Assembly: GCA_964640635.1 (NCBI GenBank)
Contig: CAZXFD010000004.1
Span: 9,262-73,261, forward strand
DNA length: 64,000 bases
Direction of reading: 5' to 3'
Source of the DNA: an uncultured Gammaproteobacteria bacterium
Lineage (GTDB): Bacteria; Patescibacteriota; Patescibacteriia; UBA1558; S5-K13
The notes beneath the pieces were generated by a model. It was not told the DNA's origin and did not search any database. It was given only the letters and a program-made list of their open reading frames with translations. The translations under genes were made by a program, and so were the position numbers. Shown here one piece after another: positions 1-64,000 of this stretch (positions are counted from its first letter, which is position 1; every line of letters starts with the position of its first letter).

Positions 1-2
1 TT

Positions 3-1472
3 TCTCAGACAGAACCAAAGGCTATTTTTATCTCTAGTCAAAAGCTATTTGATAATTTTTCTACGATAGATGGCGGAATGATCTCTAAATTTGAAAAAAT
101 TATTATTATAAGTCGCGATATCAAAACAGATATAGAAGTGGATTATATAGATAATATTTTATTTAAAGATAGAAAAAACTCTAACACACCAGACCCTGTT
201 GATAGCGATGGTCTTTCAACAATTATTTATACGTCGGGTACAACGGGAATGCCAAAGGGGGCTATGCTTAGTAATGGTAATATAATCAGCGACATTAAAA
301 ATGTTTTAAAATATGATCCAATCTATAGCACGGATAGATTTTTTTCTATTTTGACATTGTCTCATGTATTGGAGCGCACAGCAGGACAAACAGTGCCTCT
401 TCTTGTGGGGGGGTCAATTTATTACAGTAGAAGTCCAAAAACTTTGATTGATGATATAAAACTTGCAAAGCCAACTATATTTATATGTGTCCCAAGAATT
501 TTTGAAAGAATCTTTGATAAGATTCAAGATAATTTGCGTAAAAGTTCTAAATTCAAAAGTCATTTGTTTTATTATGCCTTGAAAATGGAAAGCAGGTTAA
601 ACTCGCTTAGGAGATCTGGAAAAAAAGCGAGTGGTTTATTTTCTTTCATATGTATTGTTTTAAATAAATTTGTTTTTGGCAAGATAAGAAAGATTTTTGG
701 CGGAAATCTTAGAATGGCTATATCTGGTGGATCAAGCTTGGACAAGAGAATAGCGAGATTCTTTGAAGATGTGGGGATTAAAATAATAGAGGGATATGGC
801 CTTACTGAAACATCGCCAATTATTTCTGTAAACAAGTTAGATAATTATAAATTTGGAACAGTTGGAATAGTGCTAGAAAATTTGGAGATGAAAATACAAG
901 ATGATAAAGAAATTTTGGTAAGAGGAGACTCAGTGATGAGTGGATATTTCAAAGATGATGAGTCAACTGCTCTCGCAATAGATGGTGAAAAATGGTTTCA
1001 TACAGGAGATTTGGGATTTGTTGATAGAGATGGATTTCTAAATATCATTGGGAGAAAGAAAGAGTTGATAGTATTGTCTACTGGAAAGAAAGTTTTACCA
1101 GTAAATATTGAGCAGGCGCTTAATTATGATAAATATATTAATCAATCAATAGTGATTGGAAATAATGAGAAATTTTTGACAGCTTTGATAGTGCCTGATT
1201 TTGAAGAAGTAGAAAGATATTGTAGTGAAAATAATATTAGCGTAGATGATAAAAAAAGCTATTTGAATTTGGATAAAATAGAAAACTTTTATAGAAATAG
1301 AATTAATGAGTGTTTGAAGGGTTTTGCAGATTATGAACAAATAGTCTATTTCTATTTAGTAAATCGTCAATTTGACGAAGATCATGACGAGCTTTCTCCA
1401 ACATTGAAATTGAAAAGAGAAAAAATAAAAGAACATTTTAATAATATAATAAAGGAGTTTTATAAAAGATGA
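3..1472 (+). CDS. AMP-dependent long-chain acyl-CoA synthetase/ligase. It is 5'-partial: the reading frame is open from the window start, so the true start lies upstream.
   Basis: The frame reads SQTEPKAIFISSQKLF.. with no stop before the listed M at 78. It carries the AMP-binding motif YTSGTTGMPKGAML, a downstream GYGLTETS motif and the C-terminal architecture typical of FACL enzymes. Confidence 0.8.
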   Translation, partial: SQTEPKAIFISSQKLFDNFSTIDGGMISKFEKIIIISRDIKTDIEVDYIDNILFKDRKNSNTPDPVDSDGLSTIIYTSGTTGMPKGAMLSNGNIISDIKNVLKYDPIYSTDRFFSILTLSHVLERTAGQTVPLLVGGSIYYSRSPKTLIDDIKLAKPTIFICVPRIFERIFDKIQDNLRKSSKFKSHLFYYALKMESRLNSLRRSGKKASGLFSFICIVLNKFVFGKIRKIFGGNLRMAISGGSSLDKRIARFFEDVGIKIIEGYGLTETSPIISVNKLDNYKFGTVGIVLENLEMKIQDDKEILVRGDSVMSGYFKDDESTALAIDGEKWFHTGDLGFVDRDGFLNIIGRKKELIVLSTGKKVLPVNIEQALNYDKYINQSIVIGNNEKFLTALIVPDFEEVERYCSENNISVDDKKSYLNLDKIENFYRNRINECLKGFADYEQIVYFYLVNRQFDEDHDELSPTLKLKREKIKEHFNNIIKEFYKR

Positions 1473-2059
1473 TTTATTGGATTTTAAAATATACTATAGG
1501 CACATTAATTAAATTTATTTGGATTAAAAGAGTTGATGGAGTTGAAAATATACCAAAGAAGGGCGCGTTTATAATTTGTGCAAATCATTCTAGTTATTTT
1601 GATTTTCTTACCCTGATAGCAGTTTGTCCAAGAAGAATCTATTTTTTAGCGGGAGAGGTGTTTTTTGAAAAATGGCAATGGAAATGGTTGGTTCAATCTA
1701 CAAAACAAATAAAGGTAGATAGAAGATCTAAAGATAAATCTGGATCTATTAATGCGGTAATAAAATATTTAGAACAGGGTTTAGTTGTTGGTATTTTTCC
1801 TGAGGGAACTAGATCTAGGGACGGGGAAATAGGAAAATTTTATGATGGAGCGGCAAGAATAGCTAAAATTGTGGATGTGCCGATTTTACCGGTTGGTATT
1901 ATTGGTTCTTTCGAAATAATGTCTAGATACGATAAATATCCTAAATTTAATAAAAAATGTATTTTAAATTTTGGGCAATTAATTATTACTAATTCCGATT
2001 TAAAGCCCTCAATTAATGAGCTTTTGATTACAAATATAAAATTATTAAACAAAGTATAA
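1469..2059 (+). CDS. plsC: 1-acyl-sn-glycerol-3-phosphate acyltransferase (PlsC family).
   Basis: It has the H(X)4D acyltransferase motif (ANHSSYFD) and the FPEGTRS motif. Its start overlaps the stop of the acyl-CoA ligase gene by 4 nt, which suggests translational coupling in a lipid operon. Confidence 0.75.
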   Translation: MIYWILKYTIGTLIKFIWIKRVDGVENIPKKGAFIICANHSSYFDFLTLIAVCPRRIYFLAGEVFFEKWQWKWLVQSTKQIKVDRRSKDKSGSINAVIKYLEQGLVVGIFPEGTRSRDGEIGKFYDGAARIAKIVDVPILPVGIIGSFEIMSRYDKYPKFNKKCILNFGQLIITNSDLKPSINELLITNIKLLNKV

Positions 2060-2071
2060 TATAGAACCCCA

Positions 2072-2728
2072 ATGAATTATTTAGTTTTTTTGGATTTAGA
2101 TGATACTTTAATTAGAGGTCAATCCCAGATATTATTGATGAATTATTTATTTCAAAAAAAGAAAGTTAGTGTTTATTTTTATTTAGTCGTTTTGAGTTGG
2201 TTTTTTCTTTATAAAATGAGAATTGTTAGAGATGTTCAAAAAATTAGCAATATATTTTTTAATATTTGTAATGGTTGGAATGTAGAATATATGAATGGAA
2301 TATTGCAAGATTTTTTTGAAACATGTTTACGAAGCAGGATACGAGAAGATTTTTTAGAAATAATAAAATTTCATAAATCATCTGGAGGTAAAATTATACT
2401 ATTAACAGCATCTATTGATCCATTAGCTAAAATTATAAAAAACTATTTAAAATTAGATTTCTGTATTGCTACTCAATTAGATTGTAAAGATAATATTTAC
2501 TCTGGTAAACTAAGAGACAAAATAATTTATGGAATTCAAAAAAGAATAAGTATATTGAGTTATGTAAATAATAACAAATCTCTTTTAAAGGGTAGTTTTG
2601 CATATACCGACCATATTTCTGATTTTATTTTTCTTAATTTAATAGATAATGTATTTATAGTTAATCCAAAAAAGTATTTTAAAAAAATCATTAAATATAA
2701 CAATTGGAATAAAATTTTTATGAATTAA
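2072..2728 (+). CDS. HAD-superfamily hydrolase (HAD-IB, phosphoserine-phosphatase-like).
   Basis: The N-terminal DxDxT motif is present (LVFLDLDDTLI), and the size fits this family. Confidence 0.6.
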   Translation: MNYLVFLDLDDTLIRGQSQILLMNYLFQKKKVSVYFYLVVLSWFFLYKMRIVRDVQKISNIFFNICNGWNVEYMNGILQDFFETCLRSRIREDFLEIIKFHKSSGGKIILLTASIDPLAKIIKNYLKLDFCIATQLDCKDNIYSGKLRDKIIYGIQKRISILSYVNNNKSLLKGSFAYTDHISDFIFLNLIDNVFIVNPKKYFKKIIKYNNWNKIFMN

Positions 2729-2732
2729 AACT

Positions 2733-5489
2733 ATGTCTTTTTTTGGTCTTTCATCATTGTTAACCTCCATACTGTCTATTCTGATAGGATTTTTTGTGAT
2801 ATTAAGAAATAAAAAATCATTATTAAATGTAGCATGGTTTCTTGTTAGTATTACAACGGCTTTATGGTCTTTTGGGTTATTTGGGGTTGTTACTTTTCAA
2901 AATATTAAGATAGCTTTATTTTTTCAATATATTTTAGATTCTAGTGCGATATTTATTCCAATTTTCTTTTTTTTGTTCGTTTTGATTTTATTGGATATTT
3001 TTAGAGGCAAAAATAAAACAATATTTAATAGTTTTTTATTTTTTGGAATTATTTTATTAATATTAAGTTTTACAGATTTATTTAAAGGTGGCGTTTCTCC
3101 TAAATTTGGTTTTAAGCACTGGATTGATCCTGGTCCAATCTATATAATTTTTCCAATCTTTTTCGGCGTATTGGTTTCAATGTCTGTTTTGAATATTTTA
3201 AAAAGATATAAACAATTAAATGGTGCAAAAAAACAACAAGCTCTATATGTTTTATTAACTGCTATAATAGGTTTTGGGGGGGGTGTTACAAATTTCTTTC
3301 CTCAATTACTCAATACGTATCCATTCGGTTCTTTTTTTACAATGTTTTATATTCTTGGTATTGGTTATGCCATAGCTCGTTATCGTCTTATGGATATTCG
3401 TCTTGTTATTTCAAAAAGTATATTGTATTTTGCTTTGATTGGATTAGTTACCCTAGCTTTTACATCAATAACATTTATCACAGGCCAAGTGTTTACGGGG
3501 GAGGGGGTTTCAAATACTTTAGTCACTTTGTTTATTTCTTTGATTATAGTTTTTGGATTTGATCCCCTTAAACGTCTTCTTGCACGACTTACCGATAAAG
3601 TTTTTTATAAAGACAAGATAGACTATCAAGAAGTCCTTAGGACTCTTGGGCTTATTATTGCTAGAGAAATTGAATTAAAGAAATTGTTTTTGGATATGTC
3701 CGAGTCTCTGGAGAAATTTCTAAAATGCAAAAGCGTCAATTTTTTATACAAAAATAAGACAACAGGAATATTTCGTGCTATTGTAGATGAAAAAATTGCA
3801 ATCGCTTCAAACGATGAAATTATTAATTATATATTTACAAATAGAGAAATAATAATTACGGAAGAGCTGGATAGAAAAAGCAAGGAATTGAGTGATGAAG
3901 AAAAAACAAAAATTGCAAAAATAGTCGAAAGATTAGATAAGATGAAAATAGGCCTTATCGCTCCTATTATCTCTGGCAATGAAATAACGGCAATACTAAC
4001 TATCGATAAAAAATTATCAGGAGATACTTTTTCAGGAGAAGATATAAATCTTATTTCAGTTCTTATTCCTCAGATAGCAACAGCCCTTGAGAAATCACGT
4101 CTTTATAATGAAATTCAAACATTTAATATAAATTTACAAGCAAAAATAGAACAGGCTACAAAAGAATTAAAGCAGGTAAATATTGATTTAGAAATAAGAA
4201 ATAAATATCTTACATCACTGCAAAAAATTAGTAGCACTATAACGCGAAGTTTGAATTTTGAAGAAGTGGTATCTTTTATTGCTACAAGTATAAAAAAAGA
4301 AATGGGTTTTTGTGCTGGAGTTGTAAATTTCGTAGATGATAAGTCGAGGGTAATGTATATAGGCGCAATGACGCAAGATGACGGAATAGATAAAATTATT
4401 TCTTCTTTACCAAAAAAACCACGTGAATATAGAGTCTCATATGACGATAGCGATAATATTGCCATACGTGCAATGCAAACTTCAAATTTAGAAAAAAGTA
4501 ATTTTGTATATGATGTTTTTAAACCAGCCATAACAAAAACTCAGGCAGATCAGTTGCAAAATGCACTCAAAATAAAATCAGTCGTTGTCGTGCCAATGTA
4601 TAGTGAGAATAAAATAATTGGGTCTATTGATTTCTTTTTGTGTGTAGAGAGTGAGAAAATTAAACAAGCAGATATGGAAGTCATGAAGGCTCTCACGGAT
4701 CAAACTGGATTAGTAATAAAAAATCTTCATCTGTATTCAGAAATTTCTTCCAAAAATATAGAACTAGAAAGTGCAAATGAGAATTTAAAACAATTGGATC
4801 AAGCAAAATCAGAATTTTTATCCATTGCCTCACATCAACTTAGAACACCACTTACAGGAATAAAGGGATATTTATCAATGCTTGTAGAGGGAGATTATGG
4901 AAAAATACCAAAGAAAATAGAAGATATTATAAAACAAGTTTTTGAAGCAAGTAATAGAATGGCAAGACTTGTTGATGTATTTTTGAACGTTTCAAGGATA
5001 GAGGCGGGGAAATTAAAACTAGAATTAAATGGGTTTGATCTTGGCGAACTTGTTTTGAGGTCTGTCAAAGATTTGGAAATTACTGCAAATGAACGAGGAC
5101 TTAAGCTTTCTTTTGAAAAAATGGATAACGTTTATATTGTAAAAGCAGATTCCGATAAAATAAAAGATGTTTTACTAAACCTAATAGATAATGCAATAAA
5201 ATATACAAAAAAAGGTAGTATTAATGTAAAGCTATCCAAAAAAGATTCGCAGGCACTTGTTGAAGTAAGTGATACAGGAGTTGGCCTCGCAGAGGAAGAT
5301 ATTGATAAATTATTTAATAAATTTTCAAGAGGAGAGGATAGCTCAAAAATAAATACCGGTGGATCTGGACTTGGCCTTTATGTAGCAAAAAAAGTTATTG
5401 ATGCACACGGTGGAAAAATTTGGGTTGAAAGTCTTGGAAAAGAAAAGGGTAGTAAATTTAGCTTTACCTTACCACTTAGTGATGTTTAA
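2733..5489 (+). CDS. Sensor histidine kinase with a multipass membrane sensor region (about 7 TM helices), GAF-like linker domains, HisKA and HATPase_c.
   Basis: The N-terminal roughly 260 aa are highly hydrophobic. The H-box is SHQLRTPLT, the N-box is DNAIKYT, and the G-boxes are DTGVGL and GGSGLGL. Confidence 0.85.
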   Translation: MSFFGLSSLLTSILSILIGFFVILRNKKSLLNVAWFLVSITTALWSFGLFGVVTFQNIKIALFFQYILDSSAIFIPIFFFLFVLILLDIFRGKNKTIFNSFLFFGIILLILSFTDLFKGGVSPKFGFKHWIDPGPIYIIFPIFFGVLVSMSVLNILKRYKQLNGAKKQQALYVLLTAIIGFGGGVTNFFPQLLNTYPFGSFFTMFYILGIGYAIARYRLMDIRLVISKSILYFALIGLVTLAFTSITFITGQVFTGEGVSNTLVTLFISLIIVFGFDPLKRLLARLTDKVFYKDKIDYQEVLRTLGLIIAREIELKKLFLDMSESLEKFLKCKSVNFLYKNKTTGIFRAIVDEKIAIASNDEIINYIFTNREIIITEELDRKSKELSDEEKTKIAKIVERLDKMKIGLIAPIISGNEITAILTIDKKLSGDTFSGEDINLISVLIPQIATALEKSRLYNEIQTFNINLQAKIEQATKELKQVNIDLEIRNKYLTSLQKISSTITRSLNFEEVVSFIATSIKKEMGFCAGVVNFVDDKSRVMYIGAMTQDDGIDKIISSLPKKPREYRVSYDDSDNIAIRAMQTSNLEKSNFVYDVFKPAITKTQADQLQNALKIKSVVVVPMYSENKIIGSIDFFLCVESEKIKQADMEVMKALTDQTGLVIKNLHLYSEISSKNIELESANENLKQLDQAKSEFLSIASHQLRTPLTGIKGYLSMLVEGDYGKIPKKIEDIIKQVFEASNRMARLVDVFLNVSRIEAGKLKLELNGFDLGELVLRSVKDLEITANERGLKLSFEKMDNVYIVKADSDKIKDVLLNLIDNAIKYTKKGSINVKLSKKDSQALVEVSDTGVGLAEEDIDKLFNKFSRGEDSSKINTGGSGLGLYVAKKVIDAHGGKIWVESLGKEKGSKFSFTLPLSDV

Positions 5490-5494
5490 TTAAA

Positions 5495-5947
5495 ATGTAT
5501 ATAATATATAGACAAAAACAACTTAGCAGTTATAAAATATTAATTTCTTATTTGATACTTGTTTTAGCATCTATTTTGGTTTTATTTTATTATGATATAT
5601 CAAATTTATTAAAAATATTTGTCGTAATCATACTATTGTTGAATTGTTCGATGATATTTTTCTTTTCAAGAATAGAATTTAGAATAACAAGCGATGGTCT
5701 TGAGTTGGGTTTTAGATTTTTTAAGATAAAAATAAAACAAAGCGAAGTTCAATCCGTCTCCATAGAGGATTCACAAGATCTATACAAAGGCCTTGGTATT
5801 AAAAGAAATAAAGATGGAGTTTTGTGTTTTGTGGGAAAAGCAAGTGAGGGAATTTTGATAAATACGAAATTTAAGGAAAGTTTTTTTGTATCATTAAATA
5901 ATTCCAAGGAGGCATTAGAAAATTTAATAAAAAATCATTATGTATAA
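5495..5947 (+). CDS. Hypothetical small membrane protein (2 TM helices plus a possible bacterial PH-like domain).
   Basis: There are two N-terminal hydrophobic helices. No catalytic motif was recognised. Confidence 0.35.
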   Translation: MYIIYRQKQLSSYKILISYLILVLASILVLFYYDISNLLKIFVVIILLLNCSMIFFFSRIEFRITSDGLELGFRFFKIKIKQSEVQSVSIEDSQDLYKGLGIKRNKDGVLCFVGKASEGILINTKFKESFFVSLNNSKEALENLIKNHYV

Positions 5948-7115
5948 AATCATAGAAAATATTGGAGATATAAAAAACAAGAAAATTCTTTTGAAATTGG
6001 ATTTGAATTTATCAATAGACAAGAATGGAAAGATAGATCAAGATTCGACACTGAGAATAGAGTCTGTTATAAAAACTATAAAATTTTTATTAGCCAAAGG
6101 CGGGAAGATTGTCATAATATCTTATTTGGGTAGACCTAGTGGATTTGATAAAAAATATAAAATGGATGAGGTTGCAAAAATTCTCTCAGGATATGTTGGT
6201 AAAAAAATTAAAAAACTAAATAGTGCATTACCCAAGGATATAGAAAAAGATCTAGCACAAATGAAATCAAAAGATATTATAATGCTTGAAAACATAAGAT
6301 TTTATAGCGAAGAAGAAAAAAATGATATTGTATTTGCAAAAAATCTTGCAAAACTATTTGATGTTTATGTAAATGATTCTTTTTCAAATGCGCATCGTGC
6401 TCATATGTCATGTTCTGCTATAATGCAGTTTTTGCCTAGTTATGCAGGTTTTAGACTAGAAGAAGAGGTGTCTAGCTTGACTAGTGCAATGAAAAAGGGA
6501 AATGGTAAATTGCTTATATTGGGCGGTGCAAAAGTTGATACAAAGTTAGAATTGATAAAAAAATTAAGAAATTCTTATGATTATATATTACTAGGAGGAG
6601 TTCTAGCTAATACATTTTTAGCATCAAGAAAAATTAATATAGGAAAATCTATTTATGATGATAAGTTTTTAAAGCTTGCCAAAAAAATTGATTCAAAAAA
6701 GATTATTCTTCCAGTCGATGTTATAACTGCAAAAAAAATTGATTCTAGTAAAACACAGATTAAGGATATTGCAGACGTAGATAGTGATGATATGATTTTG
6801 GATATTGGACCAAAGAGTGTAGAGTTTTTTGGAAAATATATAAAAAAATCAAAAATGATTTTGTGGAATGGCCCTATGGGATATTTTGAAAATAAAAAGT
6901 TTCAAAAGGGAACGATAGATTTATTGTTGTCTATGAAGAGATATAAGAGTATTGTTTATACGGGTGGTGGAGAAACGGTTACTATGATAAAAAAATTAAA
7001 ATTAGAAAAAGTATTTAAGTTTATTTCAACTGGTGGTGGAGCGATGTTGGAGTTTTTATCAGGATTAAAAATGCCGGCTATAGAAGCGTTGAAGAAAAAT
7101 AAAAATAATAATTAA
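5940..7115 (+). CDS. pgk: Phosphoglycerate kinase.
   Basis: The N-terminal KILLKLDLN...GGKIVIISYLGRP matches PGK, as does the C-terminal STGGGAMLEFL motif. Length is 391 aa. Confidence 0.85.
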   Translation: MYKIIENIGDIKNKKILLKLDLNLSIDKNGKIDQDSTLRIESVIKTIKFLLAKGGKIVIISYLGRPSGFDKKYKMDEVAKILSGYVGKKIKKLNSALPKDIEKDLAQMKSKDIIMLENIRFYSEEEKNDIVFAKNLAKLFDVYVNDSFSNAHRAHMSCSAIMQFLPSYAGFRLEEEVSSLTSAMKKGNGKLLILGGAKVDTKLELIKKLRNSYDYILLGGVLANTFLASRKINIGKSIYDDKFLKLAKKIDSKKIILPVDVITAKKIDSSKTQIKDIADVDSDDMILDIGPKSVEFFGKYIKKSKMILWNGPMGYFENKKFQKGTIDLLLSMKRYKSIVYTGGGETVTMIKKLKLEKVFKFISTGGGAMLEFLSGLKMPAIEALKKNKNNN

Positions 7116-7124
7116 AATAATAAT

Positions 7125-8384
7125 ATGAAAATAGATAAAATCATTGCAAGGGAAATATTAGATTCTCGTGGGAATCCCACTATTAGCACGACTATATTTT
7201 TGGATAATGGAAAATATTATTTTGCATCAGTTCCCTCAGGTGCATCAACCGGATCATCGGAAGCATATGAACTTAGAGATAGGGATATGAATAGATATGG
7301 TGGAATGGGTGTTTTAAAAGCTGTAAATAGTGTTAATAAAGATATTAATAATCTTTTAATAGGGAAAGATATAGAAAATATTATTGAGTTAGATAAGCAA
7401 ATGATAGAGCTTGACGGTAGTGAGAATAAAATGAATCTAGGAGCAAATGCAATATTATCAGTATCTCTTGCTTTAAATAGGGCATGTGCAGATTATATGA
7501 ATATGCCACTTTATAAATTTATAAATGAGTATTATAAATTTATAAAAAAACCACAATTACCAACTCCACTTGTTAATGTTATAAATGGTGGTAAACATGC
7601 TGATAGTAATTTAGATTTTCAAGAATTTTGGATAGTTCCAGATAAAGTAAGTCAGAGTTTCAAAGAAAAACTGCGAGCATGCTCAGAAGTATTCCATGCC
7701 CTTGGAGAAATTTTGTCTTCCAATGATCTTGATACAGATGTTGGTAATGAAGGTGGCTATTCTCCAGATTTTGAGAAAACAGAAAATGCTTGGGATTTCA
7801 TACAAGAAGCAATAAAAAAATCAGACTATGAAAATAAATTTTATCTTGGACTTGATGCAGGTTCTTCAACTTTTTTTAATAATAATTCTGGTAAATATTT
7901 TATAAAACTTGAAAATTTAGAACTCACAAAAGTAGAATTGTTGAATTATTATATGGATTGGATAAAAAAATATCCTATAAAATATTTTGAAGATCCATTT
8001 GCAGAAGAAGATTGGAATTCATGGAAAGATTTTTACAATATTTTAAGTAAAATTCAAGGAGACGCTGTTTTGATTGGAGATGATTTGTTTACAACTAATG
8101 TAAATAGATTACAGCGTGGAGTAGAACTTCAATGTGCAAATGCGATACTTATAAAACCAAATCAAATAGGAACGATTAGTGAAACAACAAATTGTATAAA
8201 ATTAGCTCAAGAAAATAATTTTAAAGTGGCCGTTTCTCATAGAAGTGGAGAAACCTGCGATGATTTTATTGCGGATTTATCAGTTGCTGTATCTAGCGAT
8301 TATATAAAAACAGGATCAATATCAAGAGGAGAAAGAATCTCTAAGTACAATAGATTATTGGCGATAGAAGAAGAGTTACTTTAA
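7125..8384 (+). CDS. eno: Enolase (phosphopyruvate hydratase).
   Basis: The N-terminal IIAREILDSRGNPTI is the classic enolase signature. Length is 419 aa. Confidence 0.9.
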   Translation: MKIDKIIAREILDSRGNPTISTTIFLDNGKYYFASVPSGASTGSSEAYELRDRDMNRYGGMGVLKAVNSVNKDINNLLIGKDIENIIELDKQMIELDGSENKMNLGANAILSVSLALNRACADYMNMPLYKFINEYYKFIKKPQLPTPLVNVINGGKHADSNLDFQEFWIVPDKVSQSFKEKLRACSEVFHALGEILSSNDLDTDVGNEGGYSPDFEKTENAWDFIQEAIKKSDYENKFYLGLDAGSSTFFNNNSGKYFIKLENLELTKVELLNYYMDWIKKYPIKYFEDPFAEEDWNSWKDFYNILSKIQGDAVLIGDDLFTTNVNRLQRGVELQCANAILIKPNQIGTISETTNCIKLAQENNFKVAVSHRSGETCDDFIADLSVAVSSDYIKTGSISRGERISKYNRLLAIEEELL

Positions 8385-8486
8385 TTTCAAAGGACAAATT
8401 TCTAATGTCAAAATGAAGAATTATTATAATTTCTCAATCAAGAGCCGATCCGTCTCTGACGGAAAAGGACAAATGTCAAATTTTAA

Positions 8487-10088
8487 ATGATGAATACAAA
8501 TTTCAAAATAATGGATAAAAAATTTATGGTAAAGAATAAAACAAAAAAGTGTATATTACTTATTTTAGATGGCTGGGGTATTGCAAAGCCGTCACGTGGC
8601 AATGCCATTACTCTTGCAAAGACACCTACGTATAATATGATAATCAAAAAATATCAAAACTCTAAATTGATTGCGCACGGGATAAAGGTTGGTCTTCCAA
8701 AAAATCAAACAGGAAATTCTGAAGCAGGACATATGAATATTGGTGCAGGAAGAATTGTTTTACAAGACGATATTTACATAACAGAAGCAATCAATAACAA
8801 AACCTTTTTTAAGAATCCAGCCTTCTTAGAAGCAATAAATAATGTGCATAAGCATAAATCAAATATTCATTTGATAGGACTTTTAAGTGGAGATCAAAGT
8901 GCTCACGTAGATCCAGTTCATTTACAGGCTCTTTTAGAGCTCTTGAGACGACAAAAGATAAAAGATATATATTTGCATTTATTTACAGATGGGCGTGATT
9001 CATCGCCACGTGTAGGAATGAGGTATTTGAAAGAATTGAAAAGTAGTTTTAAAAATGGAGAAAAAATAGCTACAATCACTGGAAGATTTTATGCTATGGA
9101 TAGAAATAAAAATTGGGAAAAAACAGAGTTAGCTTATAATGCAATGGTTCATGGAGAAGGAAAAAAAGTTGATTCAGCAGAGGAGGCAATCATTCAAGCA
9201 TATAATAGAGGAGAGAGTGATGAATTTATTTTGCCAACAGTTATTATGTCAAATGGTAGGCCAATTGTAAAAATAAAAAATAATGATTCTATAATATTTT
9301 TTAATCTTAGATCAGATAGAGCAAGACAGCTTACAAAACTTTTTGTTCAAAACAATGTTTGTGATATGAATAATAGATGCAAAATTAATGCTTTGAAATT
9401 TAAAAATTTGAAATTTGTTTCAATGACAGACTTTGGTCCAGATCTTGATAAAATTTTAACTGCATTTCCATCAAGAGACATAGAAAGCACACTCCCTATG
9501 CAACTTAATGATTTGAGACAACTATATTTATCAGAGAGTGAAAAATATGCTCATGTTACATATTTTTTTAATGGTGGTTATAAGGATCCGGTTGATGGAG
9601 AGGTAAGAGAAATGATTCCGTCTCCACTTGTCGATTCTTACGCAGAAGCACCTCAGATGAGCGCAGAACATGTTTGTGATAGACTACTTGAATGTTTAAA
9701 TAAAGATTTATTTGATTTTTATGTTGTTAATTTTGCAAATCCAGACATGGTGGGTCATACTGGAGATTTGAATGCCGGAATAAAATCTGTGGAGGCGGTA
9801 GATAAATGTCTTTCTAGAATATATGATGTTTTTGAAAAAAAAGAGGATATTTGTATTCTTATAACGGCTGATCATGGTAATGTAGAAGAAATGATAAACT
9901 TAAAGACAGGAGAGGTTGACACAAAGCATTCTTGTAACAAAGTTCCCTTTATTATTATTGATAAAAAATTAAAAAATATAAAATTAAAAGATGGTATTTT
10001 GGCAGATGTTGCACCCACAATTTTGGATATTTTAAATATCAAAAAACCAGCTATTATGACTGGCAAATCTTTAATTTATGGAAAATAA
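8487..10088 (+). CDS. gpmI: 2,3-bisphosphoglycerate-independent phosphoglycerate mutase (iPGM). The true start is probably the internal ATG at about 8526 (MVKNK..).
   Basis: CILLILDGWGI, NSEAGHMNIGAGRIV (the catalytic Ser region) and the alkaline-phosphatase-like C-terminal half are present. The first 13 codons (MMNTNFKIMDKKF) look like a spurious extension. Confidence 0.85.
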   Translation: MMNTNFKIMDKKFMVKNKTKKCILLILDGWGIAKPSRGNAITLAKTPTYNMIIKKYQNSKLIAHGIKVGLPKNQTGNSEAGHMNIGAGRIVLQDDIYITEAINNKTFFKNPAFLEAINNVHKHKSNIHLIGLLSGDQSAHVDPVHLQALLELLRRQKIKDIYLHLFTDGRDSSPRVGMRYLKELKSSFKNGEKIATITGRFYAMDRNKNWEKTELAYNAMVHGEGKKVDSAEEAIIQAYNRGESDEFILPTVIMSNGRPIVKIKNNDSIIFFNLRSDRARQLTKLFVQNNVCDMNNRCKINALKFKNLKFVSMTDFGPDLDKILTAFPSRDIESTLPMQLNDLRQLYLSESEKYAHVTYFFNGGYKDPVDGEVREMIPSPLVDSYAEAPQMSAEHVCDRLLECLNKDLFDFYVVNFANPDMVGHTGDLNAGIKSVEAVDKCLSRIYDVFEKKEDICILITADHGNVEEMINLKTGEVDTKHSCNKVPFIIIDKKLKNIKLKDGILADVAPTILDILNIKKPAIMTGKSLIYGK

Positions 10089-10878
10089 AAATAGACCAAA
10101 ACCAGTATGCTTGTTGATTATAGACGGACTACATCCAGATTTGTTATCGGGCGACGAATTTTTGGGAATAAAAAAACTTATAAACCAATTTCCATTTTCT
10201 ATTTTAAAATCAGGAGATAAAAATATAGATACCCCATGGAATGCATATATGGAGCTTGGTGCAGGAAGCAATAACTTTGATTTTGCATACAAGATAAATT
10301 ATTCTCTTCCACATGTGTTGTCAAATATGGGACTTAATCAATTGTATATATCAGACACAGAAAATTATGCAAACATAAGTTATTATTTTAATGGAAAGAA
10401 TAGAGCAGAAAATGAATTAATAAACAAAATTGAAATCAATTCTTGCGAACAAGATAATTATCAGGAATATTATGAGATTGTTATAAAGAAAATAAATTCT
10501 TGTATTATAAAATCAACAGAAAACAAAGATCATGATTTTATTTTGGCATCTTATCCAGCAATAGATGAAAGTTTTAAAAATGATCCAGATTTTTTAAAAA
10601 CGATAGACTCTAATTTTAAGAAATTAGCAGATATTGTCTTGGCTTATAATGGGTGTATTATTTTGAGTGCTAGTTCAAGTTTTGTAAGGGGAAACAATAT
10701 AGTTCCATTTTTAGCTATTTCTAAAAATTTAGAAAATAAAAGTTTTGTGGAGTATGATAATAGTAGGTCAATAGAAAAGCAAATTCCAAGTTCTTGGATT
10801 TATGATGTAACGCCTTCTATATTAAAAATAATGGGTTTAAATAAGCCCAATCAAATGATAGGAAATTCTTTTTTATAG
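10078..10878 (+). CDS. Degenerate iPGM-like paralog (266 aa, alkaline-phosphatase-superfamily N-terminal domain only, catalytic Ser motif lost).
   Basis: PVCLLIIDGLHPD and AYMELGAGSNNF parallel gpmI's LLILDGWG and GHMNIGAGRIV. However NSEAGH is replaced by DTPWNA and the protein is about half the length. It overlaps the gpmI stop by 11 nt. Confidence 0.5.
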   Translation: MENKNRPKPVCLLIIDGLHPDLLSGDEFLGIKKLINQFPFSILKSGDKNIDTPWNAYMELGAGSNNFDFAYKINYSLPHVLSNMGLNQLYISDTENYANISYYFNGKNRAENELINKIEINSCEQDNYQEYYEIVIKKINSCIIKSTENKDHDFILASYPAIDESFKNDPDFLKTIDSNFKKLADIVLAYNGCIILSASSSFVRGNNIVPFLAISKNLENKSFVEYDNSRSIEKQIPSSWIYDVTPSILKIMGLNKPNQMIGNSFL

Positions 10879-10879
10879 A

Positions 10880-10898
10880 TGAACAATTTATTTGTTCA
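10880..10898. terminator. Bidirectional hairpin between convergent genes.
   Basis: Stem tgaacaa/ttgttca with loop tttat; the stop codon of the minus-strand gene lies inside the stem. Confidence 0.4.
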
Positions 10899-11345
10899 GA
10901 GTATATAGAAAGATATTAAGGCTATTATTATTCCGATAAGTGAACCTACAAATATTTGAGGCGGTGTATGTGCAACTCTTTCATTCAATTCCCGATATTT
11001 ATATTCAAGTTCGTCAGGAAGATCTACTATTAATTTGTTTATTATTTTACTTTGTTCTGTGATATGACCTCTTAGACCCATAGCATCAACCATGACAATT
11101 ACTGCAAAGAAGAAGCTGATTGCAAATTCTACAGAATCAAAACTTTTTATAAGACCAATAATTGTTGCAAGCGACGATACTAGTGCGCTATGAGCAGACG
11201 GCATACCACCATATGCAAATAAATTTTTGAAAGACAACGTGCCATTTAATCTAGATATAAAAAGTTTAGCAACAAATTGCGTAAAAATAGCGGATATAAT
11301 TGGAATTATGATAAATTTATAATTCATATTATAATTATAATGCAA
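10896..11345 (-). CDS. Divergent PAP2 / DUF212 membrane protein (acid phosphatase / vanadium haloperoxidase-related).
   Basis: It carries the YGGMPSAHSALVSSLA motif characteristic of DUF212 and has about 3 TM helices. Confidence 0.65.
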   Translation of the reverse strand: MHYNYNMNYKFIIIPIISAIFTQFVAKLFISRLNGTLSFKNLFAYGGMPSAHSALVSSLATIIGLIKSFDSVEFAISFFFAVIVMVDAMGLRGHITEQSKIINKLIVDLPDELEYKYRELNERVAHTPPQIFVGSLIGIIIALISFYIL

Positions 11346-11362
11346 AAATTAATATAAAACAA

Positions 11363-12169
11363 ATGTTCACTCTACCTTTAAAAATAATAATATTTTCTTT
11401 TATTCAAGCATTGACAGAGTTTCTTCCCGTGTCATCTTCTGGGCACCTTATCATTTTGCATCAGCTAATAGATGACAATATTTTAAACAACATAACTTTT
11501 GATGTTGCTCTACATGGGGGAAGCTTATTGGCACTTATGGTGATTTTTTTTAGGGACATAAAAAGCATTATTAGTAATTCCGTAAGTTGTTTGCTAAGTA
11601 GGAAAAACCTTATTAAATCAAAAGACTTAGGGCTTATCATTTTTATAGCTATTATTCCAGCTGCTATTTCGGGATATTTTTTTGAAGATTATATAGGATA
11701 TGTTTTTAGAAACCCAGTTACAGTTGCTCTTGCTCTTATTTTTGGGTCAATTATTTTTGTATTTGCACAGGCGTATTCTAAAAACAGAAGAAATATAAAA
11801 GACATAGGAATTTTAGATGCTTTGTTTGTAGGTGTTATGCAGTGTTTGGCTTTGATTCCAGGAATTTCAAGAAGTGGCATAACAATATCATCTGCTATGA
11901 TGTTAAATATTTCAAAAATGGATGCAGCAAAGTTTTCTTTTCTACTGGCTATCCCTATTATATTTGGAGCTTTTATAAAAAAAATATTCGATATTTTACA
12001 ATCGAATTATGATTTTTCAGTATTGATTATAGGATTTATTTTTTCTTTTGTTTTTTCTATTATTGCAATTAGACTTTTGTTGAAATTGCTATCTACTAAG
12101 TATGGTTTATATCCATTTGTAATATATAGAATATTGCTTGCGATAACTATTTTAGTATTCTTTCTTTAA
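11363..12169 (+). CDS. uppP: Undecaprenyl-diphosphatase.
   Basis: ALTEFLPVSSSGHLII is the BacA/UppP signature; the protein is polytopic membrane. Confidence 0.9.
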   Translation: MFTLPLKIIIFSFIQALTEFLPVSSSGHLIILHQLIDDNILNNITFDVALHGGSLLALMVIFFRDIKSIISNSVSCLLSRKNLIKSKDLGLIIFIAIIPAAISGYFFEDYIGYVFRNPVTVALALIFGSIIFVFAQAYSKNRRNIKDIGILDALFVGVMQCLALIPGISRSGITISSAMMLNISKMDAAKFSFLLAIPIIFGAFIKKIFDILQSNYDFSVLIIGFIFSFVFSIIAIRLLLKLLSTKYGLYPFVIYRILLAITILVFFL

Positions 12170-12738
12170 ACCGTATTGAAGGATTTAATTTTTTTTGATA
12201 TATCGAGAATTTCTGAAATATGAGTGCCTATTGTAAGTTCTAGACTAAGAGGTAACTTATTAGATCTTCCGAATATTACAACAACCATAGTTTGGTTGTT
12301 TTTTTCGTTGAATCCAATACCAATTTCTGTAAAATTTTTATCTAGTATATTATCTCTATGGCTATTTGATTTCATCCAAGCTTTAAGTATGTCTTTTGAG
12401 TTGTGAAAATTCGTAGCTAAATTTTCACCTATTAGAGAATATTCATAGTTGCTTTCTTTTATCCAAGAGGAGAATTGTTTTCCATCGGGAGTGTTGTGGG
12501 CGAAATAATTATTTTCTAATAGATATATTGATTTATTTGTTGCGGCAGAGCTTAATCTTGTATTCAATATAAGTGGTTCAAGTCTTGAAGAGATTCTTTG
12601 CTCGTTGATGGAGAATAGAATTTCTTTTTCTGATATTCCACTTGCTACCACAGGAAGGGGGTTAGAGAATATAAAAAATTGTGAAGAGGCAATCACCAAG
12701 ATAAGAGATAATATATTTTTTGTTATAAACTTTTTCAT
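12166..12738 (-). CDS. Secreted CAP/SCP/PR-1 domain protein.
   Basis: It has a signal peptide, and YFAHNTPDG...GENLA...W..S..HRDN matches the CAP domain. Its 3' end overlaps uppP by 4 nt in convergent orientation. Confidence 0.7.
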   Translation of the reverse strand: MKKFITKNILSLILVIASSQFFIFSNPLPVVASGISEKEILFSINEQRISSRLEPLILNTRLSSAATNKSIYLLENNYFAHNTPDGKQFSSWIKESNYEYSLIGENLATNFHNSKDILKAWMKSNSHRDNILDKNFTEIGIGFNEKNNQTMVVVIFGRSNKLPLSLELTIGTHISEILDISKKIKSFNTV

Positions 12739-12920
12739 ATGTAATATAAATAAAAAATACTTTAGTAAAAACCAAAGTACTTAAAATAAATAAAAGATTG
12801 AACTATTTTTATTTTTTACTTAACTCTTTTAGAATTAAATATTTTTGTATTTTGATTTTTATTTTTAATAGCTTATTAAGCTATAAATTAAGTATATCAC
12901 ATATATAGCATAATGTCAAA

Positions 12921-13022
12921 CCCCCACCATTGAATTGGCTTATGATAAGTATTTATTATGCAAAATTATTAATTATGAATGATTGTTTGTTTATATATTA
13001 TACATAAATTCAATGGTGGGGG
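12921..13022. repeat. Long inverted repeat: 16-bp perfect arms (cccccaccattgaatt / aattcaatggtggggg) separated by a 70-nt AT-rich spacer.
   Basis: Read directly from the sequence. It lies in the 352-bp intergenic region upstream of the manC-like gene, and a GGTGGGGGTAGGG tract follows. Confidence 0.8.
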
Positions 13023-13090
13023 TAGGGTTTTTGGCTTAGATTAGTTATGATATAATTAAAATATCAACTGAATAATTAAAATATACTTAT

Positions 13091-14173
13091 ATGTACTTAG
13101 TAATTTTAGCAGGGGGGCATGGAACAAGGCTTTGGCCAGTATCTAGAAAAAATAGCCCCAAGCAATCAGAGTGCTTTTTTGATAAAAAAACACTTCTTCA
13201 ACTTACTTACGATAGAGCATTGAAAGGATTTAAAAAAGAAAATATTTTTATATCATGTGGTAGGAGTCAGTTTCCATTGTTATCGAAGCAACTTAAAAAT
13301 GTTAGTAAAGAAAATTTTATAATAGAGCCTGAAGCAAAAGGCACTGCAATGGCAATTGGTTTTGCGTGTATCAAATTATTAAAAAAAGATGAGAATGCTA
13401 CAATCGCAATAGCAAATTCAGATCATTTTATAAAACAAGAAAATGAATATTTGAGAATCTTGAGTTTAGCAAGTAAAGTCGTAGAAAAGAATCCAAAAAA
13501 ATTAATGCTTGTTGGAATAAAGCCACAGTATCCAGAAACAGGATATGGATATATTGAGTTAGGAAAATTATTCAGCAAAATAAAAAATGATTCTATTTAT
13601 AATATTATAAGATTTAAGGAGAAACCAGATTTAAAAACTGCAAAAAAATACCTAAGTAGCGGAAAGTTTTATTGGAATCCAGCATGGTTTGTTTTCAAAG
13701 CAAAGACAATGATTGATCTATTTGAAAAATATTTACCAAAACATTTTAATTCATTAGATGAGATTTATAAATCTTTAGATAAAAAAGATTTATCACTGAT
13801 TGAAAATAAATCGTTTTCAAAAGTAGAAAATATTTCAATAGATTATGGAATAATGGAAAAAACACACGACATGCTTCTTGTCCCAGCTAATATATCTTGG
13901 TATGACGTGGGTCATTGGAGAGCGGTTGGGGATTGTTTTATAGATAAAAATACTATTAATTTAGAAGAGGGCAAGACACTTGTTATAGAATCAAAAAATA
14001 ATTTAATTATAAATAAAAATAAAGATAAATTATTGACTGTTTTAGGGGTTGATAATTTGGTAGTGATTGATACAAAGGATGCTCTTTTTATATGTCCAAA
14101 AGACAAATCTCAAGAAGTAAAGAAAGTTATAGATCATTTAAAAAAAGATAAAAAATTATCAAAGTATTTATGA
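13091..14173 (+). CDS. Mannose-1-phosphate guanylyltransferase / sugar-nucleotidyltransferase.
   Basis: The N-terminal LILAGGHGTRLWPVSR is the NTP-transferase G-loop, and the ManC-like length fits. Confidence 0.75.
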   Translation: MYLVILAGGHGTRLWPVSRKNSPKQSECFFDKKTLLQLTYDRALKGFKKENIFISCGRSQFPLLSKQLKNVSKENFIIEPEAKGTAMAIGFACIKLLKKDENATIAIANSDHFIKQENEYLRILSLASKVVEKNPKKLMLVGIKPQYPETGYGYIELGKLFSKIKNDSIYNIIRFKEKPDLKTAKKYLSSGKFYWNPAWFVFKAKTMIDLFEKYLPKHFNSLDEIYKSLDKKDLSLIENKSFSKVENISIDYGIMEKTHDMLLVPANISWYDVGHWRAVGDCFIDKNTINLEEGKTLVIESKNNLIINKNKDKLLTVLGVDNLVVIDTKDALFICPKDKSQEVKKVIDHLKKDKKLSKYL

Positions 14174-15174
14174 TTTTTAAATATTTAAAATATGGATTAA
14201 TAGGATTGATATTTATTTTTATAGTATCAATATTGTTTTATTTTTATCAAATAAACATTCCAATATCAAAAGATTCTACGATGATTAACTTTGAAATCGC
14301 AAGTGGTGAATCTGCAAAACAAATAGCAACAAAATTGAAAAGGGCTAACATAATAAGAAATGTTTTTTGTATGAGAGTTTATTTTAAACTCAATAATTTA
14401 TCATCTAAGCTGATAGCGGACACTTTTAGCATTTCTTCTTCTATGAATATAAAAGAAATTAGCACTCTTTTGACAACGGGGATCAGAAGTGATATGAAAA
14501 TCACTTTAATAGAGGGGTGGAATTCGAAACAAATCGGGCAATATCTTGAAAAACAAAATATTTGTTCAAGTAGTGATTGGTTGTCTTTAATAGAAAAATA
14601 TGAAGGTGATTATATGTTTTTGAAAGACAAACCAAGAAATATGGATTTAGAAGGTTATCTTTTTCCAGACACATATGTAATTTATAAAAATGCAACTTGT
14701 GAGAATGTATTGAAAAAAATGTTGGATAATTTTGAGAATAAAATTGATGCAACAATGATGCAAAGTATCAAATCCCAGAATAAATCTTTGTTTGAAATTA
14801 TTACTATGGCATCAATCATAGAAAAAGAAGTAAGTAATGTTGAAGATATGAGGGTAGTGTCTGGGATTTTTTGGGATAGAATAAAAAATGGTCAAGCGCT
14901 TCAATCTTGTGCTACGCTAGCTTATATTTTAGGAGAAAATAAAGAACAATATTCTTATGCAGATACTCAAATTAACTCTTTTTATAATACTTATAGAAAC
15001 AAAGGTTTGACTCCAGGACCAATCGCTAATCCAGGATTAAATGCAATAAAGGCATCTATTTATCCAGAATATACAGATTACAATTATTTCTTAACAGATT
15101 TAGATACTGGAAAAACTATATTTAGTAAAACATTTGAGGAGCACATAAGCAATAAGGCTAAATACTTAGATTAA
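14170..15174 (+). CDS. mltG: Endolytic murein transglycosylase MltG (YceG family).
   Basis: It has an N-terminal TM helix and the YceG motif ...NTYRNKGLTPGPIANPG. Confidence 0.75.
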   Translation: MIFKYLKYGLIGLIFIFIVSILFYFYQINIPISKDSTMINFEIASGESAKQIATKLKRANIIRNVFCMRVYFKLNNLSSKLIADTFSISSSMNIKEISTLLTTGIRSDMKITLIEGWNSKQIGQYLEKQNICSSSDWLSLIEKYEGDYMFLKDKPRNMDLEGYLFPDTYVIYKNATCENVLKKMLDNFENKIDATMMQSIKSQNKSLFEIITMASIIEKEVSNVEDMRVVSGIFWDRIKNGQALQSCATLAYILGENKEQYSYADTQINSFYNTYRNKGLTPGPIANPGLNAIKASIYPEYTDYNYFLTDLDTGKTIFSKTFEEHISNKAKYLD

Positions 15175-15215
15175 CTTGATTTTGACCTATAAAGAGAGTA
15201 GTATGGATAAATATT

Positions 15216-16739
15216 ATGATAGACAAAATTTTAAAATTTTTCAAAGTAAAAGATCAGGACATGGTCAAAAAAGAAACCAGGTTTTATGAGATAATTCCTG
15301 GTCTTTTGATATGGGTGACACTTTTTGTTTGTATTTTTGTTTTATCTATCTTCAGACCTATTTGGGGTATATTTTTTATTATTATTTTAGATATATATTG
15401 GGTTATAAGAATATGGTATATGTTTGCATATTTACTTTCTTCTTGGATTAAATATATAAAGGCTAGTAAAGTAAATTGGGGTCAAAAACTCAACGAGATC
15501 AGTGGATGGGAAAATTATATTCAGCTTATTGCAATGCCTACATACAAAGAACCTTATGAAGTCATAAAACAAACATTTGATAAATTATTAGAAGTAAATT
15601 ATCCCAAAGATAAAATAATAATTACATTAGGAGGTGAAGAAAGAGATGAGAGTAATTTTTTGAAAATTGTAGAAAATATAAAGCGTGATTATGGTGGCAA
15701 GTTTCAAGATATTATTTTTACATTACACCCAAAAGATTTGAAAGGAGAAATCCCAGGAAAAGGATCTAATATGCATCACATGGGGAAAGAGATGACAAAA
15801 TATTTTGAAGAGAAAAATATTGATATATCTCGTGTGATTATTTCTATGTTTGATATAGAAACTTGGGCACATAGGGAATATTTTAATTGCTTGACTTATT
15901 ATTATCTTACAATAGAAAATCCAGAGCGTCATAGTTATCAACCCTTAGTATTGTTTAATAATAATGTTTGGCAATCAAATCCAATTGTCAGGGTCGTAGC
16001 TCACTCTACTACATTTTGGTTGCTTACAGATTTATCAAGGGCAGAAAGACTCTTTACTTTTTCATCTCACAGTATGAGTTTTAAAACATTGGTTGAGGTT
16101 GGATATCATCCAAAAGATATTGTAACAGAGGATACTCGTATATTTTTGCATTGCTTAAATCATTTTAACGGAGATTATGGGGTCTGTCCTATTTTTGTTC
16201 CAGTTTCAATGCAAACGGTGGATGTCGGTAACTTTTTTGAATCTTTAAAAAATCAGTATATTCAAATAAGACGTTGGGGTTGGGGCGTGGAGCATTTTCC
16301 TTGGATGATGATGAATCTTGTAAAGAATAAAAAGATATCTTGGAATAAAAAAATTAAGTATATATGGAATCAAAGTGAGGGGGTTTATACTTGGGCAACA
16401 CTTCCAATTCTGGTTACTATAATGGGGTATTTGCCTATAAAGATGGCTGATTTATCAATTCATTATAATGTACTTATTCATAACACTCCTTATTTACTTG
16501 AGAGAATAATGGGATTTGGTATGATAGGACTTTTTACAGCTTCTGCAATGAATTTGTTTTTCTTGCCAAAGAAACCAAAAAATATAAAGTCTATTAATTA
16601 TTTAATAGTTGTTGTGCAATGGGCACTATTTCCAATTACTATGATTTTGTTTGGTTCTATTCCATCACTAGAGGCTCAGACAAGATTAATGCTTGGTGGA
16701 AAATATAGATTAGGATTTCAGGTAACAAAAAAGACATAA
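15216..16739 (+). CDS. Membrane-embedded processive glycosyltransferase family 2 (cellulose/chitin-synthase-like).
   Basis: TM helices at both ends flank a GT-A domain (PTYKEP.., D-containing motifs) with a QxxRW motif (QIRRWGWG). Confidence 0.65.
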   Translation: MIDKILKFFKVKDQDMVKKETRFYEIIPGLLIWVTLFVCIFVLSIFRPIWGIFFIIILDIYWVIRIWYMFAYLLSSWIKYIKASKVNWGQKLNEISGWENYIQLIAMPTYKEPYEVIKQTFDKLLEVNYPKDKIIITLGGEERDESNFLKIVENIKRDYGGKFQDIIFTLHPKDLKGEIPGKGSNMHHMGKEMTKYFEEKNIDISRVIISMFDIETWAHREYFNCLTYYYLTIENPERHSYQPLVLFNNNVWQSNPIVRVVAHSTTFWLLTDLSRAERLFTFSSHSMSFKTLVEVGYHPKDIVTEDTRIFLHCLNHFNGDYGVCPIFVPVSMQTVDVGNFFESLKNQYIQIRRWGWGVEHFPWMMMNLVKNKKISWNKKIKYIWNQSEGVYTWATLPILVTIMGYLPIKMADLSIHYNVLIHNTPYLLERIMGFGMIGLFTASAMNLFFLPKKPKNIKSINYLIVVVQWALFPITMILFGSIPSLEAQTRLMLGGKYRLGFQVTKKT

Positions 16740-16777
16740 CGTGATGTCGATATATTATTGATATGAATAAAGATGTT

Positions 16778-17713
16778 TTATTTTAATATACTCCCAACAA
16801 AATCTTTATATCCATTTATAAAAGAATTTATATCAGTTTCTTTTTTTCCTTCAAGCTGAACTATTTGAGGGTAAAGTATTCCATTGCCACATTGAATGGC
16901 AATTTTTTTATCTATTAAAAATATTTCGCCAATTTTTTTATTGAGAGAAATATTTTCTGTATTAGCTGATTTTATTTTAAGTATTTGATTGTTGAATTTT
17001 GTAAAACTATTTGGCCATAGGTAATAAGCTTTTATTTGAGAGTTTATTTTCTCTACAGAATCATTCCAATTTATTAGCCCATCATTTTTTTCTATCATTT
17101 TGCTAAAAGTTGCAAGATTTTCATTTTGTTTTATCGGCGAAATTATATTATCAATATATTTTTGGATATTATTAAGTAATAATTTTTCACCTAATAAAAA
17201 TAATTTATTTGAAAGTGTTTCATAATTGTCGTGTGTGTCAATCATTATTTTTCCTTGAACAATTATATCTCCATTATCCATTCCTTTTTTAAGCAACATA
17301 ACAGTTACGCCGGTGTATTTTTCATTATTTAATAATGTGTATTGAATTGGAGAGGATCCGCGATAAAGTGGTAGTAGAGATGGATGAATATTGACTATGC
17401 CATGTGGAAAAATTTTAATAATACTCTCTGGAATCATTGCACCAAATGCTAATAAAATCCCAATATCAGGATTGAGGTTTTGGATAATTTTTAAATCTTC
17501 TTTTGATAATTTGTCTTTTTCTAATATTTTTATATTATATTTTTGAGCAACTATTTTTACGGGAGTAGAAATTGCCCTGTTGTGATCTCTCCCGGATTTT
17601 TTATCGGATTTTGTAATGACTAAAATAATATCAAAACTATTATCAATTAATGTTTGAAGTAGGTGTGCAGAATTTTTATCAGAACCAAAAAATATTATTT
17701 TGTTATTTTTCAT
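16778..17713 (-). CDS. fmt: Methionyl-tRNA formyltransferase.
   Basis: KIIFFGSD.. N-terminus, formyltransferase core HPSLLPLYRG. It sits immediately downstream of def with an 11-nt overlap. Confidence 0.85.
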   Translation of the reverse strand: MKNNKIIFFGSDKNSAHLLQTLIDNSFDIILVITKSDKKSGRDHNRAISTPVKIVAQKYNIKILEKDKLSKEDLKIIQNLNPDIGILLAFGAMIPESIIKIFPHGIVNIHPSLLPLYRGSSPIQYTLLNNEKYTGVTVMLLKKGMDNGDIIVQGKIMIDTHDNYETLSNKLFLLGEKLLLNNIQKYIDNIISPIKQNENLATFSKMIEKNDGLINWNDSVEKINSQIKAYYLWPNSFTKFNNQILKIKSANTENISLNKKIGEIFLIDKKIAIQCGNGILYPQIVQLEGKKETDINSFINGYKDFVGSILK

Positions 17714-18200
17714 TTTCTTTTGCTATCTTTTTTAGTTCTTCTAGTTTTTCACGACCGCCAGTGAATTTTTTTATTTTATCTATAAATAAGACGCCATTTA
17801 GATGATCTGTTTCGTGTTGTAAAACCACAGAAAGTAATCCAAGTGCCTGTATTTGTTTTGTTTTGCCATCTACATCTTCATACTCAAGAGTTATTTTTTT
17901 GTGACGTCTGACATTTCCATATACTTTAGGGAAAGAAAGACAGCCTTCTTCGGAGCTTGGTTTTAGAAGTGATTTTTTTATTATTCGAGGATTAAAAAAT
18001 GCGATAGGTCCATGTTTTGTATTGGCTAGAAAAACTCTTATTTCTGAATTTACTTGATTTGCCGCGAGTCCAACACCATCTTCCTTTAGCATAAGATCTG
18101 ACATGTTTTTAATAAATTTTTTGAGTTTAGGTTGATTGAAATCAGTAAATTTTGCTAATTTTTTTCGAAGTATTATATTTGGGTAAGTAATTATATGCAT
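17703..18200 (-). CDS. def: Peptide deformylase.
   Basis: All three PDF motifs are present: GVGLAANQV, EGCLSFP and HETDHLNG. Confidence 0.9.
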   Translation of the reverse strand: MHIITYPNIILRKKLAKFTDFNQPKLKKFIKNMSDLMLKEDGVGLAANQVNSEIRVFLANTKHGPIAFFNPRIIKKSLLKPSSEEGCLSFPKVYGNVRRHKKITLEYEDVDGKTKQIQALGLLSVVLQHETDHLNGVLFIDKIKKFTGGREKLEELKKIAKENEK

Positions 18201-18259
18201 AATGGTATTTAGTTTTTTCCGCCAGAGGCGGATCAGCCTTTGGCTGAAGTATTTAGTAT

Positions 18260-20134
18260 TTAGAGTTTGAAGTAGTTTTTTTCTATTATATCAATGTTTT
18301 CTAATATATTTTTTATATTATTTATATCAGAATCATTTTTATATTTTATTGTAATATATCTGAAAAAGAAGGATCTAATTTTATTTACAGAGGGTTTTAT
18401 TATTTGGATATCAATACTTCTAAGTGTATTTTGTCTTAATTTATCATACAATTTAGAGACGTTTTTATCAAGCTCAGTCTCGTTTGTATTTTTTATTGTA
18501 AGTTTGAGTATATTAGAAAACGGAGGATAATGAAATAACTTTCTATTTAATAGTTCTTCTTCTATCATTTTGAAATAATCAAAATTATAAATATGGTAAT
18601 AAATTTTTGATTCCCCAGGAATTTGGAAGATAATTTTTTTTGGAGAAAGCGATAATAATTTTGATGACAATTTAAATAAGTCTTCGTTTGAATCAAAACT
18701 ATTATTTAGAAATTGATAAGAAAATGGTAAGACTATGAGATCAAATTCTTTTTCTTGTATATAGTCAATAATAAGTCTCGTTGCTATTATTATGTTGTTG
18801 TTTTTCGTTTGATTTATGTTTTCTAGATTATCCTTATCTATAATAATTATTTTTTGTTTGTTGTATAGTTTTTTTATGATTTCTCTAAATTGTTCAGTTC
18901 CTATGCCACGGTTGTCTAGACTTGTAGATGAACATTTTGGACATTGTAATAAAATCTCATATTTTTTTTGACAGTTATAACAATATAGGCTTTCATGGTT
19001 GTCATGTTTTCTGAGTGTAAGAACACTTCTACAATCCTTGCATTTTAATACAAATCCACAGTCTTTGCATTTTATATTCCTACTGTATCCTTTTTTGTTT
19101 AGCAAAAATAAAATTTTTCCATTTTTTTCTAATGTATTTTTGATTTCTTCTTCGCAAGTATAATGTATTTGATTTTCAAAATATTTCACACTCATGTCAA
19201 GAAGTAAAATTTCAGATGTTATTTTTTCACTACTTTGAAATAATTTTATTTGTTTTGTTTTCGCAAGATTGTAAAGGTATGAATTGGGGCAATATGATGT
19301 AAATATTATTTGAACTTTGTTTATTTTTGATAGCTCTAGTGTATTTGGTAAAAACTCAAAGCGAGGATTAGTATCTATTTGATTTAGGTTTTCATTTTCA
19401 GATTCATCTATAATAACTGATTCTGTATGCTCTTGTGGGTAGAAAATTGATATTTTTGTCCCCACGATAAATTTTATGTTATTGTCTTTAATTGAATTCC
19501 AAATTTCATTGTGTTTGAATTTTGATAAATTAGTATTGCCCGTGATAATTCTATAATCTTTGTCGTTATAAAAATTAAGAAGCGAGGAGACTATTTTTTC
19601 AATATGGCTTTTGGTAGGACAGATTATAAATGTGATTTTTTTATTTTTAGAATTTTTATCAATAATATTTTTTATAAGAGATATTTTTTCGTTATATAAA
19701 TTATGTTTGAAAATAAATGAATCGGACATTAAAATAGAAGAGTTTATTTTTTTTAGTTTTATTGGAGTTTTCTTAATAAAGAATTTTTCCTCTTTTTCTT
19801 TTCTTTTATTTTTCATTGGAAGAGGGACAATGTTGTCTAAAAAATTAAGTGAAGAAAAATTATAATCACAAAACCAGTTGTAAAACTTTATTTGACTTTC
19901 TGAAATTATAGGGTTGATGTTTGCAATTTTTGTAATATCTTTAATCGTATTTGGCTTTAAATTGCTAGTATTTTTAATATCAAAAATAAGTCCCATTTTT
20001 GATGAGCTTCTAAAAGGAATCTCTATTAATTGACCTATTTTGATGTTTGCGGATAAAGAGTCGGGAATTCTGTAATCTAGCAAATTTAGGCCCTTTTTGA
20101 GCTTTATAAGGGGTTTTATGAGGGCATATGACAT
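18260..20134 (-). CDS. priA: Primosomal protein N' (PriA helicase).
   Basis: It has a PriA-type N-terminus and the double Cys4 zinc-binding insert (CKDCG..CKDCRS...CYNCQ..CPKCS). The conserved priA-def-fmt order is kept. The Walker motifs look divergent. Confidence 0.7.
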   Translation of the reverse strand: MSYALIKPLIKLKKGLNLLDYRIPDSLSANIKIGQLIEIPFRSSSKMGLIFDIKNTSNLKPNTIKDITKIANINPIISESQIKFYNWFCDYNFSSLNFLDNIVPLPMKNKRKEKEEKFFIKKTPIKLKKINSSILMSDSFIFKHNLYNEKISLIKNIIDKNSKNKKITFIICPTKSHIEKIVSSLLNFYNDKDYRIITGNTNLSKFKHNEIWNSIKDNNIKFIVGTKISIFYPQEHTESVIIDESENENLNQIDTNPRFEFLPNTLELSKINKVQIIFTSYCPNSYLYNLAKTKQIKLFQSSEKITSEILLLDMSVKYFENQIHYTCEEEIKNTLEKNGKILFLLNKKGYSRNIKCKDCGFVLKCKDCRSVLTLRKHDNHESLYCYNCQKKYEILLQCPKCSSTSLDNRGIGTEQFREIIKKLYNKQKIIIIDKDNLENINQTKNNNIIIATRLIIDYIQEKEFDLIVLPFSYQFLNNSFDSNEDLFKLSSKLLSLSPKKIIFQIPGESKIYYHIYNFDYFKMIEEELLNRKLFHYPPFSNILKLTIKNTNETELDKNVSKLYDKLRQNTLRSIDIQIIKPSVNKIRSFFFRYITIKYKNDSDINNIKNILENIDIIEKNYFKL

Positions 20135-20200
20135 AAGTTAAGTATAAAGTATAAAGACAAAAGTGTGAAGGCGAAAGTCGCAAGACTTTTAATTAAAAAA

Positions 20201-20221
20201 AGAGAGCGGATTTTGCTCTCT
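20201..20221. terminator. Rho-independent terminator hairpin, bidirectional, flanked by T/A runs.
   Basis: Stem agagagc/gctctct with loop ggatttt, followed by tttatatt. A second hairpin (aaagtc gcaa gacttt) lies just upstream. Confidence 0.55.
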
Positions 20222-20230
20222 TTTATATTG

Positions 20231-20689
20231 TTATTTGTTTTCAAATATGAAACTCATTTCGCCGCTTATGACCGTTCTTTTATTTACAAACGTGAAAAGA
20301 ATAAAATCTTGCAGTCTTTTTATTTCTTTGAAATTTGTTAATTGAAACGTCATCTGAAATATCTCTTCGATTCTAGTCCTTTTGTGGAAGGTCGTAGCAA
20401 CACTTCTGTAATACAGATCATAATTAGTCGCAGCCCCTCTAAATGCAGACAATGAAATATCTATATTAATGAGTTTTTTCTCAATAATATGATCAGCAAG
20501 TAAATAACATGCTTGACTTAAACAGCGCAAATAATTTTCTGCCGTTACATATGGTACGGGTTTTGTCGTATAAGATTTACCCCCAACTTTACAGGTTACA
20601 TGAATTGATAATTTTTCATCATCAAAGGAATGACTCTGTATAAATATACCCTCAGGAGGATATATTTCTGTTAATATGTTCTGTATCAT
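20231..20689 (-). CDS. Hypothetical protein (possibly hotdog-fold).
   Basis: The 152-aa ORF has good coding periodicity and its own terminator, but no motif was recognised. Confidence 0.35.
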   Translation of the reverse strand: MIQNILTEIYPPEGIFIQSHSFDDEKLSIHVTCKVGGKSYTTKPVPYVTAENYLRCLSQACYLLADHIIEKKLINIDISLSAFRGAATNYDLYYRSVATTFHKRTRIEEIFQMTFQLTNFKEIKRLQDFILFTFVNKRTVISGEMSFIFENK

Positions 20690-20822
20690 TATTCCTCCAA
20701 GTAATTTTTTTATATCTTAGTATCAAAATAAGAATTTGTCAACTCTTTAAATTATTATAAAAATTGAGTATAATTATATTAATAATATGCTTTAATTTAG
20801 CTATTTTTACTTATAAAGAAAT

Positions 20823-22322
20823 ATGAACACTATGGAAGAAAAAACAATTAATCCTAGCGATGAATATGCGATTAGACTAAAACGCTTAGAGGAAATAAGA
20901 GCTCTTGGTATAGACCCATATCCAGCAAGATGCAAGAGGACTCATGAGATAGAAAAAGTATTAGAGAGCTTTGAGGACTTAGAAAGTAAGAATAAAGAAA
21001 TTGTTCTTGTGGGACGTATAAGAAGTGTAAGGGGTCATGGAAACCTTACTTTCTCTCAACTACAAGATGAATCATCTTCAATTCAGCTCGCTATTTCAAA
21101 AAAAGAAATAGGAGTAGAGGAATACAAAAATTTTGCAAACCTTATTGATGTAGGTGATTTTTTAGAAATTCATGGAACATGTTTTGTAACACATAAAGGT
21201 GAGAAAAGTATAATGGTAAAAAAATATGTTTTGATCAGCAAAACACTATTACCACTTCCTGAAAAATTTCATGGTCTTAAAGATATTGATACACGATATA
21301 GAAAAAGATATTTGGATCTTCTTGCAAACGAAGAGGTAAAACAAACTTTCATTGTAAGAAGTAGAATTATAAATTTTATAAGAGACTATTTTAATAAAGA
21401 AGGTTTCTTGGAGGTAGATACTCCAACGCTTCAATCAATTGCGGGCGGTGCTATTGCAAAACCATTTATTACTCATCATAATGCTCTTGATATAGATTTG
21501 TTCCTTCGCGTTGCACCAGAGCTGTATTTAAAAAGACTTATTATAGGTGGTTTTGAAAAAGTATATGAGATAGCAAGATGTTTTAGAAATGAAGGAATTG
21601 ATAATACTCACAATCCTGAATTTACTCAAATAGAGTTTTATTGGGCATACAAGGACTACGAATTTTTGATGGAATATATGCAAACCTTTATGGAAAAAAT
21701 GGTAAAGACTATTAAGGGGGATACAAAAATAATGTTTAATGGCAGTGAAATTGATTTTAAGGGGCCATACAAAAAAATAGATTTTAGCGGATCAATATTA
21801 GACGCAATTGGGATTGATATTGATAAGTTCGATACTGCATATGAACTTCGTCAAGAAGTAAAAGATAAAAAAATAAAGATTGATATGGCTGATTCATGGT
21901 CTTTAGGTAAGCTTCAAGATGAGCTTTATAAGCAATTTGTAAGACCAAACTTAATTCAGCCAGTTTACTTAATTAATCATCCGGTAGCCCTTTCACCTCT
22001 TGCAAAACAAATGAAAGATAATCCAAAACACGTTGAAAGATTTCAGCTTGTTTTAGCCGGTGGAATTGAACTTATGAATGCTTTTTCAGAGCTTAATGAT
22101 CCAATAGATCAAGAAGTTAGATTTGGCTCACAAGTAAAAGACAAAAAAGGTGGAGATGAAGAAGCTCATGATTTTGACAATGATTTTATTGAAAGCTTAA
22201 AACACGGTCTTCCTCCAACAGCGGGTCTTGGAATGGGAATTGACCGTCTTACTTCAATTCTTACAGATAATCCAAATATCAAGGATGTGTTGTTGTTTCC
22301 ACTTATGAAACCGAAAGATTAA
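20823..22322 (+). CDS. lysS: Lysyl-tRNA synthetase, class II.
   Basis: It has an N-terminal OB anticodon-binding domain, motif 2 FRNEGIDNTHNPEFTQIEFY and motif 3 GLGMGIDRL. Confidence 0.9.
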   Translation: MNTMEEKTINPSDEYAIRLKRLEEIRALGIDPYPARCKRTHEIEKVLESFEDLESKNKEIVLVGRIRSVRGHGNLTFSQLQDESSSIQLAISKKEIGVEEYKNFANLIDVGDFLEIHGTCFVTHKGEKSIMVKKYVLISKTLLPLPEKFHGLKDIDTRYRKRYLDLLANEEVKQTFIVRSRIINFIRDYFNKEGFLEVDTPTLQSIAGGAIAKPFITHHNALDIDLFLRVAPELYLKRLIIGGFEKVYEIARCFRNEGIDNTHNPEFTQIEFYWAYKDYEFLMEYMQTFMEKMVKTIKGDTKIMFNGSEIDFKGPYKKIDFSGSILDAIGIDIDKFDTAYELRQEVKDKKIKIDMADSWSLGKLQDELYKQFVRPNLIQPVYLINHPVALSPLAKQMKDNPKHVERFQLVLAGGIELMNAFSELNDPIDQEVRFGSQVKDKKGGDEEAHDFDNDFIESLKHGLPPTAGLGMGIDRLTSILTDNPNIKDVLLFPLMKPKD

Positions 22323-22374
22323 TTGTTTAATAGGATAATTGTTTGATAGATTAATAGATAATAGGAAATATAAT

Positions 22375-23049
22375 ATGAAAAAAGCAATAATTTTATCAGT
22401 ATTTTTGTTGATAATTTTAACCGGGTGTAAAAATTCTAGTAATGTCAAATTAGAAACAAAAATAGAAGAAAATAATATTAATAATTTATCAATAGAAAAT
22501 ATGACAACAGAAGAGAAAAACGTTTCTACAAGTACTCCAATAGGTGATATAAAAGAAAATATGAGAGTAGTTATGAAAACAAGTAAAGGAAATATAGAAC
22601 TTGAATTATATAAAGACAAGACACCTATTACGGTAGATAATTTTTTGAAGCTAATGAATGAGGGATTCTATAAAAATATCAAGTTTCATAGGGTTATAGA
22701 AAATTTCATGATTCAAACAGGAGATCCTAGTACTCGCGGAGTAGAGGGAAAAGACTTTGTTTACGATCCATATAATAATCCAAACAAATTACCAATCGCA
22801 GGAACTGGAGGTCCTGGATATACATTTAAAGATGAATTTAGTTCAGATTTGAAATTTGATAGACCAGGCAGACTTGCAATGGCAAACTCAGGACCAAATA
22901 CAAACGGATCTCAAATTTTTATAACCCACGTTCCAACTGACTGGCTAAATGGAGCGCATACTATTTTTGGACAAGTAATAAGTGGTCAAGAAGTTGTAAA
23001 TTCCATTGTTCAGGGCGATTATATTATTGACATTACCGTTGAAAAATAA
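22375..23049 (+). CDS. Peptidyl-prolyl cis-trans isomerase, cyclophilin type, lipoprotein.
   Basis: It has a lipobox signal (MKKAIILSVFLLIILTGC), an AGGAAA SD upstream of the ATG at 22375, and the cyclophilin core FHRVIENFMIQTGDP. The track start at 22339 is probably an upstream extension. Confidence 0.8.
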   Translation: MKKAIILSVFLLIILTGCKNSSNVKLETKIEENNINNLSIENMTTEEKNVSTSTPIGDIKENMRVVMKTSKGNIELELYKDKTPITVDNFLKLMNEGFYKNIKFHRVIENFMIQTGDPSTRGVEGKDFVYDPYNNPNKLPIAGTGGPGYTFKDEFSSDLKFDRPGRLAMANSGPNTNGSQIFITHVPTDWLNGAHTIFGQVISGQEVVNSIVQGDYIIDITVEK

Positions 23050-23138
23050 CTTTAAATAAGAAGTATAAAGAATGAAGTGTTAAGAATTGTGCTATTTATA
23101 AATTCTAACTTCATACTTCTAACTTCAAACTTAACACT

Positions 23139-24374
23139 ATGTTAGATATAAAACGCATACGCGAACAAAAAAGTGAAGTTGAAAGCGCGCTATTAAAGAG
23201 AATGGAAAAAGTTGATTTGGATTCAATAATACTTCTTGATGACAAAAGAAAAGAACTGGTCGCTAAAACAGATGACCTAAAAGCAGAAAAAAATAAATGC
23301 AGCAAGACAAAACCATCGGAGGAAATTATTTCTAAAATGAAAAATCTTGGAGAAGAACTTAAAGAATTAGAGGAAAAATTAAAAAACGTTGAATTGGAAT
23401 TAAATGAAAAATTGTCAGAGCTTCCAAATACGCCACTTGATGAAGTAGTCTCAGGTGGAAAAGAAAACAACAAAGTAATTTATACATATAGCAAGAAACC
23501 AGAATTTAAATTTGAAACAAAAGATCATATTGAGCTTTGTAAAAACTTAGGACTTATTGATTATGAAAGAGCTGTAAAGATGTCTGGATCTGGTTTTTGG
23601 TGTTATACAGATAAGGGAGCAATGCTTGAATGGGCCTTACTAAATTATTTCAAAGACTATCACTATAGAAATGGATATAAGTTTATGATACCCCCATTTT
23701 TACTAAACGAAGCGTCTGCCTATGCTTCAGGTCATTTGCCAAAATTTGGTGAAGATTTGTTTTGGACACAAGACAAACTTTGTCTTAATGCAACAAGTGA
23801 AATGATGATAAACAATTACCATAGAGATGAGATATTGGACGAATCAAAATTACCACTTAAATATTTTGCATACTCAGCTTGTTTTAGAAGAGAAGCTGGA
23901 AGTTATCGTGCAGAGGAGAGGGGTATGATAAGAGGACATCAATTTAATAAAATAGAAATGTTTCAATTTGTAAAAAAAGAAAATTCTGCTAAGGCTTTTG
24001 ATGAGATGTTGGGACACGCAAGAAAATTACTTGAAGGACTTGGTCTTCATTTTCAAATTTCTGCTCTTGCAGCAGGGGACTGTTCTGCGGCTATGGCAAA
24101 GACATATGATGTAGAAATTTGGATTCCAAGTATGAAAATATACAAAGAAGTAAGTAGTGCATCAGTAGCTCTCGATTATCAAGCAAGAAGATCAAATATA
24201 AGATATAAGAACAAAGAGGCTGATAAAAATGAATTTGTTCACACTCTAAATGCATCAGGGCTTGCTACTAGTCGTATTTTTCCAGCATTGTTAGAGCAAT
24301 GTCAAAGATCTGATGGATCAATAAAGATTCCAAAAGTACTTCATAAATATTTGCCGTTTAAAGAAATAAAATAA
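23139..24374 (+). CDS. serS: Seryl-tRNA synthetase.
   Basis: It has the MLDIKRIREQ N-terminal coiled-coil arm and class II motifs (FRREAGS.., GLATSR). Length is 411 aa. Confidence 0.9.
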   Translation: MLDIKRIREQKSEVESALLKRMEKVDLDSIILLDDKRKELVAKTDDLKAEKNKCSKTKPSEEIISKMKNLGEELKELEEKLKNVELELNEKLSELPNTPLDEVVSGGKENNKVIYTYSKKPEFKFETKDHIELCKNLGLIDYERAVKMSGSGFWCYTDKGAMLEWALLNYFKDYHYRNGYKFMIPPFLLNEASAYASGHLPKFGEDLFWTQDKLCLNATSEMMINNYHRDEILDESKLPLKYFAYSACFRREAGSYRAEERGMIRGHQFNKIEMFQFVKKENSAKAFDEMLGHARKLLEGLGLHFQISALAAGDCSAAMAKTYDVEIWIPSMKIYKEVSSASVALDYQARRSNIRYKNKEADKNEFVHTLNASGLATSRIFPALLEQCQRSDGSIKIPKVLHKYLPFKEIK

Positions 24375-24402
24375 ATACTTTTTAATTTTTGATTATTAAG
24401 CA

Positions 24403-25449
24403 ATGTTTAAAAAGGATTTCAATAGACAAAGAAAATTTTATAAAGGATCTTATAGATCTAATTCTTTTCAGCGAGAAAATGTTTTAAATAGAAGACATGT
24501 TAATAGATATTTTGATAAGCAAAGTTCTTATAGTTGGCAAACAAAGGTGCTATATACTTTTTTATCATTTGTGGTTTTGTATTTGATATATTTTTTATTT
24601 TTTTCAAGTTATTTTATAATAGACAGCGTTGTAGTAGAGGGTAGTGATAGAATTGAAGCGCCTTATATAAAACAATTGGCATTTGATACGATCAATAAAA
24701 AAAGATTATTAATATTTAAAAATAATAATTATTTTCTTTTTAGTTCAAAGCAAATTAGAAAAGAATTAGAAAAAAATAATTCATTGGAATCTTTGGATAT
24801 AGAAAGAAAATATTTTTCTACTATATTTGTAAAGATAAAAGAAAAAGAAGCTAAGTTTGCATATCTTGTTAATAATAATTTTTATCTTGTAGATAAGGAG
24901 GGTAATATAATTGCAAGAGTTGAGGAAAACAATAAGGAACTAAAATCTACTGGTATTGTAATAAAAACAATATCTAAACAAGGCATTGTTAACCAAAAGG
25001 AAATAGATGATCAAAATGCTAGAGCGGTAAAAGATGATTTAAAATATAAAAATACCAGTTCAACGATTTATGTTTATACTACTTCAAATGGAACAACAAC
25101 AGAGGTTAAAGAAGAATCAAGAGTGATACCACAAGTACAGGATATTTACTCGGATTTACCACAAATGGGGAATAGTATTTTTGATAAATCAATAGCAGAA
25201 AGAATTGCTTATATAGATGAAAGTTATAAAAGCAAAATAAAAGATAGTAAAATAGAAAATTATGAATATGATAGCTTAAAAGAAGGTTATATAACAATGA
25301 TAGATAGGGGTATTAAGGTGTATTTTAAATTAGATGAAAATTTGGAATTTCAAATATCAAACTTATCGCAATATTTTTCAAAAAATTCTGATATAAAAAA
25401 TTTAAAATATATTGACTTGAGACAGAAAGATCAGGTTATTATAAAATAA
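24403..25449 (+). CDS. FtsQ/DivIB-like cell-division protein (cytoplasmic tail, single TM, POTRA-like domain).
   Basis: A TM helix (VLYTFLSFVVLYLIYFLFF) is followed by FIIDSVVVEGSDRI.., which is typical of FtsQ POTRA domains. Confidence 0.45.
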   Translation: MFKKDFNRQRKFYKGSYRSNSFQRENVLNRRHVNRYFDKQSSYSWQTKVLYTFLSFVVLYLIYFLFFSSYFIIDSVVVEGSDRIEAPYIKQLAFDTINKKRLLIFKNNNYFLFSSKQIRKELEKNNSLESLDIERKYFSTIFVKIKEKEAKFAYLVNNNFYLVDKEGNIIARVEENNKELKSTGIVIKTISKQGIVNQKEIDDQNARAVKDDLKYKNTSSTIYVYTTSNGTTTEVKEESRVIPQVQDIYSDLPQMGNSIFDKSIAERIAYIDESYKSKIKDSKIENYEYDSLKEGYITMIDRGIKVYFKLDENLEFQISNLSQYFSKNSDIKNLKYIDLRQKDQVIIK

Positions 25450-25460
25450 CCCCACTCTAA

Positions 25461-25676
25461 TATTATACTCAGTTATTTTAATACACTCTTCAAAGAGGGG
25501 CGAGGTGTTATAATAAGTATTAACGCTAGCTATAAAAAGAACTTAGGAATAATACTAAATTTTTAATTAAAGAGATTGTTATGAAAGGATCTTTATTATG
25601 GGTATTAACCGGGGTATTGTATGAAGTCTTAAATAGCTCTATAATAACTGAGTGTAAGGGATATTATACTCAATTA
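25461..25676. repeat. Direct repeat (tattatactcagtta / tattatactcaatta) plus an inverted copy (aataactgagt), bracketing about 200 bp immediately upstream of the xer gene. This is a candidate recombinase target or dif-like site.
   Basis: The direct repeats are at 25461-25475 and 25662-25676, and the inverted partner is at 25643-25656, all read from the sequence. Confidence 0.5.
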
Positions 25677-25693
25677 AATATACATCAATATAT

Positions 25694-26647
25694 ATGCTTA
25701 AAAGCGTAAAAGGAAGCACTACTCTACCATTATTTGAAGAATATCTTCTTCATCTTCAAGTTAACAATTTTTCCAACGAAACAATTTATAATTACGAAAG
25801 AGATCTTAAGGTTTTTGATAATTTTTTGATATCTGAAAATATAAAATTTGATAAGTTAAGTAAACTCTATATAGATAGATATAAGGCGTATCTTTTCTCA
25901 ATAGATAGGTCAACTAGTAATAACCATGAAAATCATGGAAAGCTATCATCTTATTCAACAAATAGAATGCTGTCCTCGCTTAGATCTTATTTGAGATATT
26001 TGATAGAAAATGATTATAAAACTTCTATTTTGCCGGAGCATGTAAAACTCGTTAAAAATATCAAAAAACATCCAAAGACACCGGAGTTTAATGAATTAGT
26101 AAGGCTTATTGAAGCACCAACCGAAATAGAAAAAAATAAAACAGTTGCAGTGCGAAATAGGGCTATGCTAGAACTCCTCTTTTCAACGGGAATGAGAATT
26201 TCAGAGCTTGTTAATTTGAACAAAGATCAGATAGATTCACAGGGAAGAATATTTATTTTAGGAAAAGGAAAAAAAGAAAGATTTGTTTATATGACAGAGA
26301 GATCAAAAAAATATTTGAAAGAATATATGGAAATTCGTAAAGATATATCAAAAAGATTATTTGTTCCAATAAGGGGTAGAAATACGTCTAAAAAAGATGT
26401 GCGCGTCTCAACAAATTATATGCAATATAGAATTAAATATTATAGAGATATTCTTAATATCAATGTTCCAATTAGTGCGCATTCGCTTCGTCATGGTTTT
26501 GCAACTTATTTAGCAGAAAATGGTGCAAGCCCCGCAGCTATTCAAATACTGCTTGGTCATGAATCATTAGATACTACAACGCGATATGTGCATGCCTCAG
26601 ATAGATTTGCTGAGAGTGTTCATAAAAAATTTCATCCTTTAAAATAG
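25694..26647 (+). CDS. Tyrosine site-specific recombinase, XerC/XerD family.
   Basis: The C-terminal catalytic residues are present (R...AHSLRHGFAT...LGHESLDTTTRYVH), and the SAM-like N-terminal domain and 317-aa length match Xer proteins. Confidence 0.8.
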   Translation: MLKSVKGSTTLPLFEEYLLHLQVNNFSNETIYNYERDLKVFDNFLISENIKFDKLSKLYIDRYKAYLFSIDRSTSNNHENHGKLSSYSTNRMLSSLRSYLRYLIENDYKTSILPEHVKLVKNIKKHPKTPEFNELVRLIEAPTEIEKNKTVAVRNRAMLELLFSTGMRISELVNLNKDQIDSQGRIFILGKGKKERFVYMTERSKKYLKEYMEIRKDISKRLFVPIRGRNTSKKDVRVSTNYMQYRIKYYRDILNINVPISAHSLRHGFATYLAENGASPAAIQILLGHESLDTTTRYVHASDRFAESVHKKFHPLK

Positions 26648-26690
26648 CTTCCACGTATAAAAAATTTACTGCCTAAAAATTTTTAAAATA

Positions 26691-26727
26691 AAAAAACAAG
26701 ACAATTTTAAATGATCTTGTTTTTTTA
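26691..26727 (+). terminator. Weak AT-rich hairpin downstream of xer.
   Basis: aaaaaacaaga..tcttgttttttt; the stem is mostly A/T. Confidence 0.3.
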
Positions 26728-26751
26728 AATTCTTTTTATAAGTGGGGGGGG

Positions 26752-27954
26752 TTATAGATAGTTTAATGGGTTTACAGGGGTACCATTTGCTCTAACTTCA
26801 AAATGTAAATGTGGACCAGTTGTAAGTCTACCCGCACCAAGTGTTCCTGGCATACCACCGGATAGCCCTATTATATCACCCTGGACTACAAAGTCCCCAG
26901 TTTTGGTGCTTATTTTAGATATGTGTCCATATACAGTAGATAAACCATTGTTATGGACTATCATAATATAATTGTATCCATAGCCATTATCTTTTGCTAT
27001 TGCAATATATCCAGATGCAGCGGCTCTAACGGGCGTTCCTTGCCCACCTCTTATATCAATAGCGGGATGCTCAAAAATACTTCTAAAAGGATATTCTGGA
27101 TCGTGAAAATATGTAGTGACTGTTTTAGATGGAACTGGCCAAATAAGTGTTTCATTACCTTGAGTTTTGTTAGTATTTTTTTTGGCTAATAATTCTCTAG
27201 CCTTTTGTTCATATGAAGCTATTAAATTATTTGCGTCATTTTGTTCTTTGCGAAGTTCCGCGAGAAGTTTATTGAATTTTTTTTCATCACTTTCTGCTCT
27301 AGATAAAAACATAAATTTTGCACCTTGTTCATCTTTTAGTTTATCTTGTTCTGTGCTTAACTGGGTTTTTAGTCTCTCTAACTCTTGTTTTGATTTTGTT
27401 AGGCTATCATTTTTTTGCGTTAGCCAGCTTTGTAGATTTTTTAATTTTTCTATTTTATCAAGTAGATTTGATTGCAGGGATTTTAGTTTGCTAATTTCAT
27501 CAAAAAAGTCACTTAAATTTTGATTTAATAATAGAACTTTAAGTGAGTTATTGGTATCCTCTTCTTTGTATAGTTGACGAAGAGATTCTTTTATGTTTTC
27601 TTTTGAAATAGTTAATTCGTTTTGTTTTTTTTCTAGTTCTAGATTGGTTGCTTTTATTTCTAGTTCAAGATTTTCTATTTGTAAGTTGGTTGTTTCTATG
27701 CCAATAGTGCGAGAAGCAATTTTTGTGTTTAATATAGAAATTTCATTATTTAGACTGACACCTTCTTGTTGTTTTTGTTTAATTTTATTTTGATATATGA
27801 GTTGTTGTTTGTTTAGATTGTCTATAGTACTCTTTTTTTCGTTTATTATACGATTTAAGTCCTCTATTGTCTCAGATTTTGTATTGGAAAATGGTAAAAA
27901 TAGCAAAGATATAATTGCTGAGTAAAAAAGTATTTTTGTTTTTGTGTTGCTCAT
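26752..27954 (-). CDS. M23-family metalloendopeptidase with a long N-terminal coiled-coil (EnvC-like murein hydrolase activator/peptidase).
   Basis: It has a signal peptide, about 250 aa of heptad-rich coiled-coil, and the M23 motifs HPAIDI..G.PV.A...G and GHISK. Confidence 0.8.
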   Translation of the reverse strand: MSNTKTKILFYSAIISLLFLPFSNTKSETIEDLNRIINEKKSTIDNLNKQQLIYQNKIKQKQQEGVSLNNEISILNTKIASRTIGIETTNLQIENLELEIKATNLELEKKQNELTISKENIKESLRQLYKEEDTNNSLKVLLLNQNLSDFFDEISKLKSLQSNLLDKIEKLKNLQSWLTQKNDSLTKSKQELERLKTQLSTEQDKLKDEQGAKFMFLSRAESDEKKFNKLLAELRKEQNDANNLIASYEQKARELLAKKNTNKTQGNETLIWPVPSKTVTTYFHDPEYPFRSIFEHPAIDIRGGQGTPVRAAASGYIAIAKDNGYGYNYIMIVHNNGLSTVYGHISKISTKTGDFVVQGDIIGLSGGMPGTLGAGRLTTGPHLHFEVRANGTPVNPLNYL

Positions 27955-27996
27955 TGATTTTATTATAGCATTGTGAATAATATTTAAAAAGCTATA

Positions 27997-28689
27997 TTAT
28001 TGATTTTTTAAATATTGTTTTATTTTCTCTATTTGTTCTTCTGTTTCCGTTTTTTGTTTTTCATCGTTTATCATTTGTATGTGTCTTTGTGAGTTTTTTA
28101 TACCTGTTGATATTGATTTTTGGACTTGTTCATCGGCCATTAAATCATTTGAAATAGATGCCACAGATATTATATCAAACACTATTTGAAATGACCCTGT
28201 TGTTAGGGCGCTACAGATAAATTTTTTGAGGGCACTCTGTATTTCGTCAGACGAGGCAATCACTGTTGTGTCAAAGGAGAATTTTTTTATAATATTTTTT
28301 ATACATTTATAATTTTGAGGTATATTATAATAAGTTTGAGGTGTATTTAGTAGATTTATTATACATTTTTCTAGAATACTTTGTATTTTTTGTGGGTCAA
28401 GCTTATCTCTTGATATTTCGAAAACATTAAATTCATTGTTTAAAAAAAGAGCAAAAGCAGGGTTGCTAATTAATATATTTTCTATAGTTTTTATCAATAC
28501 ATTTTGAAATTCATCGGTGTGCGTCAATTCATCTGGTAATTTATTATTTTCTATCATGTTTGAAATGGCTTCTATATTTTGAGAATTTAAACATATTTGT
28601 AATTTTTTTAGAGTATCTTTATTTTGTTGCTCTTTTTTATTTTTTGTTCCGGTTATTTGTTCTGTATTTGTAAATGTAAATCCAAACAT
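27997..28689 (-). CDS. Hypothetical protein.
   Basis: The 230-aa ORF lies in an operon position between the M23 peptidase and gltX. No motif was recognised. Confidence 0.35.
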   Translation of the reverse strand: MFGFTFTNTEQITGTKNKKEQQNKDTLKKLQICLNSQNIEAISNMIENNKLPDELTHTDEFQNVLIKTIENILISNPAFALFLNNEFNVFEISRDKLDPQKIQSILEKCIINLLNTPQTYYNIPQNYKCIKNIIKKFSFDTTVIASSDEIQSALKKFICSALTTGSFQIVFDIISVASISNDLMADEQVQKSISTGIKNSQRHIQMINDEKQKTETEEQIEKIKQYLKNQ

Positions 28690-28697
28690 ATATTTAA

Positions 28698-30128
28698 TTA
28701 GCTAGTTAGTTTATCTAGGGCAATGTTTAATCTAGTTAGACTTTCATTTTTACCCAAAACCCAGAGTATCTCGGCAGGAGAGGGGCTTTTTTCTAGTCCT
28801 GATAAGGCTATTCTTACTGGCCAAAATACATCGCCAGGCGTTAAACTATTTTTAGTGACCATGTTTTTTAAAACGCTATTTAAATCATTTTCAGTCCATT
28901 TACTATCCTCTACTTGTTCTAAGATTTTTGTAGATATTTGCAGACCCTTTATAGTTGTTTCTTTGTCACTTTTTTTAAATATTAGCATATCTGTGTGATA
29001 GTCTGGAATATCAAATATGAAATTAGATAATCCTTTTAATTCTAATAGATTGTTTAGTCTCGAGGAAAATATTTTTACTATATCCTCTATTTTGTCAGAT
29101 TTATCCAAAATATTTTTTGCAAAATCAATTATATATTTATAATTTTTTTTGTTTTCTTTTTTATTGGCGACAATATTTCTAATATACTCTGCATTTATCC
29201 AGTTTAATTTACTTATATCAAAAACAGCACCAGCTTTATTTATTTTTTCAATTGAAAAATCTTTTATTAGCTCATCCATTGAATAAATTTCTTTTTCTGT
29301 TTTTGGGTTCCATCCTAAAAATGCAACATAATTTAATAATGCCTGAGGTAGGTATCCTTTTTTTATAAAATCCTCAGCGGCAACATCCCCCTGTCTTTTG
29401 GATAGCTTGCTTCTATCAGGATTTAGTAGTAGTGGAAGGTGAACAAATTTTGGCATTTCCCAACCAAACATTTGGTATAGCAGAATATGTTTTGGTGTTG
29501 AAGGAAGCCATTCATCGCCTCTTATTACGTGAGTAATTTTCATTTCATGATCATCTACTACAACAGCAAGGTGGTATGTTGGAAATCCATCAGATTTTAT
29601 TAAGACCTGGTCATCTATATCGCGAGTATTTATTTTTATTTTCCCATAGACAAGATCTTCAAATACAATATCAAGATTATCTGGTAATTTTAATCTTATT
29701 ACGTAGTCTTCTCTGTTTTTTAGTTTTTGTTCGACCTCTTCTTTCGAAAGAGCTAGGCAATGTCTATCGTATTTTGGGACTTGTTTATTTTTTTCTTGAT
29801 CGGACCTTACTTTATCGAGTCTTTCTTTGGTGCAAAAACAATAATAAGCTTTATTCTCTTTTAATAATTGTTCGGCAAATTTTCTATATATTTTGAGTCT
29901 TTCTGATTGATAAATTGGACCTTCATCAAAATTTAGTTTAAAAGATTGGATTACTTTCACGAGATCTTTATCGGCATTTTCTATATATCTAGATCTATCT
30001 GTGTCTTCTATCCTGAGTGCAAATTTACCATTTTGGTTTTTTGCAAACAAATAATTATAAAGAGCAGTTCTAAGTCCACCTATGTGTAGATATCCAGTTG
30101 GAGATGGGGCAAAACGTGTTTTTATCAT
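28698..30128 (-). CDS. gltX: Glutamyl-tRNA synthetase.
   Basis: The HIGH motif is PSPTGYLHIGGLRTAL and the KMSKS motif is KLSKR. Length is 476 aa. Confidence 0.9.
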   Translation of the reverse strand: MIKTRFAPSPTGYLHIGGLRTALYNYLFAKNQNGKFALRIEDTDRSRYIENADKDLVKVIQSFKLNFDEGPIYQSERLKIYRKFAEQLLKENKAYYCFCTKERLDKVRSDQEKNKQVPKYDRHCLALSKEEVEQKLKNREDYVIRLKLPDNLDIVFEDLVYGKIKINTRDIDDQVLIKSDGFPTYHLAVVVDDHEMKITHVIRGDEWLPSTPKHILLYQMFGWEMPKFVHLPLLLNPDRSKLSKRQGDVAAEDFIKKGYLPQALLNYVAFLGWNPKTEKEIYSMDELIKDFSIEKINKAGAVFDISKLNWINAEYIRNIVANKKENKKNYKYIIDFAKNILDKSDKIEDIVKIFSSRLNNLLELKGLSNFIFDIPDYHTDMLIFKKSDKETTIKGLQISTKILEQVEDSKWTENDLNSVLKNMVTKNSLTPGDVFWPVRIALSGLEKSPSPAEILWVLGKNESLTRLNIALDKLTS

Positions 30129-30132
30129 AAGA

Positions 30133-31338
30133 TTATTTTAAATATTTATTTATTTCATTTAATGTGATTTGTAAAATATTTTTTTTAATTGGCGATATAT
30201 ATTGATACAATTCTTCTTTGTTTACCCACTTGTGATCTATAATTTCTTTTTCTTCAGGATTAAATTTTTCATTCTCTGTTTGTCGAACAAAGTATATGCT
30301 TTGTTTTTGTCCACAAAATTTTTCATTATATTTTTTTTGATAGGATGGTATATTGTGCCAGGTCATTGGCCAGTAATGAGAATTTGTTCTAGTAGCCATA
30401 CCTAGAATTTGTATTTTTGTAAATCCAGTTTCTTCTTGTATTTCTCTTTTTAGTGCTATTTCTATGTCTTCATTTTTTTCTACTCCACCCTGGGGTAATC
30501 TGTAGCCTGTTTTTTCATACAATTCTTTTATTATTAGTATTTTGTTTTCAGTGTTTATTATTACAGCAACTACATTATTTCTAAATGGTTTGTGTAGGTG
30601 TATTTTCCACTTTATAAGATTATAGATATAAACTATTGTAGCATTTATGATTCTTTTTGCTCTATATGGTTCTCTTATGAGCCTCCAAAACCACTCTAAT
30701 CCAATTTTTCTGATAAATTTAGGAGCTCTTTTTGCTTTTCCAGATATAAAGTCTATTGTACCGCCAACACCTATTGCTAAGCGTATATTTGGCATATTTT
30801 TTAGATTTTTATAAATCCATTTTTCTTGAAAAGGTGCGCCATATCCTACAAAAAGTATTTGAGCATCACTATTTTTTATGCTTTCTATTATTTGCTGATT
30901 TTCATTTTCTGATATTTTATAGATATCACTAAATCCAGAAGTGGCACCGACTATTTTTATGTTTTTGTATTTAGTTTCTAGTTTTGTTTTTGCTATTTGA
31001 GCGCAGTCTCCTCTTCCACCTAATAAGAATATTTTATAGCCATTTTCACTAGCAAATTTGGATATTTTGTATGTTAGGTCTACGCCAGTGACTCTTGTAT
31101 ATATATTTTGATTTAAAAATATAGATCCAAGTATTATGCCAAATCCATCGGGGGTTTTTATGTCAGCATTGTTTAATATCATTCTATACTCTGCATCTTT
31201 TTGTGCCTTTAAAATGATTTCGGGGTTTATTGTGGCGATATAGTGTTGTTTGCCGTCATTTAAAAATGTCTTGATCTTTTCAATACTTTTTTTGTAATTT
31301 ATGTTATCTATGTCTATGTTTAATATGCAAGGCATCAT
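30133..31338 (-). CDS. Fusion protein: an N-terminal WecB/TagA/CpsF (GT26) glycosyltransferase domain and a C-terminal NUDIX hydrolase domain.
   Basis: The N-terminus (ILNIDIDN...HYIATINPEII) aligns to TagA/WecG. The C-terminus carries a Nudix box, GGVEKNEDIEIALKREIQEETG. Confidence 0.65.
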   Translation of the reverse strand: MMPCILNIDIDNINYKKSIEKIKTFLNDGKQHYIATINPEIILKAQKDAEYRMILNNADIKTPDGFGIILGSIFLNQNIYTRVTGVDLTYKISKFASENGYKIFLLGGRGDCAQIAKTKLETKYKNIKIVGATSGFSDIYKISENENQQIIESIKNSDAQILFVGYGAPFQEKWIYKNLKNMPNIRLAIGVGGTIDFISGKAKRAPKFIRKIGLEWFWRLIREPYRAKRIINATIVYIYNLIKWKIHLHKPFRNNVVAVIINTENKILIIKELYEKTGYRLPQGGVEKNEDIEIALKREIQEETGFTKIQILGMATRTNSHYWPMTWHNIPSYQKKYNEKFCGQKQSIYFVRQTENEKFNPEEKEIIDHKWVNKEELYQYISPIKKNILQITLNEINKYLK

Positions 31339-31367
31339 AATATTTATTTTTTATATAAAAAAACAAC

Positions 31368-31395
31368 AAACTTACTTTGTTTTTTGGGTAAGTTT
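31368..31395 (-). terminator. Rho-independent terminator for the minus-strand three-gene operon.
   Basis: Stem aaacttac/gtaagttt; on the minus strand a T-run follows. Confidence 0.5.
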
Positions 31396-31463
31396 ATAAT
31401 TAAAAAGTGCTATTCATGTAGTTATTTTAGCAGTTTTTGGGTATTAAGTGAAGTATTTTGGTA

Positions 31464-32075
31464 TTAGAAGCTACTTCTAGTTTTTTTGAGAAATGTTTTG
31501 TATTGTGGGTCCTCTTTCATCATTCTATCTAGCAATTCTCTAAGATATCTTGCTTTACTCTTTTTTACACCAAGAGATTTCCAATTTAAATATCTTTCAG
31601 TCCTAGGCGATATTCTTAGAGTAAATTTGATGTTTACTTTTTCTTGTAATAGATTTCCAGATTCTAATAGTTCCAAAAAGTCCAATATAACATCTTCTAT
31701 AGACTTTTTATCCTTTTTATAGAATCTTAGAAAGAAGTTTTTTCCTAGGTTTTCGTCTTTTCTTATGTATTCTAATTGATCTGGAATCAGATGCCCTTTT
31801 TCCATGAGATATAAAACAGGTTTTTTGTAGGCAAGTGCGGTTGCTATGATATAAATTGTATCACTAAAGGTGTGTGTTCCTTCTATAATGACAGCCTCTA
31901 TTTGATCATAACTAATACTGCGCCTTGCTTCATTTTCTCCTTTTGTTACTATTTTTTCTAGATTACTGACAAGATTTAGGCCATTTTTTACAAGTAATTG
32001 ATTGATGAGAAAATAACGATCCTTCCAATATTCATCGTCGAGTTTTTCTAAATTTGCACAATAATATACTTTCAT
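31464..32075 (-). CDS. Hypothetical protein with a tentative nucleoside-2-deoxyribosyltransferase-like Rossmann N-domain and a C-terminal ribbon-helix-helix DNA-binding motif.
   Basis: EAVIIEGTHTFSDTIYIIATALAYKKPVLYL resembles the NDT/Rcl-type core. KFTLRISPRTERYLNWKSLGVKKSKARYLRELLD fits the RHH beta-alpha-alpha pattern with a G-x-S turn. This comes from pattern recognition only. Confidence 0.35.
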   Translation of the reverse strand: MKVYYCANLEKLDDEYWKDRYFLINQLLVKNGLNLVSNLEKIVTKGENEARRSISYDQIEAVIIEGTHTFSDTIYIIATALAYKKPVLYLMEKGHLIPDQLEYIRKDENLGKNFFLRFYKKDKKSIEDVILDFLELLESGNLLQEKVNIKFTLRISPRTERYLNWKSLGVKKSKARYLRELLDRMMKEDPQYKTFLKKTRSSF

Positions 32076-32079
32076 ATTT

Positions 32080-33045
32080 TTATTCTATAAATTCTCCTTG
32101 TATGTTTTTGCAGAGTAGGTCTTTTATTTTTTCCTCATTTTTTGTTTGTCCCAATATCCAGGATAGTTTTGCACATAGACATTCTGGGCTAATATTGCTT
32201 ATTGTAAGGATTGTATGAAAGAAGCTTTTTCCAAAACTCATTTTGCTATATAAAATGACAAGTTTTTTGTTTTCTTGGCTAAGTTTGAATAATTTTACTA
32301 ATTTTTCTCTATCCATTATTTTGTTTGGCCAAGATTTGAATATCAAAACTTTTATTGGGTTGTTTTTTGATAAGAGTGATTCTAATATATTTATTTCTGG
32401 TATTGTTTCTAAAAATAGATAATCGTCACTCATTTTGTAAAAATATTTTGTTTCAAGGGGTATTATTTTGTTTTCATCTTCTATAGAGAGTCCAAAGTCT
32501 ATTTTTGCAAGGTATTTTGAATCAATTGAATCGAATATATTCAAGTCAGACAAGCTACATCTGTGTATTTTGGAAGCCGCAATTACTCTATTTCCGTATA
32601 CAGTGCTTATTTTATTTATTCGGCTATTGATAACCTGAAGAGAATTAATTAAATTTGCTTTAAATGATAAATCTGGTACTGATCCAGTTTCTTGTTCCAT
32701 GGTATTTGATCCAGTTATTACTATTGGTTTTGTAGGGTTTTGTATTAGCCAGAATAATTGATTGGAAAGTGTGGGAATTGAGTCTGCATCGTGAAGTATT
32801 AATATGCCATCATAATTTTTTATATTTAATTCAATAGTATTTACTATTTTTATCAAATTTTCTCTAGTTTTTGTTTCCCTTTCTTTTTCTATTATTAGAA
32901 AGTCCTGAGTATTTGCGATAAGAGATATTTCTGGAATTTTACCAAGCCATTTTTGTATGTCGTCTTTTTTTTCTACACATACAAAACCATCCTTTTTATC
33001 ATATAAAGTGGTACCACCATAGAATATTGTAAATATTTTGTTCAT
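32080..33045 (-). CDS. L-asparaginase type I (AnsA)-like protein whose second active-site threonine motif has diverged.
   Basis: IFYGGTTLY corresponds to YTGGTIGM. YDGILILHDADSI...KPIVITGSNTM corresponds to YDGFVILHGTDTM...KPVIVTGSQIP. The C-terminal NIQGEF corresponds to NLRGEL. HGTDT has become HDADS. Confidence 0.6.
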   Translation of the reverse strand: MNKIFTIFYGGTTLYDKKDGFVCVEKKDDIQKWLGKIPEISLIANTQDFLIIEKERETKTRENLIKIVNTIELNIKNYDGILILHDADSIPTLSNQLFWLIQNPTKPIVITGSNTMEQETGSVPDLSFKANLINSLQVINSRINKISTVYGNRVIAASKIHRCSLSDLNIFDSIDSKYLAKIDFGLSIEDENKIIPLETKYFYKMSDDYLFLETIPEINILESLLSKNNPIKVLIFKSWPNKIMDREKLVKLFKLSQENKKLVILYSKMSFGKSFFHTILTISNISPECLCAKLSWILGQTKNEEKIKDLLCKNIQGEFIE

Positions 33046-33046
33046 C

Positions 33047-33718
33047 TTAATCTTTTTTGAAAATTAGATATGCTATTGATGCATTCATTAATATTGCTGA
33101 CACGGCTCCTAGCCAATCATAGGAGTGTTTTCCAATATATGGAAGGTACCAAGCAAAGAAAACCCCAAGTATATAGGGAACAGTTGTTGCTATTAGTATA
33201 TTTTTTAATGTTTGTTTATTTATGCCTTGAGCTAGGATGTATTTTTTTATTAATATCGACAAAGCTAATATTAGTAATATTATAAAGTAAATTCCATAAA
33301 TTAAATTTAAATTTATATCTACTACTTGATACAATACCTTATTATAGTAGTAGTGTTTAATAATGAAATTTTTAGAAAATATAATATAAAAAATTAATAA
33401 ACTTATCGATGTTAATATGTAATATATTAATTTTGGAATTTTAAATAGCTTATATGGAAATTCAATAGAAAATAATAAAAAACAAATAATAATCAATGTT
33501 GTACAAAAGTAAACAAGTTGATTTAATGCTATAGATATATTGTTATTTTGTGTAAATAAAATTAGTATGTCTATTATTGTCCATAGTCCTGCTATAAAAC
33601 ACATAAATGCAAAATAAATATTTGCTTTATTCTTTATTCCTCGATGTTTTTTTAATATTTTTATACCAATGAATATATTGGACGCAAGACTTAAAAATAG
33701 AATAATAATTTTTAACAT
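33047..33718 (-). CDS. Hypothetical polytopic membrane protein (about 6 TM helices).
   Basis: It is hydrophobic throughout and is the first gene of an operon with the asparaginase-like protein and the RHH-containing protein. Confidence 0.4.
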   Translation of the reverse strand: MLKIIILFLSLASNIFIGIKILKKHRGIKNKANIYFAFMCFIAGLWTIIDILILFTQNNNISIALNQLVYFCTTLIIICFLLFSIEFPYKLFKIPKLIYYILTSISLLIFYIIFSKNFIIKHYYYNKVLYQVVDINLNLIYGIYFIILLILALSILIKKYILAQGINKQTLKNILIATTVPYILGVFFAWYLPYIGKHSYDWLGAVSAILMNASIAYLIFKKD

Positions 33719-33892
33719 ATAATTTGCATTAATTATATTAATTTTTTAAATATTTTAACTATATATTTATAGACGGCGCATTTTTATTGGACGGCCACCT
33801 ATATTTCTAACCTACTCCTTTGCTTTAAATATGTCAAGAGATTGTACGATTTTTTGGATGGGGCCATGAAATACTTTATTGATAATTAAAAA

Positions 33893-33911
33893 AGTCCTTA
33901 AAATAAGGACT
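33893..33911 (-). terminator. Rho-independent terminator downstream of rlmN.
   Basis: Stem agtcctta/taaggact; a T-run follows on the minus strand. Confidence 0.5.
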
Positions 33912-33933
33912 TTATTATGATATGTGGAAATAA

Positions 33934-34947
33934 TTATTTTGTGACTAGTTGTCCACAAGCTGCATTTATATCAGATCCAAAACTATGTCTAAGGGTAAGT
34001 TTTACAGTATTGTCATGAAGTATTTGCATAAACTCCCGAATTTTTTTGTCAGTAGAAGATTTGAATTGGCCAGTTTCATTGTATTTTATGATATTTAGCA
34101 TGTATAATTTTTTTGTCATAAGCCTTGATAATTCTTCTGCATTTTTTGGGCTATCATTTATATCTTTTATCATAATATATTCAAACATTACACGCCTATT
34201 TGTTTTTTCTATGTAGTTATCAACAGCCTTTAGTATGTCTTCTATTTTGTATTTTTTGTTTATAGGCATTAATTTGTCTCTCAGAATATTGTTTGAAGCA
34301 TGAAGTGATATTGCTAAATTGATTTGCATTTTTTCATTTGCTAGTTTTTTTATTCCATCAATTACGCCACAGGTTGAAATTGAAATTCTTCTTGCGCCAA
34401 TGTTGAAAGCATTATTGTCGTTTAGAATTTTTATTGATTCTATTACATTGTCATAATTTAAAAACGGCTCACCCATTCCCATATATACTACATTTGTAAT
34501 TTTTTTATTTTCTTTTTTGAGTATTCGTGCAAAAAATAATACCTGTTCTATTATTTCATATTTATTTAGATCTCTTACAAAACCCATAGATCCTGTTGCG
34601 CAAAATGAGCATTTCATAGGACATCCTACTTGAGATGAAACACATACTGTATTTCTATTGTCAACATGTGATAATAACACAGTTTCTATTTTTGCTCCAT
34701 CAGATAGTGTGATAAGTGCTTTTTTAGTGCCACTAGAGTCATAAAGCTGCGCATCTATAGAAAGTGGACAAGACTTATTTAATTTTTCTCGAAGAGTTTT
34801 GGGCAATGTTTTTGCGTCATCCCAGTCACTTATCAATTCTTGGAAAATTGCTTTTTTTACTTGAGTTATACGAAATTTAGGTTCTTTTGATAATATTTTT
34901 TCTAAATCTTTTATATTCATAAAATTAAAATAACACTCCTTGAGCAA
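33934..34947 (-). CDS. rlmN: 23S rRNA / tRNA (adenine-C2)-methyltransferase RlmN, radical SAM.
   Basis: CVSSQVGCPMKCSFCATG is the radical-SAM CxxxCxxC signature in RlmN context, and the C-terminal GSDINAACGQL motif is present. Confidence 0.85.
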   Translation of the reverse strand: MLKECYFNFMNIKDLEKILSKEPKFRITQVKKAIFQELISDWDDAKTLPKTLREKLNKSCPLSIDAQLYDSSGTKKALITLSDGAKIETVLLSHVDNRNTVCVSSQVGCPMKCSFCATGSMGFVRDLNKYEIIEQVLFFARILKKENKKITNVVYMGMGEPFLNYDNVIESIKILNDNNAFNIGARRISISTCGVIDGIKKLANEKMQINLAISLHASNNILRDKLMPINKKYKIEDILKAVDNYIEKTNRRVMFEYIMIKDINDSPKNAEELSRLMTKKLYMLNIIKYNETGQFKSSTDKKIREFMQILHDNTVKLTLRHSFGSDINAACGQLVTK

Positions 34948-35560
34948 AAGAAAATGAATCTTGCTTTTTATTCTCTTCGTGATTTGGAATTATATTTAAT
35001 CTTTGAAGTTCAAAAAAACATTTTGCGCACACTCTTACATCTACCATTGCATTATGCGCATCTTTGAAGTCGTGATTAAACAATTTGAAATGTAGTTCTG
35101 ATAATTTAGGATATTTAAATGGTTTTGTTATTCCTCCAGGGATTTTACAGTATTCAACAGATGATTCCATGGTGCAGATTTTTTTTATTTGAGAAATATT
35201 GCTAGATATTTTTTTTCTTAGAAATTCTGCACTTGTTATTTTGTGATCAAAATTTATATTGTGAGCTATTAAGTATTTTGAATCTTTTAATATTTTGGAA
35301 AATTCATTTAAAACAGCTTTGAGTTCTATCCCCCTTTCATTTGCGATGTCGGTTGTTATGCCGTGAACTTTTGCACTATCGTGTGGTATGAAAAATCCCT
35401 CAGGTTTAATTATGTATTCTTTTGAAGAAAGTTCATTTCCATTTTTATCACAATAAAGCCATGCTATTTGAACTATTCTCGGCCAATTTTCTATGTCCGA
35501 AATAGGAGCATTCCAGCTTATTGGTAGTCCAGTTGTTTCAGTGTCGAAAAATAGATACAT
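34925..35560 (-). CDS. Stand-alone DEDDh 3'-5' exonuclease (DnaQ/epsilon-like).
   Basis: Exo I is LFFDTETTGLP, Exo II is IAHNINFD, and Exo III is HNAMVDV. It overlaps rlmN by 23 nt. Confidence 0.75.
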   Translation of the reverse strand: MYLFFDTETTGLPISWNAPISDIENWPRIVQIAWLYCDKNGNELSSKEYIIKPEGFFIPHDSAKVHGITTDIANERGIELKAVLNEFSKILKDSKYLIAHNINFDHKITSAEFLRKKISSNISQIKKICTMESSVEYCKIPGGITKPFKYPKLSELHFKLFNHDFKDAHNAMVDVRVCAKCFFELQRLNIIPNHEENKKQDSFSFAQGVLF

Positions 35561-35608
35561 AGTGTTAGGTTTGAAGTATAAAGTTTGAGGTTTGAAATAT
35601 TTAGAATA

Positions 35609-36304
35609 TTACTTTAGTAATTTTTGAATATATTTTTTTGCACGTAATTGATCTTCAATATCATTTTCTATTTCAAGTGCAAGATATTTTGGTAAGTATT
35701 TTTTGTATTTTTTCAAGTAGTCGAATTCATTTAAGTTATTAAAAAGATGATCAGAATGTGCTAATTGTTTTGAATATGGATTAATATATGCTTTTTTGAT
35801 TGCACTTACGTGTGCAAAACCACAGGGGTATTTTTTTAATAAATTTATTATTTTTTGATAGGCATTATTCCATTTGTGTAAATATGCGTCGTGTAAATGG
35901 GCTACGTCTAGACAAATACCAGCATAGTCACTTATTTCATTTTCAATGTGAGCATTTTTGTCGTCTGCACCACTATTTTCGATATATACTTTGTTTTTGT
36001 ATTTTTTTAGTATATTTTTATCTTTTATTTCAAAAAAACCAGTGGGATGAGTATTAAAAGCCTTGGTTTTAAATGTTTTGATAAGATATTCTATCTCATC
36101 TAGCTTCATATCGTTTCTAAGATGTATTACGGGAACTGATTTGATGTTGTGTTTTATTAATTCTTTATATATTTTTTGACGAACAGTTTTTGTTGCATAT
36201 AGGGTAAAAAATAAAGCAACTTCTTTTATTTTGAATTTTTGAAGATCTTTGACTTTTTGTAGATAGTTTTTATTTGTTGTAGTTATTGATACTAGAATTT
36301 TCAT
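35609..36304 (-). CDS. Hypothetical protein, possibly a xylose-isomerase-like TIM barrel / AP-endonuclease-2 family.
   Basis: ICLDVAHLHD resembles the metal-binding CxDxxH of Nfo/AP_endonuc_2 proteins. Support is weak. Confidence 0.3.
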   Translation of the reverse strand: MKILVSITTTNKNYLQKVKDLQKFKIKEVALFFTLYATKTVRQKIYKELIKHNIKSVPVIHLRNDMKLDEIEYLIKTFKTKAFNTHPTGFFEIKDKNILKKYKNKVYIENSGADDKNAHIENEISDYAGICLDVAHLHDAYLHKWNNAYQKIINLLKKYPCGFAHVSAIKKAYINPYSKQLAHSDHLFNNLNEFDYLKKYKKYLPKYLALEIENDIEDQLRAKKYIQKLLK

Positions 36305-36371
36305 GTATTTGTGTTCAAATTATTTTAACTTATATATATTTTACCATGACAGCGGTTATTCAAGAAATTTA

Positions 36372-36400
36372 AAAACATTCGAAGAGAACGAATGTTTTTT
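36372..36400 (-). terminator. Rho-independent terminator downstream of rarA (bidirectional).
   Basis: A 10-bp stem aaaacattcg/cgaatgtttt with loop aagagaa and T-runs on both sides. Confidence 0.6.
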
Positions 36401-36435
36401 AAAAGTCAATATGCGTTTTTAATATATAGACAATG

Positions 36436-37647
36436 TTAATTTATGTATTTTTTATTTTTTAATTTTTCTGGTAAATATATTTGATCCTCTTTGTAGTCGT
36501 AATCAGGACTATATTTATAATCTTTTCCATAGCCTAAGTTTTTCATTAATTTAGTGGGAGCGTTTCTAATATGAAGTGGTACTGGTAAATTTCCAAATTC
36601 ATGGATATCTTTTTCAATTTTTTTGTATGCTACGTATAGTTCGTTGGATTTACGACATTTTGCCATATATACAACCGCTTGAGCTAGAATTACATTGCAT
36701 TCTGGTAGACCTATGAAATGACATGCATTGTAAGTCGCCACAGCTTGTTCTAAAGCACGAGAATTAGCAAGTCCTATGTCTTCAGAGGCAAACCTTACAA
36801 TTCGTCGTGCAATGTATAATGGATCTTCCCCAGCTTCTATCATGCGAGCCAACCAATAAAGCGAAGCGTTAGCATCTCCTCCACGCATTGATTTGTGAAG
36901 AGCGGATATTATATTATAGTGTTCTTCGCCATTTTTGTCATACATTAGATAAGATTTTTGAAATGCTTCTTTTATTTCTTCGCTTGTAATTTTTTTGTCT
37001 TTTGAAAGTGTTGCAGAATATTCTAAAACGTTTAAAGCTGTTCTTGCATCACCATTAGACATTTGAGCGAGTATATCTATGGTTTTTTTATCAAGTTTTA
37101 ATTTGAGTTTTCCAAGCCCTTTTTCGCTATCTAGTAATGCGGACTTAATGATTTTTGATAACTGCACCTCATCTAATTGTTTTAGTACAAATACGCGACT
37201 TCTTGAAAGTAGTGCGCTTCTTACTTCAAAACTTGGATTCTCGGTTGTTGCGCCGATAAGAGTAATAACACCTTTTTCAACATGAGGAAGAAGTGCATCT
37301 TGTTGGGTTTTGTTCCAGCGATGAATTTCATCAATAAATAAAATTGTATTTTTGTTTTTTTCTATATTTTCTTTTGCAGTTTCTATGATTTGTTTTAAGT
37401 CCTTTACCCCACTATTTACAGCACTTATTTGAACAAAGTCGGATTTTGTTTGGCGGGCTATTATAAATGCAAGAGTTGTTTTACCAGATCCTGGAGGCCC
37501 CCAAAAAATCATTGAAGGGATATTATCGCTTTCTATGGCTTGTTTTAACATTTTGCCATCACCAATAATTTCATCTTGACCCAAAAAATCAGAAAGTTTT
37601 TCTGGACGCATACGATCAGCTAAGGGTTTTTTTATTAAATTATTCAT
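36436..37647 (-). CDS. rarA: Replication-associated recombination protein A (AAA+ ATPase RarA/MgsA).
   Basis: LADRMRP..L.DF.GQ N-terminus, Walker A GPPGSGKTTLA, Walker B ILFIDEIHR. Length is 403 aa. Confidence 0.9.
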   Translation of the reverse strand: MNNLIKKPLADRMRPEKLSDFLGQDEIIGDGKMLKQAIESDNIPSMIFWGPPGSGKTTLAFIIARQTKSDFVQISAVNSGVKDLKQIIETAKENIEKNKNTILFIDEIHRWNKTQQDALLPHVEKGVITLIGATTENPSFEVRSALLSRSRVFVLKQLDEVQLSKIIKSALLDSEKGLGKLKLKLDKKTIDILAQMSNGDARTALNVLEYSATLSKDKKITSEEIKEAFQKSYLMYDKNGEEHYNIISALHKSMRGGDANASLYWLARMIEAGEDPLYIARRIVRFASEDIGLANSRALEQAVATYNACHFIGLPECNVILAQAVVYMAKCRKSNELYVAYKKIEKDIHEFGNLPVPLHIRNAPTKLMKNLGYGKDYKYSPDYDYKEDQIYLPEKLKNKKYIN

Positions 37648-37693
37648 ATAGAAATTATAGCAGATTGAGAGATTAGTGGAAAATTGATAAACA

Positions 37694-37724
37694 AAAAAGC
37701 ATCCCGCTAACAGGATGCTTTTTT
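37694..37724 (-). terminator. Rho-independent terminator downstream of the surface-protein gene (bidirectional).
   Basis: Stem agcatcc/ggatgct with flanking A6/T6 runs. Confidence 0.6.
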
Positions 37725-37734
37725 GTGAAACGCT

Positions 37735-39288
37735 TTAAAGTGTATTTAAAAGTTTTAATGTTTTTGGTCCAATATAACCGACTTGTTCTAGACCATTTGC
37801 TTTTTGGAAAGATTTTATAGCGGCTTCTGTATAGTTACCAAAGTATCCAGTGATTTTTGGGTATTTAAAATATCCAAAATCTTTTAAGGTTTTCTGTAAA
37901 GTACTAACTTCTTTGTTGTTTTTAAGATCCCTATTAGTTTTTCTTAGTTTTCTTGTAAAATTTAAATTTAATTTTTGGATAGCTTTATTTAGCTTAGTTG
38001 TTGGTTCATCAGAAGTTATTTTTTCTCCCAAAACTTGGGGTATGATCTTTTCTGCTAATACTTGAGGTATTATAGGGTTTACTGGTGGTATAGATCCTCC
38101 AATATAACCACCACTACTAGGTCTATTATTTACAACTACTGTTCTTATTTTTGGTATGGCCGATTTTCCAGATAGATCTGTTGCGGTATATTCTAAAGTA
38201 TATGTTCCAGCTACAGATGTATTGACAACACCATTCATATAAATAGTTCTATTTGTGTCTATGTCGTCACTTACTATAGCACCCTCATCAGAATAACCAT
38301 CGCCAACATATAATGATATTGTTGCTTCACCATTTAGTGTTATAACGGGAATTTCTTTGTCTGTATTTATTATAGTTAATTTTATATATGTTTTGGAAGA
38401 TTCGCCATGTTTATCTGATACATATAAAGATATTTCACAGTTTTCATTTTGTCCCACCTCCTCAGTCTTGAAATCTGCTATACTATCTTTTTGTCCAATT
38501 AATTCTATATATTTACAAGTTGATTCCCAATGATACTGTATTTCTTTTTGATTTGGTGTTATGCTCTCATGTCCGTCTAATTGAAATTTTTCATTTTCTG
38601 CTATTTCTTCTTGAGTTTTGTAGATTTTTGCAAGGTATTTTGTAGAAACATCTATAGAATCAGTTGATTTTTTTTGAACAATAACTTTTCTTTCAATACT
38701 TGTTGTGTTATTAGATGCATCTGTGGCGGTATATGTTAGTATGTATTCTCCAGGTATTAGAGTGTTAATATCACCACTTCTTTCAAAGTTAATATTTTCT
38801 TCATTGTCTGTCGCTGTAATGTCATTATCATTATATGTTTGGCCAACAAATAACAATAATGGGTTAGCGCCAGATATTGTTATAACTGGGGGCGTGGTAT
38901 CTATATTTTTTATTATAAAGTTTATGGTCTCAAGTTTAGATGAATTTTTTCCATCTGTTACACTTAAAGATATTTCACATTTTTCATCTTGTTTTACTTC
39001 TCCTATGGAAATTTTAGCTGTAGCATCGGATGTTGTAATGACAATTTCGCATGTAGTATTCCAATCGTATCGTATTTCTTTTTGATTTGGAACTGTACTT
39101 TTTGAGCCATCTAATTTGAACTCGGTGTTTTCGTTTACTTCACTTGAAATATCGCTGGTTATCACCGCGATGGGTTCTGATATTGCTACTAAGTCTGAAT
39201 CAGGTTTTTCTGCTTTTGTAAAGCTAAGAAATAACACCAAAATTGGTATTAAAACTAGTAGCATTACTAGAGTTGTTATTTTTTTCAT
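37735..39288 (-). CDS. Secreted modular surface protein: a signal peptide, two PKD-like/Ig-like module pairs, and a C-terminal peptidoglycan-binding domain (PG_binding_1).
   Basis: The modules are duplicated internally (ENTEFKLDGSKSTVPNQKEIRYDWNTTCE...ISLSVTDG vs ENEKFQLDGHESITPNQKEIQYHWESTCK...ISLYVSDK; PPVITISGANP..YTATD vs IPVITLNGEAT..YTATD). The C-terminus (LQKTLKDFGYF...AIKSFQKANGLEQVGYIGPKTLKLL) matches PG_binding_1. Confidence 0.6.
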   Translation of the reverse strand: MKKITTLVMLLVLIPILVLFLSFTKAEKPDSDLVAISEPIAVITSDISSEVNENTEFKLDGSKSTVPNQKEIRYDWNTTCEIVITTSDATAKISIGEVKQDEKCEISLSVTDGKNSSKLETINFIIKNIDTTPPVITISGANPLLLFVGQTYNDNDITATDNEENINFERSGDINTLIPGEYILTYTATDASNNTTSIERKVIVQKKSTDSIDVSTKYLAKIYKTQEEIAENEKFQLDGHESITPNQKEIQYHWESTCKYIELIGQKDSIADFKTEEVGQNENCEISLYVSDKHGESSKTYIKLTIINTDKEIPVITLNGEATISLYVGDGYSDEGAIVSDDIDTNRTIYMNGVVNTSVAGTYTLEYTATDLSGKSAIPKIRTVVVNNRPSSGGYIGGSIPPVNPIIPQVLAEKIIPQVLGEKITSDEPTTKLNKAIQKLNLNFTRKLRKTNRDLKNNKEVSTLQKTLKDFGYFKYPKITGYFGNYTEAAIKSFQKANGLEQVGYIGPKTLKLLNTL

Positions 39289-39438
39289 ATTTTTTATGGT
39301 TTACACCCTTAAAGGGTTCTTATTATTTATATTATGTAAAATACCTCAATCCCCAATTATTATTAATAATGGGTATTGAATTGAAATTTATTATTATTAT
39401 ATTATTATACTAAATATAAAAAATTTTGTCAAATGTAT

Positions 39439-40800
39439 TTAATATAATATAAATAAAAACATAATTATTATAAGACTCAGAGAAGAAAATATTACATCTA
39501 GTCTTTGTATTTTTATTTTTACGAATATGTTGATAAGTAATAATACGAAAGTTATCGCTAATATAATTTTATAATAAATTGACGAAATGTCAAATATCTT
39601 GTTTAAGTCGTTTGGTTTGTGTAGTTTTGTGAAGGTATATTGGTCTTGTATAGACGTTTTGTTTGGAATTATGTTGTTTATGTCAACATCAGATATGGAC
39701 CTATCCCCAGTCTCATTTATTGTTTCTATTGTTGCTGGAACTATTATATTTTGTTCTTCTGTCTTTTCTTCTGGAATTATAGCGCTTCCAGTCCACTGAT
39801 TGGAGTCAGCGTCATTTTTAGTTAATTCTATATTTGTGTTTTGAAAATTTATACTAGCACTTTTTACAGCATTGTCTAAAGTTGCCGTGGCCCTTATTAC
39901 TTTTTCATTAGTTGGAGTGGTTTGCATTTTAATAGTTGAGGTAGGTGTTGAAGTTGTAGTATTTTGTTCTTTTATAGATAAAACGTCTTTTTGGGTAGAT
40001 GTTGTGCTGATGGGTTCTTTTATTTCTATTATCGTATTTTCAACGGGTCTTGCTATGTTAATTTCTTTTTTGGATCCAAAATGTTGAGCTATTAAAATAG
40101 TGTCATAAGATTGATATTGTCCACTTATAGCACCCACGCCTATGTCTGTATAATCTGGGTCTATAATATTAGAGTAATGTGTTGGACTTTTTTTCCATGC
40201 ATCAATGACACTTTCTGCGGTATCAAAACCTATTGCAAGATTTTCCCCAGCAAATTTATAGTTATAATTAGCTTTATTCATCCAATTGGATAATTTTTGA
40301 CCATTTGGTGAGGTATGAGCAAAGTATTGATTTATTAGCATATCTTGAGCCTTATACATTGCAGATTCATTTAGTTGTTCATTTTCCTGAAGTATATTGA
40401 GTCCCAAGTTACTTCTTACTTGATTTGTAAGCGCTATTATCTTTTTTCCTTCTTCGTATAATGCGCTTGGAGTAAGCCATGCACTTAGAGGAAATGATAT
40501 GACAACTGCAACTACTATTATTTTTGTAATAAAAGCAGAAAGACCATAAAAAAGAAGTCTTTTTGGTCGTAGTGCCTTTGGTTTGTAATTATTCCCTTCA
40601 TGAGGAATAAAAAAGTCTTTTATCATAGGATTTGTGCCTAATTTTATTTCTTGCCCATCACTTAGTCCATCGCCATCTGTGTCTGGGTTGTTTGGATTTG
40701 TGCCGTATTTATTTATTTCATCATAATCGCTTATTCCATCATTATCGGAGTCTATTTTTTTGGGCTTTTTTAATGATTTATTATTCTTTAAGTATACCAT
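39439..40800 (-). CDS. Membrane-anchored CAP/SCP domain protein with N-terminal thrombospondin-type-3-like Ca-binding repeats and a Thr/Ser-rich stalk.
   Basis: It carries DSDNDGISDYDE..DTDGDGLSDGQE repeats, a TM helix, a CAP core (YFAHTSPNG...GENLA..W..SPTHYSN), a T/S-rich linker and a C-terminal TM helix. Confidence 0.6.
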   Translation of the reverse strand: MVYLKNNKSLKKPKKIDSDNDGISDYDEINKYGTNPNNPDTDGDGLSDGQEIKLGTNPMIKDFFIPHEGNNYKPKALRPKRLLFYGLSAFITKIIVVAVVISFPLSAWLTPSALYEEGKKIIALTNQVRSNLGLNILQENEQLNESAMYKAQDMLINQYFAHTSPNGQKLSNWMNKANYNYKFAGENLAIGFDTAESVIDAWKKSPTHYSNIIDPDYTDIGVGAISGQYQSYDTILIAQHFGSKKEINIARPVENTIIEIKEPISTTSTQKDVLSIKEQNTTTSTPTSTIKMQTTPTNEKVIRATATLDNAVKSASINFQNTNIELTKNDADSNQWTGSAIIPEEKTEEQNIIVPATIETINETGDRSISDVDINNIIPNKTSIQDQYTFTKLHKPNDLNKIFDISSIYYKIILAITFVLLLINIFVKIKIQRLDVIFSSLSLIIIMFLFILY

Positions 40801-40898
40801 ATAATATGTGTATTTGTCAAGTAATACATTCTAAAATTATTTATATTGTTATTATCCTATTATTTTGTTTTATAGTCAAATTTATGTTTAAAGATGTG

Positions 40899-41144
40899 CT
40901 ATTTTTTCTCAATTATTATAGTGCATTTTGAAATCAGTGCTGCAAGAGCACCAACAGCTGCTATTGTTGGAACAAGGACTGCGCCAACGGCACCTAGTGT
41001 AAGAGGAATTTCAATTAAAGTTTCTTCTTTTTGATTTTTTATGATGATTCGTCTGGCATTCCCTTGTTTTATGAGTTCTTTGACTTTTTTAACTATTTCG
41101 TCCCCACTGACTTTGAATTCCTCGGTTTTTTTGTTTGTTTTCAT
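40899..41144 (-). CDS. DUF4342-family small protein.
   Basis: KVKELIKQGNARRIIIKNQKEETLIEIPLTLGAVGAVLVPTIAAVGALAAL matches the conserved DUF4342 pattern. Confidence 0.5.
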   Translation of the reverse strand: MKTNKKTEEFKVSGDEIVKKVKELIKQGNARRIIIKNQKEETLIEIPLTLGAVGAVLVPTIAAVGALAALISKCTIIIEKK

Positions 41145-41163
41145 GGTATTGTTTATAAATTTA

Positions 41164-42243
41164 TTATTTGATATTTGAAATTTGTAATTTTTTCATTATT
41201 CTTTCTGCATCTTTTCCGTCTACAATTTTTGGTTGGCTGTAATCATATATTATGACCGGTTTAAATTCTGTGTTTATTACATCAGTTTTATCAAAAGTTA
41301 TTTTTGCTATTATTCCCTCTCTGGTATTTTGAGACCACATTTGATCAAAGATAAAATTTCCTAAACTATATATAATATATTTGCCTTTGTATTTTTCTAC
41401 TGTTTGTATAACGTGGGGGTGGTGACCAACAACTAGGTCGGCTCCAGCATCAATGGCACTGTGGGCAAAAGTTGTTTGATATTGATTGGGTGTGTTTTTG
41501 TATTCTACGCCAGCATGCATAGAAACTATTACAAAGTCATTATTAATTTTGGCTTTTTTTACTGCTTCTTGCATTTTTGCTATATCAATGAAATTTGTTC
41601 CATAGCGAGTTGCGCCCGCCTGATAGGTACTTGGAACTACATCGGGGCTATTGTATGCTAGGAATGCGAATTTGAGGCCATTTAGGGTGCTTGTGGCGGG
41701 CGCCTTGGCTAAAGAATCATTTCCAGCGCCAACATATTTTATTTCAGCTTTTTCAAGGTAGCCAATGGTATCTTTTAGTCCTTTTTCCCCAAAATTGGGA
41801 GTATGATTATTTGCAAGAGATAGGATGTCAAATCCATTTTCTTTCAAAACTTTTGCGTTCTCTGGATCTGCACGAAAAGTCATTTGATTTGTTTGTATTG
41901 CTTTTCCGGGAGTAAGGGCCGTTTCTAAATTTCCAAAAACAAGATCCCCTGTTTTAAGATAGTCTTTTACATTTTTGTAAGGATAATTATAGTCTTTGTA
42001 TTTTTTTATTTTTGCATCTACGTTTCTAGACAACATTATGTCTCCAACAAAAATAATTGAAACAGGTTTTGTTTCTAACTGTTTTTGTATTTCTATTTTC
42101 GAACTTTCTTTAATAGGGATTTGATTATTTAAAAATAAACTTTTTGTAGATGTAGCGCTTGTTCCATAGAATAAAAAAAGAGATATTATAATTGTTGTTA
42201 TAGATAAAATAAGTAGAAGTATTTTTTTTGTGGATGTGGTCAT
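41164..42243 (-). CDS. CapA/PgsA-family metallophosphatase (poly-gamma-glutamate capsule biosynthesis-like).
   Basis: It has an N-terminal TM helix, VSIIFVGDIMLSR, and metallophosphoesterase His/Asp motifs (GHHPHV). Confidence 0.7.
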   Translation of the reverse strand: MTTSTKKILLLILSITTIIISLFLFYGTSATSTKSLFLNNQIPIKESSKIEIQKQLETKPVSIIFVGDIMLSRNVDAKIKKYKDYNYPYKNVKDYLKTGDLVFGNLETALTPGKAIQTNQMTFRADPENAKVLKENGFDILSLANNHTPNFGEKGLKDTIGYLEKAEIKYVGAGNDSLAKAPATSTLNGLKFAFLAYNSPDVVPSTYQAGATRYGTNFIDIAKMQEAVKKAKINNDFVIVSMHAGVEYKNTPNQYQTTFAHSAIDAGADLVVGHHPHVIQTVEKYKGKYIIYSLGNFIFDQMWSQNTREGIIAKITFDKTDVINTEFKPVIIYDYSQPKIVDGKDAERIMKKLQISNIK

Positions 42244-43157
42244 TATTTTTTTGAAGACAAGTATTTGTGTATTGAGTTGCTAGCAATTGCTCCTTCAGAG
42301 GCAGCTGTAATAATTTGTCTAAAATGGTTTGATCCATTTGTTATGTCTCCGCTTGCAAAAATGCCATCTAAACTTGTTGATCCATCTGCTTTAATTTTGA
42401 TGTGACCATCCTCCGTGTCTATATTTAGATCATGGACAAGCTCTAGATCTGGTTCAGATCCAATTTCAACGAAAACACCATCAAGAGTAATTTCTTTTGA
42501 ACCGTTGAATTCATTATTAAGTGCGACTGATTGAAGTTTGTTTTCCCCAATAAAATCTATTACTTTTGTGTTGTATAAGACGGTTATTTTTTTATTATTG
42601 TTTATTTGATCTAACCACATTGCTTCACCTTTTAGTGATTCACCGCGATAGATAATATAAACTTTTTCTGCTAAATCTGCTAAATATAGTGCCGCTGTCA
42701 TCGCGCTATTTCCTCCACCTAAAACAGCCACTGTTTTTTCTTTGAAAAATGGTCCATCACATGTAGCGCAATAGGAAATGCCTCTGCCTAAAAATTGTTT
42801 TTCACTTTCTATATTTAATTTTCTTGGTTTTGTTCCTATGGCAAATAAAATTGTTTTTGATGTATATTCTTTTGAGTTTTGAGTTTTTATTAAAAAACCG
42901 TTTTCTTGTTTTGTGATATTTATAACTTTGTCCATTTCAATTTTAGCACCAAAATGTTCAGCACTAGTTTTCATTTTGTTTGTTAGTTCTATTCCAGATA
43001 TTTCTATTTCCCCTGGCCAGTTGCATATTTTGTGGGCTTCACTAGCAAGTCCACCAGGCACTTCTCCTATTATAAGATGATTTATTTTGTATCGTGATGC
43101 ATAAATTGATGCGGTAAGACCACTTGGTCCAGAGCCAATGATTATAAGATCATACAT
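42243..43157 (-). CDS. trxB: Thioredoxin-disulfide reductase.
   Basis: FAD site YDLIIIGSGPSGLTASIYASR, redox-active CATC (SYCATCDGPFF), NADPH site GGGNSA. Confidence 0.9.
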   Translation of the reverse strand: MYDLIIIGSGPSGLTASIYASRYKINHLIIGEVPGGLASEAHKICNWPGEIEISGIELTNKMKTSAEHFGAKIEMDKVINITKQENGFLIKTQNSKEYTSKTILFAIGTKPRKLNIESEKQFLGRGISYCATCDGPFFKEKTVAVLGGGNSAMTAALYLADLAEKVYIIYRGESLKGEAMWLDQINNNKKITVLYNTKVIDFIGENKLQSVALNNEFNGSKEITLDGVFVEIGSEPDLELVHDLNIDTEDGHIKIKADGSTSLDGIFASGDITNGSNHFRQIITAASEGAIASNSIHKYLSSKK

Positions 43158-43231
43158 AGCATATTTTTTTACTTATTATATTACTTATTTTATTATGTAT
43201 TATGATATTAGTCAAAGCGCATAATATAAAA

Positions 43232-43270
43232 ACTCACCCCCCACCTTTTGTAAAAGGTGGGGGGTGAGTT
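43232..43270 (-). terminator. Strong GC-rich rho-independent terminator for the RRM-protein gene, a member of the C5ACC/GGTG5 palindrome family.
   Basis: actcaccccccacctttt gtaa aaggtggggggtgagtt; a T-run follows on the minus strand. Confidence 0.75.
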
Positions 43271-43291
43271 ATATTTGAGATTAGTCAATAT

Positions 43292-43552
43292 CTATTCTCT
43301 TGTTTCCATTGGTTTTGCTTCATTTACCTTGATTGTTCTTCCAGCAAATTCTTTGCCATCAAACATTTCAATAGCTTTTTGAGCACCTTCTTCTGTTTCC
43401 ATTTCAACAAAACCAAATCCTTTTGATCTGTTTGTCATTTTGTCAATAATAATTTTGACAAATGTTACATTTCCTGCTTCAGAAAATGCTGTTTGTAGAT
43501 CCTCTTCTGTGGAACTATAAGGGATTCCACCGATGTATAGTCTTTTTTCCAT
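43292..43552 (-). CDS. RRM-type RNA-binding protein.
   Basis: RNP-2 is LYIGGIP and RNP-1 is KGFGFVEM. Length is 86 aa. Confidence 0.85.
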   Translation of the reverse strand: MEKRLYIGGIPYSSTEEDLQTAFSEAGNVTFVKIIIDKMTNRSKGFGFVEMETEEGAQKAIEMFDGKEFAGRTIKVNEAKPMETRE

Positions 43553-43683
43553 TTCACGTGTTTGTTAATTTTTTAAATGCATTTCCTGTTCACAATAGTC
43601 CCACAAACGAATGCACAATGCACAATTTGTAAACCCCTTGTTCTTCGGAAATATTTATATCAACAGCTCTTTAGCTGTTAGTA

Positions 43684-44313
43684 TTATTCTAAAATTCCAT
43701 CAAGATTTATATCATAAAGAATTTTTTCATTTAGGTGAGTATATTTTATGATTTCATCTTCTTTAAACCAAACTTTTATTTCTCTCTCTGCTTCGGATAC
43801 TTCATCTGAACAATGTACTAAGTTTCTTACGCATCTATCATTTAGATTTGCTAAATCATAAGAATCTATTGTGTAATCACTTCTTATTGTTCCTACATCT
43901 GATGACATTGGTTCTGTTCCGCCAACTAATTTTTTTACAATTCCTACAGATTTATTCCCTTGAAATACCATTGCTAATACTGGGCTTGCTGTTAGAAATT
44001 TGACATTTGCTTCAAGCATATCTTTTCCATATTCTACAGCATCTTTTTCTATAGGTAAATTTTCTTTTGTTCTATTTTCTATTGTTCTTGTTCCTATTTT
44101 TAGAAACCAAGCTTCATCTTTATTATAATGAGCTAAGCATTGTTCTCTTGTTGCGATTAGAAATTTTGCAGCTATGAGTTTGAGTCCAGTTCTCTCTATT
44201 CTAGAGAAAATTTCTCCCATTAAATTTCTTTGTACTGCGTCTGGTTTTAATATTACTAAAGTTTTTTCATTCGTCATTTTGTTTATTTTTATCCCGCCAT
44301 AGCGGGGTTTCAT
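43684..44313 (-). CDS. ndk: Nucleoside-diphosphate kinase. The first 12 codons are probably not translated and the likely start is M13 at 44277. It carries an unusual internal insertion.
   Basis: TLVILKPDAVQRNLMGEIFSRIE.GLKLIAAKF and NLVHCSD (active-site His) are NDK signatures. There is a roughly 30-aa insert (WFLKIGTRTIENRTKENLPIEKDAVEYG) relative to canonical 140-150-aa NDKs. Confidence 0.7.
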   Translation of the reverse strand: MKPRYGGIKINKMTNEKTLVILKPDAVQRNLMGEIFSRIERTGLKLIAAKFLIATREQCLAHYNKDEAWFLKIGTRTIENRTKENLPIEKDAVEYGKDMLEANVKFLTASPVLAMVFQGNKSVGIVKKLVGGTEPMSSDVGTIRSDYTIDSYDLANLNDRCVRNLVHCSDEVSEAEREIKVWFKEDEIIKYTHLNEKILYDINLDGILE

Positions 44314-44693
44314 TATTTATTTAAAACTTCTTTTACTTTATCTACTACTTGAGATGGTGTAAGATTTGCTTTTACTAAGTAATCTTTTGCTCCAAGTTTT
44401 TGACCCTTTTCAACATCTTCTCCTTGTCCTAGATTGGTAAGCATTATCACGGGTATATTTTTTGTAGAAGCATCGCCTTTTAATTGTTTTAATACCATAA
44501 ATCCATCCATTTCAGGCATTATTACATCTAGTAAAACTATGTCTGGATGGTATGTCTTGACTTTTTCAAGTCCTTCTCTGCCATTGAACGCTGAGTCAAT
44601 TTCATAACCCTCTTTTTCAAACTTAGAAACATACATATTAACAAGCATTTCTTCGTCCTCTATTATAAAAACTTTTATTTTTTTGTCTACCAT
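44313..44693 (-). CDS. Single-domain response regulator (REC only, CheY-like).
   Basis: Acidic pocket DE, phospho-acceptor in IVLLDVIMPEMDG, and the T/K residues are present. Length is 126 aa. Confidence 0.8.
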   Translation of the reverse strand: MVDKKIKVFIIEDEEMLVNMYVSKFEKEGYEIDSAFNGREGLEKVKTYHPDIVLLDVIMPEMDGFMVLKQLKGDASTKNIPVIMLTNLGQGEDVEKGQKLGAKDYLVKANLTPSQVVDKVKEVLNK

Positions 44694-44781
44694 ATTTTTA
44701 TGTTATTAGAAAAAAATGGATTTTGATATTCCAATGCCTTGATTATAGCATAAATCATATAAGTTTCAAGGATTTTGATAA

Positions 44782-45636
44782 TTATTTGATAATTTTTGAC
44801 CAATATTCGTTTCCGTTGCTTAATATTAGAATGTTTCCAAGTTCATCTGTGCGTATTATGTTCTGAGTAAATTTATTAATCCTAGTCACCGTTTCTTTGT
44901 TTGGGTGACCAAATTTGTTATCAAGACCTACTTGAATAATTGCTGTTTCTGGTTTTACTTTTTCTACAAAAGGATTGCAAGACGATCCTTTTGATCCATG
45001 ATGTCCTACTTTTAGAATTTCAGACTCTAAATTTGTTTCATGTTTTAGAATTTCAGTTTCTCCAATACATGTGAGATCTCCTGTAAAAATTGCATCAAAG
45101 CTTTTATAACTTAATTTTAAAACAACGGAAGTGTTGTTTATATCTTTTTCTTCATTTTTTTGTGAAATTGGATAAAGTGTTTTCAGGATTATATTTTCAT
45201 CAAGGCTAATGGTTTTTCCATGTTGAGCAGTTATTAGATTTATATTTTTTTCTTTTATTAAACTCATTAAATAAACATAGTCAGAAAAATCTGCATCATA
45301 TCCAGAATAAATGATATTATCTACTCTATAATTTTCTAGCACATTTATAAGTCCTAGATAGTGGTCTTGATGAGCGTGGGTAATAACAAGTAGGTCTATG
45401 TTTCTTTTCCTGTACGGTAGTTTTGCACTAATTTTTTTGCTAAAATCGTCATACGGTCCCCCATCAATTATTATTGTCTCATCGTTTGGTGTTTTGATTA
45501 ATATTCCATCACCTTGTCCAACATCGATAAAATGTATTTCTAATAAGTTGTTTTTGTATTCAAAAAAATAATAAGGAATAAGAAATGATATAATGATAAT
45601 TATAAATATTATTTTAAATGTCTTTCTTTTTTGCAT
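44782..45636 (-). CDS. ComEC C-terminal-type metallo-beta-lactamase fold protein, encoded as a separate ORF.
   Basis: IDVGQGDGILIKTPNDETIIIDGG and HAHQDH..G match the ComEC MBL domain. It has its own N-terminal TM/signal and overlaps the upstream ORF by 23 nt. Confidence 0.7.
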   Translation of the reverse strand: MQKRKTFKIIFIIIIISFLIPYYFFEYKNNLLEIHFIDVGQGDGILIKTPNDETIIIDGGPYDDFSKKISAKLPYRKRNIDLLVITHAHQDHYLGLINVLENYRVDNIIYSGYDADFSDYVYLMSLIKEKNINLITAQHGKTISLDENIILKTLYPISQKNEEKDINNTSVVLKLSYKSFDAIFTGDLTCIGETEILKHETNLESEILKVGHHGSKGSSCNPFVEKVKPETAIIQVGLDNKFGHPNKETVTRINKFTQNIIRTDELGNILILSNGNEYWSKIIK

Positions 45637-47104
45637 ATAAATAAAATAAACAAATAATTATATAAAAAAATATCATATGAAAGATTGTAAAGTTTTTGAT
45701 ATCTAAGACACTTATTTTGATACTAGAGATAATTTTGATTAACCAAAATAATAATTGTGTAAGTGTATAAGATATAAATCCTACATATTGAGCTAAGCTG
45801 GTGCTGATTATAGAGATTACAATTGAAAATACAAAGAGTGTCATATCAAAGGTTATAAATGGGAGTATTAAAACGTTTGATAAAAGTGCAAATATTGGGA
45901 GGGTGTGAAAATTGTATAGGGATATTGGGAGAGTCATAAAAATTGCGCTAAGACTGGTTGAAATAATACTTCTTAAGCTAAGATATTCTGGAATAAATTT
46001 CAGATAATCCATGAGTATTGGGGATAGATAAATAAGTCCTATTGTTGCAAGAAAGCTCAATTGGAATCCAACATCATAAAACATTGATAAGGGATTGATG
46101 AGGGCCATTATAATAAGAGAATAAATGAGTACAAGATAATTGGGAATATATCGCTCTAAGTTTTTACTAAATACAACGAGTATTCCCATGATAGATGCTC
46201 TTATTATTGAAGCGGAAAGTCCTGATAATATTGCAAAGGTAAAAAGTAGTATTAGAAGAAATAAAAAGCTTTGTTTTCGGTTTATTCTAACTTGATAAAG
46301 CATGCGAGAAAAGACGACAATGATTATTGCTACATGCATGCCAGATACCACCACTATGTGACTTAGTCCTGTGTGTCTAAAGTTTTCATCGATATCGCTA
46401 GGTAATAATTTTTCAAAGCCAAATAAAGAACTATTTGCAAAAGAGCTTATTGGCTCTGGCCAAATAGCGTTTACTTTTTTAAACAAAAGGTTTTTAATTT
46501 TGTATATTTGAGTGAAGAAAAAATTACCTTTGTTTGTTTCAAGTAATTTGATGTTTGCGCCATAACAGAGGGAATAAATATTGTCTTTTGATAGATATTT
46601 TCCGTAGTCAAAGCCCTCTATTTTGTCAGGCTTTGTAAGTATGCAATTTATCTGCACAATATCACCATAATTGTATGGTGGATACAAATTTATTGTTGCA
46701 AGAGTATTTCCAGACACATTTTTATTGATTGGTTCTAATAGTTGCGTGACAGAGACTTTAATTTTTTGTTTGTCTATTCTTTTGTCGGGTTCATCAACAA
46801 TGCGCCCTATAAAAGTAGTTTTTGTATTGTTCTTAAAATCAAGGATTTCATTATTGTAGTGCCATATTTTTGTATTATCAGAGTAATCTATTTTTGTAGA
46901 GTTTAGTAATAATATGCCCAAAGAAATTGATAAAATGATTGCTAAATAAAACCACACCCCCTTCTTTCTAAAAATAAGTATAAAAATAAAAGCAATAATT
47001 AAAATAGTCATTGCTACATTTTCATGAATATTAAAAAAGTTTGCTAAAAATAATCCGCAAATAAAAAAGAGCCCAATAATAAAATTTTTTACCGACCGCT
47101 TCAT
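45614..47104 (-). CDS. comEC: ComEC/Rec2 competence membrane channel (DUF4131 plus Competence domain).
   Basis: The protein is polytopic. GLSHIVVVSGMHVAII is the conserved Competence-domain motif. Confidence 0.7.
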   Translation of the reverse strand: MKRSVKNFIIGLFFICGLFLANFFNIHENVAMTILIIAFIFILIFRKKGVWFYLAIILSISLGILLLNSTKIDYSDNTKIWHYNNEILDFKNNTKTTFIGRIVDEPDKRIDKQKIKVSVTQLLEPINKNVSGNTLATINLYPPYNYGDIVQINCILTKPDKIEGFDYGKYLSKDNIYSLCYGANIKLLETNKGNFFFTQIYKIKNLLFKKVNAIWPEPISSFANSSLFGFEKLLPSDIDENFRHTGLSHIVVVSGMHVAIIIVVFSRMLYQVRINRKQSFLFLLILLFTFAILSGLSASIIRASIMGILVVFSKNLERYIPNYLVLIYSLIIMALINPLSMFYDVGFQLSFLATIGLIYLSPILMDYLKFIPEYLSLRSIISTSLSAIFMTLPISLYNFHTLPIFALLSNVLILPFITFDMTLFVFSIVISIISTSLAQYVGFISYTLTQLLFWLIKIISSIKISVLDIKNFTIFHMIFFYIIICLFYLYAKKKDI

Positions 47105-47131
47105 AAGTTTGCTTTTCTTTAAACTATGAAT

Positions 47132-48214
47132 TTATTTCAACTTGCACTTTAATACGCTTTCTATAAAATCTAATATATCCCCATTTAATACCCTTTCGCT
47201 GTCACTTGTCTCATAATCACTTCGTAAGTCTTTTATCATTTTGTATGGATGAAGGACATAAGATCTTATTTGATTTCCCCATGCGGCTTCTTTGATTTCC
47301 CCTTTTATTTTTTTTCTTTCTTCGTCTGATTGTACTTGTAGGTATTTACTTATTTTTGCATATAAATATTTCATTGCTGTTTCTTTGTTTTGGCCTTGAG
47401 ATCTTTGATTTTGGCACGTTGTAACAATTCCTGTTGGGATATGAGTAATTCGAACTGCTGAGTCTGTTGTGTTTACATGCTGTCCACCTGCACCACTAGC
47501 TCTATAGAAATCAATTCTTAGGTCATCATTTTTTATTTCAATAGGAATTTCATCTATTTCTGGAAAAACTTCTACCATTGCAAAAGAAGTGTGTCTTGCA
47601 TGATCGCTGTCAAATGGAGAGAGTCTTACAAGGCGATGTACGCCGTCTTCGCTATGGAGATATCCATAGGAATAAGAGCCTGTTATTATCATTGTAATGG
47701 TTTTGTATCCTGCTTCTTCTCCACGAGATTCGTCTATTATTTGATATTGCCAGTTCATTTTTTCAAAAAATCTTGTGTACATTCTGAAAAGCATTTCTAC
47801 CCAATCTTGAGATTCCGTACCCCCTGCTCCTGCAAAAATTGTCATAATTGCGTTGTTGGGGTCATATTTATTGGTAAATAATATTATTATTTCAAGATTC
47901 TTGAACTTTTTTTCGAGCTCATAATATTTATCAGTAATTTCTTTTTCTAATTCTGAGGCATTATCGGTTTCAATAAGATCTGATAAATCATCTAATTCTT
48001 TTATTAAATTTTCCCAATTTGTAATCTGGTCTTTGTAAGTTTTTAGTTCTTGAGATTTGTTTTTTGCAATATTTTGATCTTTCCAGAAATCAGAATTATT
48101 CATGTCGGATTCAAGTGTATTCACTTTGGTTTTTAATTCATCTAAATTTAAAAGTGGCAAGATATTATTTATTTTATTTTGTAGTTCTTTGATTTTTTCT
48201 ACAACTTCGTTCAT
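47132..48214 (-). CDS. prfB: Peptide chain release factor 2, encoded as one uninterrupted ORF with no programmed +1 frameshift.
   Basis: The SPF tripeptide (RLSPFDS) and the GGQ motif (SGAGGQHVNTT) are present. Codons 20-30 (ILPLLNLDELK) contain no in-frame TGA. Confidence 0.9.
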   Translation of the reverse strand: MNEVVEKIKELQNKINNILPLLNLDELKTKVNTLESDMNNSDFWKDQNIAKNKSQELKTYKDQITNWENLIKELDDLSDLIETDNASELEKEITDKYYELEKKFKNLEIIILFTNKYDPNNAIMTIFAGAGGTESQDWVEMLFRMYTRFFEKMNWQYQIIDESRGEEAGYKTITMIITGSYSYGYLHSEDGVHRLVRLSPFDSDHARHTSFAMVEVFPEIDEIPIEIKNDDLRIDFYRASGAGGQHVNTTDSAVRITHIPTGIVTTCQNQRSQGQNKETAMKYLYAKISKYLQVQSDEERKKIKGEIKEAAWGNQIRSYVLHPYKMIKDLRSDYETSDSERVLNGDILDFIESVLKCKLK

Positions 48215-48284
48215 TTGATTTTTTTATTTTTAGGACTATGATTAAATTAAGAGTATAAAATTAATTTATCATAAAGGAGGCCAT

Positions 48285-48314
48285 ATGGCAACAAGAGCAG
48301 TTTATTCGCTCTAA
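48285..48314 (+). CDS. Nine-codon upstream ORF (MATRAVYSL) with its own SD; its TAA stop lies inside the SD of the following gene.
   Basis: AAAGGAGGccatATG...CTC TAA AGGAGGaaaag ATG, read directly from the sequence. Confidence 0.4.
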   Translation: MATRAVYSL

Positions 48315-48325
48315 AGGAGGAAAAG

Positions 48326-48511
48326 ATGAGAAACAAAGGTGATTCTCGTCGCGACCAAAAAAAGAACAAAAGGAAAAAAGTGCAACAAGATGTCTTTGGA
48401 CATAGCTCCAATGGGGCAAAGACCAAAGACGACATTTCTAAGAAAAAGAAACAAAAACACAAACACGACAAAAGAAGTGATAAGAAATATCACATAGGAG
48501 GCAGTAAGTGA
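48326..48511 (+). CDS. 61-aa hyper-basic, highly charged small protein (about 40% K/R plus D/H; KKKKQKHKHDKRSDKKYH tail) of unknown function.
   Basis: It has a perfect SD AAAGGAGG 6 nt upstream, is locally GC-richer than its surroundings, and is followed by a canonical terminator at 48537-48574. It is a lone plus-strand unit between two minus-strand operons. Confidence 0.55.
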   Translation: MRNKGDSRRDQKKNKRKKVQQDVFGHSSNGAKTKDDISKKKKQKHKHDKRSDKKYHIGGSK

Positions 48512-48536
48512 GAAAAATTAATTCTCAAAACTAAAA

Positions 48537-48574
48537 AGGGTTTGCTATATATAATAAGGCAAACCCTCTTTTTA
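48537..48574 (+). terminator. Rho-independent terminator of the small basic-protein unit.
   Basis: agggtttgc tatatataataag gcaaaccct followed by cttttta ttt. Confidence 0.7.
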
Positions 48575-48731
48575 TTTATACTAATTTATAATACTAATAT
48601 ACTAATTATGCTAATTATATTAATCTCTCTTTATTTATAATTTACTATTTGATTATTTTCAAATGATTTTTTATTTTGATATTTTAAGTTCTATTAATCA
48701 ATTATTCTATTATCCTATTATACTATTAATA

Positions 48732-50435
48732 TCATCCGTGTTTTATAGAGCATTTTGACTTGTCACTATATGTTGTATGAAGAAGTTTGTGAGAGAGTTT
48801 GTTAGATGGAGAGCCAAGAAATTCTTTATATAATTTTTGTATTTGCGGATTATTATGTGATTGTCTAAATTTTAGAGATTTTTCGTGTTTATATATAGCA
48901 GAGATTCTTTTTTTGATTGTCTCACTTGTAGTTGTTTTTGGTTGTCCTCCTCCACCAATGCATCCAGATGGACATGCCATTATTTCAATAAAATCGTATT
49001 TATTTTTATTTATTTTGAGTTCCTCTAATACTGTTCGAGCATTTTTTAGGGTATGGATTATTCCTAGATGTAGAACTGTATTTCCTATTTTTACTTTTGT
49101 TGATTTTATGCCACTACTACCTCTAGCCTCAACAAATTCTATGTTTTTTAGCTCCTTGTTTGTAAGCAAGAAGTGCGCAGTTCTAATAGCAGACTCCATT
49201 ACTCCTCCACTTGCAGCAAATATAGCACCAGCACCAGTTGATTCTCCTAGTGGATTGTCGAATTTTTCGTCTTTTAGGTTTGCAAAATCAATTTTAAAAT
49301 TTGTAATTAATTTTGCACACTCTCTTATTGTTAAGACATAGTCAACATCTTTATTGTTGTTTACCCCCATTTCTTTTCTACAGGACTCATATTTTTTTGC
49401 AGTGCAGGGCATAATGCTTACGACAACTATATTTTTTGGGTCAATTCCCTTTGTTTTGGTAAAGTAACTTTTTATAATAGCTCCAAGCATTTGATGTGGA
49501 GATTTGCAAGTGGAAACGTTTTTTAGAAATTCTGGATAAAATGTTTCTACAAAATTTACCCAACCAGGACAACACGATGTAATAAGTGGAAGATTCTTTT
49601 TCCTCTTTAATCTCTCAACAAGCTCTGTTGCTTCTTCCATTATTGTAAGATCTGCACCAAAATCAGTATCAAAAACTTTTTTAAAACCAATTTTACGAAG
49701 TGCTCCCACCATTTTTCCTGTCACAATAGTTCCCGCTGGAAGACCAAATTCTTCGCCAAGAGAAACTCTTACGCTAGGCGCTGTTTGAACAACGACGTAT
49801 TTTGACTTATCTTTTAATATTTTTTTTATATCTTCTATGTTTTCTTTTTCTCTTATTGCATTTGTTGGGCAGACGAGTGTACATTGTCCACAACCCACAC
49901 AATCTGTGTATGCTAGTTTTTTATCTAATGCTTTTCCTACCCTTGTTGCATTTGCACGTTTGCTATAACTGATTGCATTTACTGTTTGAAGATTTCGACA
50001 TTTTTGTATACACCTTCCGCATTGTATACATTTTTCAAAATCCATTACTATATCATGACAAGAATTGTCTATTTCTTCACTTTTTCTTGGTTTGAATTTG
50101 AGTTCTTTGACATCTGGTAAGTCCTCTAATTTTAGCCATTTTTTGAATTCCTCTTCTTTTTCAAAATTACATCCAATAAGCTGAATTATAGATTTTCTGT
50201 ATTCCAAAATTTCTTTTGATGTTGTTACTATATTCATGCCATCTTTTATCTTATTGTTGCAACTTGTTGTGAATTTTCCATTGGCTAAAACAGCGCAAAT
50301 CCCACATCTTCCTTCTGGTATAAGATCTGGATGATAACAAAGGGTTGGAATTTTTATTCCGGATAATTTACAAGCCTCAAGAATTGTGAGCTCTTCTTTG
50401 ATATTGTATGTTTTGTTGTCTATAGTTATTTTCAT
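48732..50435 (-). CDS. [FeFe]-hydrogenase catalytic subunit HydA (N-terminal 2Fe-2S ferredoxin, 4Fe-4S clusters, H-cluster domain).
   Basis: H-cluster motif L1 is TSCCPGWV, L2 is MPCTAKKYE and L3 is EIMACPSGCIGGGGQP. The N-terminus has CYHPDL..EGRCGICAV (2Fe-2S) plus CIQCGRCIQKC and CVGCGQCTLVCP. Confidence 0.85.
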   Translation of the reverse strand: MKITIDNKTYNIKEELTILEACKLSGIKIPTLCYHPDLIPEGRCGICAVLANGKFTTSCNNKIKDGMNIVTTSKEILEYRKSIIQLIGCNFEKEEEFKKWLKLEDLPDVKELKFKPRKSEEIDNSCHDIVMDFEKCIQCGRCIQKCRNLQTVNAISYSKRANATRVGKALDKKLAYTDCVGCGQCTLVCPTNAIREKENIEDIKKILKDKSKYVVVQTAPSVRVSLGEEFGLPAGTIVTGKMVGALRKIGFKKVFDTDFGADLTIMEEATELVERLKRKKNLPLITSCCPGWVNFVETFYPEFLKNVSTCKSPHQMLGAIIKSYFTKTKGIDPKNIVVVSIMPCTAKKYESCRKEMGVNNNKDVDYVLTIRECAKLITNFKIDFANLKDEKFDNPLGESTGAGAIFAASGGVMESAIRTAHFLLTNKELKNIEFVEARGSSGIKSTKVKIGNTVLHLGIIHTLKNARTVLEELKINKNKYDFIEIMACPSGCIGGGGQPKTTTSETIKKRISAIYKHEKSLKFRQSHNNPQIQKLYKEFLGSPSNKLSHKLLHTTYSDKSKCSIKHG

Positions 50436-50454
50436 GGGTTGGTGATTAGCGAGA

Positions 50455-51531
50455 TTAGGAAACTAGGTTATTAAATTCATTTTTAAAATATTTAAGCGCT
50501 GTTTGAAGGTGTAGTGTTGATGATTCACCTAGCGCACATTGTGAGCCATATGGAATGTGTAATGACAAATTTTTTATTATTTCAAACTCTTCTTTTTTCC
50601 ACTTTCTTTTTAAAATTACTTGAAATAATTGTAGTAATCTAAAATTTCCCTCTCGACATGGGATACATTTTCCACAATTTTCTTCATTGAAAAATTGTAT
50701 AATAGACCTACATATATCTGGAATGCTTTTTGATTTGTCTACTACTATTATTCCTGTTTCAAAAAATCCACCCATTTTACTTATATTTTCATAAGAAAGA
50801 GAAATATTTTTGTCTGTTTTAATACATCCACCAGATGCGCCAAAAAATATTGCTTTTGAATTATATGATTCCACAAGAGACAAAAGTTCAAATAATTTTA
50901 TTCCTTCTTTTAATTCATAAACCCCAGGTTTTTTTACATCTCCAGATATTGAAAATAGTAATAAATCTTTATCAAAATTATTAGAAAATATTAGAGGAAT
51001 CCTTGCTATTGTTTCTAGATTATTTACAACTGTCTTTTTTCCGAATAGCCCAAATTCAGATGGATATGGGGGTTTTTTTCTTGACTCGGGACGAATTCCT
51101 TCTAAGCTATTTAAAATTGCCGTTTCTTCTCCACAAATATAGCTTCCAGCACCTACTATGACAGAAATATTTAATTTTGTTTTTTTGATAATCTTTTCAA
51201 GAGACTCTTTGTATTCTTTATATTCTTCTCGAAGATAAATATATGTAATTTTTGCGCTAGTTGCACGCATTGCGATAGCGATTCCTTCGATAATAAGTTC
51301 TGGATTTTTTTCTAATATAAATTTGTCTTTGAATCTTCCTGGTTCGCTTTCATCGCTATTTATTATTAGGTATTGTGCGGGATATGAAAGTTCCCATTTT
51401 TTTCCAGTTGAAAAATTTGCACCTCCCCTACCTTTAAGACCAGAGTCAATAACTTTTTTTATTATATCTTTTGGTTTTAAATTTTGTGCTATTTTCCAGG
51501 AATTGAAATTGTTTTTTGTAAGTATTTGCAT
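50455..51531 (-). CDS. NuoF-like flavoprotein subunit of the hydrogenase (HydB/HndC-like; NADH-binding, FMN, 4Fe-4S).
   Basis: GLKGRGGANFSTGKKW, SDESEPG, YICGEETAILNSLEG and CGKCIPCREG are present. The protein is shorter than canonical HydB and lacks extra ferredoxin domains. Confidence 0.75.
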   Translation of the reverse strand: MQILTKNNFNSWKIAQNLKPKDIIKKVIDSGLKGRGGANFSTGKKWELSYPAQYLIINSDESEPGRFKDKFILEKNPELIIEGIAIAMRATSAKITYIYLREEYKEYKESLEKIIKKTKLNISVIVGAGSYICGEETAILNSLEGIRPESRKKPPYPSEFGLFGKKTVVNNLETIARIPLIFSNNFDKDLLLFSISGDVKKPGVYELKEGIKLFELLSLVESYNSKAIFFGASGGCIKTDKNISLSYENISKMGGFFETGIIVVDKSKSIPDICRSIIQFFNEENCGKCIPCREGNFRLLQLFQVILKRKWKKEEFEIIKNLSLHIPYGSQCALGESSTLHLQTALKYFKNEFNNLVS

Positions 51532-51944
51532 TATATTAAGCCTTCTATTTTTAATATATATTTTATTTTTTCCTCTGTAATATTTGTATAAACAGATTGG
51601 TTGATGCTCATAATAGGGCCTTTGTCACACATTCCAATACACTGACACGTTTCAAGTGAGACAAGACTGTTTGATTCCCCTATTTTTATATTCAATAGAT
51701 TGGAAATAAGATTAAGTAATTTTTCATTTTTTTTGGAGTGACATGTAGGGCTTTGACAGAGTTTGATAATTTTTTTTGAAGGTTTTTCTAAATTAAAATT
51801 TGCATAAAAAGAAACAGTGTCATAAATTTCTGCTGGGGATTTTTGAAATTCTTTTGCAAGCATATTTATGTCAGATTCTTTTATGTAAGAGGTTCTGTTT
51901 TGAATTTCTAGTAGTCTCTCTAGTAGTAATTTTTTATTTTCCAT
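51531..51944 (-). CDS. NuoE-like thioredoxin-fold [2Fe-2S] subunit of the hydrogenase (HydC/HndA-like).
   Basis: The Cys pattern is CQSPTCHS...CQCIGMCDKGP. The start overlaps the hydB stop. Confidence 0.7.
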   Translation of the reverse strand: MENKKLLLERLLEIQNRTSYIKESDINMLAKEFQKSPAEIYDTVSFYANFNLEKPSKKIIKLCQSPTCHSKKNEKLLNLISNLLNIKIGESNSLVSLETCQCIGMCDKGPIMSINQSVYTNITEEKIKYILKIEGLI

Positions 51945-52028
51945 TTTTATAATAAGTAATTGAATATATAATAATATATTATAACATTTTTTGTATTATT
52001 TGTTTAGCTTTTATTTAAAAAAAATAAA

Positions 52029-52051
52029 AAGAGCAGATAATTTGTCTGCTC
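52029..52051 (-). terminator. Rho-independent terminator for the 106-aa gene, upstream of the hydrogenase operon.
   Basis: An 8-bp stem agagcaga/tctgctct; a T-run follows on the minus strand. Confidence 0.55.
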
Positions 52052-52066
52052 TCTTGTAAGTCCTTT

Positions 52067-52387
52067 TTAACAGTGTCCTATAAAGCACATTTTGTATGCT
52101 TTTGGAGTACTTATTTTGATTGTTTTTCCCATTACAATAGATGGATCATCGTAATTCTCAATAAATGCAGAGATATTATTTCCAAGATCTTGATCTAGCA
52201 ATGTGTTAGAGTCAATTTTTACAGATATGGCAAGTCCTAGTCTTTGAATAGAAATCTTCTCGGGTAGAATCTGTAAGGTTGTTGTTAGATGTTCTTTGAG
52301 TTTTTGAACTAACATTTTAAAAAATTCATTTTCGTCATCTTGATTGGGTATGCATTTTGTTGGGAAGTTGATTTTTATATCTGCCAT
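52067..52387 (-). CDS. Hypothetical 106-aa protein ending in CFIGHC.
   Basis: It has good coding signal and its own terminator, and sits next to the hydrogenase operon. No motif was recognised. Confidence 0.4.
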   Translation of the reverse strand: MADIKINFPTKCIPNQDDENEFFKMLVQKLKEHLTTTLQILPEKISIQRLGLAISVKIDSNTLLDQDLGNNISAFIENYDDPSIVMGKTIKISTPKAYKMCFIGHC

Positions 52388-52439
52388 GTATTCCTCCTAA
52401 GGAACTCTATGTTCTAAAGATTAATAGTTTTTCATTATT

Positions 52440-52484
52440 TGTCAAGTTTATAGTGTTGACATATATAAAATAATATAGTATCAT
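52440..52484 (+). promoter_or_regulatory. Sigma70-type promoter (-35 TTGACA, 17-bp spacer, -10 TATCAT) overlapped by the palindrome TGTCAA-N10-TTGACA.
   Basis: TTGACA is at 52456-52461 and TATCAT at 52479-52484. The inverted-repeat half tgtcaa is at 52440-52445. Confidence 0.55.
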
Positions 52485-52531
52485 TAATTATTCATTTGTG
52501 TGATTAAATTTAAAAAAAATAGGGAGGAATC

Positions 52532-52780
52532 ATGATTATATTAGAAAGAGTGGCTAGCGGATTTAGGTATGTTTTTGTATTAATTAGTATGTGTATGACA
52601 AAACATATGCGGGCCTTAGTTGTTTTGGGGTTGATTATGTTACAAGGGAGTTTTTTAATAGTTGTTGGCAAAAAATCAGCTAAACGTGAAGCTTGTGAAA
52701 ATAATCATAGCAGGACAAGGATTAGGAGTGATTATAAGAATAGGCATCGTTATAATCCTGGTTGGCACTACTTTTTTTAA
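52532..52780 (+). CDS. 82-aa small membrane protein (two TM helices) with an Arg/His-rich tail.
   Basis: The SD AGGGAGG is 6 nt upstream. The hydrophobic helices are YVFVLISMCM and ALVVLGLIMLQGSFLIVVG. The promoter above drives it. Confidence 0.45.
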   Translation: MIILERVASGFRYVFVLISMCMTKHMRALVVLGLIMLQGSFLIVVGKKSAKREACENNHSRTRIRSDYKNRHRYNPGWHYFF

Positions 52781-52900
52781 TTCATTGTGGATACGGTTTG
52801 TCGCTTTGATAGGGGATATGTTATTTTTCTCGTAGATAACACATTTGTGTTTTCTGAAATTATTTTTAGAAAAAATTTGAACTTAAACAGGGAGGAATAA

Positions 52901-53038
52901 ATGAGTGAGCTCACGGAAGCAATTGAAAAATTGGCAAAGATTATAGTTAATGATCCAACAATTGCAGAAGATGATCTTAACCAGATTTTGATTGATCTTG
53001 TAAAAAAAGTAAGAGAGATCAAGCAATCCCAATCGTAA
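52901..53038 (+). CDS. 45-aa acidic helical peptide (MSELTEAIEKLAKIIVNDPTIAEDDLNQILIDLVKKVREIKQSQS). It is absent from the ORF track because it is shorter than 60 aa.
   Basis: An identical AGGGAGGAAT SD sits upstream. A hairpin gatcacaagagtgatc follows at the stop, then the terminator at 53065-53102. Confidence 0.45.
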   Translation: MSELTEAIEKLAKIIVNDPTIAEDDLNQILIDLVKKVREIKQSQS

Positions 53039-53064
53039 GATCACAAGAGTGATCGAGTTATGTA

Positions 53065-53102
53065 GTGGTGATACGCATTGAGTATTGCCACTTTTTATTT
53101 TT
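53065..53102 (+). terminator. Rho-independent terminator of the small-ORF unit.
   Basis: gtggtgatac gcattga gtattgccac (10 bp including 2 G-U pairs) followed by tttttattttt. Confidence 0.6.
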
Positions 53103-53124
53103 ATAAAAGAACATCCATTTAATT

Positions 53125-53234
53125 CTCGTCGACACTCGGATTAGTTTAGGCACCGCCTCGCGGTCTCGCTTGTTAGCTCGACATCGCTCTGGCGTTCTCA
53201 TCTCGACGCAACGCAAGCAGTTGCGTTGCTCCCT
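53125..53234. ncRNA. GC-rich (roughly 55-60%) structured island, a candidate small RNA of unknown class.
   Basis: Stable hairpins gcaacgcaa-gcag-ttgcgttgc (53208-53229) and accgc-ctc-gcggt (53152-53164), plus three CTCGAC repeats, in an otherwise under-30% GC context. It lies between a terminator and tRNA-Ser. Confidence 0.3.
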
Positions 53235-53300
53235 AATATATATTTTATATAATTTTCATAGCAAATAAAAAATATCCATTTTTAGTAGATATTCTTAGTG

Positions 53301-53390
53301 TGGCGGAGAGGGCGAGATTCGAACTCGCGAACCACTTGCATGGTTAACAGTTTTCAAGACTGTCGCATTCAACCACTCTGCCACCTCTCC
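53301..53390 (-). tRNA. tRNA-Ser (anticodon TGA), 90 nt, long variable arm, CCA encoded.
   Basis: Acceptor GGAGAGG/CCTCTCC, discriminator G, anticodon stem ACAGT/ACTGT with loop CTTGAAA, T-loop GTTCGAATC. Confidence 0.85.
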
Positions 53391-53514
53391 GTATTATGTG
53401 GAATAATAGGAAAATATTATCATATTTTTTTGAATGTGTCTATATTTGTATTATTTTATAATAATAAAATTTTTTGATCTTGTAATTAAGACATAAAGAC
53501 AAATATTTCCATGA

Positions 53515-54141
53515 TTATATTATTTTAAACTTTTTCTTTTTCTTTTTGTGTAAAATCAGAACAATTATTGCAATAAAAATAATTATTGACCCAATGGAAA
53601 ATTCCTTGTAATAGGTTTTAAACATTTCTTGATTTGCACCAAAGAAATATCCTAGTAACGCAAGGATTATATTCCAGATTAGTGATCCAAGAGTTGTATA
53701 TAACATAAAGCTCCAAATATTCATTTTTGCAAGTCCCGCAGGAATTGATATGAGCTGTCTTATTTCAAAAACAAGACGACCAATAAATGTTGCCAATTTG
53801 TCATATTTGAGGAAGTACTCCTCGGATTTTTTTATTTTGTGTTCGTTTATAAGAAGTAATTTTGCGATTTTTGTGTTTGCAAGTTTGTAGATGATTGCAC
53901 GACCTAGAGTAAGGGCGAGAAAATAATTTATTAAAGCCCCTAGTAGACTTCCTATTACACCACATATAACTACGAGATAAATATTTAATACTCCTTGTTG
54001 AGCAAGATAAGCGGCTGGTGGGATTACAAGTTCTGATGGAAACGGAATAAAAGAACTCTCTATCGTCATAAGAGCTATAATGCTAGGATAGTTTAGTTGG
54101 GAGAATATTGATAAGAAAAAATGAGTTATTGAAGTGAGCAT
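53515..54141 (-). CDS. DedA-family membrane protein.
   Basis: FIPFPSELVIPPAAYLAQQG is the DedA/SNARE-associated motif. Confidence 0.75.
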   Translation of the reverse strand: MLTSITHFFLSIFSQLNYPSIIALMTIESSFIPFPSELVIPPAAYLAQQGVLNIYLVVICGVIGSLLGALINYFLALTLGRAIIYKLANTKIAKLLLINEHKIKKSEEYFLKYDKLATFIGRLVFEIRQLISIPAGLAKMNIWSFMLYTTLGSLIWNIILALLGYFFGANQEMFKTYYKEFSIGSIIIFIAIIVLILHKKKKKKFKII

Positions 54142-54185
54142 GGGTTAATTTATTATTTATTATTTTGCAATTTGCAATTGATTTA

Positions 54186-54911
54186 CTATTTAGTAATTTC
54201 AAAATTTTGTCCCTTAATGTCTTTTGCCTCATCAGATGCGAGAAAAAGAATTTTTTGAGCTATTGTTTTGGGCTCTATTAATTTATGATTTGGCATTATT
54301 TTTAATGTTTCTTCTAGTTCCTTTTTTGGGGCTCTTAGCCAATATCCAGATCTTACAGCGCTAGGACAAATTGAGTTTGCTCTGCCAAATGGAGATAAAA
54401 GTTTTGCATAAGCCTGTGTGATATTTACGACCCCTGCTTTTGCAGCAGAATATGAGATTACATCATATTGGCCATTTAATCCAAAACGGGATGAAATATT
54501 TACAATAATTCCACTTTGTTGCTTTTGGAAAAGCTTTATAGCATATTTTGAAACATTCATCATGGAAAATAGATTTAGATCAAATGTTTTTTTCCAAGCT
54601 TTTGAATTTTCGTTCCAATCATCGCTGTCAAAAGATCCTCCAACATTATTAACTAAAATATCTATTTTACCAAATTTTTTAATTGTTAAATCAACAACTT
54701 TTTGACTTTCTTTTTCTTTGGTTAGGTCAGCTTTTATAGCAATAGCATTTTGTCCTAATTTTTGGATTTGTTGTATTGTATCCTCTGCCCCTTTTTTATT
54801 ATCTTTGTAAGTAATTACAACATCAGCATGATTTTGTGCAAACATAATAGCAGTAACTTTTCCAATACCACTTGATCCGCCGGTTATTAGGACTATTTTG
54901 TTTTTAAACAT
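54186..54911 (-). CDS. Short-chain dehydrogenase/reductase (SDR).
   Basis: ITGGSSGIGK (TGxxxGxG), NNVG and the YSAAKAG catalytic Y-x3-K are present. Confidence 0.8.
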   Translation of the reverse strand: MFKNKIVLITGGSSGIGKVTAIMFAQNHADVVITYKDNKKGAEDTIQQIQKLGQNAIAIKADLTKEKESQKVVDLTIKKFGKIDILVNNVGGSFDSDDWNENSKAWKKTFDLNLFSMMNVSKYAIKLFQKQQSGIIVNISSRFGLNGQYDVISYSAAKAGVVNITQAYAKLLSPFGRANSICPSAVRSGYWLRAPKKELEETLKIMPNHKLIEPKTIAQKILFLASDEAKDIKGQNFEITK

Positions 54912-54970
54912 GCTAGTTTATTTATAATTTACTGTTTTGTTATTTTTTAATTATACAATATAAATACATA

Positions 54971-54999
54971 TAGACAAAATGTTAAAAATGATTTATAAT
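54971..54999 (+). promoter_or_regulatory. Sigma70-type promoter for the tRNA-Gln/tRNA-Cys unit (-35 TAGACA, 17-bp spacer, -10 TATAAT).
   Basis: TAGACA is at 54971-54976 and TATAAT at 54994-54999. tRNA-Gln begins about 20 nt downstream. Confidence 0.5.
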
Positions 55000-55019
55000 T
55001 GCTAGGAAATCCCTAGTAT

Positions 55020-55094
55020 TGGGTCGTAGCCAAGTGGTAAGGCAACGGGCTTTGACCCCGTCATGCGTAGGTCCGAATCCTACCGACCCAGCCA
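55020..55094 (+). tRNA. tRNA-Gln (anticodon TTG), U1-A72 pair, discriminator G, CCA encoded.
   Basis: Acceptor TGGGTCG/CGACCCA, anticodon stem ACGGG/CCCGT with loop CTTTGAC, T-arm GTAGG TCCGAAT CCTAC. Confidence 0.85.
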
Positions 55095-55181
55095 TTCGAT
55101 TCTCCCTCGTTAACTCGGGGTCACTCATGGTCTTTGACCGAGCTTATTAAATATTTTAGAATAAACGCTTGGTTAAGTTAT

Positions 55182-55256
55182 GGTCACGTAGCCAAGTGGT
55201 AAGGCAGGAGTCTGCAAAACTCTTATGCGTCGGTTCAATTCCGACCGTGACCTCCA
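55182..55256 (+). tRNA. tRNA-Cys (anticodon GCA), discriminator U, CCA encoded.
   Basis: Acceptor GGTCACG/CGTGACC, anticodon stem GGAGT/ACTCT with loop CTGCAAA, T-arm GTCGG TTCAATT CCGAC. A terminator acacac-agagc-gtgtgt-T6 follows at 55258-55279. Confidence 0.85.
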
Positions 55257-55307
55257 AACACACAGAGCGTGTGTTTTTTGCTTTTTAAATAAAAAAGCAG
55301 ACTATTT

Positions 55308-56252
55308 CTAATCTGCTGAATATATTTTTTGAAAACTGGGAATGAGGAAAAACTCCTCTATAAAACCAATGTGTTCCAACTCCACTTTAAAAGTGAAAAG
55401 AGAAATTGTATGCTCGCTTAAACTTTCACTTAATTCGCAGATTACTACGTTTTCTTCTTTTTCATAATAAGAATTAAACAATAGTAATGCCTGTAAAAAT
55501 TGATAGTGAAAGTGTGTATTTTTCACCTGCATAAAAAAAGAAACTCCGCATTCTGCCGTAAACAACATTTGATTGCTATTTGCAATTTCAATACTCATTT
55601 CTTTGTAAGTCATTTTCTTGAAATTTGTATCATTGAATTTTTCTGAGCCTTTGATTTTGACATGATAAATCCAAAATGGTTTCTTCGGAGTTACTATTTT
55701 ATTGCAAATCATTTCTGGATTTTTACAATATTTAGATATGACCGTTTTGCCATAATGTTTTACATAAAATGCATCACTTTCTTCGGGATCATCCCCCTTG
55801 TAATAATCCTTATTATAGACGTCAAATGACTCACGGAATTGTTTTGCAAAGTATGATGTCTTTTTTATCGTGAATGTGGATTTGTTGCGCTCAGTCAATA
55901 TCTCCATCAACATTTCCATTTGAAGCTCTGCATTTATCATTTCTTTTGGAATGACGGGAAATAAAAGTCTTGCAAGTACTTTTTTTTCTATAGATGTATC
56001 AACAAGATCGTTGATTGCGATTTCCGAACTTTCTTTCAAAGAGTTCATTATTGATGTTTTTAAATCCTCGGATATCTTGTCTTTATTGATTAAAAACATC
56101 AATCCCCTTTCAACTTTTTTGAGCCTACCATCTACATATTCTTCCAGATATTCCCTGTCTAAATAAATGATAGTATTTTCGACTTCTAATGGCTTATTGG
56201 GCTTCTTTTTTAGCCCTAATAATCCGAAAATGTTGTTTATCAGTGCTTTCAT
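55308..56252 (-). CDS. Hypothetical protein (314 aa).
   Basis: It has coding periodicity and its own terminator (agcaga/tctgct hairpin at 55296-55317). No motif was recognised. Confidence 0.4.
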   Translation of the reverse strand: MKALINNIFGLLGLKKKPNKPLEVENTIIYLDREYLEEYVDGRLKKVERGLMFLINKDKISEDLKTSIMNSLKESSEIAINDLVDTSIEKKVLARLLFPVIPKEMINAELQMEMLMEILTERNKSTFTIKKTSYFAKQFRESFDVYNKDYYKGDDPEESDAFYVKHYGKTVISKYCKNPEMICNKIVTPKKPFWIYHVKIKGSEKFNDTNFKKMTYKEMSIEIANSNQMLFTAECGVSFFMQVKNTHFHYQFLQALLLFNSYYEKEENVVICELSESLSEHTISLFTFKVELEHIGFIEEFFLIPSFQKIYSAD

Positions 56253-56424
56253 TATTCCTCCAGTATTTTAATGATATATAGTATCATATTATATATGAGA
56301 TGTCAATTAAGTTGTGTAGATGATATTATGCTAAATACTAAATACAAAGTACGAATCTTCTTTTTTTGCTTTTTTTGTTTTATTTAGCTATTATTTATAT
56401 ATAATAAGTTTATTTTAAAATTTT

Positions 56425-57897
56425 ATGAAAGATGACAATAAGAAAATAACAAAAAGAACAGACGATTATTCAAAATGGTATCTGGATGTTATTGAGGCTA
56501 GTGACTTGATAGACGAGTCCCCTGTTCGTGGTTGTATGGTGATAAAACCATATGGATATGCTATTTGGGAAAATATTCAAAAAGTCTTGGATAAGCAGTT
56601 CAAGGACTTGGGAGTGCAAAATGCATACTTTCCTCTTTTTATACCAAAGTCTTTTTTTGAGCGAGAGGCAGAACATGTTGAGGGATTTGCAAAAGAATGT
56701 GCTGTTGTAACCCATCATAGATTGAAATTGGACCCATCTACAAAGAAATTGGTTCCAGACGGTCTTCTTGATGAACCCCTTATAGTTCGTCCAACTTCTG
56801 AGACGATAATGTACGATACTTTTTCAAGATGGATTTCATCTTATAGAGATTTACCACTTATGATAAATCAATGGGCAAATGTAGTTCGCTGGGAGATGAG
56901 AACAAGACCATTTTTAAGATCAATGGAATTTTTGTGGCAAGAAGGTCACACAGCTCATGAGAGTGAAAAAGAGGCAGATGACATGGCTATGAAAATGGTA
57001 AAAGTATATAAGAAATTTGTAGAAGAATATTTGGGTATCGCAGTATTGTCTGGTGTAAAAAGCGAGTCGGAAAAATTTGCAGGTGCAAAATATACATATT
57101 CTATTGAAACAATGACTCAGGACATCAAAGCGCTTCAGTCAGCAACCTCTCACATGTTAGCACAAAACTTCTCGAAGGCTTTTAATGTAAAATTTTTAGA
57201 TAAAGATCAGAAAGAGCAATTTGTCTGGCAAACAAGCTGGGGAATTAGTACTAGGATTATAGGTGCTATGATAATGGCCCACTCAGACGATAATGGTCTT
57301 ATAGTTTCACCAAAGATAGCGCCAATTCAAGTTGTAATAGTTCCTATATGGAAAGACGATAAAGAAAAGAAAGTAGTTTTAAACAAAATAAATAAAATTT
57401 ATAAAGATTTAGAAAAGATTAATGTGTCTGTAAAAATTGATGACAGAGATTTAAGGCCTGGTGCAAGATTCTTTGAATGGGAGAAAAAAGGAGTGCCACT
57501 TCGTATTGAGATAGGACCAAAAGATGTAGAAAATAAATCAGTGATATTTTCAAGAAGAGACACGGGAGAAAAAATCACTATTGATGATAAAAACATTTCT
57601 AAAGAAGTTATAAATGTATTAGATGCAATTCAAAAGAATTTATATGATAGATCCTCAAAGCTTATGGAGAAAAATACTCATATAGTAAATTCATGGCAAG
57701 AATTTCAAGACGTTATTGAGCGTGGTGGATTTGTAAGCGCACACTTCTGTGGAAATAAAAAATGTGAAGACAAAATTCAAACTGCAACAAAAGCAACCTC
57801 AAGATGTTTTTCATTTGATGAAAAAGAAGAGATTGGAAAATGTGTTTATTGTGGAGCAGACTCTAAGAAAAGAGCTGTATTTGCAAAGTCTTATTAG
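56425..57897 (+). CDS. proS: Prolyl-tRNA synthetase, archaeal/eukaryotic type.
   Basis: It has the YSKWYLDVIEASDLID N-terminus and class II motifs. The C-terminal Zn-binding domain ends CVYCG...AKSY, with the terminal Tyr characteristic of the archaeal type. Confidence 0.9.
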   Translation: MKDDNKKITKRTDDYSKWYLDVIEASDLIDESPVRGCMVIKPYGYAIWENIQKVLDKQFKDLGVQNAYFPLFIPKSFFEREAEHVEGFAKECAVVTHHRLKLDPSTKKLVPDGLLDEPLIVRPTSETIMYDTFSRWISSYRDLPLMINQWANVVRWEMRTRPFLRSMEFLWQEGHTAHESEKEADDMAMKMVKVYKKFVEEYLGIAVLSGVKSESEKFAGAKYTYSIETMTQDIKALQSATSHMLAQNFSKAFNVKFLDKDQKEQFVWQTSWGISTRIIGAMIMAHSDDNGLIVSPKIAPIQVVIVPIWKDDKEKKVVLNKINKIYKDLEKINVSVKIDDRDLRPGARFFEWEKKGVPLRIEIGPKDVENKSVIFSRRDTGEKITIDDKNISKEVINVLDAIQKNLYDRSSKLMEKNTHIVNSWQEFQDVIERGGFVSAHFCGNKKCEDKIQTATKATSRCFSFDEKEEIGKCVYCGADSKKRAVFAKSY

Positions 57898-58005
57898 CCC
57901 CCACCTTTAAAAATATTAAATAAAATAAAACACAGTTTATTATATGAACTGTGTTTTATTGAAATAAAAAAATTATAAATGCACCCTTTTTAAAGGTGGG
58001 GGGTT
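57898..58005. repeat. Nested palindrome: outer 16-17-bp arms (cccccacctttaaaaa / tttttaaaggtggggg) with a 71-nt spacer that contains an inner bidirectional terminator hairpin (aaaacacagtt..aactgtgtttt, 57927-57957).
   Basis: Read from the sequence between convergent proS and pyrG. The architecture matches the 12921-13022 element. Confidence 0.8.
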
Positions 58006-59674
58006 ATTTTATTGAAGCTTTTAGAAACTCAACAAAAAGTGGGTGTGGGCTAAGTGGACGAGACTTATATTCTGGATGACCTTGGGTTGCAATAAAAAAT
58101 GGATGCATTTTTTTTGGGAGTTCTATAATTTCTACAAAAAAGTCGTCAGGAGATGTTCCAGAGAAAATCATTCCCTTGTCAGTCAATATTTTTCTATACT
58201 CATTATTGAATTCATATCTATGTCTATGACGTTCAGAAATAATCATATCGCTTCCTTGTAATTTTTTGTAAGTTTTGTGATCAAAATAAATTTTATATGC
58301 TAGAGTATCTTTTTTTACTAAGCAATCAAATCCGCCAAGTCTCATAGAGGTTCCTTCTCCTTTTATTGTTTGATATCTTGCTTCCATTGGAATATTGTGG
58401 ATTATTGGATGATTTGTTTTTGGATTTAATTCACTTGAATTAGCATCTTTTAATCCACAAATATTTCTTGCAAACTCAACGCAGGCTAGTTGCATGCCAA
58501 AACAAAGTCCAAGATATGGAATTTTGTTCTCTCTCGCGTATTTAATAGTTTGAATTTTTCCCTCAGATCCTCGCTCTCCCCAACCAATTGGAACTATGAT
58601 ACCACTTGCATCTTTTCCTATAAGTTTTATACCATCACGCTCAATAAGTTCGCTATTTACAAATTTAATTTTCACTTTTACTTCACAATTCCATGCAGCA
58701 TGATGAACCGCTTCAATAAGAGAAGCGTAGGAGTCAAGTAATTGAAAGTCTCCCGTTGAAATATATTTTCCTACGATATAAATTGTGATTTCTTTTTTAT
58801 GCTCCGTATTTATTTTTTTATTTAGTTTTTTCCATTCACTAATGTCTAATTTTTTGAGGTTGAGACTTAAATGTTCTAAGATTTTGCAGTCAAATTTTTG
58901 TTTTTCAAAAACAAGTGGAAGCTCATAGATGTTTTTTAAGTCCGGTGCCATAATAACGTTTTCACCTTCAATAGAGCATTTTAGTCCTAGTAAATACCTT
59001 CTTCTTTTGTCTATTTCCATATTTCCACGAAGGACTAGAAAATCTGGTATTATTCCCATAGACATCATTGTGCGAACCGACATTTGAGTAGGCATTGTTT
59101 TTGGCTCACCTAAGTGTCCAGGAATGGGAACATATGTAAGATGAATATTTATGACATCATGGGGGAATTGTGTTTTTATGATACGACATGCTTCATAGTA
59201 AAGCATATTTTGGTATTCTCCAGCTGTTCCGCCCAACTCTATTACGACTATGTCTTTTCCTTCCCCAGCTTTTTTTATGCGTTTTATTATTTCATCTGAT
59301 ACGTGAGGAATTGCTTCAACATCTTCTCCTCCATAGCCAAAAGATCTTTCTTTTTTTATAACATTAAAATAAATTTCTCCCATTGTTGTAAAGTTTGCTC
59401 TTCCCATTTCAAGTCCGAGAAATCTTTCATACGTTCCAAGATCCATATCTGCTTCAAGTCCGTCTTCGCACAAAAATGGATCGCCGTGTTCTATTGGATT
59501 GATGGTTCCTGAATCAACGTTAAGATAGTTCTCACATTTTATTGTTCCAACATTGTATCCCCTGCTTTTTAAAAGAAGAGCCACTGATGCTGCAGTGACT
59601 CCTTTTCCAAGGCCTGATAATACGCCCCCGGATACAAATATATATTTTACGTTGCTCTTTTTATTTTTTTGCAT
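58004..59674 (-). CDS. pyrG: CTP synthase.
   Basis: N-terminal IFVSGGVLSGLGKGVTAAS, GATase Cys in GLCFGMQLA, C-terminal HPE. Confidence 0.95.
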   Translation of the reverse strand: MQKNKKSNVKYIFVSGGVLSGLGKGVTAASVALLLKSRGYNVGTIKCENYLNVDSGTINPIEHGDPFLCEDGLEADMDLGTYERFLGLEMGRANFTTMGEIYFNVIKKERSFGYGGEDVEAIPHVSDEIIKRIKKAGEGKDIVVIELGGTAGEYQNMLYYEACRIIKTQFPHDVINIHLTYVPIPGHLGEPKTMPTQMSVRTMMSMGIIPDFLVLRGNMEIDKRRRYLLGLKCSIEGENVIMAPDLKNIYELPLVFEKQKFDCKILEHLSLNLKKLDISEWKKLNKKINTEHKKEITIYIVGKYISTGDFQLLDSYASLIEAVHHAAWNCEVKVKIKFVNSELIERDGIKLIGKDASGIIVPIGWGERGSEGKIQTIKYARENKIPYLGLCFGMQLACVEFARNICGLKDANSSELNPKTNHPIIHNIPMEARYQTIKGEGTSMRLGGFDCLVKKDTLAYKIYFDHKTYKKLQGSDMIISERHRHRYEFNNEYRKILTDKGMIFSGTSPDDFFVEIIELPKKMHPFFIATQGHPEYKSRPLSPHPLFVEFLKASIK

Positions 59675-59687
59675 AATTAATTTGTAT

Positions 59688-60134
59688 TTATTCTTTTTCT
59701 ATTGTTAGTGTTATTGTGTCTTGTTTTCCATTTGGGAGCTTGATGCTTATTTTATGAATACCAACGGTTTTTATGTGATGTGGTAAATTTATTTTTTCTT
59801 TTTCTAGCTTTACATTTAATTGCTTTTTTAATAGTTTTGATATGTCTTCACTTGAAATACCTCCGAACATAATTCCCTCTTCATTTGCCTTTGCTTTTAT
59901 ATTTATTTTTAGACCCTTGAGTTTGTTAGACATTTTATTGTCTATATAATTTTTTTGTTTAATGTTCTTTTCAACGGATTTTATTTTTTGTGTAGTTTTT
60001 ATAACAACATCTTTTGTGGCAGGAATTGCTAGTTTTTGAGGAAATAAAAAATTCATAGCATATCCACTTGAGACTTCTTTTATTTCATCTTTTTTTGCAA
60101 CGTTTGTTACATTTTGTAAAAATAATACTTTCAT
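59688..60134 (-). CDS. rplI: 50S ribosomal protein L9.
   Basis: [36 protein letters not shown] matches the L9 N-domain. Length is 148 aa. Confidence 0.85.
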
Positions 60135-60176
60135 GGGGTTAGGATGTTAGTGGGTTAGTAGATTAGGGGACTAGAA

Positions 60177-61421
60177 TTATTTTAATAGTTCTAGGGCTTT
60201 ATCTAGTTGTGGATCTATGTCTTTATTATAGTCTTCTGTTGTGAGTTTTACTTCAATGTCTGGAGTTATTCCTTCTCCATTGATAGAGCGTCCTAGCGGA
60301 GTGAGCCATTTTGCTATTGTTAGTTTTAGTGATGAGCCATCTTCTAGCTTGATAAGGTCTTGAACACTTCCTTTGCCAAATGTCTTTTCTCCAACAATAG
60401 TTGCTAACTTGTAATCTTGCAATGCGCCAGAGACTATCTCGGATGCAGAAGCACTACCTCCATTTACTAGTATTACTGTTTTTTTGCCCTTGAGTCTTGG
60501 AGTAGCGGTGCTCGTGGAGTAATTTTGTGTTTTTGATTTATCACGGAATTCTTCTTTTACTATTACATTATTTTCTACCCAATCACTTGCTACTTTTATG
60601 GCTGTTGTAAGATATCCACCTGGATCATTTCGAAGATCTAGTATTATAGAGTCAACTTTTTTAGCTACTAAATCATTTATAGCTTTATCAAATAATGCGT
60701 CTGTGTCAGTATTAAAGTGGCTTATTTTTATATATCCTATATGATTTTCTTTTACAGACCATACAACACTTTCATATTTTATATCATCTCTTGTTATTTC
60801 TATTTCCTGATCTGTTTTTTCATCTTTATGTATAATGCGGAGCTTTACCTTTGTGTCTTTATCTCCTCTAATTTTGGAAACAGCCATATTGAGAGACATA
60901 CTAGTTGTATCTAATCCATCAATTGCGATTATGATGTCACCCGGTTTGATGCCAGATTTTTCGGCAGGAGAATTTGGTAGTGGAGATATCACGGTTAGTT
61001 TATCATTTTTTATACCAATTTCAGCACCTATACCTTGAAATTTTCCTTCTAGTTCATTTTGAAATTCTTTTGCAACTTCTGGTTTTAGAAATATTGTATA
61101 TGGATCTCCAAGGGATGCTACAAGACCCATTTGTGCACCGTAGAACATATCTATGTCTTTCAAATCATCAGATCCCACGTATCTATCCTTGATTGTTTCC
61201 CAAACATTCCAAAATAGTTCAAAATCAACATCTTTAGATAGAGAGTCTGAAACCGCATTTTTATTCTTTATTTCACTGGCACCATCATTTGTGGAAATTT
61301 TATCTACATTTGAAACGCCAACAAATAATCCTATAAAGAAACTCGCAATTATAAGAATTGAAACTAGAATTATTGTGATGCTTTTGTTTTTTTCTCTTTT
61401 TAACATTTTTTCGTCGTACAT
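60177..61421 (-). CDS. Carboxyl-terminal processing protease (S41 family) with a PDZ domain.
   Basis: It has an N-terminal TM helix, a PDZ domain (GIKPGDIIIAIDG), the catalytic Ser in GGSASASEIVSGALQD, and ILDLRNDPGGYL. Confidence 0.85.
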   Translation of the reverse strand: MYDEKMLKREKNKSITIILVSILIIASFFIGLFVGVSNVDKISTNDGASEIKNKNAVSDSLSKDVDFELFWNVWETIKDRYVGSDDLKDIDMFYGAQMGLVASLGDPYTIFLKPEVAKEFQNELEGKFQGIGAEIGIKNDKLTVISPLPNSPAEKSGIKPGDIIIAIDGLDTTSMSLNMAVSKIRGDKDTKVKLRIIHKDEKTDQEIEITRDDIKYESVVWSVKENHIGYIKISHFNTDTDALFDKAINDLVAKKVDSIILDLRNDPGGYLTTAIKVASDWVENNVIVKEEFRDKSKTQNYSTSTATPRLKGKKTVILVNGGSASASEIVSGALQDYKLATIVGEKTFGKGSVQDLIKLEDGSSLKLTIAKWLTPLGRSINGEGITPDIEVKLTTEDYNKDIDPQLDKALELLK

Positions 61422-61453
61422 TATATTAGTATTTAGTGTTTAGTATTTAGTTT

Positions 61454-62710
61454 CTAGCCTACTCTTTTTATTTTTGCTCCGAGCTTATTTAGTCTTTCAT
61501 CAATTCTTTCGTATCCTCTATCTATTTGTTCTATATTGTCTATTTCTGTTGTTTTTTGGGCAATGAGACCTGCTATAAGCATTGCAAGTCCTGCTCTTAT
61601 GTCAGGACTCTCAACTTTTTTTCCATATAGCTTTGAAGGGCCAGTTATAACTACTCTATGTGGATCGCAAAGTACTATATTGGCACCCATTCTTGAGAGT
61701 AGATCTGTAAAATAAAGCCTTCCTTCAAATATTGTTTCGTGTACTATACTTGTTCCTTTGGCTTGGGTTAGTAGAATTGTATAACAACTTTGTAGGTCTG
61801 TTGGAAATCCAGGATATTCGTGTGTTGTTATATTTATGGCGCTGAGATTGTCTGCACTTAATATTTTTATATAATCTTTCCCAATGTCTAGTTTAACCCC
61901 CATTTTTTGAAGTATTTTAATAGGTATTTCTAGATGTTTTGGCTCGCAATTTTTTATTTTTAGATTGCTTTTTGTGGCAACTCCTACGCATAGAAAACTT
62001 CCAGCCTCTATTCTATCTGGTATGATGTTGAATTCTGTGCCGTGAAGTTTTTTTACGCCAATTATTTCAATATGTGGGGTTCCAGCTCCTTTTATTTTTG
62101 CACCCATTTGGTTCAACATATCAGCTAGCGCTGTAACTTCTGGTTCGCATGCTGCATTTACAATTTCTGTTTTTCCATTTGCTAGAACAGCAAGCAACAT
62201 CAAGCTTTCTGTGCCAGTGTGACTTATTGAGTTGAAGATGTATTTTTTTCCATTTATTCCTTTGTTTATAAATGTATAAAATTTGTTATTGAAATTTATT
62301 TTTACACCCAGCTCTGTAAAGAAATCTAGAAATAAGTCTATTGGTCTTTTGCCTATTATACATCCTCCAGGATGAGGCATCTCAACCTTAGGAAATCTAT
62401 GAAGTAGAGGTGCTACAAACATAATAGAGGTTCTTATCTTTTTTGCAAGATCACTATTTAGTTTTTTTGGGTTAATTTTTTTGCAACATATTTCTACAGA
62501 ATTTGGTTTGATTTTTGTAACTTCTGCGCCAAGTTCTTTTAGTATTTCTAAAGAAAAATCAACATCTACAATATTTGGTAGATTGTGTAAAATAACTTTT
62601 TCGTTTGTTAAAAGGGTTGCGGGAATTGCTTTGAGAGCATTATTTTTAGCCCCCATTACAGATATTTCCCCTTTTAATTTTGTATTGCTGCTAATGATGA
62701 ATTTAGACAT
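61454..62710 (-). CDS. murA: UDP-N-acetylglucosamine 1-carboxyvinyltransferase.
   Basis: It has the FIISSNTKLKGEISVMGAKNNALKAIPATLL N-terminus and an active-site Cys loop (HPGGCIIGKRPIDL). Length is 418 aa. Confidence 0.9.
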   Translation of the reverse strand: MSKFIISSNTKLKGEISVMGAKNNALKAIPATLLTNEKVILHNLPNIVDVDFSLEILKELGAEVTKIKPNSVEICCKKINPKKLNSDLAKKIRTSIMFVAPLLHRFPKVEMPHPGGCIIGKRPIDLFLDFFTELGVKINFNNKFYTFINKGINGKKYIFNSISHTGTESLMLLAVLANGKTEIVNAACEPEVTALADMLNQMGAKIKGAGTPHIEIIGVKKLHGTEFNIIPDRIEAGSFLCVGVATKSNLKIKNCEPKHLEIPIKILQKMGVKLDIGKDYIKILSADNLSAINITTHEYPGFPTDLQSCYTILLTQAKGTSIVHETIFEGRLYFTDLLSRMGANIVLCDPHRVVITGPSKLYGKKVESPDIRAGLAMLIAGLIAQKTTEIDNIEQIDRGYERIDERLNKLGAKIKRVG

Positions 62711-62845
62711 ATTTTTGATATATAGTTTATAAAAAAATAAAATTGGCTACAGAGCTTGAAATTTGTGCCATAAATAGATAAGATTAGATCAGTTCTATTT
62801 AATTAAATTTTACATTAAAAACTCAGCTTATTCAAGCTTATATAT

Positions 62846-64000
62846 ATGAACAAAACAATAAGAAAACTTTATGCGATATTTGCTTTTGTGGTTTTTTTTG
62901 CTGCACTTTTTGTAGTTGTTTTTTTGGCAATGGGATATAGCTATAATTTTTCTAAGAAATCAGTAGAAAAAAGGAGCGTTTTGTATGTAAAATCTTATCC
63001 AAGGGGAGCAGAAGTTTATTTGAACGATAGTCTTTATAAACAACGCACACCTGCTCAAGTAAACTTTTTAAAACCAGATTTATATAATATAGAAATTCGT
63101 AAGGAAAAATATCAGCCCTGGAAAAAGAAAATACTTATTAAAGCTAATGATACTGTTTTCATAGAAAATGTATCATTGTTTTTTAGCGAGACAATAAAAA
63201 CAATCATAAAGCAAGGAGACTTTTCTTTACTTAGTTATCCCCCAGATAAATCAAAATTTTTATCTTATGATAATAAGAATAAAGCTCTGTTTGTATTTAA
63301 TATTGATCAAGAAAATTACTCTAGCTTAGACACTCCAATCAAAGATATTGTTTCTTCGCTATGGTCAAATGATTCCTCAATTGTTTTGATTCAAACAAAA
63401 AAACAAAATCTAATAGTTTATTCAGACTATCTAAATTCCCCAATGTTAAATATTGGAGATTATGTTAAGTTTCAGATAAAAGATTTTTTCTGGGATAAAT
63501 TTGATTCAAATTCATTGTATTTTTTAGATGAGAAAAATAATGCATATAAATTTGAATTATCTACAAAAAAAGTTCAACAATTAAATATATCAGGCATTAT
63601 TACTTTAAAACCAGAGGGAGAAAAAATTTATTATATTAGCAGACTCAAGGATAAAGATGGTAATACAAAAATGTCGCTTAATCTTATGAGTTTGAAAGAT
63701 GAAAAAATAGAAACAGTTTATAGCTTTGATACGCTGGGAGATATGGAGTTTATTCTTACAAATAGGGATTATTTCTGTGTTTTGAATAAGAATAATAAAA
63801 GACTCTACGTAATAGATCCAAATATGCCAAATTATTTGATTAAATCCTTTGATAATGTAAATGGTGCTAGCTGGGATATTTATAATAGAATTCTTCTTGT
63901 ATATGGAGATTTTGAAATATCTACTTATGATATTATTACAAATGAATTTGCTTTAATAAATAGATTTAGTGAAAAAATAAAAAATGCTTTTTGGCATAAA
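62846..64000 (+). CDS. PEGA-domain membrane protein, 3'-partial (it runs off the window end).
   Basis: The ORF is not in the supplied track because it has no stop in the window. The frame is open from ATG 62846 to 64000. An N-terminal TM helix is followed by a PEGA-like beta motif (VKSYPRGAEVYLNDSLYKQRTPAQVNFLKPDLYNIEIRKEKYQPW). Confidence 0.55.
   Translation, partial: MNKTIRKLYAIFAFVVFFAALFVVVFLAMGYSYNFSKKSVEKRSVLYVKSYPRGAEVYLNDSLYKQRTPAQVNFLKPDLYNIEIRKEKYQPWKKKILIKANDTVFIENVSLFFSETIKTIIKQGDFSLLSYPPDKSKFLSYDNKNKALFVFNIDQENYSSLDTPIKDIVSSLWSNDSSIVLIQTKKQNLIVYSDYLNSPMLNIGDYVKFQIKDFFWDKFDSNSLYFLDEKNNAYKFELSTKKVQQLNISGIITLKPEGEKIYYISRLKDKDGNTKMSLNLMSLKDEKIETVYSFDTLGDMEFILTNRDYFCVLNKNNKRLYVIDPNMPNYLIKSFDNVNGASWDIYNRILLVYGDFEISTYDIITNEFALINRFSEKIKNAFWHK

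Follow-up and report, generated by a model that had tools for sequence, protein, structure and literature searches.

The window, by which we mean the whole 64-kb stretch of DNA that was analysed, has a G+C content of 29.7% and carries three inverted repeats built from a C5ACC sequence and its complement, GGTG5, located where the preliminary description had placed them. Site 1 lies between a CAP/SCP-domain gene and a mannose-1-phosphate guanylyltransferase-like gene, site 2 beside a gene for an RRM protein, and site 3 between proS and pyrG. A fourth site, between the genes for a XerC/D-like recombinase and an M23 peptidase, is a degenerate copy of the site 3 layout. The features are listed below, with the strand given where one applies.

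12166-12738, minus strand: CAP/SCP-domain gene.
12891-12919, minus strand: promoter-like site of the CAP/SCP-domain gene (TTGACA, 17 nt, TG-TATACT; 11/12, extended -10).
12921-12936: left arm of site 1, CCCCCACCATTGAATT, adjoining the -35 box (TTGACA, minus strand) of the leftward promoter.
12937-13006: spacer of site 1, 70 nt, AT-rich, with partial self-complementarity.
13007-13022: right arm of site 1, AATTCAATGGTGGGGG followed by TAGGGTTTTT.
13048-13056, plus strand: extended -10 element TGATATAAT of the guanylyltransferase-like gene, as read from the sequence.
13091-14173, plus strand: mannose-1-phosphate guanylyltransferase-like gene.
25694-26647: XerC/D-like recombinase gene.
26648-26665: left arm (degenerate) of site 4, CTTCCACGTATAAAAAAT, directly after the stop codon of the recombinase gene.
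26689-26727: nested bidirectional terminator hairpin of site 4 (inverted repeat I23).
26733-26751: right arm of site 4, CTTTTTATAAGTGGGGGGGG, adjoining the stop codon of the M23 peptidase gene.
26752-27954, minus strand: M23 peptidase gene.
43221-43230, minus strand: T-rich tail of the site 2 terminator, TTTTTATATT on this strand.
43231-43270, minus strand: site 2 hairpin, AACTCA-CCCCCCACCTTTT / AAAAGGTGGGGGG-TGAGTT, a perfect 19 bp.
43292-43552, minus strand: RRM-protein gene.
57895-57897: stop codon of proS (TAG).
57898-57913: left arm of site 3, CCCCCACCTTTAAAAA, beginning one base past the proS stop codon.
57924-57960: nested bidirectional terminator hairpin of site 3, AAAACACAGTT..AACTGTGTTTT.
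57987-58003: right arm of site 3, TTTTTAAAGGTGGGGGG, its last base adjoining the pyrG stop codon.
58004-58006, minus strand: stop codon of pyrG.

The core of the motif, CCCCCACC, occurs six times in the window when both strands are counted, against 0.22 copies expected, and none of 100 dinucleotide-preserving shuffles of the window reached this number. The six copies form exactly three perfect inverted pairs; none stands singly and none lies in coding sequence. The core common to sites 1 to 3 comprises 11 nt, CCCCCACCWTT, which has six exact matches in the window. Thus, the recurrence of one core at three sites does exceed chance, as had been proposed. The rarity of C5 and G5 runs that had been invoked in its favor was not found: such runs gave 48 overlapping matches against 20 expected, chiefly in coding sequence. 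The C5ACC form, unlike these runs in general, is confined to the palindromes.

We found that the arms are 16/16 complementary at site 1, where pairing reaches 28 nt at 82%; 19/19 complementary at site 2 (43231-43249 and 43252-43270, with a loop of 2-4 nt); and 16/16 complementary at site 3 (57898-57913 and 57987-58002), where an extra G follows at 58003. The 16-bp arms and the 70-nt spacer described for site 1 are therefore correct, while the spacer of site 3 measures 73 nt and not 71. For sites 1 to 3, the predicted folding energies lie between -35 and -41 kcal/mol (z-scores relative to shuffled sequence between -4.5 and -8.6); site 4 likewise folds much more stably than its shuffled counterparts. 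The interiors are dissimilar to each other and to every other unit that we collected, and thus there is no sign of recent copying among the window's own sites. The remaining terminators of the window have ordinary stems of 8-12 bp, none of them with a C5ACC stem, which sets the C5ACC units apart as a separate class. The flanking genes are divergent at site 1, in tandem at site 2, and convergent at site 3, and the similar geometry of two sites is thus not linked to convergent genes. The architecture with a 70-nt spacer is most readily accounted for by the distance between the stop codons that flank a terminator at sites 3 and 4, plus one inserted copy at site 1.

We compared each site with the corresponding loci of relatives, whose contigs were obtained via homologues of the proteins encoded next to it. 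At site 1, the leftward promoter-like sequence is conserved in three relatives (L090-L092), as is, among relatives, the block TTTTGGCTTrGATTAGTTATGATATAATT around the rightward -10 element, which sits 25 nt to the right of the right arm. Because site 1 is upstream of both flanking promoters, neither should transcribe the unit. The 350-nt intergenic spacer is otherwise alignable in the relatives, in which the neighboring genes are 84-86% identical. In L092 (neighboring gene 84% identical), we found an empty site, TGTCAA/TAG/TTTTGGCTT, with the block 12920-13023 missing. Set side by side, the filled site reads TGTCAA/A-C5ACC..GGTG5/TAGGGTTTTTGG and the empty one TGTCAA/TAG/TTTTGG, and this comparison revealed no target-site duplication of 2 nt or more. 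In L090 and L091, an unrelated 85-nt insert with four ATTCGR repeats stands exactly where the window has the 102-nt unit. The spacer of site 1 resembles neither any other unit nor its own flanks; its interior was not copied from them, and no flank duplication was found, in contrast to the nested-tRNA cases described below. By these alignments, site 1 is a clean insertion polymorphism among relatives, and the copy between the two divergent promoters is probably just tolerated.

Site 2 is the best-scoring terminator of the window. It folds at -34.5 kcal/mol (z-score of -8.6), and terminator scoring gave 18 pairs followed by TTTATATTAT; it is predicted to be the intrinsic terminator of the RRM-protein gene. 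Four relatives carry a terminator with a T run at this position, with different stems, and the conserved trxB promoter comes after the terminator in the relatives. Homology to L088 is limited to the outer 6 bp and the ACAA loop, and the 13-bp C6ACCTTTT segment of the stem was found in this strain only.

At site 3, one relative (L082, 69% identical) has a 69-nt proS-pyrG spacer that consists of the inner terminator alone, with neither arm; its only hairpin is homologous to the nested hairpin of the window. In L081, with a ProS that is 90% identical, the locus reads TAA/CCCCCACCCATAAATT...AATTTATGGGTGGGGG(G5)/TTA, with an unchanged core, compensatory alterations of the distal arm on both sides, and a different interior. 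Three further relatives (L078-L080, 97% identical) retain one arm remnant only, ..TTTATGGGGG/TTA, beside pyrG. Together, these loci indicate that the arms are an add-on around an older terminator, with the two sides changing together. Because the hairpin enclosed by the arms predates them, a single insertion event does not explain this site. Site 4 (26648-26751) repeats the layout in degenerate form, TAG/CTTCCACGTATAAAAAAT..terminator..CTTTTTATAAGTGGGGGGGG/TTA, and fills 104 nt; its outer helix is predicted in the plus-strand RNA and is complete only through G-U pairs. Only two convergent junctions of the window are 60 nt or longer (104 and 106 nt). These are sites 4 and 3, and both share the layout stop/C-arm..terminator..G-arm/stop.

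These observations bear on an explanation by local evolution, in which ordinary intrinsic terminators and stop-to-stop clamp helices would have formed in place, with no mobile element. AT-rich genomes would build strong stems from C or G runs made by slippage, intrastrand template switching would perfect the palindromes, and the common C5ACC-WTT would reflect convergence or occasional templated copying between similar hairpins. Consistent with this, site 2 stands where the ancestral terminator stood and has kept its outer stem and loop, the arms of site 3 flank an older terminator, and the varying G-run lengths (C5 versus G6 at site 3, C5 versus G10 in L081, and G8 at site 4) show ongoing slippage. 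In addition, CCCCCTCC and CCCCCGCC clamps likewise close long hairpins in metagenomes, and neither a transposase among the Pfam-searched ORFs nor a target duplication at site 1 was found. However, site 1 is a one-step insertion of 102 nt at neither a gene end nor a pre-existing hairpin, an identical 11-nt end at three or four sites is very unlikely to arise by independent convergence, and the other terminators of the window do without this stem. We consider local evolution possible but doubtful.

No further copy of CCCCCACC was found in 12.4 kb of the same strain outside the window (left flank 8.5 kb, right flank 3.9 kb), which leaves three perfect pairs and one degenerate pair in about 76 kb. 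The DNA of the relatives, about 170 kb and partly redundant, contains no CCCCCACC apart from L081. Protein matches assign the organism to Patescibacteria (CPR), and its best named relatives by ProS and TrxB are Buchanan-, Moran-, and Falkowbacteria and CPR2, at 52-65% identity. At all three loci, the relatives lack the units or carry different arms, which argues against the conserved factor-binding or regulatory module that had been put forward as an alternative.

The same distribution bears on the motif as a DNA signal, that is, an uptake sequence or a protein-binding site arranged in inverted pairs, as in the terminators of Neisseria and Haemophilus. The motif is indeed the sole conserved part of the units, occurs in both orientations and in pairs at terminator positions, and the genome encodes a ComEC-type competence protein. 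Known uptake sequences, however, are dense (about 1 per kb), occur in coding as well as non-coding sequence, and are conserved within families. Here, all six copies in about 76 kb sit in three palindromes with none in coding sequence, and near-matches are scattered over unrelated sites, mostly within ORFs, where they form no further pairs. The low density of the motif and its absence from close relatives already largely refute this reading, which we regard as highly improbable.

We favor, with roughly even confidence, the interpretation that the units form a small lineage-specific family of GC-clamped hairpin modules, which are gained and lost in a REPIN/MITE-like manner and are used or tolerated as terminator hairpins. 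The only conserved part of such a module would be the outer GC clamp, CCCCCACC(A/T)TT paired with AA(A/T)GGTGGGGG. We infer that the modules spread, disappear, and are remodelled over short evolutionary times, like palindromic insertions of the REPIN or MITE type. Their arms may be kept perfectly complementary by selection on the hairpin, or one arm may be copied onto the other via template switching. At gene ends, the modules would act as, or reinforce, intrinsic bidirectional terminators. Site 2 is the terminator stem itself, and at sites 3 and 4, the arms lie against both stop codons of the convergent genes and enclose a normal terminator, so that read-through RNA would fold into a very stable outer hairpin with a U-rich tract, a putative fail-safe terminator. 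Site 1 would be a copy that landed between two divergent promoters. As judged from the sequences, the modules appear to have been gained recently and to be located mostly at transcription-terminator positions.

The feature itself is real and statistically solid, and its nature is largely ordinary, a variable palindromic hairpin/terminator family. Both kinds of element that had been suggested in the preliminary description are reflected in it. The terminator module is borne out by site 2, which is predicted to be an intrinsic terminator, and by site 3, which surrounds one. The REP/MITE-like element holds in so far as the units form a related family with presence/absence differences between close relatives; such variation, including the empty site at site 1 in L092 and the other insert in L090 and L091, is the behavior of small inserted palindromic elements, as are the restriction of the units to this lineage and their conserved ends with variable, self-complementary interiors. 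It is not supported by the low copy number in about 76 kb, the unrelated interiors, the lack of a target-site duplication at site 1 and of a transposase or RAYT in the Pfam results, and the arms, which are not REP palindromes.

REPINs are RAYT-mobilised REP doublets in which conserved inverted 16-mers enclose a less conserved spacer, with compensatory changes and a hairpin fold (Bertels and Rainey 2011, PMC3116915), and their ends overlap REP units, which are imperfect palindromes with a GTAG or CGTC tag (PMC3733652). The units described here share with them the two conserved inverted ends of about 16 nt, a variable spacer of some 70 nt, the hairpin unit of about 100 nt, compensatory changes that keep the pairing, the extragenic location, and the differences between strains. 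In contrast to REPIN ends, the arms CCCCCACCATTGAATT, CCCCCACCTTTAAAAA, and CTCACCCCCCACCTTTT are not self-complementary, and GTAG is present only at the right junction of site 1 (GGGGG/TAGGG), by chance, and at neither site 2 nor site 3. Moreover, no RAYT was seen in the Pfam-searched ORFs, the spacers are without any common sequence, and while REPINs number tens to hundreds per genome, we found 3-4 units in about 76 kb.

Like intrinsic terminators, site 2 has a GC-rich stem and a T run directly after a gene, at a position conserved in relatives, and at sites 3 and 4, where convergent genes end, there is a terminator made of an A run, a hairpin, and a T run. The stems of 16-19 bp are, however, perfect and much longer than the others of this genome, the arms of sites 3 and 4 stand outside the real terminator, 70 nt apart, and no gene ends at site 1.

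MITE-type palindromic repeats that also serve as terminators or RNase III substrates include Correia/NEMIS of Neisseria, ERIC, RUP/BOX, and the Rickettsia palindromic elements, and insertion of such a repeat need not destroy the RNA or protein gene that receives it. As these repeats are generally described, the units resemble them in their length of about 100 nt, terminal inverted repeats, insertion polymorphism, gene-adjacent location, and long hairpins. Members of those families share a conserved interior, mostly come with a target duplication (TA for Correia), and reach tens to hundreds of copies; measured against these general descriptions, the units are set apart, as no conserved interior, target duplication, or high copy number was seen in the sequence covered. 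A MITE would comprise several near-identical copies and an autonomous element, while the copies of the window share only 11 nt and no autonomous partner was seen; near-identical copies were encountered only in another organism, the Saccharibacteria MAG described below. The units are thus REPIN/MITE-like in behavior and not members of those families, and the modules are closer to small palindromic repeats already known than to a novel type of system.

To our knowledge, palindromic repeat families are hardly described in Patescibacteria, and in the literature on CPR tRNA introns and inverted repeats, we found nothing relevant. In annotating the window, a strong terminator, a pair of clamped convergent junctions, and an insertion between promoters are to be read as variable hairpin modules and not as conserved regulatory sites. 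The modules are useful as strain markers, and they show a rapid turnover of intergenic hairpins in a streamlined CPR genome.

Pfam searches spanning about 44 kb of the window and the 8.5-kb left flank detected no transposase, RAYT, IS, or Y1_Tnp; they combine the Logan Pfam tables with a Pfam run on 20 ORFs covered by neither these tables nor synteny. A further 8 kb or so was placed by synteny with relatives alone; the ORFs at about 5.5-8.4, 16.8-20.1, 46-50.4, and 52-55 kb are placed by synteny or carry no annotation, about 12 kb (5.5-8.4, 46-50.4, and 52-55 kb) lying outside the domain searches. As to a transposase next to the units, the Pfam data yielded only the XerC/D-like recombinase. 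Rfam 15 detected three tRNAs and nothing else in the whole window, and at a permissive threshold, the best match in the site 1 region had an E value of 0.22, far below the gathering threshold.

Several other origins were considered and rejected. Readings as SRP RNA, 5S RNA, or T-box are without an Rfam match, and in a T-box terminator, the G arm precedes the C arm, the reverse of the order in these units. Aragorn, run with and without introns, found only the three known tRNAs in the window, and excision of the palindromes creates no tRNA at the window sites, which speaks against tRNA remnants. Scans of viral contigs for a phage origin returned 0 and 1 matches. Mimicry of the anti-Shine-Dalgarno sequence (CCCCCACCUUU versus CACCUCCUUU) and of the tRNA 3' end (CCCCCACCA) was suggested by by-eye resemblance, and for both, the position and strand order do not fit.

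Clamps of the same kind are present in other genomes. We scanned GTDB, with one genome per species, for CCCCCACCWTT followed, after a gap of 30-90 nt, by AAWGGTGGGGG, and found 74 loci. At least 31 of these are from named Patescibacteria lineages, far above the share of Patescibacteria in sequenced bases, which by a rough estimate is small. The units measure either 52-65 nt or 97-111 nt, the longer class being partly explained by enclosed content such as tRNA genes. A complete tRNA gene lies directly between the arms in 10 of the 74 loci, and at least 9 of these 10 units are nested in a second tRNA gene, which is usually degenerate and belongs to the same amino-acid family. In L016 and L054, the tRNA-Pro(UGG) genes would be intact if a segment of about 125 nt were removed, which consists of C5-6ACC, then tRNA-Pro(CGG or GGG), then GGTG5-6 TGAA; the tRNA-Cys gene of L138 has outer fragments with the same sequence as the inner gene. 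Among the other CPR units, some occupy the P3 or P19 helix of RNase P RNA (L036, L053, L102, L046, and L067) or lie within 23S genes (L030 and L069), and one (L058), placed from flanking signature motifs only, is probably at the tip of 16S helix 44. In this they resemble rRNA intervening sequences, AT-rich hairpins of about 100 nt that are GC-closed and replace the tip of an rRNA helix. Unlike intervening sequences, the units of the window are intergenic, and we know of no intervening sequence that encloses a tRNA gene.

Because the GTDB matches had been selected by the pattern itself, we performed a control scan of metagenomes with a degenerate core, CCCCCNCC...GGNGGGGG, which gave at least 120 loci. 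By core pair, these were as follows.

Core A:T: at least 23-24 units; a complete tRNA inside 6 of 23 among the matches listed.
Core T:A: at least 19 units; no complete tRNA inside among the matches listed.
Core G:C: at least 8 units; no complete tRNA inside among the matches listed.
Core C:G: at least 38 units, mostly poly-C/poly-G junk; no tRNA inside among the matches listed.
Non-complementary core pairs: at least 1-7 units each.

Among the matches listed, complete tRNAs were thus found in 6 of 23 A:T units and in 0 of 27 T:A and G:C units (Fisher's exact test, p about 0.006-0.014, on cases that are phylogenetically non-independent). By number, on the other hand, CCCCCTCC clamps close long metagenome hairpins about as often as CCCCCACC does (at least 19 versus at least 23-24). 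Because C-run clamps generally close long hairpins, the clamp cannot serve as a unique signature, and convergence on stable stems of C and G runs could account for part of its recurrence. The idea of C5ACC as a unique motif was therefore dropped, and since C5TCC clamps are about equally common in metagenome hairpins, we make no claim that a bacteria-wide family can be defined by the motif alone.

One reading of these cases is that the window palindromes are cargo-less members of CPR-wide, hairpin-bounded cassettes with C5ACC(W)TT ends. Such cassettes would insert into the hairpin tips of structured-RNA genes and terminators, and those with a complete tRNA gene could enter a resident tRNA gene from the same family, which would thereby be disrupted and replaced. 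The ten GTDB cases and at least six metagenome cases fit, including the tRNA-Pro(UGG) genes with an 'intron' of about 125 nt that holds another tRNA-Pro; the tRNA-Cys case fits by virtue of its identical outer fragments. If true, such a mobile or processing element would be without a described counterpart in bacteria. We think it unlikely that the window palindromes belong to such cassettes, and we take the CPR-wide clamp results as context and a lead, not as proof of one pan-CPR element.

The same cases could also reflect a bracketing helix in RNA, with the C5ACC/GGUG5 stem as a double-stranded signal for processing or insulation, for instance, an RNase III site. Such a helix would enclose, and then release or protect, an inner RNA: terminators here, and tRNAs or the insertions in rRNA and RNase P RNA in other CPR. 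In agreement with this, the clamp directly encloses complete tRNA genes in other CPR (10/74 in GTDB and at least 6/23 in metagenomes) and closes hairpins in RNase P RNA, 23S, and 16S genes, the outer helix of site 4 is complete only as plus-strand RNA, and the arms change compensatorily between site 3 and L081. On the other hand, site 1 should not be transcribed from either flanking promoter, termination at a nested hairpin would leave the distal arm unmade, and the elements are not conserved among close relatives. RNase III prefers two helical turns, and the helices of 11-19 bp mostly fall below the preferred length. A role as an RNA bracketing helix is, in our estimation, quite unlikely. Should the clamp prove to be a mark of insertions in the tRNA, RNase P, and rRNA genes of CPR at large, it would be relevant to the way in which interrupted RNA genes are processed or tolerated in these reduced genomes.

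Beyond these cases, three Thiotrichales-type MAGs and one unclassified gammaproteobacterial MAG contain several units each, with arms extended to AAAAGACAC-C5ACC-T5. The units of the Thiotrichales and Cocleimonas MAGs read AAAAGACAC-C5ACC-T5..A5-GGTG5-GTGTCTTTT, with variable interiors and the layout of site 2. In a Bacteriovoracaceae MAG, the units are embedded between REP-like repeats that contain GTAG. Last, multi-copy behavior is seen in a Saccharibacteria MAG, where a repeat of about 190 nt centered on an 80-nt C5ACC hairpin occurs three times at different loci; the hairpin copies are about 93-98% identical and the repeat copies about 95%.

Apart from sites 1 to 3, we found a fourth, degenerate unit in the window, flanked by genes for a XerC/D-like recombinase and an M23 peptidase.

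Window 26648-26751: degenerate unit, laid out as stop codon, C-arm, nested terminator, G-arm, stop codon

The G8 of this unit directly adjoins the stop codon of the peptidase gene, and the left arm carries CTTCCAC at the position expected for the C run. Because of this replacement, full pairing of the helix is possible only in plus-strand RNA, via G-U pairs. Site 2, the terminator hairpin of the RRM-protein gene, lies in a conserved block, and the trxB promoter immediately downstream of this terminator is strongly conserved among relatives down to 68% protein identity.

Window 42243-47104: conserved block encoding a ComEC-like competence protein, a metallo-beta-lactamase fold protein, a response regulator, NDK, the RRM protein, TrxB and a PGA_cap protein

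At site 1, the palindrome between two divergent promoters, we compared the window with the relatives L090 (~2530-2615) and L091. Both carry an insert of ~85 nt that differs from that of the window, is GC-richer and contains four ATTCGR direct repeats. The insert lies exactly at the point of the window palindrome (orthologous to window position 12920). The presence of different inserts at one point suggests that the region between the two promoters is an insertion hot spot.

Unrelated interiors were found within the same arms in a pair of units located 5.7 kb apart on one contig.

L007 6601-6699: unit between a lysS-like and a serS-like gene
L011 907-1003: second unit of the same contig

The two units have in common their arms and, on either side, ~50 nt of flanking sequence, with TGAGCAC directly before the unit and GTAAGGTTTTGTCGATCGC directly after it.

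In CPR genomes other than this one, a complete tRNA gene lies between the C5ACC(W)TT and AA(W)GGTG5 arms that form the clamp.

L016 4872-4978: tRNA-enclosing unit
L054 140-239: tRNA-enclosing unit
L057 656-759: tRNA-enclosing unit
L118, L134, L009, L015, L024, L031/L047, L065, L138 and L148: further loci of the tRNA-enclosing or nested-tRNA group

In at least 9 of the 10 cases from the GTDB scan, as well as in L138, L148 and L118, the whole unit is nested within a second tRNA gene that belongs to the same amino-acid family, and this outer gene is often truncated. Removal of a ~125-nt segment from L016 and L054 would leave the outer tRNA-Pro(UGG) intact, and the outer tRNA-Cys pieces of L138 are identical to its inner gene. 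Aragorn, run in intron mode, predicted a tRNA-Thr(GGU) at L009 5690-5983 (Doudnabacteria MAG) whose anticodon loop is interrupted by an intron of 221 nt; this may be a group I intron.

C5ACC-clamped hairpins are likewise present in RNase P RNA.

L046 1073-1153 and L067 1836-1916: hairpin at the P19 position, two Niyogibacteria
L036 3817-3875, L053 6576-6676 and L102 794-893: a further three CPR sequences, in which the hairpin forms the P3 helix

The ~55-nt interior of the P19 hairpin occurs twice in L046, with the second copy at the P12 tip flanked by CACCUUGU and ACAAGGUG.

Units with the same clamp were also detected in and near rRNA genes, where they look like intervening sequences.

L030 1860-1960 and L069 7053-7151: within the 23S gene
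L058 1050-1146: probably at the helix 44 tip of the 16S gene, an assignment based solely on signature motifs in the flanks
L027 1380-1489: ~230 nt upstream of the 23S gene

Some interiors recur. One Saccharibacteria MAG carries a ~190-nt repeat (TATCGGAGACCGAAAAATC...GAGTGCCTATGTGC) in three copies on different contigs, with an 80-nt C5ACCTTTTG hairpin at its centre; the hairpin interiors are ~93-98% identical, and the repeat had no match in Rfam.

L022 7859-7939, L044 2595-2674 and L034 2744-2823: loci of the three Saccharibacteria copies

Seven CPR units of 108-111 nt (L008, L027, L029, L041, L049, L137 and L114) have a conserved central motif in common, AGGCGAAGCYGCC-TTACGGCT. An Rfam search with the first five matched no family. 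The seven may form a family of small RNAs or hairpins that has not been described before. In L114, the interior with this motif sits within a C5TCC/GGAG5 clamp instead of C5ACC.

Follow-up and report, generated by a model that had tools for sequence, protein, structure and literature searches.

A putative leader mini-ORF and a second Shine–Dalgarno element upstream of a small basic-protein gene divergent from prfB in Patescibacteria

Between two minus-strand loci of the DNA analysed here (a stretch of 64,000 nucleotides, referred to as the window), a short plus-strand region carries two perfect Shine–Dalgarno (SD) elements, a nine-codon ORF that ends inside the second of them, a 61-aa ORF for a highly basic protein and a terminator-like hairpin. 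An initial annotation described this region as a self-contained unit in which an upstream ORF (uORF) controls translation of the main ORF. The locus raises the question of whether the 61-aa ORF is a genuine gene and whether the uORF is a conserved regulator of that gene or a feature of another kind. All of the elements in the initial annotation are present in the sequence, with coordinates that were off by 1–2 nt.

The transcription unit, its neighbours and its product

The plus-strand region from 48215 to 48577 is an autonomous transcription unit with its own promoter, SD, ORF and terminator, as the description of a self-contained unit had implied, and its expression is probably high. The start had been placed at 48271 but actually lies at the promoter, at 48215. 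Both flanking loci are on the minus strand and were correctly named: prfB, encoding release factor 2 (RF2) with PCRF and RF-1 domains and the SPF motif (47132–48214), and the FeFe-hydrogenase genes hydA/B/C (48732–51944). The region had also been called richer in purines and in GC than its surroundings. The first part of this statement holds (AT skew of +0.51 versus −0.2 to −0.3 around it), while the second is true relative to adjacent intergenic DNA (GC fraction 0.32–0.37 versus 0.19–0.25) and fails relative to the flanking genes, whose GC content is not exceeded. The AT-rich spacer at 48581–48731 was considered as a repeat or mobile element and discarded, as other copies were not found.

Consensus, conserved blocks and constant spacing suggest that two interlocked and opposed promoters lie in the region of ~111 bp shared by the small gene and prfB. 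The putative sigma-70-type promoter of the small gene (48215–48242, plus strand) was detected in a consensus scan and comprises TTGATT (48215–48220), a 16-nt spacer and TATGAT (48237–48242); its −35 hexamer adjoins the prfB start codon and both hexamer blocks are conserved across the 11 aligned lineages. The putative prfB promoter (48263–48291, minus strand), detected in the same way, comprises TTGCCA (48291–48286) and, 17 nt further on, TAAATT with an upstream TG (TG-n-TAAATT, 48271–48263). Its blocks, AATTTATCA and GGCAA(C), are conserved with a 17-bp spacing in 10 of 11 lineages, and the sequence between them is not conserved across lineages. A GCAAC block that was considered as an RNA motif is better read as the −35 hexamer of this promoter because of the fixed 17-bp spacing, and a 10-bp palindrome, GCCATATGGC, was dismissed as an operator after its symmetry was found to be lost in lineages L002 and L100. 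Transcription would start near 48249 for the small gene and near 48256 for prfB, and the 5′ ends of the two transcripts would therefore overlap by ~8 nt.

Whatever its other neighbours, the small gene is oriented divergently to prfB at every locus recovered. It is locked in this head-to-head arrangement because the region with the overlapping opposed promoters is shared, and the link with prfB may have no more than this structural basis. The small gene is absent from L098 and L099, in which the gap between hydA and prfB is 52 nt, and from 78 other RF2 loci. In this genome prfB is an uninterrupted ORF and is therefore without the usual +1 autoregulatory site.

The 61-aa CDS (48326–48511, plus strand, stop codon TGA) encodes a Lys/Arg/His-rich product in which 18 lysines and five arginines make up 38 % of residues. 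Alignments indicate that this ORF is a genuine gene under purifying selection. Homologues of 51–61 aa (P0001–P0006 and ORFs in L003, L005, L094, L097 and L100) were found in about 12 lineages of one Patescibacteria clade, with a dN/dS of 0.17–0.32 among close homologues, so a check on conservation that had been proposed for this ORF came out in its favour. The motifs NKRK, FGHSSN, KQK and KSDKKYHxGG are kept among the homologues, and beneath the conserved residues and motifs the codons vary synonymously. Searches of Pfam, NCBIfam, PHROGs and PDB sequences, with single sequences and with the family alignment, gave nothing significant. There was no match at E values up to 10 for the small protein in Pfam or for the family profile among PDB chains, and an exhaustive phmmer search of 1.84 billion representatives recovered only the cluster of the 61-aa protein itself. 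The earlier impression that the protein resembles no known ribosomal or small basic protein is borne out for Pfam, NCBIfam and the PDB, and the family, which is unnamed, is on present alignments confined to one narrow Patescibacteria clade. An AlphaFold2 model from a seven-sequence alignment (pLDDT 59.8, pTM 0.15) predicts disorder, as had been anticipated, and the polycationic protein is probably intrinsically disordered. Its composition, strong translation signals and neighbourhood make binding to RNA or ribosomes the most plausible function. This documents an unannotated small-protein family in Patescibacteria and, for organisms whose ribosomes are reduced, provides a candidate abundant protein that binds RNA or ribosomes.

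An internal SD-like element lies within the 3′ end of the CDS. This GGAGGC (48497–48502, plus strand) is followed, 6 nt after its GGAGG core, by a GTG (48508–48510) that overlaps the TGA stop codon (48509–48511) as GTGA. The nucleotides of this hexamer are the same in all 12 lineages, including L094, where they are read in another frame, and a GTG or TTG is always found 6 nt past the core in these lineages. The stop codon of the small ORF is UGA in 11 of the 12 (TAA in L094), in genomes dominated by UAA. Read from the sequence, the GTG opens a possible coupled mini-ORF of eight codons (48508–48534, plus strand) whose TAA stop is 3 nt before the terminator stem. An equivalent ORF of 7–9 codons is present in 10 of 12 lineages, and in L086 and L089 the frame continues into the terminator; its status as a coupled ORF is uncertain. 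A prfB-like programmed +1 frameshift at this UGA was rejected: the last sense codons (AAG, CAU and GCG) are not slippery into the +1 frame, and the extensions in that frame past the UGA are short and unconserved.

The unit is closed by an intrinsic-terminator-type hairpin (48533–48577, both strands) consisting of an A-tract, a stem and a T-tract. The arms, GGGTTTGC (48538–48545) and GCAAACCC (48559–48566), are followed by TCTTTTTATTT, and the 8-bp stem with the ensuing UCUUUUUAUUU has a calculated energy of −15.4 kcal/mol. A simple terminator scan missed this hairpin (48538–48574) because its 13-nt loop is longer than usual. The stem starts 26 nt past the TGA of the small gene. The terminator is kept in all relatives; one of its pairs is compensated in L089 (GAG/CUC), and in L094 it is shortened symmetrically. 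It faces the end of hydA in the window and accompanies the small gene in relatives with other downstream neighbours. The stem–loop, U-tract and conservation agree with the earlier claim that a terminator closes the unit, although in the window it would act on both strands and is not exclusive to the small gene.

The leader in the window and in related lineages

Most genes in this genome are without an SD, and the SD signal overall is not above background (mean of −0.24 versus −1.20 kcal/mol for mock sites). Strong SDs were also found on three other genes in the window and on five genes in relatives. This weakens the idea that the small gene, in the manner of rpsU, has the only SD in the genome, and ribosomes here are therefore not shown to be SD-blind.

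The first of the two leader elements, SD1 (AAAGGAGG, 48273–48280, plus strand), falls in the prfB promoter spacer; ~25 nt separate it from the inferred 5′ end and 45 nt from the main ATG downstream. It is followed, after 4 nt, by the ATG of the nine-codon leader ORF MATRAVYSL (48285–48314, plus strand, stop codon TAA at 48312–48314), a spacing (GGAGG-AATA-ATG) equal to that of other SD-led genes in the window. The leader-ORF ATG overlaps the −35 hexamer of prfB and its TAA overlaps SD2 (48313–48320, plus strand), which is again AAAGGAGG and is the ribosome-binding site of the 61-aa ORF. The two perfect SDs, the nine-codon ORF and the stop within SD2 had thus been correctly recognized, whereas the spacer between SD2 and the ATG is 5 nt and not 6 nt. 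The distance from the leader-ORF TAA to the main ATG is 11 nt. These are the only two copies of AAAGGAGG in both strands of the 64 kb. Two copies per 128 kb equal the chance expectation; their separation by 40 nt on one strand, each 4–5 nt before an ATG, is beyond chance. Each is predicted to pair with the 16S tail at −11.7 kcal/mol, tied as the strongest such interaction in the window.

A 5-bp hairpin with a 9-nt loop (AGAGC/GCUCU, 48294–48298 and 48308–48312, plus strand) lies in the 5′ UTR. It is entirely contained in the leader ORF and stops 1 nt short of SD2, which it does not include. In the window SD2 is predicted to be unpaired at 0.90, as compared with 0.15–0.81 in relatives, and the spacer with the AUG at 0.75, as compared with 0.02–0.24. 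The fold of the window leader is not significantly structured (z=−0.86), and neither an alternative pairing partner for SD2 nor a leader terminator was detected by fold prediction and terminator scan. The layout had been called classic for uORF control, a description that does not fit a leader with no alternative structure, leader terminator or occluded SD.

SD1 and the leader ORF are present in only four close sequences (the window, L001, L002 and L100), among which RF2 is 88–93 % identical. The leader ORF is absent from L097, L094, L086, L003, L005, L089, L092 and L085; L097 has an RF2 that is 88 % identical and yet is without SD1 and the leader ORF. Conservation of the overlap between uORF and SD, which had been put forward as a check, therefore does not extend to the other lineages with the gene. 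Within the four carriers, the leader varies at three of 111 sites, whereas variation affects 13 of the 35 four-fold positions in prfB and 36 of the 183 positions of the small CDS. Of the leader changes, two sit in the 4-nt spacer between SD1 and the AUG, and the third retains a hairpin pair, with C-G becoming U-G in L002 and the leader peptide changing from Ala to Val. This sole peptide change preserves the RNA pair and not the residue. SD1, the AUG and the body of the leader ORF are almost invariant within the clade, leaving the SD1–AUG spacer as the sole freely varying part. The conservation of SD1 cannot be cleanly separated from a constraint imposed on the DNA by the two promoters because the leader as a whole hardly varies within the clade.

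Relatives carry a U-tract (a run of five to eight U plus CU) at the position of SD1. Across seven lineages, 95 % of cells in the hairpin are paired, with three pairs changed on both sides, as compared with 21–45 % for slid controls, and further compensated stems were found in L094 (AGGCAU/AUGCCU) and L097. At the main SD, AGGAGGAAAA is invariant in 10 of 11 lineages. These patterns indicate that the ancestral leader is a two-tier stem–loop, whose inner hairpin is evidenced by covariation and whose outer helix is predicted to join the U-tract to the 3′ half of the SD and to the A-rich spacer as far as the AUG. In the relatives, RNAalifold pairs UUUUU with the A-spacer, an outer helix hiding the SD is present in the minimum-free-energy fold of seven of seven, and the leader fold has z-scores between −2.8 and −5.3 in five. 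All pairs of the outer helix are invariant, and it therefore provides no covariation; the U-tract also lies within the promoter spacer. A match between the hairpin loop in relatives, AAUCAAUG, and the reverse complement of CATTGATT was considered as pairing with, or mimicry of, the prfB initiation region. It fails in L086 and in the window, where both sequences have changed without compensation, and was put down to coincidence in AT-rich sequence.

Against this background, 11 nt of the U-rich arm would have been overwritten in the window clade to become GAGGCCATATG. The overwriting by GAGGCCAUAUG would have had three effects at once: loss of the SD-hiding helix and opening of SD2; gain of a second perfect SD at the usual 4-nt spacing of this genome to an AUG; and formation of a nine-codon leader ORF spanning the hairpin, which was retained, and ending inside the main SD. 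The locus would thus provide an evolutionary snapshot in which a U-rich helix that hides an SD is replaced by a second SD and a leader mini-ORF, within a segment doubling as the spacer of the promoter of a neighbouring gene. It also carries a warning: a uORF that looks like a textbook case can have been added recently in one lineage and need not be the conserved regulator of its gene.

Coupling and alternative readings

We read the uORF as a recent, selectively maintained device for ribosome loading or coupling and not as a classic sensing attenuator. The explanation as a whole, with the leader change and coupling through the mini-ORF, is judged to have a little better than an even chance of being correct. 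A 30S subunit would be captured at the 5′-proximal SD1, the ribosome would translate the mini-ORF and melt the hairpin, and termination within reach of SD2 would favour re-initiation on the main ORF, while the 5′-proximal ribosome would also shield the 5′ end of the mRNA. The leader peptide itself is probably irrelevant. Coupling by termination and re-initiation has been reported to collapse at ~20 nt (PMC10666635), and the shorter gap of 11 nt between stop and AUG makes coupling plausible. Both the translation of the uORF and the direction of its influence on main-ORF output are deduced from sequence features; a ribosome that ends at 48312–48314 would also cover SD2 and the main AUG, so that the uORF could repress rather than enhance.

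An unlikely reading is that SD1 is mainly a 5′ stabilizer of the mRNA, at which a bound 30S subunit or 70S ribosome blocks decay that depends on the 5′ end, with the mini-ORF being incidental and neither its peptide nor coupling being of any consequence. Strong SDs and bound ribosomes near 5′ ends stabilize mRNAs in Firmicutes (PMC5737220; reviewed for STAB-SD in PMC4113751), and a perfect 8-nt SD so close to the inferred 5′ end and so far from the main AUG, in a genome where most genes are without one, would suit such a role, as would a leader peptide that is not conserved as such. However, a STAB-SD works without a start codon, whereas here the AUG, the frame and the stop within SD2 are kept in four lineages and free variation is confined to the spacer between SD1 and the AUG.

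Promoter spacers are normally free to vary, and the 17-bp prfB promoter spacer contains all of SD1, with the ATG of the uORF overlapping the −35. SD1 and the uORF might on this account be functionless by-products of turnover in these promoter elements, conserved through promoter constraint or mere closeness of the sequences, as the near-invariance of the entire 111-nt region and the ability of relatives to manage without the uORF would allow. This is rather improbable. The same spacer varies between clades, but within this one 13 of the 17 nt do not change, and the probability that the 11 nt of SD1 and the ATG would remain unchanged at the 37 % rate of four-fold sites is ~0.006. A perfect 8-mer SD, 4-nt spacing, an ATG, a frame and a stop in SD2 also represent several coordinated changes, and the sole copies of AAAGGAGG in 64 kb are SD1 and SD2.

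A sensing leader peptide of the classic kind, to which the uORF control of the initial annotation points, would have stalling or termination efficiency on MATRAVYSL-UAA gate SD2 in response to a signal such as an amino acid, an antibiotic or the release-factor level; this view has a slim chance of being correct. It draws on the stop within the main SD, the hairpin inside the uORF, the location beside prfB and the near-invariance of the leader-ORF sequence in the clade. It is opposed by an SD2 that is predicted to be largely open, in a leader of insignificant structure with no pairing partner for SD2 and no terminator, by the absence of the uORF from every other lineage with the same gene, and by a sole peptide change that is non-synonymous but preserves the RNA pair. 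Moreover, UAA is read by both release factors and the uORF stop is therefore not specific to RF2.

Slimmer still is the chance that the small gene is part of a module for sensing RF2 or termination that replaces the missing prfB frameshift. The basis of this reading is the combination of a frameshift-less prfB, interlocked promoters, and a UGA that is read only by RF2, has GGAGGC at a fixed distance before it and is overlapped by a GUG or UUG restart codon. If it were true, the dwell time or fate of the ribosome at the small-ORF UGA would report RF2 activity and, alternatively or in addition, the basic protein would act with RF2 on the ribosome. The invariant GGAGGC and UGA beside a frameshift-less prfB offer testable ideas on termination and release-factor homeostasis in these bacteria.

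The view that the region is not an mRNA with small ORFs but a non-coding structured RNA or a riboswitch is largely refuted, since the one candidate, a preQ1-II match in Rfam (RF01054; 48238–48328, 24.6 bits, E=0.17), is far below the gathering threshold of 47, begins upstream of the inferred transcription start, rests mostly on AAAGGAG..AUG, precedes a gene unrelated to queuosine transport and has no counterpart in the leaders of relatives (no Rfam match at E=1 or better), while the window leader is not significantly structured and the 61-aa frame is under purifying selection and has protein motifs that are kept among homologues.

Comparison with known systems

Leader-peptide attenuation of the ermC or trpL type involves a short upstream ORF with its own ribosome-binding site, which is present here, and mutually exclusive structures, which were not found; nor does the upstream ORF occur wherever the putatively regulated gene occurs. 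In Flavobacteriia, rpsU (encoding bS21) specifies a small basic protein and has an exceptional SD in an SD-poor lineage (PMC9976891). The small gene is comparable in specifying a small, very basic protein and in having an SD that none in the window exceeds, although a few other genes also have strong SDs, and it is unlike rpsU in that no bS21 homology (PF01165) was detected in Pfam, NCBIfam or the PDB. The product also recalls the RF-dependent ribosome-rescue factors ArfA, BrfA and ArfT, which are basic, lysine-rich proteins of ~60 aa, the tie to RF2 here being one of gene position (PMC6881298). No similarity of the small protein to ArfA or BrfA was found against Pfam or PDB chains. Factors of the ArfA type are made from non-stop mRNA, which arises from a terminator or an RNase III hairpin within the ORF (PMC6881298), in contrast to the small gene, whose terminator lies past the stop codon so that its mRNA is not non-stop.

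The U-rich leaders of the relatives resemble fourU thermometers (PMC3185406) in that, by prediction, their U-run base-pairs with (A)GG in the SD and with the A-spacer, and in that the outer helix consists almost entirely of A-U and G-U pairs. They differ in that the helix encloses a second, covarying hairpin. At least four U paired with the SD, which defines a fourU element, are found in relatives by prediction only and are lacking in the window, which has lost the U-tract. With the STAB-SD of Bacillus thuringiensis cryIIIA and the leader of Bacillus subtilis hbs, the window shares a perfect SD in the 5′ UTR far from the start codon (PMC4113751, PMC5737220) and a short, probably abundant mRNA, in contrast to which SD1 has its own AUG and ORF, with the AUG conserved in the clade.

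The partners in the putative coupling at this locus are mini-ORFs of 8–9 codons and not subunits of a complex. The confinement of the upstream junction to one small clade is a further difference from general coupling. The architecture of that junction, with an upstream stop 11 nt before the next start and a downstream SD that spans the stop, is nevertheless like that of known termination–reinitiation junctions (PMC6728339, PMC10666635). The downstream junction, in which a GTG lies 6 nt past an SD and shares nucleotides with the main stop (GTGA), is like those with a −4 overlap.

The small gene beside prfB

Reading the plus strand across 47900–48900 recovered every element named in the initial annotation, namely two Shine–Dalgarno (SD) sequences, a leader ORF (uORF), a 61-aa ORF and a terminator; the flanking genes also agree with that annotation. 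The first SD (SD1, AAAGGAGG, 48273–48280, +) and the nine-codon uORF whose ATG follows 4 nt further on (ATG GCA ACA AGA GCA GTT TAT TCG CTC TAA, 48285–48314, +) were both read from the sequence. A second AAAGGAGG (SD2, 48313–48320, +) overlaps the uORF TAA, as had been described, and the main ATG follows after 5 nt. In the ORF listing the 61-codon ORF spans 48326–48511 (+) and ends in TGA. The terminator stem (GGGTTTGC/GCAAACCC, 48538–48545 and 48559–48566, +) lies 26 nt past this stop and is followed by TCTTTTTATTT; the hairpin has a fold energy of −15.4 kcal/mol and was missed by a simple terminator scan because its loop is 13 nt long. The reported purine richness of the unit is real (AT skew +0.51). 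Just two copies of AAAGGAGG occur in the 64-kb window with both strands counted, which is the chance expectation for 128 kb; a same-strand pair 40 nt apart, with both members at start-codon distance from an ATG, is beyond chance expectation.

The flanking genes are hydA, hydB and hydC (48732–51944, −) on one side and prfB, the RF2 gene (47132–48214, −; PCRF and RF-1 domains), on the other. The window prfB carries the SPF motif and, being a single unbroken ORF, has no programmed +1 frameshift site. Several other Patescibacteria RF2 loci matched from residue 21–22 onward only in the RF2 scan, as expected with the frameshift present.

By sequence comparison, the 61-aa ORF is a genuine gene, orphan and lineage-restricted. 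The initial annotation recognised no known small basic or ribosomal protein in it, and Pfam, NCBIfam, PHROGs and PDB likewise gave no match. A word-indexed search of 5.8 billion proteins returned two 61-aa homologues (87 % and 82 % identity), and phmmer, run exhaustively against 1.84 billion representatives, recovered this same cluster and nothing further. Among the three sequences (window and these two) dN/dS was 0.17–0.32. RF2 loci fetched out of species-representative genomes included two (L003 and L005, RF2 65 % identical) with a 57–58-aa homologue at the same place; a profile search added four further clusters, and look-up of closer RF2 proteins added the loci L094, L097 and L100. The small gene is divergent from prfB in all ~12 lineages, with a gap of 108–127 nt, and the pairing is kept even with different genes beyond prfB or downstream of the small gene. 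It is absent from two genomes with 67 % identical RF2, where hydA and prfB are separated by 52 nt (L098, 2449–2500, GCA_019248475.1; L099, 2257–2308, GCA_019248435.1), which shows that, inside the clade, the unit is polymorphic by insertion or deletion. None of 78 other RF2 loci has the small gene; the unit is thus an accessory island belonging to a single Patescibacteria clade.

The homologues share the motifs NKRK, FGHSSN, KQK and KSDKKYHxGG, with ordinary synonymous codon variation beneath most of the conserved residues. AlphaFold2 yielded a disorder-type model (pLDDT 59.8, pTM 0.15) with at most an N-terminal helix, and the product is best described as polycationic, predicted to be intrinsically disordered and without known relative.

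Several loci deviate locally. In L085 (~2975–3010) the small ORF appears frameshifted near its N-terminus, MGENRS and the called 51-aa ORF lying in different frames. The leader hairpin of this locus has decayed, and the copy could be a pseudogene or reflect an assembly error. In L005/L084 and L097 the main frame is open upstream through the leader, giving 80-aa and 75-aa ORFs whose ATG or GTG lies close to the predicted transcription start; the 75-aa version was listed by one gene caller, and this is probably an annotation artefact. Downstream of the small gene in L094 (~1669–2091, −), past the terminator and a TTGACA promoter, lies a 140-aa gene of the same orientation, headed by a strong SD of its own (TAGGAGGAAATTATG); L089 and L092 likewise have small, uncharacterised co-directional genes there.

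Putative promoters and leader hairpin

Alignment of the 111-bp region between prfB and the small gene from 11 lineages identified four conserved blocks besides the SD: TTGATT, TATGAT, AATTTATCA and GGCAA(C). TTGATT directly abuts the prfB start codon and TATGAT lies 16–17 bp to its right, which fits a plus-strand promoter. Read on the minus strand, AATTTATCA and GGCAA(C) become TG-n-TAAATT and TTGCCA, 17 bp apart, a pair that the promoter scan lists as a minus-strand promoter with extended −10. Ten of the 11 lineages keep this distance, whereas the intervening bases show no conservation. From the blocks and their fixed spacing we infer two interlocked promoters of opposite orientation, whose transcripts, given the predicted starts, would overlap by ~8 nt at their 5′ ends. 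Such interlocking would explain why the small gene and prfB never separate, and would place SD1 and the uORF ATG within the spacer and −35 of the putative prfB promoter.

All lineages share a hairpin directly upstream of the main SD. Its stem varies in sequence with pairing kept (AGAGC/GCUCU, CCAAG/CUUGG, CUGAG/CUCAG, AUCGAG/CUCGAU, AGGCAU/AUGCCU), and in a seven-sequence alignment 95 % of cells were paired, against 21–45 % in slid controls, with three pairs changed on both sides. In the relatives, meaning lineages without SD1 and the uORF, a U-rich tract occupies exactly the same 11 positions (GTGTTTTTTCT in L097 versus GAGGCCATATG in the window). RNAalifold pairs its UUUUU with the A-run between SD and AUG, and single-sequence folds gave a two-tier stem in seven of seven relatives, in which the U-tract (plus CU) pairs with the spacer and the SD's (A)GG. 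Spacer and AUG were predicted to be unpaired at 0.02–0.24 in relatives versus 0.75 in the window, and folds compared with shuffles had z of −2.8 to −5.3 in five relatives versus −0.86 for the window leader. The outer helix has no covariation, every pair being invariant, and remains a prediction. The U-tract is kept in the putative promoter spacer of ~8 lineages, which argues that it is needed by the RNA, and on these models the ancestral leader resembles the fourU type of SD-sequestering hairpin. In the window itself, the MFE fold of 48326–48360 joins codons 8–10 (UUCUCGUC) to the main start region (GAUGAGAA); in the window clade this small hairpin might leave the main AUG partly masked.

Age and role of the leader ORF

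SD pairing was computed for 56 non-overlapping window ORFs against a mock upstream window. The mean was −0.24 kcal/mol versus −1.20 for the mock and only 11 % of ORFs reached −4 kcal/mol, indicating that most genes are without an SD. SD1 and SD2 are the strongest in the window (−11.7); elsewhere in it the strongest SDs were at 52387 (−), 20689 (−), 56252 (−) and 1469 (+). Three other SD-led genes, uncharacterised (106, 152 and 314 aa) and with no Pfam match, have GGAGGAATA(C)ATG in common, 20–30 nt behind TTGACA-type promoters. Relatives gave the same picture, with strong SDs in a minority.

SD1 with a uORF of identical length was present only in the window, L001 (RF2 93 % identical), L002 (~88 %) and L100 (90 %), and was missing from L097 (88 %), L094 (77 %) and all ~65 % lineages. 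The overlap of uORF stop and main SD is therefore conserved among four close sequences and not in the other lineages. The interpretation in the initial annotation is partly supported: the gene is real, but the uORF is not its conserved regulator. Variation among these carriers touches 3 of 111 leader sites; in prfB, 13 of 35 four-fold degenerate sites differ, and the small CDS has 36 variable positions in 183. Two of the three changes fall within the 4-nt SD1–ATG spacer (CCAT, CCGT, CTAT), while the third turns a hairpin C–G into U–G, which keeps the pair, and Ala5 into Val. SD1, ATG, frame and stop are thus frozen in the carriers, the spacer alone varying freely, as an SD–AUG model predicts. 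The 4-nt spacing is that of the window's other SD-led genes (GGAGG-AATA-ATG), and the uORF stop lies 11 nt from the main AUG, inside the working range of termination–reinitiation coupling, which is reported to collapse at ~20 nt (PMC10666635).

The uORF with SD1 would accordingly read as a device of recent origin for ribosome loading and coupling, which took the place of the SD-hiding arm. The main rival, as an alternative or a co-function, is that SD1 gives 5′ protection like that of STAB-SD systems (PMC4113751, PMC5737220). That uORF and SD1 are a functionless by-product is a minor alternative. A sensing attenuator fails its defining tests, as competing structure, leader terminator and occluded SD are all missing in the window, the uORF peptide is not kept as such and its UAA stop is read by both release factors. 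Our verdict from the comparisons is that the uORF is probably a young, maintained addition in place of an older helix hiding the ribosome-binding site.

The 151-nt AT-rich spacer from the terminator to the hydA end (48581–48731), not repeated elsewhere, is 98 % identical to L097, whereas prfB and hydA are 87–88 % and the small CDS and leader only 74–78 % identical. Such a mix of identities points to mosaic evolution, or to recombination, around the small gene. The small protein of L097 is closer to the L086 type (KSHxKYDKGG) than to the window type.

The 3′ end and known systems

The hexamer GGAGGC (48497–48502, +) is nucleotide-invariant in 12 of 12 lineages. Its two Gly codons are GGA GGC in 11 of 11, in contrast to the conserved Gly of FGH (GGA five times, GGT five times, GGC once), and L094 has the hexamer in another frame (AAG GAG GCA TAA). 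There (2214–2393), and in L095, which is identical in sequence, a single-nucleotide difference ahead of GGAGGC moves the ORF end to ...YDKEA with stop TAA; the hexamer is retained, as is the GTG 6 nt further on, and two independent assemblies agree. GTG or TTG always lies 6 nt after the GGAGG core and overlaps the TGA stop (GTGA/TTGA) in 11 lineages, TGA being a minority stop (3 of 52 window genes, 6 of 39 in relatives). In 10 lineages a 7–9-codon ORF opens at this GTG/TTG and closes with a TAA shortly before the terminator stem; in L086 and L089 the frame enters the terminator. The arrangement reads as a possible second coupling junction, or as a device that would hold ribosomes at an RF2-only stop. 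Since its P-site codons are non-slippery, a prfB-like +1 frameshift at TGA is unlikely.

Among known elements, preQ1-II scored 24.6 bits where 47 are required, ArfA/BrfA showed no homology and the small-gene stop codon precedes the terminator (PMC6881298), bS21 showed no homology, and an attenuator was rejected. In SD-poor Bacteroidia, rpsU stands out through its SD (PMC9976891); the likeness is a strong-SD gene in an SD-poor genome, but other window genes are also SD-led, so this analogy is only a lead. With fourU hairpins (PMC3185406) the relatives share a predicted U-tract helix hiding the SD, which is gone in the window clade. Interest lies in this evolutionary swap in the leader and in the invariant internal SD/UGA beside a frameshift-less prfB. 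Overall, the unit matches leader mini-ORFs with termination–reinitiation junctions, 5′ SD stabilisers and SD-sequestering hairpins, and is a variation on these familiar regulatory types, joined to an undescribed small protein.

What the first reader, a model, noticed from the sequence alone, without database searches (positions are those of the whole stretch)
52438..53102. Two-small-protein locus under a near-consensus sigma70 promoter with an operator-like palindrome.
The intergenic space beside the hydrogenase operon contains the best promoter in the window (TTGACA, 17 bp, TATCAT). The palindrome TGTCAA-N10-TTGACA covers its -35 element and is a candidate repressor operator. Two small ORFs follow, and both carry an identical AGGGAGGAAT Shine-Dalgarno. 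The first is an 82-aa, two-TM membrane protein with an Arg/His-rich tail. The second is a 45-aa acidic amphipathic peptide, invisible to the ORF track because it is under 60 aa. A hairpin follows it and a strong terminator ends the unit. I recognise no known family. The pairing of a membrane protein with a small acidic peptide is reminiscent of holin/antiholin, bacteriocin/immunity or toxin/antitoxin-like pairs, but this is inference only.
Basis: partly seen in the sequence, partly recalled or inferred. Interest (0 to 1): 0.6.

Follow-up and report, generated by a model that had tools for sequence, protein, structure and literature searches.

The report
Orphan small-gene locus with back-to-back promoters
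The promoter, ribosome-binding sites, two small ORFs and terminator are all there, but only the 45-aa gene has a homologue in the one related genome found; the 82-aa membrane ORF is absent there and the "operator palindrome" is best read as two promoters facing apart, so this is an ordinary orphan locus of unknown function.

Summary
Three details of the interpretation change.

- **Palindrome.** TGTCAA-N10-TTGACA is two perfect -35 hexamers on opposite strands. One serves the ORF1/ORF2 unit and the other the divergent 106-aa gene. Both promoters are kept in the only relative found (Ca. Komeilibacteria S5_K13), where the spacer is N9. In another strain an IS element sits exactly between the two hexamers.
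- **The pair.** The relative has the same promoter, 5'UTR, SD and terminator. There they drive a 98-aa homologue of ORF2 directly, with no ORF1.
- **ORF1.** It lies in a 368-nt segment specific to this genome, bounded by a duplicated 5'UTR and SD. That duplication explains the identical AGGGAGGAAT. ORF1 has atypical codon usage and no homologue anywhere.

ORF2 is a real gene: normal codon usage and pN well below pS. Its family has only two members among 1.84 billion representative proteins. No support was found for holin, bacteriocin or toxin-antitoxin readings. Function is unknown, and interest is low.

The parts
52067..52387 (-). Divergent 106-aa gene. It is the conserved partner of the ORF2-family gene. 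Predicted ferredoxin-like beta-alpha-beta-beta-alpha-beta fold. C12, H33, C101, H105 and C106 are invariant.
   Evidence: Codon-usage score is 0.322 per codon, in the range of real genes. It is 58% identical to L006 2276-2596, with dN/dS 0.63. AF2 model: pLDDT 72, pTM 0.69. Fold search gave only nonspecific matches. A terminator-like site lies at 52055-52027(-).
52418..52445 (-). Promoter of the 106-aa gene: -35 TTGACA (52445-52440, the left half of the 'palindrome'), 16 nt, -10 TAATCT (52423-52418).
   Evidence: It is part of a composite promoter-leader-GGAGGAAT match. The composite is conserved in L006, L009, L010 and L011. Sequence read.
52456..52484 (+). Promoter of the ORF1/ORF2 unit: -35 TTGACA, 17 nt, -10 TATCAT.
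   Evidence: Conserved in L006 as TTGACA-17-TATATT. The intergenic region is 85.8% identical between the two genomes, against 71-77% at third codon positions of flanking genes.
52493..52530 (+). 5'UTR copy 1 with SD1 (AGGGAGGAAT, 52521-52530). This copy is orthologous to the relative's leader.
   Evidence: Alignment to the L006 leader scores 30, shuffle p = 0.006.
52532..52780 (+). ORF1, 82 aa. Genome-specific small ORF with one strong hydrophobic helix (28-46), one weak one, and a basic Arg/His tail.
   Evidence: The frame is open with p = 0.0012. Codon usage is 0.019 per codon, below the 5th percentile of real genes at 0.106. It is absent from L006. Its only database match is itself. The segment has no other copy in the window or the fetched loci. 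Nothing in viral contigs.
52841..52898 (+). 5'UTR copy 2 with SD2 (AGGGAGGAAT, 52889-52898). It is a diverged duplicate of copy 1 and forms the right boundary of the 368-nt ORF1 segment.
   Evidence: Direct repeats D1-D3. Local alignment of copy 1 against the spacer has p = 0.005. The spacer fold is not significant, z = -1.26.
52901..53038 (+). ORF2, 45 aa. Acidic, predicted all-helical. It is a one-repeat member of a two-member protein family.
   Evidence: Codon usage 0.376 per codon. Homologue P0003 (98 aa, internally repeated) lies at L006 1831-2127(-). pN 0.23-0.24 against pS 0.60-0.78. The family has only 2 members. AF2 model of P0003 is all-helical, pLDDT 72.
53039..53102 (+). Short hairpin (53039-53054), then an intrinsic terminator (stem 53064-53092 plus T-run).
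   Evidence: z = -5.1. The terminator stem is homologous in L006, with an A-T to G-C change at the stem base read by eye from the ungapped sequences. The short hairpin is not conserved.

Best explanation
The conserved unit is a monocistronic cassette for a small protein restricted to this lineage. It runs from a strong sigma70-type promoter through a leader of about 38 nt and a GGAGGAAT Shine-Dalgarno to the ORF2-family gene and an intrinsic terminator. It stands back-to-back with an equivalent cassette for a 106-aa protein of ferredoxin-like fold.

The two perfect -35 hexamers lie on opposite strands, 10 bp apart, and together make the apparent palindrome.

In this genome a 368-nt segment carrying ORF1 lies between the native SD and the ORF2 start, bounded by a duplicated copy of the leader and SD. 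The promoter should therefore give a bicistronic RNA of about 610 nt, from roughly 52491 to 53100.

- **ORF2 (shown to be a gene; role inferred).** It is translated from its own SD copy into a soluble, acidic, helical protein. Its most likely role is a protein-binding or adaptor function, possibly with the co-conserved 106-aa neighbour.
- **ORF1 (inferred).** It is a young, genome-specific small membrane ORF that acquired the native SD. It is probably translatable, but nothing shows that it works together with ORF2.

Shown: the anatomy, the conservation pattern, the orphan status and the coding signature of ORF2. Inferred: transcription start and extent, translation of ORF1, and all biochemical function.
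For: - Sequence elements.
- The relative L006 (Ca. Komeilibacteria S5_K13) aligns over window 52011-52530, which covers the 106-aa gene and the whole intergenic region, at 77.6%. It then continues directly into the 98-aa ORF2 homologue.
- The terminator is homologous between the two genomes.
- The intergenic region is 85.8% identical, above third-position identity of flanking genes at 71-77%.
- Codon usage: ORF2 0.376, the 106-aa gene 0.322, ORF1 0.019 per codon; real genes average 0.34 with a 5th percentile near 0.1.
- ORF2 family pN 0.23-0.24 against pS 0.60-0.78.
- The composite TTGACA-N16/17-TANNNT-N15-45-GGAGGAAT occurs 4 times in the window against 0 expected. Two of the four are the divergent pair here.
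- Both members of the pair are kept in L006 and L009, and on either side of an IS insertion in L010 and L011.
- The leader duplicate is significant at p = 0.005.
- Five independent assemblies carry the ORF1 segment with 0 mismatches, so it is not an assembly artefact.
- ORF1 openness p = 0.0012.
Against: - Only one related species could be found. The direction of change is therefore not polarised: insertion here or deletion between the two SD copies in the relative. The 9-mer CATTTGTGT, shared by both window copies but absent from L006, only weakly favours a duplication in this lineage.
- There are no expression data, so the transcription start, bicistronic transcription and ORF1 translation are not shown.
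- The -10 of the leftward promoter (TAATCT) is weak, 3 of 6.
- A repressor binding across both hexamers is not excluded.
- The ORF2 selection estimate rests on 20-40 aligned codons.
- The proposed role of ORF2 has no direct support. Fold search was uninformative. The only family signal is P0003 against phrog_13633, of unknown function (E = 1.5e-5), with no tblastn match in phage genomes.
Confidence: 0.7

Rival explanations
1. Functional two-gene module. ORF1 would be a membrane effector (holin-like, type I toxin-like or an immunity protein) and ORF2 its small acidic partner. The pair would be co-transcribed and repressed through the palindrome.
For: Both ORFs share one promoter and one terminator. 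ORF1 is small, has a hydrophobic helix and a basic tail of net charge +7, as many holins and membrane toxins do. The ORF1 frame is significantly open. ATG1 and ATG2 are in the same frame, and that frame has only one internal stop in 122 codons.
Against: - The pairing is not conserved: the only relative has ORF2 alone.
- A 120-nt gap separates the two ORFs, and each has its own SD.
- No hit in PHROGs, PADLOC, Pfam or NCBIfam.
- No lysin, transporter, modification enzyme or phage gene lies nearby; the neighbours are hydrogenase genes, a VTT/DedA-domain protein, a short-chain dehydrogenase and tRNAs.
- ORF1 has atypical codon usage.
- The palindrome halves are naturally separable.
Confidence: 0.08
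2. The palindrome is a true operator for a dimeric regulator that co-controls both divergent genes, in addition to containing the -35 hexamers.
For: The palindrome is rarer than chance, with 0.07 expected. The intergenic region is more conserved than third codon positions. A longer imperfect inverted repeat, 52420-52440 against 52468-52488, surrounds it.
Against: - The half-site spacing differs between species, N10 against N9.
- An IS sits between the halves in L010 and L011, with both promoter cassettes intact.
- Both halves are fully accounted for as -35 elements of cassettes of the same design as two unpaired cassettes elsewhere in the window.
- No regulator gene with a recognisable DNA-binding domain lies in the locus.
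Confidence: 0.15
3. ORF1 is not a gene. On this reading the 368-nt segment is a non-coding insertion or a long leader, and the open frame is fortuitous or the relic of a decayed gene.
For: - The codon-usage score of 0.019 per codon lies inside the distribution of spurious ORFs and below the 5th percentile of real genes.
- No homologue among 5.8 billion clusters.
- Absent from the relative.
- The any-frame test for the longest open run is only marginal, p = 0.054.
- A single TAA interrupts an otherwise open 122-codon frame, which would fit a decaying ORF.
Against: - The open frame starts exactly at an ATG placed correctly behind a perfect SD, p = 0.0012. The stop count in that frame has p = 0.0003, or 0.006 after correcting for six frames.
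- No Rfam family matches and the fold is not significant.
- The plus strand is only 9% C, which is unusual for a structured RNA.
Confidence: 0.35

Closest known systems
Back-to-back divergent sigma70 promoters sharing one intergenic region (a classical bacterial arrangement; from my own knowledge)
   Same: There are two -35/-10 pairs on opposite strands, and each is followed by a short leader, an SD and a gene. The -35 hexamers are adjacent and form an inverted repeat. The whole intergenic region is conserved.
   Different: No shared regulator is known or detectable here. Both -35 hexamers are perfect consensus.
Taxonomically restricted (orphan) small-protein genes
   Same: ORF2 and P0003 form a two-member family among 1.84 billion representative proteins. 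ORF1 is a singleton. No domain or fold assignment was possible.
   Different: ORF2 carries unusually canonical expression signals in a genome where 51 of 58 listed ORFs in the window (54 taken as genes plus 4 short ones, two of them ORF1 and ORF2) lack an SD core. Repeat number differs between the two members, 45 against 98 aa.
Class II / pinholin-type holins and type I membrane toxins
   Same: The resemblance to ORF1 is only in size (82 aa), hydrophobic helix or helices, and a basic C-terminal tail.
   Different: There is no homology, no lysis cassette or phage context, no antisense-RNA signal and no conservation. This is a resemblance, not membership.
PHROG family phrog_13633 (phage protein of unknown function)
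   Same: P0003 residues 9-34 match the profile at E = 1.5e-5, 26 bits.
   Different: ORF2 itself does not match at E <= 1. tblastn of P0003 finds nothing in 50,697 phage genomes, and nothing was found in viral contigs. The PHROG family has no annotated function.

Membership tests
Sigma70-type promoter | -35 TTGACA-like and -10 TATAAT-like hexamers 16-18 nt apart, upstream of a gene | tested here: met
   11 of 12 matches at 17 nt. Conserved in the relative. tRNA genes in the window use similar sites. Promoter activity itself was not tested.
Back-to-back divergent promoters | A second promoter on the other strand whose -35 is the other palindrome half, correctly placed before the divergent gene and conserved | tested here: met
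   TTGACA-16-TAATCT, leader, GGAGGAAT, ATG of the 106-aa gene. Kept in L006, L009, L010 and L011.
Repressor operator | Inverted half-sites at fixed spacing, needed together, with a cognate DNA-binding regulator | tested here: not met
   Spacing is N10 here and N9 in the relative. An IS lies between the halves in L010 and L011. No protein with a recognisable DNA-binding domain is in the locus. Binding cannot be tested with these tools.
Holin / antiholin | Homology to a holin family, or placement in a lysis cassette with an endolysin | tested here: not met
   No Pfam or PHROG hit for ORF1. No phage match. The neighbours are hydrogenase, tRNA and VTT/DedA-domain genes.
Holin / antiholin | Small membrane protein with at least one TM helix and a charged C-terminus | tested here: met
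   Hydrophobic segment 28-46 with Kyte-Doolittle 2.4; tail net charge +7. This feature is generic.
Type II toxin-antitoxin | Two adjacent, closely spaced genes that travel together across genomes; match to a known toxin or antitoxin family | tested here: not met
   120-nt gap. ORF1 is absent from the relative. No Pfam or PADLOC hit.
Type I toxin-antitoxin | Small hydrophobic toxin ORF with an overlapping antisense RNA gene | tested here: inconclusive
   No convincing minus-strand promoter or terminator lies over ORF1 in the consensus scan, and no Rfam antitoxin RNA was found. Antisense transcription cannot be excluded without RNA data.
Bacteriocin / immunity pair | Precursor peptide with a leader, plus transporter or modification genes nearby | tested here: not met
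   ORF2 has no Gly-Gly leader motif (read from the sequence) and no hydrophobic N-terminal signal (maximum Kyte-Doolittle 0.55). No ABC transporter or modification enzyme is among the neighbours.
IS / MITE insertion (for the ORF1 segment) | Terminal inverted repeats, a short target-site duplication, multiple copies | tested here: not met
   No TIRs at the boundaries. The segment is single-copy in the window and loci. The flanking repeat is a diverged 38-57-nt leader duplicate, not a short TSD. By contrast the IS in L010 has TIRs, TG..CA ends and a TTTTT duplication.
Known non-coding RNA family | Match to an Rfam covariance model | tested here: not met
   Only tRNA-Ser matches in 51900-53600 at E <= 1. 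The gathering-threshold scan of the whole window finds 3 tRNAs only.

The most novel reading that the evidence does not exclude
In a CPR genome where most genes lack a Shine-Dalgarno, a small set of orphan genes carries one stereotyped expression cassette: perfect TTGACA, 16-17 nt, TAnnnT, a short leader, then GGAGGAAT. There are four such cassettes in this window. On this reading the locus shows how a new ORF is recruited. ORF1, a singleton membrane ORF, would have been captured behind a duplicated copy of such a cassette's 5'UTR and SD, making it a recent gene-birth or gene-capture event. The cassette set would then mark highly expressed, lineage-specific factors.
Probability: 0.25. Interest if true: 0.45.

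Novelty: new member of a known kind. Interest (0 to 1): 0.22.

Why it matters
The direct importance is small. The work turns an apparently intriguing regulated toxin-like pair into one conserved orphan gene plus one genome-specific ORF. It also shows that a promoter-spanning palindrome can simply be two divergent -35 boxes.

Two points may be of modest use to people who study CPR/Patescibacteria:
- A tiny, repeat-variable helical protein family seen in only two genomes, one of them labelled Ca. Komeilibacteria. It is always paired with a 106-aa Cys/His-bearing protein, lying beside the [FeFe]-hydrogenase operon here and one methyltransferase gene away from it in the relative.
- Canonical promoter-plus-SD cassettes mark orphan genes in a genome that otherwise has few SDs.

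Tried and rejected
- **Homology for ORF1, ORF2 and P0003.** Pfam, NCBIfam, PHROGs, PADLOC and PDB sequence searches gave nothing usable. The one exception is P0003 against phrog_13633, of unknown function.
- **Large protein searches.** Word-index searches returned only self-hits and the one relative. The exhaustive HMMER profile search found two family members in total.
- **Phage and viral collections.** Phage tblastn found no match. Viral-contig scans for ORF1 and for the ORF2 family found none.
- **More relatives.** The genome scan with the NuoE-like protein gave one close relative and one distant Bacteroidetes hit. Two metagenome scans gave nothing close.
- **ORF1 as a decayed or frameshifted paralogue of the ORF2-family gene after tandem duplication.** Rejected. 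The ORF1 body shows no protein or DNA similarity to ORF2 or to the 98-aa gene (p = 0.2-0.9), although the flanking leaders are still about 77% alike.
- **ORF1 segment as a MITE, or derived from the IS seen in L010.** Rejected. It has no TIRs, no second copy, and no similarity to the IS.
- **Region as a structured RNA or riboswitch.** Rejected. No Rfam hit, and the spacer fold has z = -1.26. An SD2-sequestering pairing appears in the minimum-energy fold but is not statistically supported.
- **Cluster look-up for source names.** None were given.

Full report

Yes. The sequence shows:
- TGTCAA at 52440-52445, 10 nt, then TTGACA at 52456-52461.
- 17 nt further on, TATCAT at 52479-52484.
- AGGGAGGAAT at 52521-52530, one base before the ATG of ORF1 (52532-52780, 82 aa).
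- A second AGGGAGGAAT at 52889-52898, two bases before the ATG of ORF2 (52901-53038, 45 aa).

A 6-bp hairpin (53039-53054) follows, then an 11-bp stem with a T-run (53064-53102). That 70-nt stretch folds far better than shuffles, z = -5.1.

The palindrome pattern is expected 0.07 times in the window. The 10-mer AGGGAGGAAT occurs only at these two places.

Three small corrections apply:
- This is not the best promoter in the window. A perfect 12/12 site lies at 39432(-), and seven other sites also score 11/12.
- ORF1 has one convincing hydrophobic helix (28-46). The N-terminal one is weak and contains an Arg.
- The core GGAGGAAT is a recurrent SD in this genome.

**2. Are the ORFs genes?**

I built a codon-usage log-odds model from 54 long ORFs of the window that I took as genes. 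Real genes score 0.34 ± 0.10 per codon, and 45-82-codon pieces of real genes have a 5th percentile near 0.08-0.11. Spurious ORFs of 40-120 codons average -0.08.

| ORF | Score per codon |
|---|---|
| ORF2 | 0.376 |
| Divergent 106-aa gene (52067-52387, -) | 0.322 |
| ORF1 | 0.019 |

ORF1 therefore looks atypical in composition. Its frame is nevertheless open for 81 codons after an ATG correctly placed behind a perfect SD (dinucleotide-shuffle p = 0.0012). The any-frame test for the longest open run is only marginal, p = 0.054.

ATG1 and ATG2 are 369 nt apart, so they are in the same frame. That frame has a single internal stop in 122 codons (p = 0.0003, or 0.006 corrected for six frames). The 39-codon stretch after the ORF1 stop is open only marginally, p = 0.055.

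**3. Homology**

Neither peptide matches Pfam, NCBIfam, PADLOC or any PDB sequence. In the 5.8-billion-cluster protein collection each finds only itself.

All contigs that carry them come from one series of sequencing runs and are identical to the window with 0 mismatches. The arrangement is therefore real and fixed in that population.

**4. The one informative relative**

A scan of species-representative genomes with the adjacent NuoE-like hydrogenase subunit returned Ca. Komeilibacteria bacterium S5_K13 (L006), 86% identical.

L006 has a homologue of the 106-aa gene, 58% identical. Divergent from it lies a 98-aa ORF that is homologous to ORF2 and internally repeated:
- ORF2 residues 1-28 match its residues 1-30 at 53%.
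- ORF2 residues 8-37 match its second repeat at 43%.

DNA alignment shows how the two loci correspond:
- Window 52011-52530 (the 106-aa gene and the whole intergenic region up to the base before ORF1's ATG) matches L006 at 77.6%.
- Window 52885-52946 (SD2 and the start of ORF2) matches the SD and start of the 98-aa gene.
- The terminator stem is homologous as well. Reading the ungapped sequences by eye, the pair at the stem base differs, A-T here and G-C in L006.

So promoter, leader, SD, ORF2-family gene and terminator form the conserved unit, and ORF1 is not part of it.

A profile of the two proteins found no third member, either in the word-index search or in an exhaustive HMMER scan of 1.84 billion representatives.

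For the aligned codons, pN is 0.23-0.24 against pS 0.60-0.78. That is consistent with purifying selection, although the sample is small.

**5. What ORF1 sits in**

The two AGGGAGGAAT copies are 368 nt apart. The similarity extends upstream of both:

- 52493-52530: CATTTGTGTGATTAAATTTAAAAAAAATAGGGAGGAAT
- 52841-52898: CATTTGTGTTTTCTGAAATTATTTTTAGAAAAAATTTGAACTTAAACAGGGAGGAAT

The local alignment excluding the SD has p = 0.005. In other words, roughly the whole predicted 5'UTR is duplicated in front of ORF2. This explains the 'identical SD'.

Copy 1 is the orthologue of the relative's leader (p = 0.006). Copy 2 is not significantly similar to it (p = 0.6). The 9-mer CATTTGTGT is shared by both window copies but not by L006, which mildly favours a duplication or insertion in the window's lineage. 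With one relative the direction cannot be proven.

The segment has no terminal inverted repeats and no second copy in the window or in any fetched locus. It shows no similarity to the ORF2-family gene in any frame. I therefore reject a MITE/IS origin and a decayed-paralogue origin.

**6. The palindrome**

Read on the minus strand, TGTCAA is TTGACA. It is followed by 16 nt, TAATCT, a 20-nt leader, GGAGGAAT and the ATG of the 106-aa gene.

The composite pattern TTGACA-N16/17-TANNNT-N15-45-GGAGGAAT occurs four times in the window, against none in 100 shuffles. The four sites precede:
- the 152-aa gene (20231-20689, -);
- the 106-aa gene;
- ORF1;
- the 314-aa gene (55308-56252, -).

Both members of the divergent pair keep the full pattern in L006 and L009, although the spacer between the hexamers is 9 nt there instead of 10.

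In two other assemblies of the relative (L010, L011), an IS is inserted exactly between TGTCAA and TTGACA. It has an rve transposase, inverted termini with TG..CA ends, and a TTTTT target duplication. Each hexamer stays with its own intact cassette.

The intergenic region is 85.8% identical between the two genomes, against 71-77% at third codon positions of flanking genes. It is therefore probably under constraint. Two full promoters and two leaders account for most of its length.

The most economical reading is two back-to-back promoters. An additional operator role is not excluded, and I give it about 0.15.

**7. What the products might do**

- *98-aa homologue of ORF2.* AlphaFold2 gives three helices, pLDDT 72. 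Foldseek against the PDB gives only nonspecific helical matches.
- *106-aa protein.* The model is a beta-alpha-beta-beta-alpha-beta (ferredoxin-like) fold, pLDDT 72 and pTM 0.69, again without a specific structural neighbour. It keeps C12, H33, C101, H105 and C106 in both species.
- *Family signal.* The only hit is P0003 against phrog_13633, of unknown function, at E = 1.5e-5. It has no counterpart in phage genomes or viral contigs.

My committed but weakly supported view has two parts:
- ORF2 is a soluble, acidic helical protein, expressed strongly. It probably acts through protein binding, possibly with its co-conserved 106-aa neighbour.
- ORF1 is a young ORF that may or may not be functional.

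**8. Context**

The locus lies between a HydC/HydB/HydA-type [FeFe]-hydrogenase operon and tRNA-Ser(tga). In the relative a methyltransferase gene separates the 106-aa gene from the operon, and the region downstream of the terminator is different.

The neighbourhood is therefore fluid, while the 106-aa/ORF2 pair persists. With two genomes, a functional link to the hydrogenase cannot be judged.

**9. Verdict**

This is a new member of a familiar kind: a lineage-restricted orphan small-protein gene with canonical expression signals, plus a genome-specific extra ORF. Interest is low.

Noticed in passing
window 20691-20742(-), 52390-52445(-), 52456-52530(+), 56254-56306(-): There are four copies of a stereotyped cassette: perfect TTGACA, 16-17 nt, TAnnnT, a short leader, then GGAGGAAT (0 expected by shuffling). 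All four precede proteins with no Pfam family (152 aa, 106 aa, ORF1, 314 aa). By contrast, 51 of the 58 ORFs listed in the window (54 taken as genes plus 4 short ones) have no SD core.
   Followed up: partly
window 53120-53230: A GC-rich island (about 55% GC in a 30% GC genome, estimated by eye; the 200-nt composition windows peak at 0.42) lies between the ORF2 terminator and tRNA-Ser. It matches no Rfam family even at E <= 10, and its fold z-scores are only -1.1 and -1.8. The contigs found in three different sequencing runs (SRR10083293, SRR10083296, SRR10083310) all end exactly at 53186, inside it. A 25-mer from it is absent from viral contigs. Unexplained.
   Followed up: partly
L010 about 6545-7709 and L011 (Logan SRR30464888 / SRR30464899): In strains of the relative, an IS element is inserted exactly between the two -35 hexamers of the divergent promoters. 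It has an rve-domain transposase of 359 aa, termini of roughly GATGGGTACATAGGTAACAC with TG..CA ends, and a TTTTT target duplication.
   Followed up: yes
window 52067-52387(-) and L006 2276-2596: The 106-aa protein has a predicted ferredoxin-like fold, an invariant C-terminal CFIGHC motif, and invariant Cys12 and His33. This could be a metal site. The gene lies next to the [FeFe]-hydrogenase operon here and one methyltransferase gene away from it in the relative. dN/dS is 0.63.
   Followed up: partly
window upstream of 2072(+), 50435(-), 54141(-), 60134(-); and of 23139(+) and 35560(-): Several genes without an SD have G-poor, C/A-rich leaders ending in AACCC(C)ATG. Two unrelated genes share the upstream string ACTTCAAAC[CT]TAACACTATG. 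This may be an alternative translation-initiation signal.
   Followed up: no
window 43441-43460: A second TGTCAA-N8-TTGACA palindrome lies inside the coding region of an RRM_1-domain gene (about 43292-43552, -). It is probably fortuitous.
   Followed up: no
window 39404-39432(-): A perfect 12/12 promoter consensus, TTGACA-17-TATAAT, lies upstream of the 517-aa gene at 37735-39288(-).
   Followed up: no
L006 2707-3504: The relative carries a 265-aa SAM-methyltransferase gene between the 106-aa gene and the hydrogenase operon. This gene is absent from the window.
   Followed up: no
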